In this document: one piece after another, positions 1 to 64,000 of the stretch
Layout: every line of letters begins with the position of its first letter
How positions within the stretch are numbered: the stretch's first letter is position 1
Assembly (NCBI RefSeq): GCF_023055435.1
Contig: NW_025963957.1
Location: 8,246,001 to 8,310,000, forward strand
Length of the DNA: 64,000 nt
From: Haliotis rufescens
Taxonomy: Eukaryota
Reading direction: 5' to 3'
The notes under the pieces: model-generated
Told to the model about the DNA's origin: nothing
Seen by the model: only the letters and a program-made list of their open reading frames with translations
Databases searched by the model: none
Program-made: the position numbers and the translations under genes

Positions 1-1689
1 CTGTCACTCCTGTGTCACGGGAACCCACCCTGTCACTCCTGTGTCAAGGGAACCGACCCTGTCACTCCTGTGTCAAGGGAACCCACCCTGTCACTCCTGT
101 ATCAAAGAAACCCACTCTGTCACTCCTGTATCAAGGAAACCCACCCTGTCACTCCTGTGTCAAGGGAACCCACCCTGTCACTCCTGTGTCAAGGGAACCC
201 GCCCCGTCACTCCTGTGTCAAGGGAACCCGCCCCGTCGCTCCTGTGTCAAGGGAACCCACCCTGTCACTCCTGTATCAAGGAAACCCACTCTGTCACTCC
301 TGTATCAAGGGAACCCACCCTGTCACTCCTGTGTCAAGGGAACCCACCCTGTCACTCCTGTATCAAGGAAACCCACTCTGTCACTCCTGTATCAAGGAAA
401 CCCACCCTGTCACTCCTGTGTCAAGGGAACCCACCCTGTCACTCCTGTGTCAAGGGAACCCGCCCCGTCACTCCTGTGTCAAGGAAACCCACTCTGTCAC
501 TCCTGTATCAAGGAAACCCACCCTGTCACTCCTGTGTCAAGGGAACCCACCCTGTCACTCCTGTGTCAAGGGAACCCGCCCTGTCACTCCTGTGTCAAGG
601 GAACCCGCCCCGTCACTCCTGTGTCAAGGGAACCCACCCTGTCACTCCTGTATCAAGGAAACCCACTCTGTCACTCCTGTATCAAGGGAACCCACCCTGT
701 CACTCCTGTGTCAAGGGAACCCACCCTGTCACTCCTGTATCAAGGAAACCCACTCTGTCACTCCTGTATCAAGGAAACCCACCCTGTCACTCCTGTGTCA
801 AGGGAACCCACCCTGTCACTCCTGTGTCAAGGGAACCCACCCTGTCACTCCTGTATCAAGGAAACCCACTCTGTCACTCCTGTATCAAGGAAACCCACCC
901 TGTCACTCCTGTGTCAAGGGAACCCACCCCGTCACTCCTGTGTCAAGGGAACCCGCCCCGTCACTCCTGTGTCAAGGAAACCCACTCTGTCACTCCTGTA
1001 TCAAGGAAACCCACCCTGTCACTCCTGTGTCAAGGGAACCCACCCTGTCACTCCTGTGTCAAGGAAACCCACTCTGTCACTCCTGTATCAAGGAAACCCA
1101 CCCTGTCACTCCTGTGTCAAGGGAACCCACCCTGTCACTCCTGTGTCAAGGGAACCCGCCCCGTCACTCCTGTGTCAAGGGAACCCGCCCCGTCACTCCT
1201 GTGTCAAGGGAACCCACCCTGTCACTCCTGTATCAAGGAAACCCACTCTGTCACTCCTGTATCAAGGGAACCCACCCTGTCACTCCTGTGTCAAGGGAAC
1301 CCACCCTGTCACTCCTGTATCAAGGAAACCCACTCTGTCACTCCTGTATCAAGGAAACCCACCCTGTCACTCCTGTGTCAAGGGAACCCACCCTGTCACT
1401 CCTGTGTCAAGGGAACCCGCCCCGTCACTCCTGTGTCAAGGGAACCCGCCCCGTCACTCCTGTGTCAAGGGAACCCACCCTGTCACTCCTGTATCAAGGA
1501 AACCCACTCTGTCACTCCTGTATCAAGGGAACCCACCCTGTCACTCCTGTGTCAAGGGAACCCACCCTGTCACTCCTGTATCAAGGAAACCCACTCTGTC
1601 ACTCCTGTATCAAGGAAACCCACCCTGTCACTCCTGTGTCAAGGGAACCCACCCTGTCACTCCTGTGTCAAGGGAACCCACCCCGTCAC
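1..1689. repeat. 29 bp minisatellite (~58 units; starts before the window)
   Basis: CTGTCACTCCTGTGTCAAGGGAACCCACC. Confidence 0.97.
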
Positions 1690-1739
1690 GACTGTTCTCT
1701 AGATTCCGTCGGGTTCCCATGCGCCTGATCGTCCCGTCA

Positions 1740-2178
1740 CTAGCAACAAAACGTCGTTCTCAATCACAAGTTTATCCTACGATAGGCAGTCCTCTTCACC
1801 CTCGCCCCGCGCTTTAACCAGGCAAGGACTCAGGGTGAATCTCATTTTTCTCACTCGTTCAGAAAAGTCGTTAGAAACCCGCAGGTCATCATCTTCTTTC
1901 AGTGCAGTCTTTGCGCTCCACGTGACGGCCGCCATGTCCCTGTATCTGCTTGGTGTTGCTATGATCGGTTTGCTCGAGGTCTTTGTTTTCAGACTTGGCA
2001 CCCGTTCGCTGGGCAGATCTCCAGCACTTTCCATTCCCAAAGTGTCGTGGAAAACATCTCTCGTTAACTGCTCTGTGTCCTCCCAACTTTCTTCAGGTGT
2101 CTCCTGTAGCAGGTCCTGTAGCAGGACCAGGTCAGATCGGCGACGCTGTGCTTCCTGATTATCGAATGACAGTTCCAA
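1740..2178 (-). mobile_element. Decayed LINE ORF1-like (L1-RBD-like) fragment
   Basis: ESWEDTE..., KPIIA...YRD, LRVSNDFSERVR..R..L.P.L..AR..G....*DKLVI pattern typical of invertebrate LINE ORF1. Confidence 0.6.
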
Positions 2179-2879
2179 TTTGCATAATTATGTAACACTT
2201 ATGAGCTTCTTAAGCGATTCGTTTGTGTAAAATAATCAGACTGAATAATCTTTAAAGTGAATGCATCTGGCAAATCTAACTTACCGAACAATATTATTGT
2301 TATACTACATCCTTTATTGCATAAAAAAACAATTTCGGCTGAAATTTGAACAGTGTAATACATGAATAGATAGAAGCCACAGCTACAGTTGAAATATCAT
2401 AAAACGCTCAAATTTATGTCCATTTAGGTCGCTATAACCAAGTTTAAGTTTATAATGAGTAGTCTTATTAACTCTTGTTCCATATGTTTTGAATATGTGA
2501 TGTACATTGCTTGATATGTTTTTATCATAAGCATTTATAATACAGACAACGATTTTTCTGTACAATGTAGAGTGTCACCCAACACAGCAGATCTTAAACA
2601 CTTTTGATACGTATCTGGCGACAAAAGTGGAACTTAGGGTTTCTTGGATGACCTTGTACCATACGTGAAACTGACGGACATATTGACTGGAATAACATCA
2701 TGAAAGAAAATCGGGCGATCTTTTTAAAACATTTGATGAAAGTCACACATTGTATGAGTTAAGCTTTGAGATGAACAGCCAGTTCCATTAGATACTCTAG
2801 AATGAGTCACTCCTCTGACAGATTCACATATAGGTCTCCATTCATCTAGGTGACGTTTTTCAAATAGTATTTTTTGACA

Positions 2880-3030
2880 CGGTGGGTTAAAGCGTTCATT
2901 CGTCACGCAGAAGACCCGGGTTCGATTCCCTACATTGGTACAATGTGTGAAGCTCATTTCTGGTGTCCCCAGCCGTGATATTGCTGGAATTCTGCAAAAG
3001 CGGAGTAAAACCATACTGACTCACTAACTC
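2880..3030 (+). mobile_element. tRNA-derived SINE (family A), 5'-clipped copy
   Basis: Colinear with 53671-53835, including the B box and tail. Confidence 0.85.
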
Positions 3031-4139
3031 TTGGTTCTTTGTACAGTTATTCCAGATGAATGCCCATAGTCAAATATTGGTAAACTGAATGAGTTATATA
3101 TAAGTTATGGGACTATCAAGCTTCTTCAACAGTTGATCTACTTTGGCAATAATACCATCTACACGCATCTGCTTCTGACCATGATACTGCACAGTAAGTC
3201 TAAGATGTTGGTGAGAATTAACAGTTTCAATCTTGATCGTTCATAAACAGATCTGGCCTTGGGCTTGTTGTTCTCTTCCTAGAAAATATAATTGATTCAG
3301 TCTTACTAGGATTAATATTAACATTCCACGTTTACCCCATTTTGCTGTCAATTCTTAATCGGGGTCATCAGTAGTCATATATCGAGACGTATCGTCAGCA
3401 AAGTACTATATATTGTTCACTGTAACAGTACTGAAAACAAAAAAATAATAATGACCTTAAGACCGAACCGTGTCGGACTCCTGCGTTAACGGGTTTATAT
3501 TAATAAATTATATATATATAAATATATTACATGTCGCACTGTTTGGAGTTGCATGTTGTACATATCCTGACAGGTTCCCTGGGTTGACATCCCCTCCCCC
3601 TCCCACCAAACCACCCCTCCCCGACCCCCACCCACAGCAATCCCCGGCCCGCCCCGACCGCGGCGACACCATGCAGCAATCCAAGCGTCTAATTGTCCAT
3701 TATGTCCGGTGATGATCCCTCCTGCGTCAGATCTCCGTCCAGGACCCTGATCGGCGGTGTGTGGACAACACCCATCTGCTTCTGTGGCCGTACACAAGCA
3801 GCCTTCTGCTGGGCGCGGATTACAAGACAGGATTTTATACCCACTAAATCCATTGATAGAAGGTGTTCACTTGTGTATTTATTCCGTGAAGACCCTCCGG
3901 GGAAAGCTTGTTAAAACCTACACCTGAGCTGCGTAAAGCGTTCACACTTCAAAGCCGATTTCCCTGATATCAATTACCATGTCTCACTGGCTTCGCCCCA
4001 GAAATATTAGCCTCGTAAATTTCACTTAGTAAAACCAGAATAATCGTATCAAGCTGGATTCATAACCAGGTCTGCTCACACACACACGTGTGATAATCTC
4101 CCACCACCCCCAGCAACTGCCGGTCACAGTTATATGGAG

Positions 4140-5890
4140 CGGACGTATTTTATATAGTTCACATTACAGGGGCGTATTGATGTAGATAGTTCATCATACA
4201 GGGGCGTATTGATGTAGACAGTTCATCATACAGGGAAGTATTGATGTAGATAGTTCATCATACAGGGAAGTATAGATGTAGACAGTTCACCATACAAGGA
4301 CGTATTGATGTAGACAGTTCATCATACAAGGAAGTATTCATGTAGACAGTTCACCATACAGGGACGTATTGATGTAGATAGTCCATCATACAGGGACGTA
4401 TTGATGTAGACAGTTCATCATACAAGGAAGTATTCATGTAGACAGTTCACCATACAGGGACGTATTGATGTAGATAGTCCATCATACAGGGACGTATTGA
4501 TGTAGATAGTTCATCATACAGGGAAGTATAGATGTAGACAGTTCACCATACAAGGACGTATTGATGTAGATAGTTCAGCATACAGGGAAGTATCGATGTA
4601 AATAGTTCATCATACAGGGACGTATTGATGTAGATAGTCCATCATACAGGGGCGTATTGATGTAGATAGTTCATCATACAGGGACGTATTGATGTAAAAA
4701 GTTCATCATACAGGGAAGTATTGTTGTAGACAGTTCACCATACAAGGACGTATTGATGTAGATAGTTCAGCATACAGGGGCGTATTGATGTAGATAGTTC
4801 ATCATACAGGGACGTCTTGATGTAGACAGTTCATCATACAAGGAAGTATTGATGTAGACAGTTCACCATACAAGGACGTATTTATGTAGATAGTTCATCA
4901 TACAGGGACGTATTGATGTAGATAGTTCATCATACAGGGACGTATTGATGTAGACAGTTCATCATACAAGGAAGTATTGATGTAGATATTTCATCATACA
5001 GGGACGTATTGATGTAGATATTTCATAATACAGGGACGTATTGATGTAGATAGTTCATCATAAAGGGGCGTATTGATGTAGATAGTACAATGCATGGACG
5101 TATCGTAGATAGTTCACCATACAAGGGCGTATTGATGTAGACAGTTCATCATACAGGGAAGTATTGATGTAGATAGTTCATCATACAGGGACGTATTGAT
5201 GTAGATAGTTCACCATACAGGGACGTATTGATGCAGACCGTTCACCATACAGGGAAGTATTGATGTAGATAGTTCACCATACAAGGACGTATTGATGTAG
5301 ATAGTTCATCATACAGGGAAGTATTGATGTAGACAGTTCATCATACAGGGACGTATTGATGTAGACAGTTCATCATACAGGGAAGTATTGATGTAGATAG
5401 TTTATCATACAGGGACGTATTGATGTAGACAGTTCACCATACAAGGAAGTATTGATGTAGATAGTTCATCATACAGGGAAGTATTGATGTAGATAGTTCA
5501 CCATACAGGGACGTATTGATGTAGACAGTTCACCATACAAGGAAGTATTGATGTAGATAGTTCATCATACAGGGACGTATTGATGTAGACAGTTCACCAT
5601 ACAGGGAAGTATTGATGTAGATAGTTCACCATACAGGGACGTATTGATGTAGATAGTTCATCATACAGGGAAGTATTGATGTAGACAGTTCACCATACAG
5701 GGAAGTATTGATGTAGACAGTTCATCATACAGGGAAGTATTGATGTAGATAGTTCATCATACAGGGACGTATTGATGTAGATAGTTCATCATACAGGGAC
5801 GTATTGATGTAGACAGTTCATCATACAAGGAAGTATTCATGTAGACAGTTCACCATACAAGATAGTTCATCATACAGGGCCGTACTGATG
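4140..5890. repeat. 32 bp minisatellite
   Basis: GGGACGTATTGATGTAGATAGTTCATCATACA. Confidence 0.97.
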
Positions 5891-7057
5891 CATTTGAACC
5901 AGGATTAGGTGCTAGAATGACAAGCTGCTGTGTTATATTGTTTGACAAGCACTTCTATATTGTCACCTCATCTCACGTCACGGACGAGTCTGGCTGAGTG
6001 GATCGACACAAGCACGGGTGACGGAAGGGGGCGTGGCAGGGGTATTGGGTTTCATCATAATCGCTAGAAAGGTGAATATGTCATATCATGTAGAAATAAA
6101 ATAATCACAGGGGTGTTGTTTCGTAGTTATAGTCAAGAAAAGTCAGCCCGATTATTTAACGCAATGGGTGTCGCGATACCCTCCGACCCACTGTGTTTAA
6201 AGTCTGTTTAGTGCTGTTCCTCTGGAGGGTTCCTGGTACGTCCATGTACAGCCTATATTTACCCAGAAGGACCCCAAGAGTGCTAGTCCTGTGTTTGATA
6301 TGAAAGCAGCTTGTCTCCATCGTGTTCTAGTCGTCTACTGGAAAGCAGCAAAGCTTGTATTAATGATCATTATCAACAAACGCCTTGCTTCCTTAGAAAC
6401 CTGATATGGATACCAATTATCTACCAGCTTTTTTAACACCAAACTGCCTCTTCTAAATCCGCTTTCTGGGAACTCATCTGGTATGAAATGCATTATTGGG
6501 CGTATCATGGCGAAAGGGTTCTATGGTTGTCACTGAGCGTCCTTGTCTCCCTCTCCCTCCCCTCCCTCTGGGCAAGCGTTTGTTTTAAACACCATTAGTC
6601 TGGCGTGAGAAGAAACAGAGGAGTTTGCGGTTTTCCTTGAGGTGAGTGCGAGTCTTACAGACCCAGTGAGGTAAGAGGACCTAGTCGGGGTATTCTCGTC
6701 ACGTCTGCCTCGGGTGGACGACGTGTTAAGCAGGGATCACATTTCTCTCCTTTCTCCTTCCTGCCGGCACCTCCAGCTAATTGCCCAGGCTTACTTCTGC
6801 ACCAGTGACCATGTAATCACATGTGAAATTCCTGATTACCTTCGCCGACTGTGGATCAAACGTGAAGACGAACCTCACTACTTCAGTCTCCACACATCAG
6901 ATGCAACGTGACGAGTAATGTGGAGTTCAGCAGATGGCGTTGGCATCACAGAGGTGTTACTGGTTGAACCACGATGTTTGGGGAACTCTACTTGACCTAC
7001 TTATATAGTTAGAGGAAATGGTTTAGATAACCTAAGTACATTTTGTTTTGGACAGTT

Positions 7058-7345
7058 GGGGAGGTGAATTGGGGTTTCAACGTCACTTTCAAGATTATTT
7101 CACTCATATAGCGCATGCATGCACGTGCGTGTGTGTGGCTGCTTGTTCTAGTCCGCAGTCTGACATGTACATTGAATACCCTACTCAAACACATCATAAT
7201 GATTCCGAGACGGCCAGTGCTTCTTGTGTGCCCTTAATGCCAGTCATCAGACAGGGTGACAGTAAGCATCATATTTTAACGTAACTTTGTATGACGACCT
7301 GTCGGCATCTGCGCTGGCGCTGTCCACAACACCATGGAGGCGGTG
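7058..7345 (-). mobile_element. Diverged SINE family B copy
   Basis: gaggtgaattggggtttcaacgtc tail and cccttaatgccag..agacagggt core similar to 30556-30922. Confidence 0.55.
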
Positions 7346-7764
7346 TATTCGGCAGTTCAAGTCGGTTGTCCAGGTTTTCTTTATAATAACCTGAACTGCA
7401 TCGCACACAGAAACTACGACGATATGGTCCGTTCACGTCATCTGCATTGTACCAACCTGAAGTGCAAAAATATCAACAACATCAACATCCAATCGACAAC
7501 ACAGATAATTGCCCTTCCCGCAATTCCAGTGAAAGGTCCCCTCGTTTTCAGTCATTATGGAGACATTCAATTAGGGTAAATGGGTTCTTAAGTTTATTTG
7601 TGCTGTCCAACATTACAGTCCTGATGGCCGACATGAGCGTTTGAAGACGGCGACGCAACCCCCCGTGGTGGTCATCTGCTCAAACTGGACACAAAATGTT
7701 TGCAAACGATGACCACTGCTACCTGTGATTATCAGGTGCTGACTGACCATGATGACATCAACAT

Positions 7765-7779
7765 AGCGCCCTCTGGCGG
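7765..7779 (-). promoter_or_regulatory. Candidate CTCF site
   Basis: CCGCCAGAGGGCGCT closely matches the CTCF core; motif only. Confidence 0.4.
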
Positions 7780-8381
7780 GCATCTGGGCAGTTAAGGAGG
7801 ATAATTAGATGTGTGTCGTGCTCCGACGCTTGACCACTGTCCAAGCAGGAATGTTCATAGGGAATAATGACTATAATTAACTCCCAGAATGACTAATGTT
7901 TGAACGAGGCAGCTTTTAGGAGAGTATTATGACAAAAGATGGACGAATCTGCCCGTCTGTTGCACGTCTAATGTTTCTGCAGTGAGATGTGAGGATGAAG
8001 ATGGCCATCATCTGGCCCCAGGAGTGGGCTGACAAGTCAACCGAAATCTGTTACTGAGTAACAAGCGTCGTATTTAACAATGAACACAAACATAGAAGTG
8101 ATTATAAAGTAGTTATCCCCACATCCACATTCTATAGACAGGGGCAAGAGACAGCGACCTGCAAATGGCACATAATCACAGCCGAGTACATTAGGGCCTT
8201 GCTACTGTAGATGCAGATGTTTATCTTGATGCTATTACGTTCATTGTTAGTGGAAGACAGTCGTGTCTCGCGATAGGATCATTTGGAATACGTTTTAGGA
8301 TAGCTTCTACGTGATTCAAATATGAAATATGTTGTCAATATTTTTTTTAAAGAATATACCGTCCTCACGAACATTTACATT

Positions 8382-8760
8382 CACAAACACAGCACCGTTA
8401 CAACCACAAACACAGCACCATTACAATCACAAACACAGCACCATTACAACCACAAACACAGCACCATTACAACCACAAACACAGCACCGTTACAACTACA
8501 AACACAGCACCATTACAACCACAAACACAGCAACGTTACAACCACAAACACAGCACCATTACAACCACAAACACAGCAACGTTACAACTACAAACACAGC
8601 ACCGTTACAACCACAAACACAGCACCATTACAACCACAAACAGAGCACCGTTGCAACTACAAACACAGCACCATAACAACCACAAACACAGCACCGTTGC
8701 AACTACAAACACAGCACCCTTACAACCACAAACACAGCACCGTTACAATCACAAACACAG
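8382..8760. repeat. 23 bp minisatellite
   Basis: CACAAACACAGCACCATTACAAC. Confidence 0.95.
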
Positions 8761-11095
8761 AGACTGACATGACTGTGTACGTCAGATGACGTGATGTGTG
8801 AGGCTGACATGACTGTGTACATCAGATGACGTGATGTGTGAGACTGACATGACTGTGTACGTCGGATGACGTGATGTGTGAGACTGATATGACTGTGTAC
8901 GACAGATGACGTGATGTGTGAGACTGACATGACGGTGTACGTCAGATGACGTGATGTGAGAGACTGACATGACTGTGTACATCAGATGACGTGATGTGTG
9001 AGGGTGACATGACTGTGTACGTCAGATGACGTGATGTGTGAGGCTGACATGACTGTGTACGTCAGATGACGTGATGTGAGAGACTGACATGACTGTGTAC
9101 GTCAGATGACGTGATGTGAGAGACTGGCATGGCTGTGTACGTCGGATGACGTGATGTGAGAGACTGGCATGGCTGTGTACGTCAGATGACGTGATGTGTG
9201 AGACTGACATGACTGTGTACGTCAGATGACGTGATGTGTGAGGCTGACATGACTGTGTACGTCAAATGACGTGATGTGTGAGACTGATATGACTGTGTAC
9301 GTCAGATGACGTGATGTGTGAGGCTGGCATGGCTGCGTACGTTGGATGACGTGAGTTGTGAGACTGACACAGCTGTGTACGTCAAATGACGTGATATTTG
9401 AGACTGACATGACTGTGTACGTCAGATGACGTGATGTGTGAGGCTGGCATGGCTGCGTAAGTTGGATGGCGTGAGTTGTGAGACTGACACGGCTGTGTAC
9501 GTCGGATGACGTGATGTGTGAGACTGACACGGCTGTGTACGTCAAATGACGTGATGTGTGAGACTGATATGACTGTGTACGTCAGATGACGTGATGTGAG
9601 AGACTGGCATCGCTGCGTACGTTAGATGACGTGAGTTGTGAGACTTGCATGGCTGTGTACATCAGATGACGTGATGTGTGAGGCTGACATGACTGTGTGC
9701 GTCAGATGACGTGATGTGAGACTGACATGACGGTGTACGTCAAATGACGTGATATTTGAGACTGACACGGCTGTGTACAACAGATGACGTGATCTGAGAG
9801 ACTGACATGACTGTGTACGTCAGAAGACGTGATGTGTGAGACTGACATGACTGTGTTCGTCAGATGACGTGATGTGTGAAACTGGCATGGCTCTGTACGT
9901 CAGATGACGTGATGTGTGAGACTGACATGACTGTGTTCGTCAGATGACGTGATGTGTGAGACTGGCATACCTCTGTACATCAGATGACGTGATGTGTGAG
10001 GCTGACATGACTGTGTACATCAGATGACGTGATGTGAGAGACTGATATGACTGTGTACATCAGATGACGTGATGTGTGAGGCTGACATGACTGTATACCT
10101 CAGATGACGTGATGTGTGAGACTGACATGACTGTGTACGTCAGATGACGTGATGTGAGAGACTGACATGACTGTGTACGTCAGATGACGTGATGTGAGAG
10201 ACTGACATGACTGTGTACGACAGATGACGTGATGTGTGAGGCTGACATGACTGTGTGCGTCAGATGACGTGATTTGAGAGACTGGCATGGCTGTGTACGT
10301 CAGATGACGTGATGTGAGAGACTGACATGACTGCGTACATCAGATGACGTGATGTGAGAGACTGACATGACTGTGTTCGTCAGATGACGTGATGTGAGAG
10401 ACTGGCACGGCTGTGTACGACAGATGACGTGATGTGTGAGGCTGACATGACTGTGTGCGTCAGATGACGTGATTTGAGAGACTGGCACGGCTGTGTACGT
10501 CAGATGACGTTATGTGTGAGGCTGACATGACTGTGTACGTCAGATGACGTGATGTGTGAGACTGGCATGGTTGTGTACGTCAGATGACGTGATGTGTGAG
10601 GCTGACATGACTGTGTACGACAGATGACGTGATGTGTAAGACTGGCATGGCTGTGTACGTCAGATGACGTGATGTGTGAGGCTGACATGACTGTGTACGT
10701 CAGATGACGTGATGTGAGAGACTGGCATGGCTGTGTACGTCAGATGACGTGATGTGTGAGGCTGACATGACTGTGTACGTCAGATGACGTGATGTGTAAG
10801 ACTGGCATGGCTGTGTACGTCAGATGACGTGATGTGTGAGACTGGCATGGCTGTGTACATCAGATGACGTGATGTGTGAGGCTGACATGACTGTGTTCGT
10901 CAGATGACGTGATGTGTGAGTCTGGCATGGCTCTGTACGTCAGATGACGTGAGTTGTGAGACTGACATGACTGTGTACGTCAGATGACGTGATGTGAGAC
11001 ATGGCTCTGTACCTCAGATGACTTGACTGTGTACGTCAGATGGCGTGCAGTGACAGACTAACATGGTTTTGTACGTCAGATGTCAGATGACGTCA
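8760..11095. repeat. 40 bp minisatellite
   Basis: GAGACTGACATGACTGTGTACGTCAGATGACGTGATGTGT. Confidence 0.97.
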
Positions 11096-12930
11096 TGTGA
11101 CAGGCTTTTCATTCTTGTTAAATAATATTTCTTCATAACACATACCAACACAGAATAATACAAAGGAGTTGTGTCAAACAGCACATCCAAATGTTTTCAT
11201 TCGAAGAAGTGAAACTGATGCTATTAAAACACATTAATGACAAATGCTATCTCAGACAAGTGGAACTTTGAGAGTTCTCTTGACGAATCTGTCTGATCGT
11301 GATGGATGAATAATGGCCAACTCATCTGAAGCTATTAACATGTTGTTACCGAGAGTGGACACGAGAGAATGACCCCACCAACCACGGTCCGCTTCTGGCC
11401 ATTCAAACATGAAGATGAAGAATGTCTTTGACTTGCGTCAGTGTAACTGTGCTCGAACATTGGGTCAGGGGGTCGGGCCACACAATGGTGGGGTCCCCGG
11501 GGTGGGATGAGCGGGCACCAGCACGCTTGGATTGTTCCGGGGTCGCCGCCCGCGGGACGCGCTGTTGTCCGCGGGGAGATTCGTCTTGAGTGCCTCCTGT
11601 GTGACTTGCAAAAGACTTTCCTGTTTTCGAGTGGCAACTAAAAGTTGATCTCCTCGTCAGCGTTGTGTCTCAAGTTGTCAACAAAGATTTCCAAGAGGAA
11701 AAACATTGTGTTCGTCTGTTTGAAATTGACCGATTGATGTTTACAAAACACAACTAAACAACCATTCAAACGTTAAAAGGACTAAGAGATTTATAAAAGG
11801 TTTTCTGCTTGCAACACTAACTATCACAGAACGGCGGCCGTGAACCAGGAGACTGGCGGGCTGCAGTCAATTCAGTTTCTCCACACGTACCCAGCTCCAA
11901 CCTATCACAACGAACACAACACGTGGATCGGGTCAAGCTATCCGAGTTAATCCTGCAGTCGGCAATTAATAATACGATTTTGGACATATAAGCACATTCA
12001 AAACAACCGCGAAAAAGATTTACGCACGTAACTTCTGCTTCAATTGTTACTTGGGTAAGGGCAACATAACGCTAACCCTAACCCTACATAGTTTAATACT
12101 TCTAGCCAGGGATTATAATGTTCAAACATGCCGGCCGAGGCAGGGTTTACGGATGAACATTTTACCTATCCGCAATGTCGAGTCTCAATTTATTCTAACT
12201 ATTACCGTACAGTTAAATGTGGTCTTTCATTGGGGAGAAAATGACATTGATGTATTGCTATATATGAGACGGCATTTCCCAGGTAATTCGTGGTATAATA
12301 TTCGGGTAGTACAGTCTCACCGAGTGCTATTTGAACGATAAACGTCTGTAGTTTTCGATGTCAGTGTGGATCATGTACAAACAACCCTCCATACTTTTAA
12401 ACCACAATTCACCTTCTGACGCGATGAATTCTAAATTATTGTGCAAATTATTGGTAAATTCTCTACGTGAAATTCGCCCACAATAACCAGGCTTCTTGAA
12501 TACATGTTTTTACGTGAGTGAATGGTTACGTTGACACACAGCTGATGCCCCAATGATGACCACAACGTTCATCCAGCGGCACGTGAGAACCCGGCCTTGT
12601 ACCAAGAGGTTGTGTCCACACCTTCAATTACACACTTTATTAACCTCAAACCATGACGAGGTCACGCAATAGGCTATTTACGTCCATCTTGGCCACTTCC
12701 GTCCACTGACCAGTGCCTTGTGGAGACTAACGAAGGTAATCAAGCGCTAGTTTACAACAGCCTTTGTCAACACGCGGGCAGATGGGGAGGCCACTGCATT
12801 GTGGGTAAGCATTGCGACTTCCTATTGTCCTCGCCTGACAGTCATGTGACGTCATGATGTCATAAGCAGTCAGATGTTATGTCGATGATAACTAGGATTT
12901 GGCAGTTAAAGTTGAATTGCGTCGATTGAG

Positions 12931-13085
12931 CTATAATGGGTGTTTGTTGAACTATAATGGGTGTTTGTTGAACTATAATGGTTGTTTGTTGAACTATAAT
13001 GGGTGTTTGTTGAACTATAATGGGTGTTTGTTGAACTATAATGGGTGTTTGTTGAACTATAATGGGTGTTTGTTGAACTATGGGT
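12931..13085. repeat. 21 bp minisatellite
   Basis: AACTATAATGGGTGTTTGTTG x7. Confidence 0.92.
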
Positions 13086-13202
13086 GGTTGATTTCGTCTT
13101 TTCATAGCACAAATTTGGTTTTGAATTAAAATATATTTTATTGAACTTAACTTACAACTTAAATAGCCCTCTCCGCGATATTAACTTTTGTTAGTTACTA
13201 GT

Positions 13203-13370
13203 AGTTGTTTAACGCCACACACATCAATAGTCTAGCTGTATGACGGCGGTCTGTAAATAATCGAGTCTAGACCTGACAATCCAGTGATTGACATCATAAG
13301 CATCGATCCACACACGATGACATGCAATCTGCCAAGCCCCCGATCTTGACCATCCGATTCATTTAGTCGC
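13203..13370 (-). mobile_element. Family C copy, 5'-truncated, abutting the plus-strand copy head-to-head
   Basis: gttgtttaacgcc...ggcggtctgtaaataatcgagtc...gaccatccgatt. Confidence 0.8.
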
Positions 13371-13625
13371 GACCCGTGAAGATCCGGGGTGGAATAGGTC
13401 TTTAGCGACTCATGCTTGCCGTAAAAGGCGACTGTGCTTGTCGTAAGAGGCGTCTAACGGGATCGGGTGGTCAGGCTCGCTGACTTAGTTGATGTATGTC
13501 GTCGTATCCCAATTGCGTGGATCGATGCCCATGATGCCAATCACTAGATTGTCTGGTCCAGACTCGTTTATTTACATTCCGCCGTCATACAGCTGGAATA
13601 TTGCCGAGTTAAACAACAAACAAAC
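13371..13625 (+). mobile_element. Family C copy, full length
   Basis: Starts GACCCGTGAAG and is colinear with the 47 kb copy. Confidence 0.85.
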
Positions 13626-13904
13626 ATTCCGTCGCCTTCTACGACAAACAAGGGTTGCTTGGGACACACATTCTTCCCCTGAATCCGCACGGGAGACAAG
13701 GATAGGTGGCTATCTTCTCTGTGGAGTTCCCGCGGGTGTATCTTATTAGGGGGGGTGGTGATAATACCCAAGTAGTCACGAGGCTTACTGTTTTATTGAG
13801 AGCAAACGACCAAGAATACCATATACGCAGTTTGGTAAAATAGCATATGTATAAATTAGATTTACACCTCGAAATGAATATTAGAAACACATCGTATACA
13901 GGTC

Positions 13905-14240
13905 ACAACGTGGCCAACGGCGGCATTGACAACACGACGTGGCCAACTCCATGCCGGCATTGACAACACAACTGGGAGACTCCACGCCGGCATTGGCAAC
14001 ACAACGTGGCCAACTCCAAGCCGGCATTGACAACACAACGTGACCAACTCCACGCCGGCATTGACAACAATGTGACCAACTCCATGCCGGCATTGACAAC
14101 AATGTGACCAACTCTACGCCGGCATGGACTACACAGCGTGACCAACTCTACGCCAGCATTGTCAACAATGTGATCAACTCCACGCCGGCATTGACAACAA
14201 CGTGACCAACTCCACGCCTGCATTGACCACGCAACGTGGC
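13905..14240. repeat. ~35-38 bp minisatellite
   Basis: CGTGACCAACTCCACGCCGGCATTGACAACA.. Confidence 0.85.
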
Positions 14241-14567
14241 AGAATCTACGCTCGTACAGACGGCAAACATGGTCTACCCCGTGTACACACTCGAATAAAC
14301 AACATAACATGAAAATATACTTTTGAACGTTCATTGACGTCAATAAGCTATGTCATCGAATCCTGCCTTTCATTCAGGATCTCACATGCAGACAACAAAC
14401 ACGATGACCAGATGGACGCTGACAAATACAGAGATTTCTCTATTGTAAACTGTGCGGACAAAACGTTCATATCGATCTACTCCAAGCGCTTGAATATCCA
14501 ATTACCAGAATATACAACAGATGATGCATTTTGAAATTCCTTGTAGATATCTTCATGTAAACAATCG

Positions 14568-15220
14568 ATAACGTTGTCATACAATTCCCCACTTGTGATA
14601 ACGCTGTCATACAATTCCTCTCTTGTGATAATGCTGTCACACAGTTCCCCACTTGTGATAACGTTGTCATACAATTCCCCACTTGTGATAACGCTGTCAC
14701 ACAATTCCCCACTTGTGATAACGCTGTCACACAATTCCCCACTTGTGATAACGCTGTCATACAATTCCCCACTTGTGATAACGCTGTCATACAATTCCCA
14801 GCTTGTGATAACGTTGTCATACAATTCCCCACTTGTGATAACGCTCTCATACAATTCCTCTCTTGTGATAATGCTGTCACACAGTTCCCCACTTGTGATA
14901 ACGTTGTCATACAATTCCCCACTTGTGATAACGCTGTCACACAATTCCCCACTTGTGATAACGCTGTCACACAATTCCCCACTTGTGATAACGCTGTCAT
15001 ACAATTCCCCGATTGTGATAACGCTGTCACACAATTCCTCTCTTGTGATAACGCTGTCACACAATTCCTCTCTTGTGATAACGTTGTCACACAATTCCTC
15101 TCTTGTGATAACGTTGTCACACAATTCCTCTCTGTGTGATAACGCTGTCACACAACCCCTCTCTTGCGATAACGTTGTCAGAAAATTCCTCTCTTGTGAT
15201 AACGCTGTCACACAAATTCT
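14568..15220. repeat. 30 bp minisatellite
   Basis: ACAATTCCCCACTTGTGATAACGCTGTCAC. Confidence 0.95.
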
Positions 15221-15989
15221 CTCTTTCTAACTGTAAACAGATTTTATAGTGCCATCACTTATAGCACTCGTATAGAACGTGAGCTTAATATTTGACTTTA
15301 TAATGTGGCGACCAAACAGATCGGGTGGTCAGGTGAAGAAGACAAAGAAGAACATTATGTTATTATTGTGCCACACTTTGCATTTACAGTTTATACAATT
15401 ATGATAGCAACATCGGTAAAACTATCAAAGTTCGGCCTCATAAGGCTTACAAGACACAAATGTACATAAAATATCAAAAACTATTGTATAATGTTTATAC
15501 TTAGATACACACAAAATAATTGATACAACAATGAATACGTTATATCGTAATAGGAAGGGGGTAGCACTTAGGGAAATTGAACTCTGCGTTTGTACATGGT
15601 GTAGAGAGTTGCAGCTAGGGATTGTGAAAAACGATGAATCATTAATCATTTCATAAAATTTATCAATAGGTTCTATAGCTAGAAACAGTGGTTCGAACTG
15701 AGACGTTTAACAGAATTGATCGTACCTGAAGTCGGTCAGGCAATATATAAAATGACATTCGCCTTCAATAGCTTATATATTGCAGTGTTTACATATGTGA
15801 TTCAGTAAGGGGGTCATAGTGGTTAAGTTAACATACTCCGGTATTCTCCGGGATCAATACATTTTACATATTTACCAGTGCATAAATCATTTTCAAAAAG
15901 TCGGCAAGTGCTTAATTTATTCCCAGATATCATTCTATGAGCTGTGGTGCCACTTTGTACAAACAATGGTTAACAAAAGATCCTTATTG

Positions 15990-16400
15990 CGATTTAACTA
16001 AGCGAGGCACGAACAGCAACACGTGCAAATAAAATAATCACACGATTGACCCATGAATTATGGATAGCAGCTGACTGATTATAAATATGAGATAATAGTA
16101 AGCGATGTGGTATAAACTTATTTAATCCTGACCAGAAGCGTATGGTTTCAGCTTTTTGCTCATAAAAGCATGAGGTCCTGCCTAGGTCGTCTTTGGCATC
16201 CACATAAGATGACTTGCTGCCAGCGCCCAAATATAATCTACATGTTCTATTTTGCATCGTGTGAATAATTAGATACTCTCTAGTCCACCAAGTGGGAGCA
16301 CCGCATGATGAAATAGGTTTACAAGGCGGTTATACAGCTGTTTGAAAACTCTATATGACATACCACCTTTTGTTTTCTAAATTTAACAATGATAACAGAT
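15990..16400 (-). mobile_element. Decayed LINE ORF2 C-terminal fragment
   Basis: VFKQLYNRLV... and QNRTCRLYLG.G......DLG...RFW pattern. Confidence 0.5.
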
Positions 16401-17105
16401 AAAGCTAGACTTGATGATTTGGCAATCTCTTTTGCAGGAATGTTCATATCTTAACATCCATTAAGCCACAAGCCGAGGTATCTATACATCGGAGAATAAT
16501 CAGTATCGGTGTCGGGCCATTTTAAATCAAAATCAGATTGGTCAGGTTGTTATTCCTAAAATGGACATTTTTCGTCAGATAGTTATTGAGAATTTACAGC
16601 TAGTTTCCATTTGTAAAGAAAAGGGCTGCACAATCTAACATGTCTGCAGTGACTGTTGGTGCAATTAGTGCTATATCATCAGTTTATAATTACAACTTAA
16701 CATTTCTTCTGCATGGTCGTTGCTCACAATGTAAGACGCTGCATTGTCTGGTCCCGACTCCATGGTTTACAGACCGCGACGTCAAACAACCAACAAACTG
16801 TTACTTTTACTGTGTGTATATGACACGTACGTCATTAAGATCGAAAACACCAAAACGTCTCCAAAACGCTCTTCGGGACTTACGAAAACGATTGTGACCA
16901 TGGAAAGTAAAGGTGATCCTATATAAAACAAAGTGACTGATTTGGGGGAAATGCTGGCAAGACCGTTCATAAATGTATATTTGACAAATCCGCATGAAAC
17001 ACTAAGAGAATATGTAAGAATAGCAAGTACTGCTGGACTCTGTAAAGGCATGTCTGACCAATCGTCAGACTCAATGTATTCAGTATGAGGAAATAGAATA
17101 ATCGA

Positions 17106-18382
17106 TAGCGATAAACACGGAACAGACTGGAGCGTTAAACACTGAACAGACTGGAGCGTTAAACACTGAACAGAAAGTAGCGTTAAACACCGAACAGACT
17201 GTAGCGTTAAACACTGAACAGACTGTAGCGTTAAACACTGAACAGACTGTAGCGTTAAACACTGAACAGACTGTAGCGTTAAACACTGAACAGACAGTAG
17301 CGTTAAACACTGAACAGACTGTAGCGTTAAACACTGAACAGACTGTAGCGATAAACACTGAACAGACTGTAGCGTTAAACACTGAACAGACTGTACCGTT
17401 AAACACTGAACAGACTGTAGCGTTAAACACTGAACAGACAGTAGCGTTAAACACTGAACAGACTGTAGCGTTAAACACTGAACAGACAGTAGCGTTAAAC
17501 ACTGAACAGACAGTAGCGTTAAACACTGAACAGACTGTAGCGTTAAACACTGAACAGACAGTAGCGTTAAACACTGAACAGACTGTAGCGTTAAACACGG
17601 AACAGACTGTAGCGTTAAACACTGAACAGACTGTACCGTTAAACACTGAACAGACTGTAGCGTTAAACACTGAACAGACAGTAGCGTTAAACACTGAACA
17701 GACTGTAGCGTTAAACACGGAACAGACTGTAGCGTTAAACACGGAATAGACTGTAGCGTTAAACACTGAACAGACTGTAGCGTTAAACACAGAACAGACT
17801 GTAGCGATAAACACTGAACAGACTGTAGCGTTAAACACAGAACAGACTGTAGCGTTAAACACTGAACAGACAGTAGCGTTAAACACTGAACAGACAGTAG
17901 CGTTAAACACTGAACAGACTGTAGCGTTAAACACGGAACAGACTGTAGCGTTAAACACGGAACAGACTGTAGCGTTAAACACGGAATAGACTGTAGCGTT
18001 AAACACTGAACAGACTGTAGCGTTAAACACAGAACAGACTGTAGCGATAAACACTGAACAGACTGTAGCGTTAAACACAGAACAGACTGTAGCGTTAAAC
18101 ACAGAACAGACTGGAGCGTTAAACACAGAACAGACTGTAGCGTTAAACACTGAACAGACTGTAGCGTTAAACACAGAACAGACTGTAGCGTTAAACACTG
18201 AACAGACTGTAGCGTTAAACACAGAACAGACTGTAGCGTTAAACACAGAACAGACTGTAGCGTTAAACACAGAACAGACTGTAGCGTTAAACACAGAACA
18301 GACTGTAGCGTTAAACACAGAACAGACTGTAGCGTTAAACACAGAACAGACTGTAGCGTTAAACACAGAACAGACTGTAGCG
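17106..18382. repeat. 24 bp minisatellite
   Basis: GACTGTAGCGTTAAACACTGAACA. Confidence 0.97.
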
Positions 18383-20792
18383 ACATCCTGGGTACGTGTG
18401 CCCAGCAGGTAGAGTAATCATCCGCCCCACCCCCGCAACCCCCACTGTATGTATGCATTGGTCCCTGCGGGCTGCAACTCCCTCCCCCAGCTCCGGGCTA
18501 CTGCGGGGCTAACTCCCTCATCCCTGAAGCCCTTCCCTGACCACCGGTCAAATGCTGACAGATGCCCTGGAACACAAATAGGGGTGGGCTAATTTCACCC
18601 CAAACTGACCAGCGTTAAATTTTCAATTTCATTCAAGATGTCTTTCTGCCCTCACCAATAACCCTTACCGTCGCTGGGCGTTCTGCCCGAGGGGTAGTGC
18701 CGGGCCTGAACGACCCCCGGGAAGAAGCCCTACCCCCGGGCACATGGTGCTTTGTGACGGTTCAGCGGCCACAACATGGCAAGTGAGATGTAAAAAGTGA
18801 CAAGCATTGTCAAAATAATGTTTGAGAAAAACTGCGCGTTTTGTTGCAATGCTGGCTTCCTACGAGTACAGTGAGTTACACATGTTTGTGAATCACCTCT
18901 CCTTGACACTAATGGATTAGTAAATAACACACGACTCAGTCATTTATTAAGTAACGTCACTTGAAAACAGAGCATGTGAGTGCGTGCTTCAAGTCACGCT
19001 AAGTATACCCTGTGCACAAACCAATCTAGCATCGCCTGCAGGTGTATCTTACCCATCTCCATCAACTCGCCGGTCCGCCGCCAACAACTCGTACAGGACC
19101 AAACCATGTCACTACCGGCGTGGACGTACTGAAGGACGCGGGGGAAACAATAAACAGGAGGGAACAATAATTATATAGACAGACAGGTTGTTAATAATTG
19201 TTTGTATTTTTTTAAAGATTAGTGATAAGACACTGATGATTGATGCTGGTGAAACAGACAGTGGTACTGTGAATACTCTAACTGTCCTATTCCCACTGAT
19301 GAAGTTACACGCGCTGCTAGAATAACATCTGGTCTCTCATGTGAAGATACTTTACAGAAAGAAACAGTTGTTAAATTATAGTTATAAAATATGATAAAAG
19401 GGAGTCCCCAGAGACTTTCTTCATTTTCAGATAATGCAGTAATGTAGACTTGCCAAACATTTAGGCTTGCACGGGCTGTATTGGATATATTTGTTTCAGT
19501 GTATGAAAACTGTAGAAAACAACAGTAAACCAACAAAAGGCTTATTGCCTCAACTGACACGACAGTGACGACATTATATACAGTCCTGCATCGACAGTGA
19601 CGATGTTAACAATACTGACTCGCTTGCCCTACTTTACAGTGTGTTTTGTCTCTCATCTGGTATAATTCCCGAGCACGGCTGACGGGGAAATCCAAATTAT
19701 AAGGAAAAGTCTAACGCAGCATTAGACTCGTCTAAACAACGTTCAGTACTTCGGGGGGTTTTATGACCAGCAGTTCACTAAATGAACGACTAACTTCACA
19801 AGCTCAAGCAGGATTAACAAAAAAACTGCAGATATTGGTTGTACATATATCACAACAACTGTTTTTTTACATTCTACAGGGCTTTTGTAGATATTTAGTG
19901 CACAGTGCATATATAGACATTGTCATTCCTGAACCATGTAACAGATACGTGTTATAACAATAATTTAGTGGTAGTAGAACTATAGTCTATGGTAGAGAGA
20001 ATTGGTGCGAAGAATAAACATTTCTTTGTGTCGATAAAAATGGAATTTTGCTGCTCTTGATGTTAGCAGTTATATTATATGCAGAGAGCACGCCTAACTC
20101 ACGTGATCCGCGTGGTTTGGCTTACATGTGATTTGGTGAGGTGCATAATACTACAAATAGTTGCATGTCATATATATCAGTCAGTACATCTTCACAGTAG
20201 CGGGAGATGACCGAAGGCAAATATAGCAACGGACTGTTTTCCACACTGAGCCTGATGTAGAGTCTGAGGCAAACTACGTCAGTGCGGTCTTCACGCTCTG
20301 GTGGTGCTGGCCCTACAACGCCGAACAACGGGGGTTGCAGAATCCAGACAGCATTGGACTGAACGTCAGGGTGTACTTGAACTGTAGACGAACATGTATT
20401 GAAAGACCTGTTTCTACATACATTTAGTTCACATTGTCACGTGTTGATAACATGACACGTGCAACCCGCTTCCACAACAACGTCACCACCAGTAAACTGT
20501 CATACAACAAACTACAGTCGACCAAATCGGTCGACTTCAGAACGTGACGAGAGGAGCAGGGCAGTGCGTGAACCAGGGGTAGAGTTTCCTTGTCTTGGAT
20601 GCGAAGCTCCTCTTCAACACACACACACACGCACACATCATATGCTAGCAGGGTCACGTGTGTCATCAGCACCTCCGCAATCTGACTTGATAATGCAACC
20701 TCCAGTCACTGAGTGATGGAACAGACTGACGACTGTATGTCATCACCTTGATCTCACTGCACAGAGACATCGCTACCTGGTCATCCATACCG

Positions 20793-22925
20793 GTGTTTGT
20801 TGTCATCTACACCGACAAAGTGAATCTCAGATAGGTCTCCAGTCATAAGCAATGTTCACAGGTGGTATTGTGTGTTTGTTGTCATCTACACCGACAAAGT
20901 GAATCTCAGATAGGTCTCCAGTCATAAGCAATGTTCACAGGTTGTATTGAGTGTTTGTTGTCATCTACACCGACAAAGTGAATCTCAGATAGGTCTCCAG
21001 TCATAAGCATTGTTCACAGGTGGTATTGTGTGTTTGTTGTCATCTACACCGACAAAGTCAATCTCAGATAGGTCTCCAGTCATAAGCAATGTTCACAGGT
21101 TGTATTGAGTGTTTGTTGTCATCTACACCGACAAAGTGAATCTCAGATAGGTCTCCAGTCATAAGCATTGTTCACAGGTGGTATTGTGTGTTTGTTGTCA
21201 TCTACACCGACAAAGTCAATCTCAGATAGGTCTCCAGTCATAAGCAATGTTCACAGGTTGTATTGAGTGTTTGTTGTCATCTACACCGACAAAGTGAATC
21301 TCAGATAGGTCTCCAGTCATAAGCATTGTTCACAGGTGGTATTGTGTGTTTGTTGTCATCTACACCGACAAAGTGAATCTCAGATAGGTCTCCAGTCATA
21401 AGCGATGTTCACAGGTTGTATTGAGTGTTTGTTGTCATCTACACCGACAAAGTGAATCTCAGATAGGTCTCCAGTCAGAAGCATTGTTCACAGGTGGTAT
21501 TGTGTGTTTGTTGTCATCTACACCGACAAAGTGAATCTCAGATAGGTCTCCAGTCATAAGCAATGTTCACAGGTTGTATTGAGTGTTTGTTGTCATCTAC
21601 ACCGACAAAGTGAATCTCAGATAGGTCTCCAGTCATAAGCAATGTTCACAGGTTGTATTGAGTGTTTGTTGTCATCTACACCGACAAAGTGAATCTCAGA
21701 TAGGTCTCCAGTCATAAGCAATGTTCACAGGTTGTATTGAGTGTTTGTTGTCATCTACACCGACAAAGTGAATCTCAGATAGGTCTCCAGTCATAAGCAA
21801 TGTTCACAGGTTGTATTGAGTGTTTGTTGTCATCTACACCGACAAAGTGAATCTCAGATAGGTCTCCAGTCATAAGCAATGTTCACAGGTTGTATTGAGT
21901 GTTTGTTGTCATCTACACCGACAAAGTGAATCTCAGATAGGTCTCCAGTCATAAGCAATGTTCACAGGTTGTATTGAGTGTTTGTTGTCATCTACACCGA
22001 CAAAGTGAATCTCAGATAGGTCTCCAGTCATAAGCAATGTTCACAGGTTGTATTGAGTGTTTGTTGTCATCTACACCGACAAAGTGAATCTCAGATAGGT
22101 CTCCAGTCATAAGCAATGTTCACAGGTTGTATTGAGTGTTTGTTGTCATCTACACCGACAAAGTGAATCTCAGATAGGTCTCCAGTCATAAGCAATGTTC
22201 ACAGGTTGTATTGAGTGTTTGTTGTCATCTACACCGACAAAGTGAATCTCAGATAGGTCTCCAGTCATAAGCAATGTTCACAGGTTGTATTGAGTGTTTG
22301 TTGTCATCTACACCGACAAAGTGAATCTCAGATAGGTCTCCAGTCATAAGCAATGTTCACAGGTTGTATTGAGTGTTTGTTGTCATCTACACCGACAAAG
22401 TGAATCTCAGATAGGTCTCCAGTCATAAGCAATGTTCACAGGTTGTATTGAGTGTTTGTTGTCATCTACACCGACAAAGTGAATCTCAGATAGGTCTCCA
22501 GTCATAAGCAATGTTCACAGGTTGTATTGAGTGTTTGTTGTCATCTACACCGACAAAGTGAATCTCAGATAGGTCTCCAGTCATAAGCAATGTTCACAGG
22601 TTGTATTGTGTGTTTGTTGTCATCTACACCGACAAAGTGAATCTCAGATAGGTCTCCAGTCATAAGCAATGTTCACAGGTTGTATTGAGTGTTTGTTGTC
22701 ATCTACACCGACAAAGTGAATCTCAGATAGGTCTCCAGTCATAAGCAATGTTCACAGGTTGTATTGAGTGTTTGTTGTCATCTACACCGACAAAGTGAAT
22801 CTCAGATAGGTCTCCAGTCATAAGCAATGTTCACAGGTTGTATTGAGTGTTTGTTGTCATCTACACCGACAAAGTGAATCTCAGATAGGTCTCCAGTCAT
22901 AAGCAATGTTCACATGTTGTATTGT
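20793..22925. repeat. 79 bp tandem repeat, ~27 near-identical units
   Basis: GTGTTTGTTGTCATCTACACCGACAAAGTGAATCTCAGATAGGTCTCCAGTCATAAGCAATGTTCACAGGTTGTATTGA. Confidence 0.97.
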
Positions 22926-23185
22926 TTGTTTGTTGTTTAACGCGGCACTCAGCAATATGCAAGCTGTGTGCCGGCAGTCTGTAAATAAACGAGTCTGGAC
23001 CAGACATTCCAGTGATCGACATCATGAGCATCGATCTACGCAATTGGGATACGATGACGTGCATCAACCAAGTCAGCGACCCTGACCACCCGATCCCGTT
23101 AGTCGTCTTTTACAACAAGTATAGTCCCCTATTATGACACGCATGGGTTGCTGAAGATGTATTCTATCACGGACCGCACGGATAT
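22924..23185 (-). mobile_element. Family C copy
   Basis: Colinear with 47187-47448. Confidence 0.85.
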
Positions 23186-24382
23186 TCACAGGTTGTACGA
23201 CACACTGCAAAACATGATCAATCAAGCGTACTTTACCATTACAGCATTTTAACATTTTTACAACGTGACGTTGGGGTACAGACACAAGTTGTCACATTGA
23301 ATTGTTTACAATACACCAAAATCTTAAAAGAACTATCACGGCCATTTCAGGGTCAGTAGATAGACACGTGCGTTACATCAGGGTGTCCACAATATCATTG
23401 TATCTGATTTCCTCTTCTTGTTCAATCCAGAATATTGAAATAATAGCTAATGCCACAGAGACAACATCTTCATCTCTGCTTCTGATGCCAGCACGTGTCG
23501 GTGTGTGTCGGGGTAATGGCGGCGTGTTGAAGTGGACGACCACGGTGCGTGTGACACGCGGGGAACAGTGACCATCTCGCCACGGTCAGCGTGTGGTCAA
23601 TACCACAATATAGGCACCCTACGACCCCCCGTCCCCTGCCCACTTGACCACAGCCCTGCCCGCTCCCCGTCAGTCCGGCAGCTCTGGACCCTGGTCACCT
23701 CACTTACCCTGATTAGCTGAAACAATACTCTGATGAACGGGTCCCGCCTGGTTCTCAGCATGACGTCATTGCTTATGTCACGTGTACACTGACGTCAGTG
23801 AGGGGAAGACAATGGCGCATGATGTCGCGTGTCATGTGCAGATTGTCGTGAGTGCTGAGCTATTATGATACACTTGGGCGTGACAGCAGTCATCGGTTGG
23901 GGATGAAATGCTACTTCAGCAGTTGGAACATGGACGTCTGGATGGGTGGCTTGAAACACTCACAACAAAATACGGAGCAGACCGGGACACGAGACGTCAA
24001 GGAGGAATATTCAATTAACATGCATCAAGCACACGTGAAGGACCGTGCTTTCTAAACCACTTAGATCAGTGAATTAAACGTATTCGTGTGAACAAGTTAA
24101 ATCCACAAAGTCAAGAACATACCACCTCGAAACATTGTCAAGTAACACCAGGTGTTCGTGAAACGTCGGGTCCCACCTCCAGCTCCCGTCGTGGGGTCAA
24201 GGTCACCGTACATTTTCATAAGAATAAAGGCGTCCTTTGCCAGGAATACTAATACAATACTCAATGTGAGTTTATCATCCGAAGTAGATCTACCCTGATA
24301 TAACATTTTAATTCCATGTTAAATATATAAGATGTTCGCCATGAACACTTTCATCATTCAGTGTCATCTGATCCGGATGACG

Positions 24383-24499
24383 GGAGGTCTGGGGTAGAAT
24401 ATGTCTTCAGCAACCCATACTTGCCGTAACATGCGACTATGCTTGTCGTAAAAGGCGACTAACGGGATCGGGTTGTCAGGCTCGCTGACTTGGTTGACA
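24383..24499 (+). mobile_element. Family C 5' half, cut off by the GACA-rich minisatellite
   Basis: ggggtagaata.gtcttcagcaaccca...gtcgtaaaaggcgactaacgggatcgg. Confidence 0.75.
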
Positions 24500-26750
24500 G
24501 ACAGACTATCAGAGAAACGTAGAGGACAGACAGACAGACTATCAGAGAAACGTAGAGAACAGACAGACTTTCAGAGAAACGTAGAGGACAGACAGACTAT
24601 CAGAGAAACGTAGGGGACAGACAGACTATCAGAGAAACGTAGAGGACAGACAGACTATCAGAGAAACGTAGGGGACAGACAGACTATCAGAGAAACGTAG
24701 GGGACAGACAGACAGACTTTCAGAGAAACGTAGAGGACAGACAGACTATCAGAGAAACGTAGGGGACAGACAGACAGACTATCAGAGAAACGTAGAGGAC
24801 AGACAGACTATCAGAGAAACGTAGAGGACAGACAGACTATCAGAGAAACGTAGGGGACAGACAGACAGACTTTCAGAGAAACGTAGAGGACAGACAGACT
24901 ATCAGAGAAACGTAGAGGACAGACAGACTATCAGAGAAACGTAGAGGACAGACAGACTTTCAGAGAAACGTAGGGGACAGACAGACTATCAGAGAAACGT
25001 AGAGGACAGACAGACTATCAGAGAAACGTAGAGGACAGACAGACTATCAGAGAAACGTAGAGGACAGACAGACTATCAGAGAAACGTAGAGGACAGACAG
25101 ACTATCAGAGAAACGTAGAGGACAGACAGACTATCAGAGAAACGTAGGGGACAGACAGGCAGACTATCAGAGAAACGTAGAGGACAGACAGACTTTCAGA
25201 GAAACGTAGAGGACAGACAGACTATCAGAGAAACGTAGGGGACAGACAGACAGACTATCAGAGAAACGTAGAGGACAGACAGACTTTCAGAGAAACGTAG
25301 GGGACAGACAGACAGACTATCAGAGAAACGTAGGGGACAGACAGACTATCAGAGAAACGTAGGGGACAGACAGACTATCAGAGAAACGTAGGGGACAGAC
25401 AGACTATCAGAGAAACGTAGGGGACAGACAGACTATCAGAGAAACGTAGGGGACAGACAGACTATCAGAGAAACGTAGAGGACAGACAGACTATCAGAGA
25501 AACGTAGGGGACAGACAGACTATCAGAGAAACGTAGGGGACAGACAGACAGACTATCAGAGAAACGTAGAGGACAGACAGACAGACTATCAGAGAAACGT
25601 AGGGGACAGACAGACTATCAGAGAAACGTAGAGGACAGACAGACTATCAGAGAAACGTAGGGGACAGACAGACTATCAGAGAAACGTAGGGGACAGACAG
25701 ACAGACTATCAGAGAAACGTAGGGGACAGACAGGCAGACTATCAGAGAAACGTAGAGGACAGACAGACAGACTATCAGAGAAACGTAGGGGACAGACAGA
25801 CTATCAGAGAAACGTAGGGGACAGACAGACTATCAGAGAAACGTAGGGGACAGACAGAGAGACTATCAGAGAAACGTAGAGGACAGACAGACTATCAGAG
25901 AAACGTAGGGGACAGACAGAGAGACTATCAGAGAAACGTAGGGGACAGACAGACTATCAGAGAAACGTAGGGGACAGACAGACAGACTATCAGAGAAACG
26001 TAGGGGACAGACAGACTATCAGAGAAACGTAGGGGACAGACAGACAGACTATCAGAGAAACGTAGAGGACAGACAGACTATCAGAGAAACGTAGGGGACA
26101 GACAGACAGACTTTCAGAGAAACGTAGGGGACAGACAGACAGACTATCAGAGAAACGTAGAGGACAGACAGACTATCAGAGAAACGTAGGGGACAGACAG
26201 ACAGACTATCAGAGAAACGTAGAGGACAGACAGACAGACTATCAGAGAAACGTAGAGGACAGACAGACTATCAGAGAAACGTAGGGGACAGACAGACAGA
26301 CTATCAGAGAAACGTAGGGGACAGACAGACTATCAGAGAAACGTAGAGGACAGACAGACAGACTATCAGAGAAACGTAGAGGACAGACAGACTATCAGAG
26401 AAACGTAGGGGACAGACAGACTATCAGAGAAACGTAGGGGACAGACAGACAGACTATCAGAGAAACGTAGAGGACAGACAGACTATCAGAGAAACGTAGG
26501 GGACAGACAGGCAGACTATCAGAGAAACGAAGAGGACAGACAGACTTTCAGAGAAACGTAGAGGACAGACAGACTATCAGAGAAACGTAGAGGACAGACA
26601 GACGGACAGAGTATCAGAGAATCGTAGAGGACAGACAGACAGACAGACTATCAGAGATACGTAGAAGACAGACAGACAGACAGATTATCAGATATACGTG
26701 GAGGACAGACAGACAGACTATCAGAGAAACGTAGAGGACAGATAGACGGA
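24497..26750. repeat. 29/33 bp minisatellite with variable (GACA)n
   Basis: GACAGACAGACTATCAGAGAAACGTAG(A/G)G. Confidence 0.97.
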
Positions 26751-27654
26751 TGTGTTTAGTCAGTATTTCGGCCTTGTGAACAAAATCTAGTAGTCACGTG
26801 ACTGACTGGACATTTGTTGAATTAACAACTCTTCGAAATCGTTTAGAAACTGTATTTGATAAAGAGAGCTGCTGACATAATAGTATAACATCATTTGAGT
26901 TAAGTACATTACTTGGTGATTAACCTATATATTTTCTAAATGTGGCAAATATTTCTTTCTTTAGGAAGCAAAGGCATCGCAGATTAACAGGACACGAAAC
27001 CCGTCTTCAATAGATCCAGATTTACAATATGTACAAATGATATTTGAATAGTATATGTCTTTGTTCTTCCTAATATCTTGTATTTTTTTATCAATGTAAA
27101 CGAGATACTAAACATAAAATCGCTCGCAGAAGGAATTTTCCATTAATGTTGAATGCTTCTCAGGTTGGAACACAGATTTAATGAAAGCGTAATGTAAAAG
27201 AAGATATTTTCTCACCAACCTTGAACGAAAATATAAACGAATCTTTTTTAAAGGTAGAAACAAACGATACCTTATTCCCAAGATCATGGGCAATCCAAAC
27301 ATAACAAATGTTATATTTAGTAACACTTTCTTAGTAGAGTACAGATTCTCGTACTTTTTGGAGTTGAGTCCCGTCCGGGATTCGAACCACACATTGCCAG
27401 AGTGAGGCACCTAATCGCCAGCACACAAAGTCAGCGATCTAACCCACTCAGCCACCGAGGCTTCCACAAAAGTGAAAGTCCGACAGCTGGTAGTCTAGAT
27501 CACGTACTTTGGGTACCCCTCTGACAAGTGTAAATTGGCACGGCTCCCATGGCCGAAAGCTATGAATACACAATGCCATTTAGAAAGTGGTCAAATGTAA
27601 CAAATGTTATATTTGGGATAACAGTTTCTTAGCTAGAGGGGCGAGAGCTCACTC

Positions 27655-28056
27655 AGAGGTGAGGTGAATATGGGGTAGAACGCCGTGTTCAAGNNNNNNN
27701 NNNNNNNNNNNNNNNNNNNNNNNNNNNNNNNNNNNNNNNNNNNNNNNNNNNNNNNNNNNNNNNNNNNNNNNNNNNNNNNNNNNNNNNNNNNNNNNNNNNN
27801 NNNNNNNNNNNNNNNNNNNNNNNNNNNNNNNNNNNNNNNNNNNNNCTGATGCCGATTTTATTAGTGCTAGCCCACTAAGATACCATGCCGCAGTTTAACA
27901 TGAATATCCCACTCAGACACAGTATACTGACTCCGAGCCGACAAGTCCTTGTCTTAGCCCCGTAATGCCGAACGCCAGACAGGGTAACAACAAGTATCAT
28001 CTTTTAACGTCTTTTGGTATGACGCGGTCGGGGATCGAACCCCGGACCTTCCGCTC
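27655..28056 (-). mobile_element. SINE family B copy spanning an assembly gap
   Basis: Colinear with 30556-30922 on both sides of the N run. Confidence 0.75.
27694..27845. other. Assembly gap (N run)
   Basis: Run of N. Confidence 1.
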
Positions 28057-28099
28057 TATATAGCCCCGAATCTCCCCTAACATAGCTTTATTCGAAGCA

Positions 28100-28800
28100 A
28101 CAGCAAATAATCTTTTAAAATAAGAAGCATGAACCTACTATATTTCTTCAGTATAACTGGAGCCCCAAATCCCTGCACCATATACAAAAATTGGTGACAT
28201 TCATTTTCCAGAAGGTATACTGCCTGTTGAAAATGTAATATACACTTGTTTTCTTTAAATAGTTTATAGATTGTGAGTAGAGCTTTCTATGCCTTAGCAG
28301 CAAGCGTTTTGTAGGCCACTGACAAATTTAACCGCGAAGACAACATTAAAGCTAGATATTTGTGATAGGAAACAACTCCCATATTTACATTACGAAACGA
28401 CCACTTGCGCACGTGTACCACCTTTTCGAAATACAACTATATTTGACTTGTCTAGGTCGAGCCCCTAAGTATCACAAAACTGCTGAAGAGCGGGATTGTA
28501 GACCTTTCACTGCATAGGAAAACATAACTACATGTATATTATCACCAAATAAAAGTCAAACTAGATCCTTATTTTTTTTAGTTACAAATATCCCGTTGCT
28601 GCATTTCTCACCAATGGCATCAACAAGTTCATTTACAAAAGAAAACTCATGATGCAGCCCTGTCGCACACCTGATATGACATTAAACGTGTCTTACCCGA
28701 GTTAGTTTTCGCACATTCAGCAATTGACTCATACATGCTCTTTAAAATTAAATATATTTCCATGACATCCTTTAGTATGTAATATATATAAAAGTGTTTT
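28100..28800 (-). mobile_element. Decayed LINE RT fragment
   Basis: GVRQGCIMS, LLFGD...SYAVKGLQ, HKYLAL and YGAGIWG motifs with indels. Confidence 0.65.
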
Positions 28801-29201
28801 TTTGTCCTATCTACAAGGTCGAATGTCTATGAATGCACAGTAGACACGGCCTTTAGGCCTAGATAATAAGAACACAGAGCTTGAAAGGTAATTGTATTGT
28901 CAGTTGTAGAATACATGGTTGTGCTTGACTAAGTAGTTTATTTAGGTCAACCAATCAGCGTAAACGATTTTCTAAAATGTTTGTATGAGTGTAGCCCGAG
29001 ATATCTGGGAGAGAGTTGGATGGTTCACTCAATTTACGAACGATCACACCTCGTCTTACTCAAGGCAATATACCCAAATTCAATACCTTATCAAATAAGT
29101 AGAGGGATACCAACATGGTTGGCGTGTTTACAGGACCCTATTCCAACATGGTCAACGCATTGATGGCATTTTATCAAACATTCTGGGTGGGTTGTCGACA
29201 T

Positions 29202-29840
29202 GACCATATTCCCACAAGCGTGAGATATTTACAGGACTGTATTCCAAGGTGGGCATGTATACAGGGCCATATTCCCACAAGCGTGAGATATTTACAGGAC
29301 GATATTCCAAGGTGGGCATGTATACAAGACCATATTCCCACAAGCACGAGATATTTACAGGACGGTATTCCAAGGTGGGCATGTATACAGGACCATATTC
29401 CCACAAGCGTGAGATATTTACAGGACGGTATTCCAAGGTGGGCATGTATACAGGACCATATTCCCACAAGCGTGAGATATTTAAAGGACAGTATTCCAAG
29501 ATGAGCATGTATTCAGGACCATATTCCCACAAGCATGAGTGATAACAGGACGGTATTCCAAGGTGGGCATGTACACGTGACCATATTCCCACAAGCGTGA
29601 GATATTTACAGTACGGTATTCCAAGGTGAGCATGTATACAGGACCATATTCCCACAAGTGTGAGATATTTACAGGACAGTATTCCAAGGTGGGCATGTAT
29701 ACAGGACCGTATTCCCACAAGCATGAGATATTTACAGGACGGTATTCCAAGGTGGGCATGTATACAGGACCGTATTACCACAAGCATGAGATATTTACAG
29801 GACAGTATTCCAAGGTGGGCATGTATACAGGACAGTATTG
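29202..29840. repeat. 63 bp tandem repeat
   Basis: GACCATATTCCCACAAGCGTGAGATATTTACAGGACGGTATTCCAAGGTGGGCATGTATACAG. Confidence 0.95.
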
Positions 29841-30555
29841 CTACAAGTATAAGTTGAAATAAGGGAAATGTATTTTTATCATTAATATATATTTATTTGA
29901 TTATATGACTATTTGGATATCATACCTGTTTTCATTCTTAGTGATTTGAAAATACTGTACATAACAAAAGGAAACAAAGTGGTCTAATTAACAGTTTTAT
30001 TAACATGATAAAAAAGACATAAAACATATCTGAAAACATCATGTAGATGACATAAATTAAATATATACTGTACATGTACAATTTGACATGGGTTATCATA
30101 AAAATGTTTGAGTAGAGACACTCACAGGTGAACAAATCAGTGGAGTTATTATGAACGGATAAGAAGTAAACATGTATCAGCTTTTCTTGTCATGGTCATG
30201 TAAATAAATAATAAGGCAGACATTGTTACTGAGATACCCCAAACTTCATTCATAAGATCAAAGTTTTGCTTATGATCATGACCCAATTTACACTGAGAAA
30301 CCCCACCTGTCACCTTGATGCCGCAAGATTCACGAGACATCCCAAGCTTTACTGAGACACCTCAACCATCCATGAAACATCTCAAATTCAATGAGACACC
30401 TCAATCATCAATGAGACACCCCATGTTTCACTGAGACACCTCAACCGTCAATGAGACACCCCACGTGTCACTGAGACACCTCAATCATTAATGAGACACT
30501 CTATGTTTCCCTGAGACGCCTCAACCGTCAATGAGATGCCCCAAACTTCAATGAG

Positions 30556-30922
30556 GTGAGGTGAAATGGGGTTTAACGTCCCGTTAAAGATTATTGCACG
30601 TATATAGCGTCATGCATGCATGCATGTGTGTGTGTGTGTGTGTCTGTGTCTGTGTCTGCTTGTACTAGTCCAGACTGATGCCGATTTTATAGTGCTAGGC
30701 CACTGAGATACCATGCCGCAGTTTAACATGAATACCCAACTCAGACACAGTATACTGGCTCCGAGCCGACGAGTCCTTGTTTTAGCCCCTTAATGCCAAG
30801 CGCCAGACAGGGTAACAACAAGTACCATCTTTTAATGTCTTTTGGTATGACACGGCTGGGGATCGAACCACGGACCTTCTGCTCTCCGGGTAGACGTTCT
30901 ATGACTAGACCACAAAGGCGGT
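30556..30922 (-). mobile_element. tRNA-headed SINE with Meta-like core (family B)
   Basis: Head TGGTCTAGT..GGTTCGATCC, core CATACCAAAAGACATTAAAAGATGGTAC..GCATTAAGGG, (CACCT)n tail, 16 bp TSD CCCAAACTTCAATGAG at 30540-30555 and 30923-30938. Confidence 0.85.
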
Positions 30923-31063
30923 CCCAAACTTCAATGAGATGCCCCAAGCTTCACCGAGACATCACTAGATGACAAATGCTTCACCAATCTTAACTGCTAA
31001 TGCCAGTCTCAAGGGCATCTAGATCTGGAACCTATTAGGTCCTGTCAAAAAGACAACAAAACT

Positions 31064-31408
31064 TCACAAGTTGAAGTTGAAGCCATGTTGAGTGCTGGTC
31101 ACCTCCTTATACACGGTGTTGTCCTGCAGGGTGACGGGGCCAGACAGAGTCTCCTGGGCTGCAGGGTGTAAGCCGGACTCTTCCACTTCCTTACATGAAT
31201 CACTCCGAAACATGGCGCCCCTCAGGTTCAGAGCTGCTGTAGGTTCATGTGTGTTGAAGGTCAAGGTGAAATCCTCCTTTTGGAGATCACGCAGGAGGTG
31301 AGACACGTTGAGCACATGGTGAGGGAGGATGGGTCCGGACATTTCTATAACATGGCCTTTCTGGAAATTCCCTGAAGCATCTGTCTGTTTGGCCACCGAG
31401 TGCTTCAG
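31064..31408 (-). CDS. DONSON: DONSON coding exon 10 (last)
   Basis: ttctgcag|LKHSVAKQ...EMSGPILPHHV...GFNFNL*. Confidence 0.9.
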   Translation of the reverse strand: MKHSVAKQTDASGNFQKGHVIEMSGPILPHHVLNVSHLLRDLQKEDFTLTFNTHEPTAALNLRGAMFRSDSCKEVEESGLHPAAQETLSGPVTLQDNTVYKEVTSTQHGFNFNL

Positions 31409-34400
31409 CTGCAGAAAGGAGATAGTGTGAATGTCTCGGCCGATGACACATAGAGAATCACTGACAAAAGTGTGTGCAAGCCCCGGATTTTGTCCACTTT
31501 TATCAACTCGTGTTGATATATTTGATATCATAAGACACTCAGCTGAGATTTTATTTATCATCCAACATCATTCTTCCAACTTTATCAGTTTGTAGAAAGT
31601 AATAAGCAGTGTCTTAAGTGTAAAAAGTACTGCTACCAGCTTCAGTAGCAGAGCCATTAGTGATGATGTCATTTGATTGTGACATCATGGTATAATTTTA
31701 TAATTTAAAGTTTACACGATATACAGCTTTTCAATTGGACGAGAGGTCGGTCACATGACCGCGAAATTGATGTTCATAAGTGTATGAACAACACAATTTG
31801 ACGTTCATACGTTTTTCACGAGACCATGTTCTTGTAATGACGTAAACACTGACGGACTACTTCCACATTCCTGGGGAAACCCCTGGGAATTCCCTAGCTC
31901 CGACGTTCATACAGTTTGGCCCTCACTCTATGAAGGTTCATACTCCAATGAACTCACACAAAGTGAAAGTCAATTCTTAAAACAAATGACATCACAATGG
32001 TCTGCAAAACATTGTGATGCAATTTCATTGCAGCGATATCTACAATGTAGATAGCGCTTCATGTCACCCAAGCGATATCTCCTGTGGGAGCCAGTTTTGG
32101 ATGATAAATAACAGTAAGCCCTGGTGATGACAAGTGATATGACAGGCGCTTCAGCTAATGACAAGTGATATTACGTGCACTTCCCCTAATGACAGTGACA
32201 TGTAATGAACGGTCAGCTGCAGAAAAGTGATATTATGAGTACTTCAGCTGATGACAAGAGATATAATTAGAGTACATGTATGACTTACTCACTTTATTAG
32301 GTTTGAGTGTGGCTCCTTTGAATGCCGTGGGAGCAAGGATGGTTGGGGGGATGCCGGCCTGGGGACCACTGGTGGCGGTGCAGCTCCGGCAGTTGAGGAG
32401 AAAGTTGAACATCGCCTGGACGTCAGCACCTTCCACGTACACCAGGGACTCAGGCCTGTTGTCTACACGCCGGAATCCTTCACGCTGACTTCACCAGTTA
32501 AGGAAATAATAACTGCATATTTTTGTATAGGTCTATCAGTGGATGAGTAGGTCTATCAGTGGATGAGTAGGTCTACCAGTGCATGAGTAGGTCTATCAGT
32601 GGGTGGATTGGGTCTATCAGTGGATGAGTAGGTCTATCAGTTTGTGAGTAGGCCTATCAGTGTATAATCAGTTTATTATGTGTATAATCAAACTTTCACT
32701 CGCTACATTTGTTCAATAATGATTTAAAAGCCAACTCACCCTTGTGGCGTCACTACCCTGCCTATGCCTTCCTTGTTCCTTAGTTTTACACACATTATCT
32801 TCACAGTGTTCCCTCATACACTTTTCTGCCAGAAAATCACGCAACAAATTATTTACTACGTACTCGTGAATTAGACATCTGACTCCTAGAGACATTTTCA
32901 GCTCACGCTATATCGGCTCATTCCTCACCTTTCGGTATCATCTAGATTGCGGAATGGGACGAGTGTGCGAAGTGGCATCAGGATCACTCATATAAGTGTC
33001 CGTAGACTAGCATCAAGAGACACCATGCCCACCCGTAACCTTCGTAAGTGTCTGTCACCACTTCGACCCTTTCTTTTCAGTTCTGTAACGTCTTTGGAAG
33101 GACCAGGTCAACAGTGAGGCCGTAGACTGGTTGGTAAGATGTTGGGCTACAAATCCAAAGGTGGCAAGTTCACTTCCAACTTGCTTGTCTCAGTGACATG
33201 TGACCTATGGCAGAGATTGTCCTCACGAGAAGTTGTATTCTGAAACTGCTCCACTCATCTTAAGGTTGATTGTGTAACTACAAAATATCAACACATACAA
33301 TACACTGAACAACTACTGATCCTGTGCTGTCACCTGGCTGTGAACTAGGGGAACCCATGGCCCAGCAGTGTGGGTGAGATGGACAAAGGGAGACAACTAC
33401 ATGTGGCATCTACCCGATGTGGGTGAGATGGACAAAGGGAGACAACTACATGTGGCATCTACCTGATGTGGGTGAGATGGACAAAGGGAGACAACTACAT
33501 GTGGTATGTACCTGATGTGGGTGAGATGAACAAAGGGAGACAACTGCATGTGGCATCTACCTGATATGGGTGAGATGGACAAAGGGAGACAAGCAACTAT
33601 CAGCTCTGGGTAAATCAGACTGAGGAGGATACAGTTTGACCTTGTTCGGGTCGAGTGAGGGGAAGCTCTTTTTGTCGAGGCCCATGCTCTCCAACCACAC
33701 AGATGCACCTTCATCATTGTCAATCAGATCATCATCCTCGTCATCATAGCTGCAGGCAGTCCTGTACAATACAAGGTAATGAGGGCATTTTACAACACAG
33801 ACACAGCACCCTACTGCTAAAACACAGACACAACAATCTACTGCTAAAACAGACACAACAACCTACCACTAAAACACTGACACAGCAGTCTATTGCTAAA
33901 ACACAGACACATCAAACTATTGCTAAAGCACAGACACACCAATAAATTGCTCAAGTGAAGACACAGCAATCGATTGCTAAAACACAGATACAACAGCCTA
34001 CTAGTAAAACACAGACACATCAATCCACTTCTAAAACACAGACACAACAGTCTATTGCTAAAACACAGACACAGTAATCTACTGCTAAACACAGACACAG
34101 CAGTCTAATGCTAAAACACAGACACAGCAATAAATTGCTTAAGCGAAGACACAGCAATCTATTGCTAAACACAGACACAACAACCTACTGCTAAAACACA
34201 GACACAACAATCTACTGCTAAACACAGACACAACAACCTACTGCTAAAACACAGACACAACAATCTACTGCTAAACACAGACACAACAACCTACTACTAA
34301 ACACAGACACAACAACCTACTGCTAAACACAGACAGGGCAACCTACTGCTAAAACACAAACACAGCAATCTGCTGCTAAACACAGACACAACAACCTACT

Positions 34401-37400
34401 GCTAAAACACAAACACAGCAATCTGCTGCTAAAACACAGAAACAGCAATTTACTGCTAAAACACAGAAACAGCAATTTACTGCTAAAACACCGAAACAGC
34501 AATTTACTGCTAAAACACCGAAACAGCAATCTGCTGCTAAAACACAGACACAGCAATCTGCTGCTAAAACACAAACACAGCAATATATTGCTAAAACGCA
34601 GACACAGCAATCTCCTGCTAAAACACAGACACAGCAACATACTTATGGGGACCTGATGGCTGTGGGGGTTGTGGCACCGCTGCTGGGTCTGTGTTCTGGT
34701 CAGACTCGAGAGCAGAGCCTCTCTCAGGAGACAATTCTAGCTTCTTCCCCTCCAAGTTGGGCATCCGGAAACTGATGCCTGGAAGTGTCACAAAGATAAG
34801 GGTGAGTTGGTGTAACGCACGCACAAAGACATATACACACACAGAAACACAGATACAGACACACATACAGATGTGTGACACACAAAATGTTTATCGGGTT
34901 TCCCACTTTACTGAAGCAAATGCTCACTACCACATACAGCTACGTTTCGGTGTTTCGGTGTAGGTTCAAGTGACCACTTGTGTTGTAATGGTGTTAGAAC
35001 CTACACCGCAATGTCGCTCCTAATTGTAAAAAAGAAGTTGTTCAACAATACATCTTATCCTTACTTAGTACTCCAACTTGTAAATGCCTCTCAAAGAAGT
35101 TCAGTTCAGCATGATTCCAAGTAATGTGTTAACAACATACCGTCTTGCTTGAATGCCTCCCTCAGACCACGGGTTGTCGGTGTGAGACAAGCGTTGATGT
35201 TAGTCTGACTGCTGACCCCTGCAGCACGGAACACCACCGTGAACTGATGAGTGCACAGATAGAAATATGGGCATTTCCCGGCTCTCAGTAGGTGGAACAC
35301 GGATGTCAAGCTCTCCGTCCTAAAACCACACAAGAGTCACAGTCCCCTAGAAGTTGCTACATCAAACATATCAATCAAAAGAGGCCCATAGGGCCTGTAT
35401 CGCTCACCTGGATATTTACCCAATCATGACAAAATATACATTTGCATTGTACATGTATATAATACTGCATGTAACATTTAAAATGAGTGGATAGCAAATC
35501 TGACAGCATGAACATGTATTTCTCTACATACAATGCAGTATAAAGATCTGAACCGTTTCCATGTTATGATCAAGGATAAACCATATCATAGGCATTACTC
35601 TCTTCATAACAAACAAATTTATACAATGTATCTGTTTATTATAGGGTCGGGATAATATCAGTTTGCATGTTATGGTCAAGGTTCTAACTCCTTCCGGAGT
35701 GTCTGACAGATGAACAGAAGTGCCACTCCTGGTAGCATATGTGCATTCCTCTCATTATACTCTCAACTGTACATATGGTTAAAGACCTGTGAAGATCCGG
35801 GATAGAAGAGGTCTTCAGCAATCCATGCTTGCTGTAAAAAGAGACTGCTTGTCGTAAGAGGCGACTATCAGGTTCAGACTCAATTATTTACAGACTGCTG
35901 TCATATAGCTGGAATATTGCTGAGTGTGGCGTTCAACAACAAACCAACCAACCAATATATGGTTATACGGTGGGGATCTTAACTGTGTCCAAGTTATAAA
36001 CTCTTTTCAGCCCTGCCCCTTAGTCCCCAGGGAAGGGGGTAGGGTTCAGCCCCTCCATTTCTCCAGTTGGAATCCCCACCATTGGAGAATGCTTCCAACC
36101 AAATATGGTTGATAACTATCTCTAAGTTCCAGAGAGGAAGTCGTTTAAAACAATAACGCCAAATTACTCCTATTTGGCCCCGACCCCGACCCTGGCCCTC
36201 AGCCCCTCCATTTATACACTTTTGAATCCTCACCACCGGAGAATGCTTCCAACCAAATATGGTTGATATCTATCTATTAGTTCCAGAGAAGAAGTCGTTT
36301 AAAGCAGTATAGCCAAATTGCCCCTATTTGGCCCCGCCCCTCAGCCCCACCATTTGTACAATTTTGAATCCCCAACACCGGAAAATCACCATGTTATAGC
36401 TTCCAGATTTCACTGAAAGGTGGAGCAGAACAACAGCCAAGTTGTGTTGGCGCCTTCTGAGGTTGAACATCCTTAGAGAGCAAGTGACTTCCACTTGTCT
36501 TCGAATGGGTGTTTAAAATATCAGCAGAATTCTGAGAGAAGTGTTTGTAAGACACAATAGCTTGGATCATTCCTGCAATGTTTCAACATCACCTTTACTT
36601 TCAGAGAAGTTGTGGACAATGTCAAACTTAACGATCGATGGATCCTGTTAGTCAGGTGAGTTGTGAAAATATTCCAATGTCAACCTAACCCTGTGCCAGG
36701 ACCAACCTCGGGGACACTCAGTGTCTTACCAGTCTCTGTGCAGGGCAACTGTGGCTTCGTCGTTGGATCCCACAATACTGACATTGCTGGAACAGACAGA
36801 CAAAGGTGTTACCATCTTCAACTTAAACAAGTAGGCTAGTACTATGTCCCTCTCAACCGCTGCAGCAGAACAATCCTAAAAGTGGAAACTCAAGAGGAGT
36901 ATAGTCATTTAGCGAAAAAGTTTTTTTTTGTTAATGTCACAAAAAAAAATTATTTTGACTGTAAAAACTTTGAACAAGAGGCATCAAAAAATCCCCTGGC
37001 CCCCACACATTCGAAAGAACAAATAATCTGACTGTTAGTTAAGTCCAACTTGATTAGAGAATGCCAATCTAATTTGTCCGTCCATATACAAGAGTAGTTA
37101 TTGAGCTGTTGGGATTCAGAGCTTTGTATTTCTATGTCAGGTCAAACCAATATGAACAGAGTCAAAGTCAAACTTGTTGCCATGGAAACAAGGAACAAAA
37201 AATCTAAAAATCCCAAAATAGCAAAAGGCATCAGTTGACAACATGGTTTTTGAGCGTGCAAAGTTTCATGAAAAAATACTTATTAGTTTTAGAGATATTG
37301 CCCGGAGAAACACACCACTATCAACATAGTCAAAGTCAAACTTGATGCCAAGGAAACAGAAAAATAAAAAAAATAAACAAGAGTTTGCCAATAACGTGGC

Positions 37401-40400
37401 TATATCCCCCGCCCCTGTTGCAGAATTTTATGACATGCCGTATTTGACGTAATAAGCGCCCAGGGCGCTCTCAAAATTAGAAATAGAGGGCTCTTATTAG
37501 AATATAATTTTGGTGGAAAAAAGAGTGTTGAAAGATAAATTTTGTGGTTTATGCTGACACACTGAAATGTTTATATGCGACATTTTTCCAGAATTTAATT
37601 GCCCATAATTAAGAATGCATATAACACACGAGTGCGTATTATACGCGAATAAATAATAAGTCTTGTGTACATTGATCAATTGGAAGGAGTGCTAATTGGG
37701 ATTGTTCACTAGCCAATATATTAGCAAATATCACTGTGGGCGCTTATTAGAGCGGGGCGCTTATTACGTCTAATACGGTAATTAAATCTAAACAAACTAT
37801 AACCTTATTTAACCGAGGTGGAACTTGTCATGGAAATTGTAAAAAAAAGAAGAGTTTGGAACCTAAGTCCATCTTGTTGCCATCTTATGCTCCGGAAACG
37901 AACCCTACCCTCACAGAACCTAAGTCCATCTTGTTGCCATGGAAACGTAAAAAATAAAAATTTATAAAATTACTAAAAAGCAAAAGGCACCAGTTCAGCA
38001 TGTACTTGACAGACCTGCAAAGTTTCATGAAAAAATATTGAATGTTTTTTTAGTTATGCTCTGGAAACAAAACGTGACGACGGACGTAAGTATGTACGGA
38101 CCCCGTTTCTATATCCCCCAACTTTGTTGGGCGGGGGATAATAATCACCAAATAGCAAAAGGCACCAGTTGACAACATGGTGTTTGTGTATCCAAAGTTT
38201 CATGAAGAATACTTATTAGTTTTAGAGATATGGTCCGGAAAACACACCACTATCAACAGAGTCAAATATCAAACATGTTGCCAAGGAAACAGAATTTTTT
38301 TTTTTATAAAAATCCCTAAGTAGCAAAAGGCATTAGTCGCTAACATGGTCTTTGTGTGTGCAATGTTTCATGAAAGAATACTTATTAGTTTTAGAGATAT
38401 GGTCTCGGCAAACACACTACTATGAACAGAGTCAAAGTCAAACTTGCTGCCATGGAAACAGAAAGAATGTAATCTCTAACAATTCCTAAATAGCAAAAGG
38501 CACCACTTCAGCCCCTAATTGATGGAGGTACCAAGTTTGGATTAAAATCTTTCAAGTTATGCTCTGGAAATATGGATGGACAGACAGACAGACCAGATAA
38601 TGACTACATCCACTGCATTGTATGCCAGGAGGATAATCACAAAATGCTATTACTTTGAACAGTATTTCAGATAGTGATCAGCAGATCCTAGCATGACTAA
38701 GACAAGCAACTCTACACAGTGAATACAGTGCCCTGGTGAGAGAATAGTTCCATCTGCAGCCTACCTGATCTTCTGTTCTGCTACAATGCGTGGGAAGGGC
38801 TTCACCCAGGGGATGTTAGGGTGCACCCAGTACAGACAGCAGCTGTGGAAGGTGGAGCAGCGGTCAGCATCACCGGGCCACTGACAAACAAACACCACAA
38901 GTTAACATTTACCAGTAATTATTTTTTCCCTGTTCAACACAGCCAGTCTGTGAAAAGGGGGAACCTAGTGCTTTATGGTTTAAATCTTTGAGAGAAAAGC
39001 TCTTAGAACTAACTAAACAAAACATGTGGTATGTCGAACAGATTAAGCAAAACGTAGGTTAAGAACCCCTCATCTCATCTTCTTAAAAATTACACTAAGT
39101 GGAGCACTCGTTATTCTATTTCTTCTGGAGATATTCCCTCTGACTGCAGGGAAGGATGACGGTGTACCTGGTGCTGCATCTGTACATGCTGGCTAACAGC
39201 CCGCGCCTCCTCATTCATCTTCAGCTGGGTACACCACGACAGTGACGCCTCCGACACAATCCTCATCTTCACCTTCAGACTCCAGTCCAGTGGCAAGTGC
39301 TTGTGACTCTGTACCCGAGGGGGAGCAGGACACTGTATGTTGTGGGGTGTGGGGTCCATCATCACAGGGGAATGGTTAGCAACAAACTCGGACAACTTGG
39401 TGTCAGGCGGACGTTCACTCGTAATGTCTGTTTGTGGCTGAAAAATGTTAATATCAAATGAAACCATGACATGTAGCCTACTAATTCGTGAGAGTTTTGT
39501 GTTTTTCATCTAATTACAAAACAACTACAATAACATGAGTTCTTAGATGGCTAGACATCATGCACAAGGTGCTCAAAGCGCCAACATTATTACATAGTCT
39601 TTTCAACAATCTATCAATTAATTCAAAATCTCATTAAATTGAGACTTATCTATTGTAAAAGTATTATAAACAAATAAAGAAATGGCAGATACCACCAACA
39701 CTATAACTGTGCACTGATTGTTCAACAGCTCAGTGATTCTGACACAAAAGGCTGTATATTGGTCAATGAATTGGACCCAAGAAATGTCCTGTCAATGGCA
39801 AAAGTCAGTAAGTCAAACTAATAAAAATGGTGGATGAACCATAAAAACAAATCAATGCAATACTGTTGGTGGCCAACCGGCACCTGAAACTCCGCAGTAG
39901 TGTGTACTGACTGGTTATATATCAGGTCTGTCAGCCATGACCGGCATCATCATCTGTTCCACCACTGCCAGGTAATACCTCACTGCTCTACCACTGCCAG
40001 GTAATACCTCACTGCTCTACCACTGCCAGGTAATACCTCACTGCTCTACCACTGCCAGGTAATACCTCACTGCTCTACCACTGCCAGGTAATACCTCACT
40101 GCTCTACCACTGCCAGGTAATACCTCACTGCTCTACCACTGCCAGGTAATGCCTCACTGCTCTACCACTGCCAGGTAATACCTCACTGCTCTACCACTGC
40201 CAGGTAATACCTCACTGCTCTACCACTGACAGGTAATACCTCACTGCTCTACCACTGCCAGGTAATAGTATTATACCTCACTGCTCTACCACTGCCAGGT
40301 AATACCTCACTGCTCTACCACTGCCAGGTAATACCTCACTGCTCTACCACTGCCAGGTAATACCTCACTGTTCCACCACTGCCAGGTAATACCTCACTGC

Positions 40401-42849
40401 TCTACCACTGCCAGGTAATACCTCACTGCTCTACCACTGCCAGGGAATACCTCACCGCTCTACCACTGCCAGGTAATACCTTACTGCTCTACCACTGCCA
40501 GGTAATACCTCACTGCTCTACCACTGCCAGGTAATACCTCACTGCTCTACCACTGCCAGGTAATACCTCACTGCTCTACCACTGCCAGGTAATACCTCAC
40601 TGCTCTACCACTGCCAGGTAATACCTTACTGCTCTACCACTGCCAGGTAATACCTCACTGCTCTGCCACTTCGGCCCATCTTCAATGTTGACTAGGCTTC
40701 TCACGCCATCACTAATGTCAGACTCAGGGTGTTGGACTTGTTCGCTGCCATGCTCACAAGTCAGCGCCTCATTCACTCTCTACAAGACAAATTCAATCAT
40801 GTTCAGACTGTACCTTGGCGATCGAAGTCAGATGAAAGGGTAGGTCACTCCATTCTGCATGTCATACTTGATTTAGGGTATTGACTCAATCCTGACATTT
40901 GTAAAACAAACTGTCCTCATCATCAATATGTGCCTTATGAACCATTGATACATTCATTAAGGAACAAATTAAAGCATTTTACTTTGTATGAGAAACAGTA
41001 TTCTATCTTATGAGATAATAAACATATAATAACATCATTTCATTTCTGCCTGAAGACATCTGTTTAACTTGTTAGTGGAAAAGGGTCTCTTTTGACTGTA
41101 ATTTGACTGTAGGACCCCATCGCGGCTCTTGGCTAACGATACCAGAGATAATGAAAAATGTCACTTGTATAGGCCTCACTGAAGTTGTTTGTGTGATCAC
41201 ATGGCACGTGCTATTTGCTGGTACAGTTAATCGCGTGCAGGCTAAAATGGCACCTCGGCATCTCATTTGGCGAAAAAAGCTACTAATTGACGTGCGAAAA
41301 CGGCAGCTCTATTTTTAATAACAATAAGAATGATTTATGTAGTAGTGAGTATACTTTATTTACATGCTTTATTATGTTATGTTGTTGTATGTATGTTTTC
41401 CTTGGGCGGGGACACGGTCTGCTATCTGAAGAAACATTCTTGGCTGCCGGCAGAAAGGGAATATATATAACATAAATATCAAATATGTAGTATACCTGTA
41501 GTTAAGTTTCTTGACATTTCCGCCACTCAGTTTCAGCTTGACATTGAGCTAATCTGAGGAAAGGTAATCAAAGCATGTGATGTTTTCACAATAAGTTTAG
41601 TCGCCTCCAAATAAATTAGAATAGAGGCTAAGTTCCTATGTAAACTTGTTTAAATGCGATTAACATTTCTCAATTATTTGTGTTTACAAGTGACTATGTG
41701 AGTTCTCATTTATTTACTTCAAAGCATGTAATGTTTTCACCATAAGTATAGTTGTACCTCCCAACATGCCCTATCAGAGTCAGCGAGTATTTCACTAGAT
41801 CTATCAAGGTTTAAAAAAAAGGTGCCATTTTCGCCAATTGGTGCCATTTTCGCTCGGTCCCGTTTTAGCTAAAACCCCAGTTAATCAACAGGAAAGTATT
41901 TCCACTGTTTGGATTCCCTCATCACGTTATGACAGAAGTCGGAAAGATTTCCGCCCATAGCATCATTAAAGTACACGCTGCCAGCCACCTCATGATATAT
42001 CTATATATAAATGTTTATACACTATGAATGAAATAATATGTAATATTTATATATATAATGTACATTATGTATATATACCTCTCATGTTGATAGTTATATT
42101 TATTCCATATATAGTTAGTTTGTACCCTGCCCTACGAGGGTGTTCCGTACAATAAAAATTCTTGATTCTTAGCCCCCTTCCAAAAGTTATGTATGGATAA
42201 GCATTGGGACACAATCCATTTAATCATATTGGGGGGGGGGGGGGCAAACAAGTAGAAGTCCTAGTCAGAAGTCTCCTCAAATGCCTTCCACGGACAGAAA
42301 TGGGCTGTTTGCTCGTAGTTTCATCCAAATCAAAGTTATTGCTACAATGAACTTCATACACAGATTGAGAATATTTCTGACATAACATGAAACATATGCC
42401 GATAACTGGGTCCCATTGTACAAAACAACCTTAGCATGACGAGTGTCGTAAGTCTATGTTAAGGTATGGGTGTTACGATCACCTTGGCGCTAAGATCGCT
42501 TTGTGGAACGGGTCCCTAGTCGCTTGGCCAGTAGGCTAAAGATTTGTTTTCTCACATGACCAGTGCACTCTACCTCGTTCATAACATCCAAAGCCTTAAA
42601 AAGTTCTCTGGGATCCTCTTTATTAGTATTTCCATGATTCGGTCTTTTGTTGTCAGTTTTGCAGCCAAAGGGGTTTTTCCTCTTGGTGACGGGACGATCA
42701 CTTGACGGTCTCGAGCTCAGCAATGCAGAAGACAGTTCAGTGGGGTCGTGGATAGTTTTTCTTCGAGCTAGCGTTCGCCGTTTGATACTTCGAACCTTCA
42801 TCACATCAGACGGGTTCTTCCATTTAGGTGAATGTTCGGCGGCAGCCAT
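31064..42849 (-). CDS. DONSON: DONSON (downstream neighbor of SON, replisome/CMG assembly factor), 10 coding exons, ~609 aa
   Basis: Exons 42849-42574, 40779-40654, 39437-39168, 38880-38765, 36786-36730, 35319-35141, 34778-34643, 33761-33633, 32488-32293 and 31408-31064 join with GT-AG ends and consistent phases into 1830 nt. Recognisable DONSON motifs: KRKNPF, LPLDWSLK, YWVHPNIPW..FPRI, CPYFYLCTHQFTVVFRAAG, PTTRGLREA, DNRPESLV, SGPQAGIPPTILAPTAFKGAT, GPILPH. Confidence 0.93.
32293..32488 (-). CDS. DONSON: DONSON coding exon 9
   Basis: QREGFRRVDNRPESLVYVEG...SGPQAGIPPTILAPTAFKGATLKPNK|gtgagt. Confidence 0.93.
32489..33632 (-). other. U12-type (minor spliceosome) GT-AG intron, DONSON intron 8
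   Basis: 5' splice site GTATCCTC. Branch site TTCCTTAAC (32505-32497) lies 8 nt before the intron end (..TGGTGAAG), with no polypyrimidine tract. The reading frame requires this AG. Confidence 0.88.
33370..33592. repeat. 49 bp tandem repeat in DONSON intron 8
   Basis: GTGGGTGAGATGGACAAAGGGAGACAACTACATGTGGCATCTACCTGAT, ~4.5 units. Confidence 0.9.
33633..33761 (-). CDS. DONSON: DONSON coding exon 8 (alternative in-frame acceptor possible, exon start 33749)
   Basis: Acidic DDEDDDLIDNDEGASVWLESMGLDKK...KVKL; ends at U12-type donor GTATCCTC. Confidence 0.88.
33792..34638. repeat. ~27-29 bp minisatellite filling DONSON intron 7
   Basis: GCTAAAACACAGACACAGCAATCTACT variants. Confidence 0.93.
34643..34778 (-). 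CDS. DONSON: DONSON coding exon 7
   Basis: ttccag|(G)ISFRMPNL...SGPH|gtatgt. Confidence 0.85.
35141..35319 (-). CDS. DONSON: DONSON coding exon 6
   Basis: ttttag|TESLTSVFHLLRAGKCPYFYLCTHQF...PTTRGLREAFKQD|gtatgt. Confidence 0.93.
35375..36385 (+). mobile_element. Partial HINE-like element
   Basis: AAGAGGCCCATAGGGCCTGTATCGCTCACCTG start and ~160 bp internal repeats at 36000-36385. Confidence 0.5.
35784..35955 (+). mobile_element. Family C copy with internal deletion
   Basis: Starts GACCTGTGAAG and ends gctggaatattgctgagtgtggcgttcaacaacaaaccaacc. Confidence 0.8.
36730..36786 (-). CDS. DONSON: DONSON coding exon 5
   Basis: gttccag|(S)NVSIVGSNDEATVALHRD(W)|gtaaga; 57 nt, phases fit both neighbours. 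Confidence 0.85.
37376..38140 (+). mobile_element. Nested HINE-like element
   Basis: AACAAGAG start, subterminal TATATCCCCCGCCC inverted to terminal GGGCGGGGGATA, 3' hairpin, GACG-type microsatellite. Confidence 0.65.
37438..37778. mobile_element. Tc1/pogo-type MITE
   Basis: TIR CCGTATT(T/A)GACGTAATAAGCGCCC at both ends; TA on the right flank. Confidence 0.8.
38765..38880 (-). CDS. DONSON: DONSON coding exon 4
   Basis: ttgtcag|WPGDADRCSTFHSCCLYWVHPNIPWVKPFPRIVAEQKI|gtaggc. Confidence 0.9.
39168..39437 (-). CDS. DONSON: DONSON coding exon 3
   Basis: tttttcag|PQTD...LPLDWSLKVKMRIVS...QHQ|gtacac. Confidence 0.85.
39953..40670. repeat. 29 bp minisatellite containing the DONSON exon 2 donor site
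   Basis: ACCACTGCCAGGTAATACCTCACTGCTCT, ~24 units. Confidence 0.95.
40654..40779 (-). CDS. DONSON: DONSON coding exon 2
   Basis: ttgtag|RVNEALTCEH...GPKWQSSE|gtatta; 126 nt, open, phase 0/0. Poorly conserved region, supported by splice signals and phase only. Confidence 0.7.
42574..42849 (-). CDS. DONSON: DONSON coding exon 1
   Basis: MAAAEHSPKWKNPSDVMK...KRKNPFG...DVMNE, then donor GAG|GTAGAG; 276 nt, phase 0. Confidence 0.85.
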
Positions 42850-43271
42850 AATGAATAAAGGAAATCTACCGTAGGCCTATACGAATGTTGTCCTTATCAA
42901 ATACTTTCACAATGGGATTCACGAGAAGTCGTTCATTCACAAATCCCGCCCGGAGTAAGGTGACTCGAAAACTTGAACCGTGTTGTTTAGTTTGTAGGCG
43001 GAAGTCGACAGTCGTGTCAATGAATCAGCTGTAATAATATTTGTGATCACGCCTTTGGAACAACCATATAACACATACTTTAACATTCAAGCACGTTGAA
43101 GAATTTATTCACATAAGAAACCATTATGTAGAACGTGCTAGATCCATACAATATCCAGAGCCAAACTTTAAATTAAACCGAAAGACCTTGACCTTTTTCT
43201 TATCGGGAAATACCGAGGAGAAAGTCCAAGTGGTTGTATTCTATCTGTTTTGCTAATTTCAGCTGCTAATA
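42850..43271. promoter_or_regulatory. Candidate bidirectional promoter between DONSON and MGST3
   Basis: Only 422 bp between divergent start codons; ETS/GABP-like GCGGAAGT (42998-43005) and E2F-like AATCCCGCC (42942-42950). Confidence 0.65.
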
Positions 43272-43397
43272 ATGGGTGTCAGTGTAGAAATTCAGTCTGA
43301 CTTCGGCTATGTGGTTTTAGTCATCGTGGCTACGTGGGTTTTGCTGAACTGGCTTGGACTACAAGTTGTTAAAGCAAGACGAAAGTATGAAGTCAAC
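43272..43397 (+). CDS. MGST3: MGST3 first coding exon
   Basis: ATG...VVKARRKYEVN|gtgagc; acceptor-like gctaatttcag ends at 43262, just upstream of the ATG. Confidence 0.92.
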
Positions 43398-46300
43398 GTG
43401 AGCAAGTTTGTTTTTTTCAGTTTGTGCAGTCACCCGAGATAGTATCAACCAGTGGTTGTACGCACTGGTGCAAGCGAACTGTTGTAATTTGTTGTGTGTT
43501 TGATAGGAATGTAGTGGAGCTGTTAAATGTTCTCCCAGAAGTAGGTTATAATGTTTGAGCATGACCCTCATAAACAAAATGTCGTTATGACTGCAGTTTT
43601 TGACCGCTCGGCAGAAAATCCATCGTCCATGATTAGTTAAAGGCAAACTAGAGAGATACACTTTTGGCAACCAAGGATGCAGAAAATCTAGTTAAACTAT
43701 TTCCATGATTTCTGCTTTGATAATGTCAAAGATTAACTGGTTAGTTCTTAACTAAATACATTGGCTTCTTAACTATACATACCATCTCTGATGCGGATGG
43801 AGTGTTACGGCAATGTCAACAAGGGGTCAACTCATCAATCAGTAGGGCAGGAACGATACACCAACTGTGAGATCCGATATGTATCACGATACCTTGCTCA
43901 CGATTGGATACCTATTACGATACATGCATGTGCACTTTTCTGTGGTGTGTGAGCCATGTTTTTTATAGACACGATGGTCAAATACCTGGCACACTAACAA
44001 TTTACTGTTGGCAGTGTCAAGTATATCTCAATGGATGAAAACATTTATGTTTTCACTACTCCTTTTCACTTGTAATTAGTGTTTGGTGTAACATTTAATT
44101 GAAGTATACATTTAAGGTAAGATTCAATACATTTTACTTTGTGTGTGATTGTGATCGATACTTATTTCGCAAAGTAAAAAAATCTCGATGCATCAGTGTA
44201 TAGTCCCACTACTATCTATCGCTCTCCATTCACTTTCAGTACCCCATCATGTACTGTACGGACACATTCGGTGATGGCCACATGTTCAACTGTGTGCAGA
44301 GGGCTCATCAGAACACGTACGTATCACCTCATTGTGTCTGTGAAATTAACACTACAAAGCAAAGGGGTCTTTACCATACACCAAGGGTTTTTGCTGGACC
44401 TGCACAGAGGCCGTTAGTGAGTCCTAAATCTGCAGCAAATGTAAGTAAACATTCCCAAATTGGTATAATAAGGATTTTGATTAATGTTAATATTTATAAC
44501 TTATGTGATGATGGCTTTGTCAGTGTGACTGAAAACAGGATCAATAAATAGGACAAGGCAGTGTTAACACAGTTAATGATTACAACATACAGACATGACA
44601 CACATCACCATATTACAACATACAGACATGACACTCATCACCAGATTACAACATACAGACATGACACTCATCACCAGATTATAACATACAGACATGACAC
44701 TCATCACCAGATTACAACATACAGACATGACACTCATCACCATATAACAACATACAGACATGACTCACATCACCAGATTACAACATAGACGTGACACTTA
44801 TCCCCAGATTACAACATACAGACATGACACACATCACCATATAACAACATACAGACATGACACTCATCACCAGATTACAACATACAGACATGACACTCAT
44901 CACCAGATTACAACATACAGACATGACACTCATCACCAGATTACAACATACAGACATGACACTCATCACCAGATTACAACATACAGACATGACACTCATC
45001 ACCAGATTACAACATACAGACGTGACACTCATCACCATATAACAACATACAGACATGACACTCATCACCAGATTACAACATACAGACATGACACACATCA
45101 CCAGATTACAACATACAGACATGACACTCATCACCAGATTACAACATACAGACATGACACTCATCACCATATAACAACATACAGACATGACACACATCAC
45201 CAGATTACAACATACAGACATGACACACATCACCAGATTACAACATAGACGTGACACTTATCCCCAGATTACAACATACAGACATGACACTCATCACAGG
45301 ATTACAACATACAGACGTGACACACATCACCAGATTACAACATACAGACATGACACTCATCACCAGATTACAACATACAGACATGACACACATCACCAGA
45401 TTACAACATACAGACATGACACACATCACCAAATTACAACATACAGACATGACACTCATCACCATATTACAACATACAGACATGACACACATCACCAGAT
45501 TACAACATAAACGTGACACACATCCCCAGATTACAACATACAGACGTGACGCACATCACCAGATTACAACATACAGATATGACACTCATCACCAGATTAC
45601 AACATACAGACATGACACTCATCACCAGATTACAACATACAGACATGACACTTATCCCCAGATTACAACATACAAACATGACGCACATCATCATATTACA
45701 ACATACAGATATGACACTCATCAAAGGTTTACAACATACAGACATGACGCTCATCACCAGATTACATCATACAGACGTGACACTTATCAAAGGTTTACAA
45801 CATACAGACATGACACTCATCAAAGGTTTACAACATACAGACATGACACTCATCCCCAGATTACAACATACAGACATGACACACATCACCAGATTACAAC
45901 ATACAAACGTGACGCTCATCACCAGATTACAACATAGACGTGACGCTCATCCCCAGATTACAACATACAGACGTGACGCACATCACCAGATTACAACATA
46001 CAGATATGACACTCATCACATGATTACAACATACAGACATGACACTCATCACATGATTACAACATACAGATATGACACTCATCAAAGGATTACAACATAC
46101 AGACATGACGCTCATCCCCAGATTACAACATACAGATGTGACACTCATCCCCAGGTTACAACATACAGACGTGACACTCATCACCAGATTACAACATACA
46201 GACGTGACGCACATCACCAGATTACAACATACAGACATGACACTCATCACATGATTACAACATACAGACATTACACTCATCCCCAGATTACAACATACAG

Positions 46301-49300
46301 ATATGACACTCATCAAAGGATTACAACATACAGACGTGAGGCATATCACCAGGTTACAACATACAGATATGACACTCATCACCAGGTTACAACATACAGA
46401 TATGACACTCATCACCAGATTACAACATACAGATGTGACGCACATTACCTGATTATAACATACAGACGTGACGCACATCACCAGATTACAACATACAGAT
46501 GTGACACTCATTACCAGATGGTTTTGTTTCAGACTTGAGGTGTATCCTGTGACCTTGGTGCTATTAATTTTTGGAGGACTTGAATTTCCAGTAGGTATTC
46601 CTGAGTGTATAGAATGCATTCTTGTATTGGCCAGTTGTATATTCTGTGGTATGACTAGTAGTATGTTCAGTGATAATGACCAGTGATATTGATTAGTAGT
46701 ATGACCAGTGATAATGACTAGTGATAATGATTAGTGGTATGACCATTGACAATGATTAGTGGTAGCACCAGTGACAATGATCAGTAGTATGACCACTCAT
46801 AATGATTATTGGTAGCACCATGGACCATTGACGATGATTAGTGGTATGATCAGTGACAATGATTAGCAGTATGGCCACTGGCAATGATTTGTGGTAGGAC
46901 CATTGATCATGGTTAGCAGTATGACCAGTGATAATGATTGGCAGTATGACCATAGACAATGATCAGCAGTATGACCAGTGACAATGATTAGCAGTATGAG
47001 TATTGACAATGATTAGTTGTATGACCATTGATACTGATTAGTGGTATGACCTTTGAAAATGATTAGCAGTATGACCATTGATGATGATTAGTAGTATGAC
47101 TTTTGATAATGATTAGTGGTATGACCTTTGATAATGATTAGCAGCATGACCAGTGATAATGATTAGCAGTATGACCAGATACAATGGTTGGTTTGTTGTT
47201 TAACGCTGCACTCAGCAATATTCAAGCTATATGACGGCGGTCTGTAAATAATCGAGTCTGAACCAGACAATCCAGTGATTGATATCATGAGCATCGATCC
47301 ACGCAATTGGGATTGATAACATGCATCAACTAAGTCAGCGAGTCTGACCACCCGATCCCGTTAGTCGACTTTTACGACAAGCATAGACACCTTTTACGGC
47401 AAGCATGGGTTGCTGAAGACCTATTCTACCCCGGAAGCTTCACGGGTCCCAGATACAATGATAAGCAGTATAACCAGTGTCAATGATAAGCAGTATATCC
47501 AGTGGTAATGATTAGCAGCATGACCAGTGACAATGATTAGCAGCATGAACAGTGACAATGATTAGCAGTATGACGAGTGATAATGATTAGCAGTATGACC
47601 AGTGACAGTGATTTGCAGTATGACCTGTAACAATGATTAGCAGTATGACGAGTGATAATGATTAGCAGTATGACCTGTAACAATGATTTGCAGTATGACC
47701 TGTAACAATGATTAGCAGCATGAACAGTGACAATGATTAGCAGTATGACCAGTGACAGTGATTAGCAGTATGACCAGTGACAATGATTAGCAGTATGACC
47801 AGTGACAGTGATTAGCAGTATGACCAGTGACAATGATTAGCAGTATGACGAGTGATAATGATTAGCAGTATGACCTGTAACAATGATTTGCAGTATGACC
47901 TGTAACAATGATTAGCAGCATGAACAGTGACAATGATTAGCAGTATGACCAGTGACAGTGATTAGCAGTATGACCAGTGACAATGATTAGCAGTATGACC
48001 AGTGACAGTGATTAGCAGTATGACCAGTGACAATGATTAGCATTATGACGAGTGATAATGATTAGTAGTATGACCTGTAACAGTGATTTGCAGTATGACC
48101 TGTAACAATGATTAGCAGCATGAACAGTGACAATGATTAGCAGTATGACCAGTGACAGTGATTAGCAGTATGACCAGTGACAATGATTAGCAGTATGACC
48201 ACTGACAATGATTTGCAGTATGACCTGTAACAATGATTAGCAGTATGACCAGTGACATTGATTAGCTGTATGACCAGTGATAATGATTAGCAGTATGACC
48301 AGTGGTAATGATTAGCAGCATGACCAGTGACAATGATTAGCAGTATGACCACTGACAATGATTTGCAGTATGACCTGTAACAATGATTAGCGGTATGACC
48401 AGTGGTAATGATTAGCAGTATGACCAGTGACAATGATTAGCAGTATGACCAGATACAATGATTAGCAGTATGACCACTGACAATGATTAGTTGTAGGGCC
48501 ATTGACAATGATTAGCAGTATGACCAGTGACAATGATTAGCAGTATGATCACTGACAATGATTAGCAGTAGCAAGCATGGGTTGCTGATGACCTATGAGG
48601 TCTATCAACATGATATAATGTGTTAACAACTACATTATCTGTACTTCAGAAAGTTAGTGCCTTGTGTGGAGTTGTGTGGATCGTCAGTCGTGTCGTGTAC
48701 GCATATGGCTACTACACTGGAGGTGAGTTGAGTGTGATGGAGGGAACACCTGCGATGTCAGCAGCACCTTGTGCTGTTGGCAGTTTCTGTGATGTAGGGA
48801 GCACCTTGTGCTGTTGGCAGTTTCTGTGATGTAGGGAGCACCTTGTGCTGTTGGCAGTTTCTGTGATGTAGGGAGCACCTTGTGCTGTTGGCAGTTTCTG
48901 TGATGTAGGGAGCACCTTGTGCTGTTGGCAGTTTCTGTGATGTAGGGAGCACCTTGTGCTGTTGGCAGTTTCTGTGATGTAGGCAGCACCTTGTGCTGTT
49001 GGCAGTTTCTGTGATGTAGGCAGCACCTTGTGCTGTTGGCAGTTTCTGTGATGTAGGGAGCACCTTGTGCTGTTGGCAGTTTCTGTGATATAGGGAGCAC
49101 CTTGTGCTGTTGGCAGTTTCTGTGAGCACCTTGTGCTGTTGGCAGTTTCTGTGATGTAGGCAGCACCTTGTAAAGTAGGGAGCACCTTGTTATGTAGGCA
49201 GCACATTTTGATGTAGTGAGCACCTTGTGATGTAGGGAGCACCTTGTGATGTAGGCAGCACCCTTTGATGTTGTGAGCACCTTGTGATGTAGGTAGCACC

Positions 49301-49973
49301 TTGTGGTGGAAGTACCTGTGATGTAGAGAGCACCTTGGGGTGGAAGCACCTGTGATGTAGGGAGCACCTTGTGGTGGAAGTACCTGTGATGTAGGGAGCA
49401 CCTTGTGATGGAAGCACCTGTGAAGTAGGGAGCACCTTGTGGTGGAAGCACCTGTGGTGTAGGGAGCACCTTGTGATGGAAGCACCTGTGGTGTAGGGAG
49501 CACCTTGTGGTGGAAGCACCTGTGATGTAGGGAGCACCTTGTGATGGAAGCACCTGTGGTGTAGGGAGCACCTTGTGGTGGAAGCACCTGTGGTGTAGGG
49601 AGCACCTTGTGGTGGAAGCACCTGTGGTGTAGGGAGCACCTTGTGGTGGAAGCACCTGTGGTGTAGGGAGCACCTTGTGATGTAGGGAGCACCTTGTGAT
49701 GTAGGCAGCACCTTTTGATGTAGTGAGCACCTTGTTATGTAGGGAGAACACTGTTGATAGCTATGGAATAAAGATTTGTTTGCTTAGACTAAACGTAGGC
49801 AATTTGACCTTCTGTGTGACTGTGAGGAGAAAGTTTATAGGGAAACAACAACATTGCCCCTTTATTTTCCAGATCCGTCAAAGAGGACCCGGGGTACGTT
49901 TGGGTACGCTGGTCTCCTCATCCTCCTGGTCAACAGCATCATCTTCGCCCTGGATATCCTGGACTTTGTGTAA
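43272..49973 (+). CDS. MGST3: Microsomal glutathione S-transferase 3 (MAPEG family), 5 coding exons, 144 aa
   Basis: Exons 43272-43397, 44240-44316, 46533-46590, 48650-48722 and 49873-49973 give 435 nt: MGVSVEIQSDFGYVVLV...KARRKYEVNYPIMY..DGHMFNCVQRAHQNTLEVYP...GG..P..SRVVYAYGYYTGDPSKRTRG. These are MGST3 signature motifs. Confidence 0.96.
44240..44316 (+). CDS. MGST3: MGST3 coding exon 2
   Basis: tttcag|YPIMYCTDTFGDGHMFNCVQRAHQN|gtacgt. Confidence 0.95.
44578..46518. repeat. 33 bp minisatellite, MGST3 intron 2
   Basis: ATTACAACATACAGACATGACACTCATCACCAG. Confidence 0.97.
46533..46590 (+). CDS. MGST3: MGST3 coding exon 3
   Basis: tttcag|LEVYPVTLVLLIFGGLEFP|gtaggt. Confidence 0.93.
46650..48570. 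repeat. 25 bp minisatellite, MGST3 intron 3 (family C insertion inside)
   Basis: ATGATTAGCAGTATGACCAGTGACA. Confidence 0.95.
47187..47448 (-). mobile_element. SINE-like element family C (no tRNA head), full length
   Basis: 12 bp TSD CCAGATACAATG at 47175-47186 and 47449-47460; 5' end GACCCGTGAAG; 3' end GCGTTAAACAACAAACCAAC. Confidence 0.88.
48650..48722 (+). CDS. MGST3: MGST3 coding exon 4
   Basis: cttcag|KVSALCGVVWIVSRVVYAYGYYTG|gtgagt. Confidence 0.95.
48763..49746. repeat. Compound 37/34/~19 bp minisatellite, MGST3 intron 4
   Basis: GCACCTTGTGCTGTTGGCAGTTTCTGTGATGTAGGGA, then GCACCTTGTGGTGGAAGCACCTGTGGTGTAGGGA. Confidence 0.93.
49873..49973 (+). CDS. MGST3: MGST3 coding exon 5 (last)
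   Basis: ttccag|(D)PSKRTRGTFGYAGLLILLVNSIIFALDILDFV*. Confidence 0.93.
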
Positions 49974-50162
49974 CAGAATAGGTGTGGCCAGAAGATTCCT
50001 GTGTCATCTGCTTCACCTGATAATCAATGTGTACTGATGAATGGTTCTGTGGAAGATTTTATATCATTTACAACCCCATGTTGTGTTTGTGTCCATTGTT
50101 GAAGTCACTGACGGTAGTTGTCAAACCAGGATTACCAAGAAATCCATGTTCCCAGTTTACAG

Positions 50163-50759
50163 CAATCTCAATAAAATCAGATCTTACTTCTCACTATCTC
50201 TAAACAAAGATCTGATGACATCCCATTATGGGTCACGTCAGAATGACCTTACATCCGACCAATCAAAGTGTAGCTTACCAGATCATGACCGTGACAGTCA
50301 GAATGTGTTTTCTAATCATGCAACGTCGCAAAAGTTAACAGTTATATACCAAATGACAGTTACGGGTCGTACGGCTGATTCCATCAAAATCATCGTCTAT
50401 CTCTCGCTTCCATGGGAGAAACATTTGCTCGGAAGAGGCATTGCACAGTACCTGGGAAGCACTGCCATACAATCTCAACCATATTATTAGACATCCCGAA
50501 ATGTTCGTTTGTTCAGTTTTCAAATTTTAATCAAGAACTGTGTCAACATATTTTTCAAGCGTGGTCTGAAATGGTAGTCGCCTGGCTGAAATGAGTGCCG
50601 TGAAGCTTGAGAAAGCTGTTTTCAAATTGGCTGATGTCGACTGCTTGTTAGTCATTACAGTGGTCGGTCAAAGTTCGTGAAAGGTCGTGTTGTGACCTGT
50701 AATGCGATGTCCTCAGATCTTTGTTTTGCGGCAGCGAGAACCTTATTTTAGTGAGATTG
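50163..50759. mobile_element. MITE with long TIRs and 10 bp TSD (MULE-like), copy 1
   Basis: Ends CAATCTC...GAGATTG, imperfect ~85 bp TIR, perfect TSD CAGTTTACAG at 50153-50162 and 50760-50769. Confidence 0.85.
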
Positions 50760-50927
50760 CAGTTTACAGTGAGATTATATGACTGTCTTTGATCCCTCAA
50801 ATTGAACCTACAGTACATATTAATGTTAGTGCATAGAATAGTATGTGCTAAACCTACTAGACAGAAATTGTTTTACCAGTACTTGACCTGACAAGTGGCT
50901 AAAGTCATAGACTGACAAGTCGTTTCT

Positions 50928-51534
50928 CAATCTCATTAAAATCAGATCTTAGTTCTCGCTATCGCTAAACAAAGATCTGAGGACAGCCCATTATGGGTCA
51001 CGTCAGAACGACCTTTCATCCAACCAATCAAAGTGTTGCTTACCAGATCATGAAAGTGACAGTCGGAATGTGTTTTCTGATTATGCAACCTCGAAAATGT
51101 TCAGACGGGGTATTTCGAACGATAGTTACGGCCCGTACGACTGATTCCGTCAAAATAATCGCCTATCTCTCGCTTCCATGGGATAAACATTTGAACGGAG
51201 GAGGCGTTGCACAGTACGTGGGAAGCACTGCCATACAATCTCAACCGTATATTAGACATTCCAGAATGTTCGTTTGTTCAGTTTTCAAATTTTAATCGAG
51301 AACTGTGTCAACATATTTTTCAAGCGTAGTCTGAAATGGAAGTCGCCAGGTTGAAACAAGTGTCGTAAAGCTCGAGAAAGCTGCTTTCTAATTGGCTGAT
51401 GTCGACTTCTTGTTGTTCATTTCAGTGATCGGTCAAAGTTTGCGAAAAGGTCGTTCTGACGTGACCCGTAATGGGATGTCCTCAGATCTTTGTTTAGTGG
51501 CAGAGGGAACTTAAATCTGATTTTAATGAGATTG
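50928..51534. mobile_element. Same MITE family, copy 2
   Basis: Same termini, ~88 bp TIR, TSD AGTCGTTTCT / AGTCGTTTGT. Confidence 0.85.
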
Positions 51535-52639
51535 AGTCGTTTGTATACCGAATTCAAGCGACATTACTCCAGTGTGATCCCATGCTTGTCAGGACAAATG
51601 GGATTTTTTATCATCTTTACATATTATCACTTTGATACAGACTTAGTTCCAGCTATCTAGGAATTCATCAAGATCCTGTAACTTAGTAACAGTGATCTAG
51701 GAATTCATCAAGACCTTTTGTCTGGTTACATCATTTTGTGAATGTCACTTGAACCAGTCGAGGATTCCGGACATGCATTCCAGTAGAGATCAAGAGCCAT
51801 CTTCTATGTAGAATAATTTCATCTTTTTCTATTCCATGTACAGGGACTGTAACATGAAGTTTGTACTTAGAATAAAAGAAGAATGTATTACATTCTTATG
51901 ATGTTTTGTCTCTGTTCATTGATGTAGCTGTGAGTTTTGTCAAACCACGATCAGGGGAAAAGCTCGAGGACCTTGTAAGGAGGTGTTTTTTATCCAACTT
52001 ATAAATCATCTAAATGTGAGAAATACCAGAAAAAAATAAGAAAACATCAACATACCTTATATTGAAACAATACAGTATGCGGCATAAAAGGAATTCGATC
52101 AAGGCGTGGGAGAGAAGAACCACATGCAGCTTGGACCAGCTGGAGTCATGACATGTAAAATTTAACAAGATATTTGGAAAACACGTTGTGGTTGCAGGTT
52201 TGATTCCCGTTATGACATCTTCATGTATTTTGTACAAAATTGTGTCTTTTAGAGAATCCAAAATAAAGATTGTGCACATATCAAGAGGCCAGTTTATGAA
52301 AAGTCATTTGTAACCTAGGTGTTACAATTGAACCGCAAAACCTTAAAGCATGTTTAGAAGTGACCTGTTTTAAAAACTTAGGTTTGGAAGATGAGCTGGT
52401 TACTTGGTTTATCAGAGGGTGTCAGGAACCTATTGTAATATAGGGGAACACAGTGGATTGTGCCGTCAAATTTCCATGACCTCTCCCAAACAGGCTGGAA
52501 GGGCAGCCTAGTGTAGAGGTAGCTTAGTGGTTTAAGAATTCACTTGTCACACAGGCATAACTTGTGCTAGTCACAACATGGAGGACATATTCGCAATCAC
52601 TCAAGTCATGGACAATTTGGAAGCCCATAATTCCTTCAT

Positions 52640-53098
52640 ATACCCTACGTCTATTACATCATAGCCATAAATACCTTTCAATACCCTATATCTATGACAT
52701 CATAGCCATAAATATCTTTCAAAACCCTATATCTATGACTTCATAGCCATAAATACTTTTCAAAACCCTATATCTATTACATCATAGCCATAAATACCTT
52801 GCACATACCCTAGATCTATTACATCATAGCCATAAATACCTTTTAATACCCAACATCTATTACATCATAGCCATAAATACCTTAGATCTATTACATCATA
52901 GCCATAAATACCTTTCAATACCCTACATCTATTACATCATAGCCATAAATACCTTGCAATACCCTACATCTATTACATCATAGCCATAAATACCTTGCAA
53001 TACCCTACATCTATTACATCATAGCCATAAATTCCTGTTTGGCTGGCAATACCCTATATCTATGACATCATAGCCATAAATTCCTGTTTGGCTGGCAA
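52640..53098. repeat. ~41 bp minisatellite
   Basis: ACCCTACATCTATTACATCATAGCCATAAATACCTTTCAAT. Confidence 0.9.
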
Positions 53099-53670
53099 TC
53101 ACACAAAAAAAACTATTTAGATTTTCAACAGACGCCCCCTTTACTGTCATCATATGTGATAGTTGTGAGGAAGACTCTATCCTCCACAGGAAATGCCGGA
53201 AGGGGGGAAAACGTCACTTCCATCAGAGTCCATATAATGTGGTCTCTGCTTCCATAGTGTGTGTCCAGATGTAAACAAGTCAAAATTGTTGATCACATCG
53301 TGACACGTTTGATTGCTGTTTTACATTCATTTTTGTAAACTTCACTAATATCATTAGTTAGACAAGACCAACAAGCGGAGAGCAGTCTACGACATATGAA
53401 GGGGGGGAGGGGGGGGTTAATAGAAGAAAGGACGTCGTGTGGGTCAGGTTGTTAGATACACGGTTGGTGGGAGAGGAAGCGTGCATCTTCATCGCCGATT
53501 GGTGATTGCTCCCGGTGCGGTAACGATCAAATCGCCGGGGATCAACATCCTAGATGCAAGAAGAGCACATGCATGCCAAAGTCGAGATGCAACGATTGCA
53601 AACAAATATCCAAAGATTAACAAACTATCCAAGGCATGTAATAAAATTTCTGACTCTTCTAGATCGTCAG

Positions 53671-53835
53671 GGGCGGTCGGGTAGCCCAGTGGTTAAAACG
53701 TTCGCTCGTCACGGCGAAGACCCGGGTTCGATTCCCGACATGGGTACAATGTGTGAAACCCATTTCTGGTGTCCCCCGCCGTGATATTGCTGGAATATTG
53801 CTAAAAGCGGCGTAAAACCATACTCACTCACTCAC
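53671..53835 (+). mobile_element. tRNA-derived SINE (family A), full length
   Basis: A box TAGCCCAGTGG, B box GGTTCGATTCC, (CACT)n tail, 13 bp TSD TCTAGATCGTCAG at 53658-53670 and 53836-53848. Confidence 0.9.
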
Positions 53836-54399
53836 TCTAGATCGTCAGCCTAAAAGACGAAAGTAGTTACAGCCAATGGTAATACGGACGTATGGATGGG
53901 AAAGTGTGAAACGCACCACAGAGAGACACCTGGTGACAAGTCAGTATGTCGACACCCAAGTCAGCATGAACCTGCTCCGTGTGGGATTCACACTCAGCTC
54001 TTTGCACCTGAACATGCAGGAGGACCTCTGGTCAACGTAGGTGTTGATGTCAACACAGCTTTTGCTCATGCAACTGAACCACCTACTACACCAAGCACAT
54101 CATTTCAACCTGGAGACGCCGAAGAGAAGTATGTTATCACCATCTACTACAGCCCCACAGGTCTTCCAACGGAGCTTGCAAGAAGTCAACGAAAAGGTCA
54201 TCAGGGCAACGAACCAGAGATATTTTCAAGACATGTGACGTAAGGGCGTGCCCCCGCCTCAAAGGAAAGATCTTCACGTTCAAAGTGTCTCCAAGAACAT
54301 GCAACCCTTCACGCAGCGTGGCAGAGATTGAAGCAGAGCCTTCAATCCTGTCGACCTTGACTCTCTCACTGACATCGTATCAAGACTACCGATACTCAA

Positions 54400-54750
54400 C
54401 TCAACGCCAACCGCAGGGCTAGTCGTAGATCGTCTGATTCAATACGCAGAGAAATGGGAAGCAATCACGGACGACGCCTGGCTGTCGGAGGTTATCAAAA
54501 TAGGGTACAAGCTCCACTTCCGACAAAGCCCAAGTCTTGAGATTCATCCAGTAGGACGCCGATTCCATATGACAGGGACCAAGTTAGCGAATCTGCAATA
54601 CACAAGCTTCTAGACAAGGGAGCCATCGGCGTATTAGAAGAGTTGATAGATACCACCTTCAGATTCTACTCACCAGTCTTCCTGGTTCCGAAGAAAAATA
54701 CATTGGAAATACGCACGATAAGTCTTGAAAGTACTCAACAAGGATTTCCT
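54400..54750 (+). mobile_element. DIRS1-like retrotransposon RT N-terminal remnant
   Basis: RLIQYAEKWEAITDDAWLSEVIKIGYKLHF, LLDKGAI and FYSPVFLVPKK, with frameshifts. Confidence 0.7.
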
Positions 54751-54949
54751 GTCGGCCGATCAGATCAAGTCACAGATCAAGTCACAGATCAAGTCACAGA
54801 TCAAGTCACATATCAAGCAGAAAAAAGTCTTCCTCATCCAAATAAAAGCGACAAAACCCTTTCCATATTGATAAGAAATCTCCGCCAAGAGCAGATTGTA
54901 CGATTCCGAGTAGATCATGAACGTGTGTTTCTGAATCATGATCAAATAG

Positions 54950-55210
54950 TGTATATCGCCATTCGCGCCTTGTAAGGTATTACAATACTGTGTATAACGC
55001 TATCAGCGCCTTGTAAGGTATTACAATACTGTGTATAAAGCTATCAGTGCCTTGTGAGGTATTACAATACTTCGTATAACGCTATTGGCGCCTTGTAGGG
55101 AATAACAATACTGTGTATAACGCTATCAGTGCCTTTTGAGGTATTACAATACTGCGTATAACGCTATTGGCGCCTTCTAGGGAATAACAATACTGTGTAT
55201 AACGCTATTA
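54950..55210. repeat. 41 bp minisatellite (resumes at ~58920-58950 and 59137-59200)
   Basis: CTTGTAAGGTATTACAATACTGTGTATAACGCTATCAGCGC. Confidence 0.85.
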
Positions 55211-58200
55211 GTAGTGGTAGTTTATGCAGTAGTATGGCCACATGGCCTAAAGTTCAGTTTTACGTGACAATATAAATGGTCACGCGAGAGTTTGTAAATG
55301 AGAAACATGTTTCATGAACAGAGAAACAGATTTAAGGAGATGTACATTTCTAGTATTTAGCAAATTTACTATTGACTGAGTGCTGGGATAACTATAATGA
55401 GGTAAATACCTTATTCTAATACTTGAGTACTTGAGTAAAGATATTCTAAATTTTCAGAAATCTCTTCGTAGGTTTCGATCCTCTAGGTTATTGATGTAAG
55501 ATTCTGGTTCTCTGTAATGCGATAAAATAGTTACAATGTGTCATTGCATCATGCCAAGTCTGGATGTACATATCTGTTACTCGTTGTCTTAACATATACT
55601 GATGGAAATAAATAAGGGATCGCATAGTGTGTTTGGTCAATGAGTCCGAATGTTGTTATTTTGTGTGGCCGTTTTTCGGAAGTACATGGTCAACATCTCC
55701 AAAACGCAGGCTATCACCTATAGAAAGACATGCAGTGCACGTGTTTCAGTAGTTTTTCATGGCACAGTGGGGTATAAAGTCTTCTACTGTAAGACCGATC
55801 TCATTGACATCAACTGCGTGAAACATGCCAAGACAGTACATGTGTTTGAAGGAGAAATGGCAGGCAATCGGGATGGTGAGGTCAGGCCAGTTACTGCGAG
55901 AAATTGCAAGACACTTTCAGAAGTCCATCAGTGTCCTCTCACGACTGTGGAACCTCTGCAGGCAGACCGGCGATGTTGTCATGAGACGTGGGCGTGGGCG
56001 ACCAAAGAAAACTACAGCTCGTCAAGATCGTCAGATTCGGCTGATTTGTTTGAGGGATCGCTTTAAACCTGCCCCAAAAGTGAATGTCGAGTTCAGAGCT
56101 GTCACACATCTACGGTTAAGTGATCGCACAGTACGCAACAGTCGCCGTCCCGTGGTAGGAATCAGGATGACTCAAGAACACAAACGGCGAAGGTTACAGT
56201 GGGCAAGGCAGCATGGAGCCAGACAGCTGCATTCGTTGGCAATACACCATGTTCAGCGATGAGTCTCGTTTCAATATGGACAAAGCAGATGGCCGGACAC
56301 GTGTTTGGAGACGACGTAATGAACGATACCAAGCATGCACTGTCAAACAGCAAGACAGATACGGGGGTGGATCAATGATGGTCTGGGGTGGAATCACCTA
56401 CGACAACCGAACAGATTTGATTCGTGTGGATGGTCGTCTGACTGGTGTTCGTTACCGTGACGAAGTGTTACGCCCAGTGGTGCTTCCGTTGGCTAACAGA
56501 GTTGGGCGGTTGTTCGAGTATCAGCAGGACAATGCGAGGCCACATACTGCTCGTGTTTCAGCCGATTTTTTTAGGCAGAACCAGGTCGCTGTGCTTCCAA
56601 GGCCGGCTAAAAGTCCAGACGTTAACCCGATAGAACATTTATGGGACGTTCTTGGTCGTCGGATGCGAGATCGCATTAATCAACCTCGTAATCTGGACGA
56701 GATGTTTGACTGTTTAAGACAAGAGTAGCATAATGTTCCAAGGGCTACAATCCGGGCATTTATTCGGAGTATGCCAAGACGTTGTCAGGCTGTTGTGAGA
56801 GCTCGTGGTGGTCACAGGTCATACTGAAGAACTGAGATTAAGTCATTATTTACCATGTAGCTTTCATTTGATCAAGTGTTGTATTAAAATCTTATGTTTG
56901 CACCATCTATGCGATCCTTTATTTTATTCCATCAGTGTATAAGAATTGTTTATCTTCCCCGACGTCTTGTGCAATACATACACATGAAATCAACAAGAGA
57001 ATAGAAACTAGCGTATTTCTGATGGCCAAATTGTTTTTCCAATTTCATCCATCTTTTTTGCATACTATAACATTGCCGTGGATATCTGTACTTATTGGAT
57101 TAGATTATATCTAATCCAATATTTAACAACTCTCGTCAGAGTAGATATATACAGACAATGACGTCATGTCTCACCAAGGATAGCTTTGTGTAGCAGCAAA
57201 CTTTCCAACTCACAGAAATTTCTTGAAGTCGGCTGAGTGGACTTTTTCAATACTTTCTTGATATTTCATTTCCCATATTTCAGATGCATATACTAATATT
57301 GGTGAAATTTTAGAGTCAACTATTTTGCACGCACAAGAAAAGGATAACTTTTCATATTGTTGAAATAAATGAAATCGTCTCCAAGATATTTGTAGTAGGT
57401 TGTATTTTTCACCGGTTTACCAAGAATATCCCGTGCTTCATTTCGAGCGACGATACCCCTATTCCGAACAACAAGTACGTTGGTTTTTTCCAAATTTACT
57501 TCAAGTCCCCAATGTTGTAACACAATCAAGTCGCTGTAGGCCAATCACAGTATATGAAAATGTCACAACATCGTCCCCAAATAGAAGGAGCATCAAGTCT
57601 TCAATATTTGGTGAAATAAAAATGCAAAGATGTGTACATTTCTGTTACGAATTCATGTATGAAGAAGATAAACAATAGCAGACTTAAGATGCATCCTTGA
57701 CTAACTCCAGAAGATGTATGAAATGATGGGGTTGTCTCACTACATGTATTAATTTTCAAACAAGATTTACGGCACCGTACATGTTTTAGAATACTGTGTA
57801 ATTTTCCATAACACCCTTTCTGTAACAACAAAAATAAAAGTGTTTTCTTGGTACAACGTCAAATGTATTTTTAAAATCAATAACCGCACAAAAGAAACGT
57901 CTTTTTGGTCTGCACAGATATTTACTGCATATTGCTTGAAAAGTGAATACGTTGTCTGTTGTAGAATACTGTTCTCTGAAACCAGCTTGTGATTCAATCC
58001 ATGTTCTTAGTCACATTTAGTAGGAATAGTCCACGGTAGTTATTAGGATCCGCCTTACAACCTGAGTTAAACAAAGGTAAAATCATGCCGATATTCCGTG
58101 CTTCGGGGAAAACTCCATGATCCAGAATCTTATTAAATTGAAGTTTTAAGAATTCTGTAGGAATACCACCCACCCCGTTTTCCCATTCCTTAGATGTTCA

Positions 58201-58920
58201 ACTTCCTTAGTAATCTCTTCCTCGGTTGTCTCCGATGACAACATATCTGTTTTTAGGAGGTCAGCATCACATGCATCACCTTGACGGTTATCAACAGTCA
58301 TTTACTTGACCATCAAAATCTGTACACCCTTCATTTGAAAGACACTTGAAATAATTCTAAAACACAGACAGATGGATCCACAGTATAAGAATGCTTGTTT
58401 TTCGTAAAATATGTTTCACAATGTCCCAAAATGTTTTACAGTCATTGTTTTCCCCAGCATCATTAATAGCTTCACTTCTTTTCTCTTCGCGTTTAGATCT
58501 TTTATGTTTACAACACTCCTTGAAGTTTGTTTTTGCATGTAAGTATCTCTGTAAATTGTCCATACATTTGTATTTCCTGCATGTTTCTCGTTTAAGGACT
58601 TCGCACTGTTTCTCAAACCAGATAGGGTGTTGTAGCAAAATACGCCTCTTCTTGTTCTGAAGAAACATTTCACTGCCACAATACGAAAATATATCCGTGT
58701 GCCTACACGTAGCTGCATTTAAATCCCTTTCAACTAATCGTCTGTATTCCTCAAACACCTGTTCAGTAAGAGTACAACGTAGTAACTCCCAGAAGTTGGC
58801 TGCTTCACTTCCAAGAAGCTTATATATTATTGTGGGAATCAGTTGTAAAATATCGGTTGGTGGTGCTGATTGAAACGGCTGTAATACATCTTTAATGACA
58901 CATTTTAAGAGGCAAAGTAT
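55208..58920 (-). mobile_element. Decayed non-LTR retrotransposon ORF2 (CR1/L2-group-like), interrupted by the Tc1
   Basis: RT fragments DPNNYRG, SGVSQGCILS..LF..FI, LLFGDD, VNLEKT and YKYLG; C-terminal LRQRVTDMYIQTWHD continues on the far side of the Tc1. Confidence 0.8.
55597..56937 (+). mobile_element. Full-length but decayed Tc1-family (DD34E) DNA transposon
   Basis: ~31 bp imperfect TIRs (YACTGATGGAA..AAATAARGGATCGCATAG) with TA on both sides. Transposase 55825-56827 has GRGRPKKTT, FSDES, QQDNARPH and SPDVNPIEHLW (34 aa between D and E), a frameshift near 56220 and a premature TAG at 56726-56728. Confidence 0.95.
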
Positions 58921-58950
58921 GTGTATCACACTATTAGCGCCTTGTAAGGT

Positions 58951-59136
58951 TTTTTTGTTTGTTTGTTTGTTTGTTGTTTAACGCCGCACTCAGCAATATT
59001 CCAGCTTTATGACGGCGGTCTGTAAATAATCGAGTCTGAACAAGACATTCAAGTGTTTGACATCATGAGCATCGATCCACGCAATTGGGATACGATGGTA
59101 TGCATCCACCAAGTCAGCGAGCCTGACCACCCGATC
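58951..59136 (-). mobile_element. Family C copy, 5'-truncated
   Basis: (GTTT)n tail and family C body. Confidence 0.85.
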
Positions 59137-59450
59137 GCCTTGCAAGGACTTACAATAATGTGTATAACGCTATTAGCGCCTTGGAAGGATTACAACACTG
59201 CGAATAAGAATAACGAAAGAGTTTAATGACAATGACTGCACTTAGTTATATACAAGCACTTCATAGAAATCTAACACAGTTAAATAAACACAAGACACAA
59301 TAATATCCTCTGTTCAAGATATACAACAACGACTGAACTTGCAGTGAAGCAGTGACGCTGCCGCTGCGGTAGATGTTTGGGCCGATGTTCAGATGCAAGT
59401 GTGGTCAAGGAGGATTCTTCCAGGAGATGACGGGACTCTGCTGCCGTGTC

Positions 59451-59970
59451 TTCAGGAACATCTACTGACCACATCCGTGCAAGGCAACACCACCGCTCCG
59501 CCTTCAGGAACATCTACTGACCATATCCGTGCAAGGCAACACCACCGCTCCGCCTTCAGGAACATCTACTGACCACATCCGTGCAAGGCAACACCACCGC
59601 TCCGCTTTCAGGAACATCTACTGACCACATCCGTGCAAGGCAACACCACCGCTCCGCCTTCAGGAACATCTACTGACCACATCCGTGCAAGGCAACACCA
59701 CCGCTCCGCCTTCAAGAACATCTACTGACCACATCCGTGCAAGGCAACACCACCGCTCCGCCTTCAGGAACATCTACTGACCACATCCGTGAAAGGCAAC
59801 ACCACCGCTCCGCCTTCAGGAACATCTACTGACCACATCCGTGCAAGGCAACACCACCGCTCCGCCTTCAGGAACATCTACTGACCACATCCGTGCAAGG
59901 CAACATCACCGCTCCGCCTTCAGGAACATCTACTGACCACATCCGTGCAAGGCAACACCACTGCTCCACC
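59451..59970. repeat. 52 bp tandem repeat, ~10 units
   Basis: TTCAGGAACATCTACTGACCACATCCGTGCAAGGCAACACCACCGCTCCGCC. Confidence 0.95.
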
Positions 59971-60901
59971 AATCACGCCCAGTCTCTCTATTCTAATTTA
60001 CATATATTTGTTTTATCTAAACGAACATTATTAGTCAATGAAGCAATTTATACCTATTGAATTGTTTGAACTACGTAGGAATCCAATAAGATAAGCATTA
60101 CTTGTTCCCGGGTCCCTGTACTGCTGCTGGTGAGATCATCCCTGATGTGACACGGGCTATAGACACTACATACCATCTTCCCGAGTCAAGGGAGCGAACT
60201 GGCTATACACGTGGAAACTAGACATTTGGTGAGTTAACTCCCTTGCCTCGGGAAGATGGCCAGATGCATTCATCAGGTCAAGCACAGATACATGTACCAG
60301 GAATATAATAGCACCATGGTGGAGTAAATATCATCTATGTTCAATATATATAAAACAGTATATAGCTTTGGGTGCGAAGAATTATTACACTTTCCTGAGT
60401 ATATATTTTCATAAAGTCTATTCGTTCGTTTTTCTATTGTGATTGTAAGTGCACGTGCACCCCGGCCAGAACCACGTTAGTCCAGCCAGAGGCCAACACA
60501 CCCGGTATTATGCAAGATGTCTAAAGAGACAATGCCCTTTCGTTGAACTTTGCTTTCTTTATTTAAAATAACACACATAACCCACTCTCTCCGGGGCAAA
60601 ACTCATAAAGAATTCCCCCCGTCCATTAGATGAAGGTCTGAGGTATCAAAACAAGGTGACCGAAAGCACAGCGGTGACACATGCTAACATAACAGCCACA
60701 CTACCAACATAGTAAACACTCGAAATCATTTTCTTGTCGGCTACATTTCTTCAAATCAGTCATATTTTAAGTAAGTCAAATAAGAAAACGTCAAAACGTA
60801 AATATAAATATCCTATATTGGATGTATAAATAAATGTATCAGCTCTAACGGTGTAATAGAGTAACTCGCATAAGCAGATCCGTCCGCATTGTCAGCTTTG
60901 C

Positions 60902-61123
60902 NNNNNNNNNNNNNNNNNNNNNNNNNNNNNNNNNNNNNNNNNNNNNNNNNNNNNNNNNNNNNNNNNNNNNNNNNNNNNNNNNNNNNNNNNNNNNNNNNNN
61001 NNNNNNNNNNNNNNNNNNNNNNNNNNNNNNNNNNNNNNNNNNNNNNNNNNNNNNNNNNNNNNNNNNNNNNNNNNNNNNNNNNNNNNNNNNNNNNNNNNNN
61101 NNNNNNNNNNNNNNNNNNNNNNN
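60902..61123. other. Assembly gap (N run)
   Basis: Run of N. Confidence 1.
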
Positions 61124-61334
61124 GCCATTTCCCGGCTGCACGATGTCCTCGGTTCAGTGTAGTATGTCACCCGGTATCGGACTCTCCAGGGCGAATATTT
61201 CTAGTTTGGTTTACGCCGCTTGGTGTGACAGCGTTAGCAGAACTGCAGTTATAGGACAGCGCTTGGTGTGAATGTAACGGCATATTGGATGTACATATTC
61301 ATCACAGTTATATTAGAAGTATGGAAATAGGAAG

Positions 61335-64000
61335 TTAAGAGAGGATTAGCATCACCATGGCCAACAAACACAAAACAGGTGAAGAGGTGAACACTCCGGC
61401 GGCGCTGTCCTTGTCACGAGGGAATGAACCGGTGCCAGCATCGTCCCTGGAGTAGGTGTTCTTGAAGACGGCCCTGAAACATAGATAGGAACATTAGCTC
61501 GGGTATCAACGATGTCCTGACGACTGCCCTGAAACATTGATAGGAACAGTAGCTGTGGTATCAACGATGTCCTGACGACTGCCCTGAAACATTGATAGGA
61601 ACAGTAGCTGTGGTATCAACGATGTCCTGACGACGGCCCTGAAACATGGATAGGAACATTAGCTGTGGTATCAACGATGTCCTGACGACGGCCCTGAAAC
61701 ATGGATAGGAACAGTAGCTGTGGTATCAACGATGTCCTGGCGACGGCCCTGAAACATGGATAGGGACAGTAGCTGTGGTATCAACGATGTCCCGACGACG
61801 GCCCTGAAACATGGATAGGAACAGTAGCTGTGGTATCAACGATGTCCCGACGACGTCCCTGAAACATGGATAGGGACAGTAGCTGTGGTATCAACGATGT
61901 CCCGACGACGGCCCTGAAACATGGATAGGAACAGTAGCTGTGGTATCAACGATGTCCCGACGACGTCCCTGAAACATGGATAGGGACAGTAGCTGTGGTA
62001 TCAACGATGTCCCGACGACGTCCCTGAAACATGGATAGGAACAGTAGCTGTGGTATCAACGATGTCCTGACGACGTCCCTGAAACATGGATAGGAACAGT
62101 AGCTGTGGTATCAACGATGTCCTGACGACGGCCCTGAAACATGGATAGGAACATTAGCTGTGGTATCAACGATGTCCTGACGACGGCCCTGAAACATGGA
62201 TAGGAACAGTAGCTGTGGTATCAACGATGTCCTGGCGACGGCCCTGAAACATGGATAGGGACAGTAGCTGTGGTATCAACGATGTCCCGACGACGGCCCT
62301 GAAACATGGATAGGAACAGTAGCTGTGGTATCAACGATGTCCCGACGACGTCCCTGAAACATGGATAGGGACAGTAGCTGTGGTATCAACGATGTCCTGG
62401 CGACGGCCCTGAAACATGGATAGGAACAGTAGCTGTGGTATCAACGATGTCCCGACGACGTCCCTGAAACATGGATAGGGACAGTAGCTGTGGTATCAAC
62501 GATGTCCTGGCGACGGCCCTGAAACATGGATAGGAACAGTAGCTGTGGTATCAACGATGTCCCGACGACGTCCCTGAAACATGGATAGGGACAGTAGCTG
62601 TGGTATCAACGATGTCCTGGCGACGGCCCTGAAACATGGATAGGGACAGTAGCTGTGGTATCAACGATGTCAGTAGCTGTGGTATCAACGATGTAATAGG
62701 AAACACAGTGATAGGAAACATAAGTCTGCAAGAAGCGTCTGAAACGTGTTTGATATTCCGTTGTGGTATCGACTATGCATGTGGTATCATAGTTATGTCG
62801 TGGCAACCTGCTCTTCTGTTTTCGTCTGTGGTCTGACCGTACCTGTATCGTCTAATCATCTCCTTGATCCCCTCAGCGATCGTCTCCTCATCATCAAAGA
62901 AAGGTCTCACATCCACTGAGATCTCCACAATCAGGTTGTCCTTCAACGTCATGCCGGCTGACTTGCCCGTCATCGTGTACAGCTGGAACATTAGCAAAGA
63001 CATTGTCTATAGCACGACACCATAGGCATAGCCTCTAACCAGTGGGCAACAGACAACACCCACCCACTTATCCTCTAACCTAGCAGAGCGAAACAGACAA
63101 CACCCCTCCACATATCCTCTAACCTAGCAGAGAGTAACACACACCACCGACATATCATCAAACCTATCAGTGGGTAACATACACCACCCACCCACATATC
63201 CTCTAACCTATCAGTTTAGTAACACCCACCACCCACATATCCTCTAACCTATCAGTGGGTAACATACATCACACTACCAAATATCCTCTAACCTAGCACA
63301 GAGTAACAGAGAACACCCTTATATCCTCTAACCTATCAGGGAGTAAAATACACCACCCACATATCCTCTAACCTGGCAGAGAGTAACATACACCAAGAAC
63401 ACTCACATCCTCTAACCTAGCAGCGAGTAACATGAATCGAAGACCCACATATCCTCTAACCTATCAGTTGGTAAAATACATCACATAACCACATATCCTC
63501 TAACCTAGCACAGAGTAACAGACAACACCCACATATCCTCTAACCCCTCACGGAGTAACATACACCACCCACATATCCTCTAACCTGGCAGAGAGTAACA
63601 TACACAAACAACACTCATATCCTCTAAGCTAGCAGCGAGTAACATGAACCGAAGACATATCCTCTAACCTAGCACAGAACAACAGACAATATTCGACCAC
63701 ATAACCTCTAACCTAGCAGTGAGTAACATAAACCAACCACCCACATATCCTCTAACCTATCAGAGAGTAACGCACACCACACACATATCCTCTAACCTAT
63801 CATTGAGTAACATAAACACCCATCCACATATCCTCTAACCTAGCAGAGAGTAGCATATATGTTTCTCAAGGCTGATGTTCTGCAGTTGATGACGTACCAC
63901 GTTGTCGGCCTTGGAGTAGACGATGAGGAGAGTTTCGTTACAGTTGCCGGTCAGCTTCCATCGCTTTGTGAGGAGATAGGCGAACAGTCGGGCGTTCTTC
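61335..64000 (-). CDS. 3' part of a TPM-domain / MOLO-1-like protein gene with C-terminal GPI-anchor-like signal (5' end lies outside the window)
   Basis: Exons 64000-63898 (KNARLFAYLLTKRWKLTGNCNETLLIVYSKADNV|gtacgt), 62982-62843 (LYTMTGKSAGMTLKDNLIVEISVDVRPFFDDEETIAEGIKEMIRRY|gtacgg) and 61473-61335 (RAVFK...DSAAGVFTSSPVLCLLAMVMLILS*) join in phase. The W..G.C..LLI.YS..D..LYT.TG...L.D..I..I.....F......G pattern resembles the TPM/MOLO1 domain from recall; no search was run. Confidence 0.7.
61467..62694. repeat. 55 bp minisatellite containing the last-exon acceptor of the TPM-like gene
   Basis: CGACGGCCCTGAAACATGGATAGGAACAGTAGCTGTGGTATCAACGATGTCCYGA, ~22 units. Confidence 0.95.
63030..63856. 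repeat. Degenerate ~40-45 bp repeat
   Basis: CACATATCCTCTAACCTAGCAGAGAGTAACA.. variants. Confidence 0.85.

What the first reader, a model, noticed from the sequence alone, without database searches (positions are those of the whole stretch)
39953..40670. Tandem amplification of a live 5' splice site (~24 copies of the DONSON exon 2 donor)
Seen: the 29 bp unit on the sense strand is AGAGCAGTGAG|GTATTACCTGGCAGTGGT, the last 11 exon nt plus the donor and 18 intron nt, so ~24 near-identical donors follow the exon. Using copy 2 or 3 shifts the frame (+29, +58), and read-through hits TGA before the next in-frame copy, so only the first donor gives full DONSON. Inference: copy number could tune productive versus NMD-bound splicing of an essential gene, or something enforces use of the first site. 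The unit also contains an AG|GT proto-splice site, as in the tandem-duplication model of intron gain.
Basis: partly seen in the sequence, partly recalled or inferred. Interest (0 to 1): 0.75.

Follow-up and report, generated by a model that had tools for sequence, protein, structure and literature searches.

The report
Splice-donor minisatellite in abalone DONSON intron
An intron of an abalone DNA-replication gene begins with 24 tandem copies of its own exon end plus splice signal, yet the messenger RNA is cut at the first copy, so this is one more example of a repeat type already described in amphioxus and in one human gene.

Summary
A 29-bp x 24.4 array lies at 39954-40670. Its first unit is the last 17 nt of DONSON exon 2 plus the first 12 nt of intron 2. 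23 of 24 units keep a G|GT donor, and 19 carry the identical 9-mer GAG|GTATTA. Only donor 1 keeps the frame open.

Transcriptome-like contigs from two related organisms join exon 1 to exon 2. They leave exon 2 exactly at 40654 and continue with the first 30 nt of exon 3. So the exon is real and the first donor is the one used. The annotated Haliotis cracherodii protein has the same junction.

The unit occurs nowhere else in the 1.33-Gb assembly. Interior units are a hybrid of the two edge copies, which points to unequal exchange between two imperfect 13-nt direct repeats.

This is a "mirage" minisatellite (amphioxus; PMC3087553) and matches the human F7 IVS7 VNTR (PMC1557585). The scan has already followed up the same kind at other loci of this genome (s1-805545, s1-814395).

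Nothing supports tuning by copy number through NMD, but contigs cannot exclude rare isoforms. It is a new member of a known kind, of modest interest.

The parts
42574..42944 (-). DONSON exon 1 (CDS starts with ATG at 42849-42847; 276 coding nt, ends in phase 0; donor GAG|GTAGAG)
   Evidence: Sequence. RNA-like contigs X15 and X17 cover 42574-42944 and 42574-42942. tblastn with H. rubra DONSON residues 1-95.
40780..42573 (-). Intron 1 (1794 nt, GT..AG). It holds a high-copy transcribed repeat at about 42383-42564.
   Evidence: Joint 40779->42574 'skips 1794, CT..AC' in 1 contig each of X15 and X17. Depth is in the thousands at 42383-42564 in all four runs.
40654..40779 (-). DONSON exon 2 (126 nt, 42 codons, phase 0 to phase 0; poorly conserved N-terminal linker ending K-W-Q-S-S-E)
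   Evidence: Translation. Contigs X15 record 10, X17 record 19 and X18 record 23 lie on it and stop at 40654. Aligned with exon 2 of three annotated Haliotis DONSON proteins, 88% identical to H. cracherodii.
40648..40656 (-). The working 5' splice site GAG|GTATTA (cut between 40654 and 40653)
   Evidence: Loose ends at 40654 in X15 and X17 read as the reverse complement of the first 30 nt of exon 3. Only this cut keeps exon 3 in frame.
39954..40670 (-). 29-bp minisatellite: 24 full units plus a 13-nt partial unit. 17 nt lie in exon 2 and 700 nt are the first 58% of intron 2.
   Evidence: TRF. Unit table. Donor 9-mers. The unit is found only here in the 1.33-Gb assembly. Array contigs are also present in organism B.
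40642..40670 (-). Unit 1, the ancestral exon/intron junction. It starts AGTGGCAGAGCAG (repeat R1) and differs from interior units by C instead of T at position 6. In the exon frame that T would make a TAG stop.
   Evidence: Frame.
39954..39966 (-). Terminal partial unit AGTGGTGGAACAG (repeat R2), the downstream edge copy. Interior units = 5' part of R2 + 3' part of R1.
39438..40653 (-). Intron 2 (1216 nt, GT..AG)
   Evidence: Sequence. Contig evidence for both ends.
39168..39437 (-). DONSON exon 3 (270 nt, phase 0 to phase 0; holds the conserved LPLDWSLKVKMRIVS motif)
   Evidence: Sequence. PDB match to Xenopus DONSON E=8e-4. Representative search, 13 hits. Alignment.
31067..38883 (-). DONSON exons 4-10 and their introns. 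Exon limits are approximate, taken from tblastn: about 38883-38767, 36788-36730, 35318-35140, 34779-34643, 33762-33632, 32487-32290 and 31411-31067.
   Evidence: tblastn of H. rubra DONSON on the window. Exon 9 against 8q6o, E=1.4e-15. Exon 7 and 8 junctions read.

Best explanation
This is a 'mirage'-type minisatellite, a by-product of local tandem duplication in a very minisatellite-rich abalone genome.

Origin (inferred). The ancestral exon 2/intron 2 junction was bracketed by two imperfect 13-nt direct repeats 29 nt apart: AGTGGCAGAGCAG in the exon and AGTGGTGGAACAG in the intron. Misalignment between them, by unequal exchange or replication slippage, duplicated the 29 nt that hold the donor. 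The hybrid unit was then amplified to 24 copies.

Splicing. The spliceosome uses the first donor (shown). The likely reason (inferred) is that only this copy sits directly next to the defined exon and is the first to emerge from the polymerase. This is 5'-to-3' 'first functional site' selection, as shown experimentally for the equivalent human F7 IVS7 array. The other 22 GT copies behave as silent pseudo-sites and are removed with the intron.

Any occasional use of a later copy would give a premature stop. Such transcripts would be expected NMD targets (inferred). The array therefore costs the gene little and probably has no function of its own.
For: Shown:
- The array and its register with the exon.
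- 19 of 24 donor 9-mers are identical to the real one. Donor 1 and donor 3 (a consensus unit) share 11 nt upstream and 26 nt downstream, so only position and upstream exon context set donor 1 apart.
- Contigs X15 (2167 nt, organism A) and X17 (2127 nt, organism B) join exon 1 to exon 2. They leave exon 2 at 40654 with a loose end equal to the start of exon 3. X18 has a 226-nt contig that also ends its match at 40654.
- The annotated H. cracherodii DONSON reads ...KWQSSE|PQTDITSE..., the same junction.
- Later donors all give premature stops.

For an origin in place from the exon end:
- The unit is found only at this locus in G000. All 7 matches fall within window 39967-40670.
- The exon end K-W-Q-(S/T/R)-S-E is kept in H. 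rubra and H. asinina DONSON.
- The interior unit start AGTGGT+AGAGCAG is the 5' part of the downstream edge copy plus the 3' part of the exon copy. That is the product expected from exchange between them.
- The edge copies escape homogenisation, as described for mirages (PMC3087553).

For ordinariness:
- 24 merged arrays cover 37% of this window.
- A second array in the window copies a 3' splice site.
- Earlier notes list many such loci in this genome (leads only).

Known precedent for first-site use: PMC1557585, abstract and discussion read.
Against: - All four runs laid were Logan contigs. They show presence, not absence, and drop rare variants. 69 loose-end rows and 1321 pieces were not shown, so minor use of later donors is not excluded.
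- Short array contigs do occur in the RNA-like runs: X15 record 9 at depth 5.5, and X17 records 16-18 at depth 7-13. I read them as pre-mRNA or intron signal, because other intron pieces have similar depth. They could also come from extended exon 2 forms.
- That these runs are RNA is the tool's guess.
- Copy number and its variation among individuals were not measured.
- The scanning / exon-definition reason for first-site choice is carried over from a mammalian minigene study. It was not tested in a mollusc.
- The RNA fold of exon 2 plus three units is not distinctive (z = -1.79), so it neither supports nor excludes a structural contribution.
Confidence: 0.85

Rival explanations
1. Regulatory decoy array. 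The extra donors are used at a rate that depends on copy number. This diverts part of the pre-mRNA to PTC-containing, NMD-bound forms and so tunes DONSON output.
For: 22 further GT donors are intact. Two of them (units 2 and 7) have AAG|GT, nearer the consensus at -3 as I recall it. All later donors give premature stops. Array-derived short contigs exist in the RNA-like runs. NMD would hide such forms from steady-state assemblies.
Against: The only exon 2 exits shown are at 40654: the X15 and X17 loose ends plus the end of X18's piece, across 3 studies and 2 organisms. In the one system tested experimentally, identical downstream copies do not compete at all (PMC1557585). Amphioxus mirages do not disturb splicing (PMC3087553, PMC3902484). 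The array type is common in this genome and sits in unrelated genes, which fits neutral origin better than gene-specific regulation.
Confidence: 0.07
2. U1 landing pad. The array works as a cluster of U1 snRNP binding sites in the intron. It could help define the first donor, suppress premature polyadenylation, or slow release of the transcript, without the sites ever being spliced.
For: 23 near-identical U1-type sites lie within 700 nt directly behind a rather weak donor. GAG|GTATTA matches the general consensus only from -2 to +3 (consensus recalled, sequence). The array is shared by two related organisms.
Against: There is no direct evidence. Being shared by two organisms that differ at about 2% of non-coding sites does not show selection. 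Units carry decay-like variants (GC donor, 8-nt insertion).
Confidence: 0.04
3. Reverse direction. A pre-existing minisatellite supplied the exon end and donor (exonisation of a repeat unit), rather than the exon end seeding the array.
For: In principle the register alone cannot give the direction.
Against: The exon end K-W-Q-x-S-E is conserved in H. rubra and H. asinina proteins, which are only 43-80% identical to the window in tblastn of exons 1-3. Unit 1 carries C where interior units have a T that would create an in-frame TAG. The hybrid structure of interior units points from the edges inwards. The unit is absent elsewhere in the genome.
Confidence: 0.02
4. Assembly artefact. The array, or its copy number, is an error of the assembly.
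For: Copy number was not checked against long genomic reads. Short-read contigs cannot span 717 bp of 29-bp units.
Against: Organism B's DNA-like contig runs from exon 2 through unit 1 into the first 11 nt of unit 2. Its 57-nt array contigs have depth well above single copy. An 88-nt contig of run X15 (organism A, another sample) shows exactly the two changes of the unit-11 variant between consensus units, as in the assembly. The assembly has 615 contigs for 1.33 Gb.
Confidence: 0.02

Closest known systems
'Mirage' minisatellites of amphioxus (Adh3, globin BflGb6/BflGb9, troponin C, PGBD5)
   Same: Both are tandem repeats whose unit spans an exon-intron boundary. Many but not all copies keep the AG/GT signal. 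Regular splicing is not disturbed. Edge copies escape homogenisation. Both 5' and 3' boundaries can be affected (PMC3087553 and PMC3902484, passages read). All of this is seen here.
   Different: The host is a mollusc (abalone), not a cephalochordate, and the gene is DONSON. The unit is 29 bp and there are 24 copies (Adh3 units are 10-72 bp, globin units about 150-160 bp with 3-6 copies). Length or somatic instability, shown for Adh3, was not tested here. I did not see the original Adh3 paper; it is cited only through PMC3087553.
Human F7 intron 7 37-bp VNTR with 5' pseudo-sites
   Same: The first element spans the exon-intron boundary. The authentic donor is followed by identical donors, and only the most upstream one is used physiologically (PMC1557585, abstract and discussion read). 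The same layout and the same outcome are seen here.
   Different: F7 has 5-9 copies and this array has 24. In F7 some later sites would keep the frame; here none escapes the stop. The F7 mechanism rests on 50 minigene constructs; here only the natural outcome is seen.
Intronic minisatellite of Pacific abalone TSSK1-like intron 3
   Same: Same genus. A 27-bp unit, tens of copies (62 shown), and copy number differs between individuals (PMC6905558, passages read). This shows that abalone introns commonly carry such arrays.
   Different: In the passages I read it is not described as including an exon end or a splice site.
Intron gain by tandem duplication of an AGGT proto-splice site (Rogers model, as summarised in PMC3087553)
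   Same: The duplicated unit contains AG|GT.
   Different: No new intron lies between copies. The intron ends in unique sequence and exon 3 is unrelated to the unit, so this is not an instance of that model.

Membership tests
Mirage minisatellite (tandem repeat spanning an exon-intron boundary) | The repeat unit includes an exon end and the adjacent intron start, in register with the real junction | tested here: met
   Unit 1 (40670-40642) is 17 exon nt plus 12 intron nt. 16 of 17 exon nt match the interior units.
Mirage minisatellite (tandem repeat spanning an exon-intron boundary) | Many, not necessarily all, copies keep the splice signal | tested here: met
   23 of 24 units keep G|GT, and 19 of 24 have the identical 9-mer.
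Mirage minisatellite (tandem repeat spanning an exon-intron boundary) | Regular splicing at the authentic site is kept | tested here: met
   Contigs of X15 and X17 leave exon 2 at 40654 and continue with exon 3. X18's piece also ends at 40654. Rare isoforms cannot be judged from contigs.
Mirage minisatellite (tandem repeat spanning an exon-intron boundary) | Length instability or polymorphism of the array | not tested
Mirage minisatellite (tandem repeat spanning an exon-intron boundary) | Edge copies are excluded from homogenisation | tested here: met
   Unit 1 (C at position 6) and the terminal partial unit (GGAACAG) differ from the interior consensus.
F7 IVS7-type array of 5' pseudo-sites | Only the most upstream of several identical donors is used | tested here: met
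   assembled transcripts only; annotated H. cracherodii junction.
F7 IVS7-type array of 5' pseudo-sites | Downstream copies are functional and take over when the first is inactivated | not testable with these tools
   This needs minigenes or natural donor-1 mutants.
DONSON (protein downstream neighbour of Son) | Sequence homology along the protein to characterised DONSON | tested here: met
   Exon 9 against Xenopus DONSON 8q6o, E=1.4e-15, and exon 3, E=8e-4. H. rubra DONSON maps as 10 collinear exons. 87 homologues, the named ones mostly called DONSON. The local Pfam copy gave no hit for the exons or for P0015. The family PF27662 listed seems to be missing from that copy.
Intron gained by tandem duplication of an AGGT site | The intron is bounded on both sides by copies of the duplicated exon sequence | tested here: not met
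   The array ends at 39954 in unique intron sequence. Exon 3 (39437 onwards) starts CCACAA..., unrelated to the unit.

The most novel reading that the evidence does not exclude
The array is not neutral. Its 22 spare donors, whose number probably varies between individuals, capture U1 or are occasionally spliced. Array length would then set how much DONSON pre-mRNA becomes productive mRNA and how much goes to NMD.

More broadly, abalone genomes may seed minisatellites at splice junctions more often than chance. That would give dozens of natural 'F7-like' experiments on 5' splice-site choice outside vertebrates.
Probability: 0.08. Interest if true: 0.6.

Novelty: new member of a known kind. Interest (0 to 1): 0.3.

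Why it matters
The finding has three modest uses.

- It extends the 'mirage' / F7-type repeat to a mollusc and to an essential replication gene.
- It gives a clean natural case of donor choice. Nineteen donors are identical in sequence over at least -11 to +12, and only the first is seen in mRNA. That supports position, rather than site strength, as the deciding factor in a lophotrochozoan too.
- The hybrid interior unit is a readable trace of how such an array is born.

It does not open a new question. The type is described, and the scan has already reported it at other loci of this genome.

Tried and rejected
- RNA structure as the reason for first-site choice. The fold of exon 2 plus three units gave z = -1.79, with 9 of 200 shuffles folding as well. 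This is not distinctive. The donor's quasi-palindrome can pair between any two units, the first included.
- The overlapping upstream donor GCA|GTGAGG (5 nt upstream; 20 of 24 units carry GCAGTGAGG). Rejected as the working site. It would make exon 2 121 nt long and shift the frame, and the contigs end at 40654, not 40659.
- Pfam scan of the exons and of P0015. No family was found, so DONSON identity rests.
- Dispersed repeat or transposon origin of the unit. Rejected: all 7 matches in G000 fall at this locus. The tool warns that its counts are lower bounds.
- Intron-gain model. Rejected (see membership test).
- Enrichment of arrays at splice junctions. I made only a rough mental estimate and ran no test, so I make no claim.
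- Literature. 'mirage' + minisatellite + splice site found 2 papers, both on amphioxus. Minisatellite / exon-intron boundary / mollusc found 76 papers with at least 2 terms, 12 of them listed. Only the abalone TSSK1-like paper was relevant, and it does not describe a junction-spanning array in the passages I read. The original amphioxus Adh3 paper did not turn up in the two searches that could have found it. The paper on human introns from tandem arrays was seen only as a phrase hit in other papers' texts and was not read. Supplementary files were not opened. Additional files 4-7 of PMC3087553 may hold details on mirage unit structure.
- The spliced (joined) protein model was not sent to any search. 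Searches were made exon by exon.
Full report
**The array.** On the minus strand, 40670 to 39954 is a 29-bp minisatellite. TRF gives 24.4 copies, 94% matches and score 1285. Cutting it at AGTGG gives 24 full units plus a 13-nt partial unit.
- Unit 1 (40670-40642) reads AGTGGCAGAGCAGTGAG|GTATTACCTGGC. That is the last 17 nt of an exon followed by the first 12 nt of the intron.
- Of the 24 donor 9-mers, 19 are GAG|GTATTA. Two are AAG|GTATTA (units 2 and 7), one is GAG|GTATTC (unit 8), one is GAG|GTATAA (unit 14, which has an 8-nt insertion) and one is GAG|GCATTA (unit 18).
- Donor 1 and donor 3 (a consensus unit) are identical over 11 nt upstream and 26 nt downstream.

**The gene.** Sequence reading gives this model:
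- exon 1: CDS 42849-42574, 276 nt;
- exon 2: 40779-40654, 126 nt;
- exon 3: 39437-39168, 270 nt.

All three are in phase 0, with GT..AG introns. Identity as DONSON rests on four results.
- Exon 3 matches Xenopus DONSON (8q6o) at E=8e-4, and exon 9 matches it at E=1.4e-15.
- A search of 1.84 billion representatives with exon 3 gave 13 hits. The best full-length hit was a 613-aa protein, which NCBI names Haliotis rubra DONSON.
- That protein maps on the window as 10 collinear exons from 42849 to 31067.
- The closest named protein is H. cracherodii DONSON. It is 97%, 88% and 97% identical to exons 1, 2 and 3.

So the window comes from an abalone. The local Pfam copy gave no hit. The spliced model was never joined for a search; every search was made exon by exon.

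**Is exon 2 real, and which donor is used?** The look-up of sequencing runs listed DNA-like holders and six small transcriptome-like runs of two coded organisms, A and B.
As its text allows, I laid 40381-43100, which holds exon 1, exon 2 and units 1-10.
- One 2167-nt contig of X15 (organism A, no differences) lies on 42574-42944 and 40654-40779. One 2127-nt contig of X17 (organism B) lies on 42574-42942 and 40654-40779. Both carry the joint 40779->42574 (skips 1794, CT..AC on the + strand, which is GT..AG in sense).
- Both contigs leave the stretch at exactly 40654. Their 30-nt loose-end consensus is the reverse complement of the first 30 nt of exon 3.
- X18 has a 226-nt contig whose match also ends at 40654. 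No joint was seen in X18 or in X10.
- The annotated H. cracherodii protein reads ...KWQSSE|PQTDITSE..., the same junction.

So the exon is transcribed and the first donor is the one that makes the mRNA, in two organisms and three studies.

**What later donors would do.** computed the outcome, with exons joined only inside the script.
- Donor 1 leaves exons 1-3 open.
- Donor 2 adds 29 nt and stops at codon 169, in exon 3.
- Every later donor, including the in-frame ones, meets the TGA of unit 3 at codon 153.

**Limits of the RNA evidence.** All runs were Logan contigs, which show presence and drop rare variants. 69 loose-end rows and 1321 pieces were not shown, and 'RNA' is the tool's guess.
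- Short array contigs occur in the RNA-like runs: X15 record 9 (88 nt, depth 5.5) and X17 records 16-18 (depth 7-13).
- Other intron pieces have similar depth (for example X15 41145-41379, depth 4.7), so I read the array contigs as pre-mRNA. Use of later donors at a low level is not excluded.
- The two differences of the X15 array contig are exactly those of the unit-11 variant, shifted by six units. An independent sample therefore agrees with the assembly's array interior.

**Origin.**
- The unit is found only at this locus in the 1.33-Gb assembly. All 7 matches fall in window 39967-40670 (the tool warns that counts are lower bounds).
- The exon end K-W-Q-(S/T/R)-S-E is kept in H. rubra and H. 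asinina DONSON. The exon end is therefore old.
- The three versions of the first 13 nt of the unit are informative: exon copy AGTGGCAGAGCAG, interior AGTGGTAGAGCAG, terminal partial copy AGTGGTGGAACAG. The interior form is the 5' part of the terminal copy joined to the 3' part of the exon copy. That is the product expected from unequal exchange or slippage between two imperfect direct repeats 29 nt apart (inference).
- The interior T would make an in-frame TAG. Only unit 1 keeps the C of the Gln codon.
- Organism B's DNA-like contig runs from exon 2 through unit 1 into unit 2, and its array contigs have depth far above single copy. The array is therefore shared by the two organisms, whose non-coding sequence differs by about 2%.

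**How it most likely works.** Shown: the layout, first-donor use, and premature stops for all other donors. Inferred: the first donor wins because of its position.
- It is the copy next to the defined exon and the first to be transcribed.
- Amphioxus mirages likewise do not disturb splicing (PMC3087553, PMC3902484).
- The predicted RNA structure is not distinctive.

I put 0.85 on a passive, tolerated by-product. The remainder I divide among copy-number tuning by NMD (0.07), a U1 platform (0.04), the reverse direction of origin (0.02) and an assembly artefact (0.02).

**Context.**
- 24 merged arrays cover 37% of this window and 16% of the DONSON span.
- DONSON intron 7 is almost wholly a 27-bp array.
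- A 55-bp array at 61463-62694 copies a 3' splice site.
- Earlier notes of this scan list many donor-seeded arrays in this genome. Two were followed up with the same verdict. I used them as leads and checked the two literature precedents myself.
- In my searches no paper describes such a junction-spanning array in a mollusc. An ordinary intronic 27-bp minisatellite is reported in Pacific abalone TSSK1-like (PMC6905558).

**Verdict.** This is a new member of a known kind, interest 0.3.

Noticed in passing
window 33794-34637 (minus strand, DONSON intron 7): A 27-bp x 31.6 array fills almost the whole intron. It runs from intron position +6 (donor AA|GTATGT, exon 7 ends at 34643) to about 30 nt before exon 8. 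Every unit holds an acceptor-like GTTTTAG|CAG, but the unit is not derived from either flanking exon.
   Followed up: partly
window 61463-62694: A 55-bp x 22 array. On the minus strand each unit holds tgtttcag|GGCCGTCG..., and the copy at the 61463 end abuts an open frame. It is the 3' splice-site counterpart of the same repeat type, and here the last copy would be the real acceptor. The scan has already noted it as s1-818256.
   Followed up: partly
window 40683-40742 (exon 2): Exon 2 differs from organism B's DNA-like contig at 9 of 126 nt (7.1%). The flanking non-coding pieces differ at 19 of 1006 (1.9%) and the region around exon 1 at 4 of 610. Fisher p = 0.002, or 0.05 if the three adjacent double changes count once. 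Applying the 10 differences of organism B's RNA-like contig X17 gives 5 amino-acid changes. This suggests fast evolution or a mutation hot spot next to the array.
   Followed up: partly
window 42383-42564 (DONSON intron 1): Depth is in the thousands in all four runs, with many loose ends at 42505-42517. This is a high-copy repeat that also appears in the transcriptome-like runs.
   Followed up: no
whole window: 24 merged tandem arrays with periods of 12-79 bp cover 37% of the 64 kb. This is an extremely minisatellite-rich stretch.
   Followed up: partly
window 39954-40670, both strands: The donor sits in an 11-nt quasi-palindrome, AGGTATTACCT. On the + strand every unit therefore reads CAG|GTAATA, also donor-like. 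Any two units can pair through this core in single-stranded RNA or DNA.
   Followed up: partly
window 40352-40380 (unit 11) and 39954-39966: Unit 11 carries the same GGAACAG variant as the terminal partial unit. This suggests that the edge copy was moved into the array interior by exchange or conversion.
   Followed up: no
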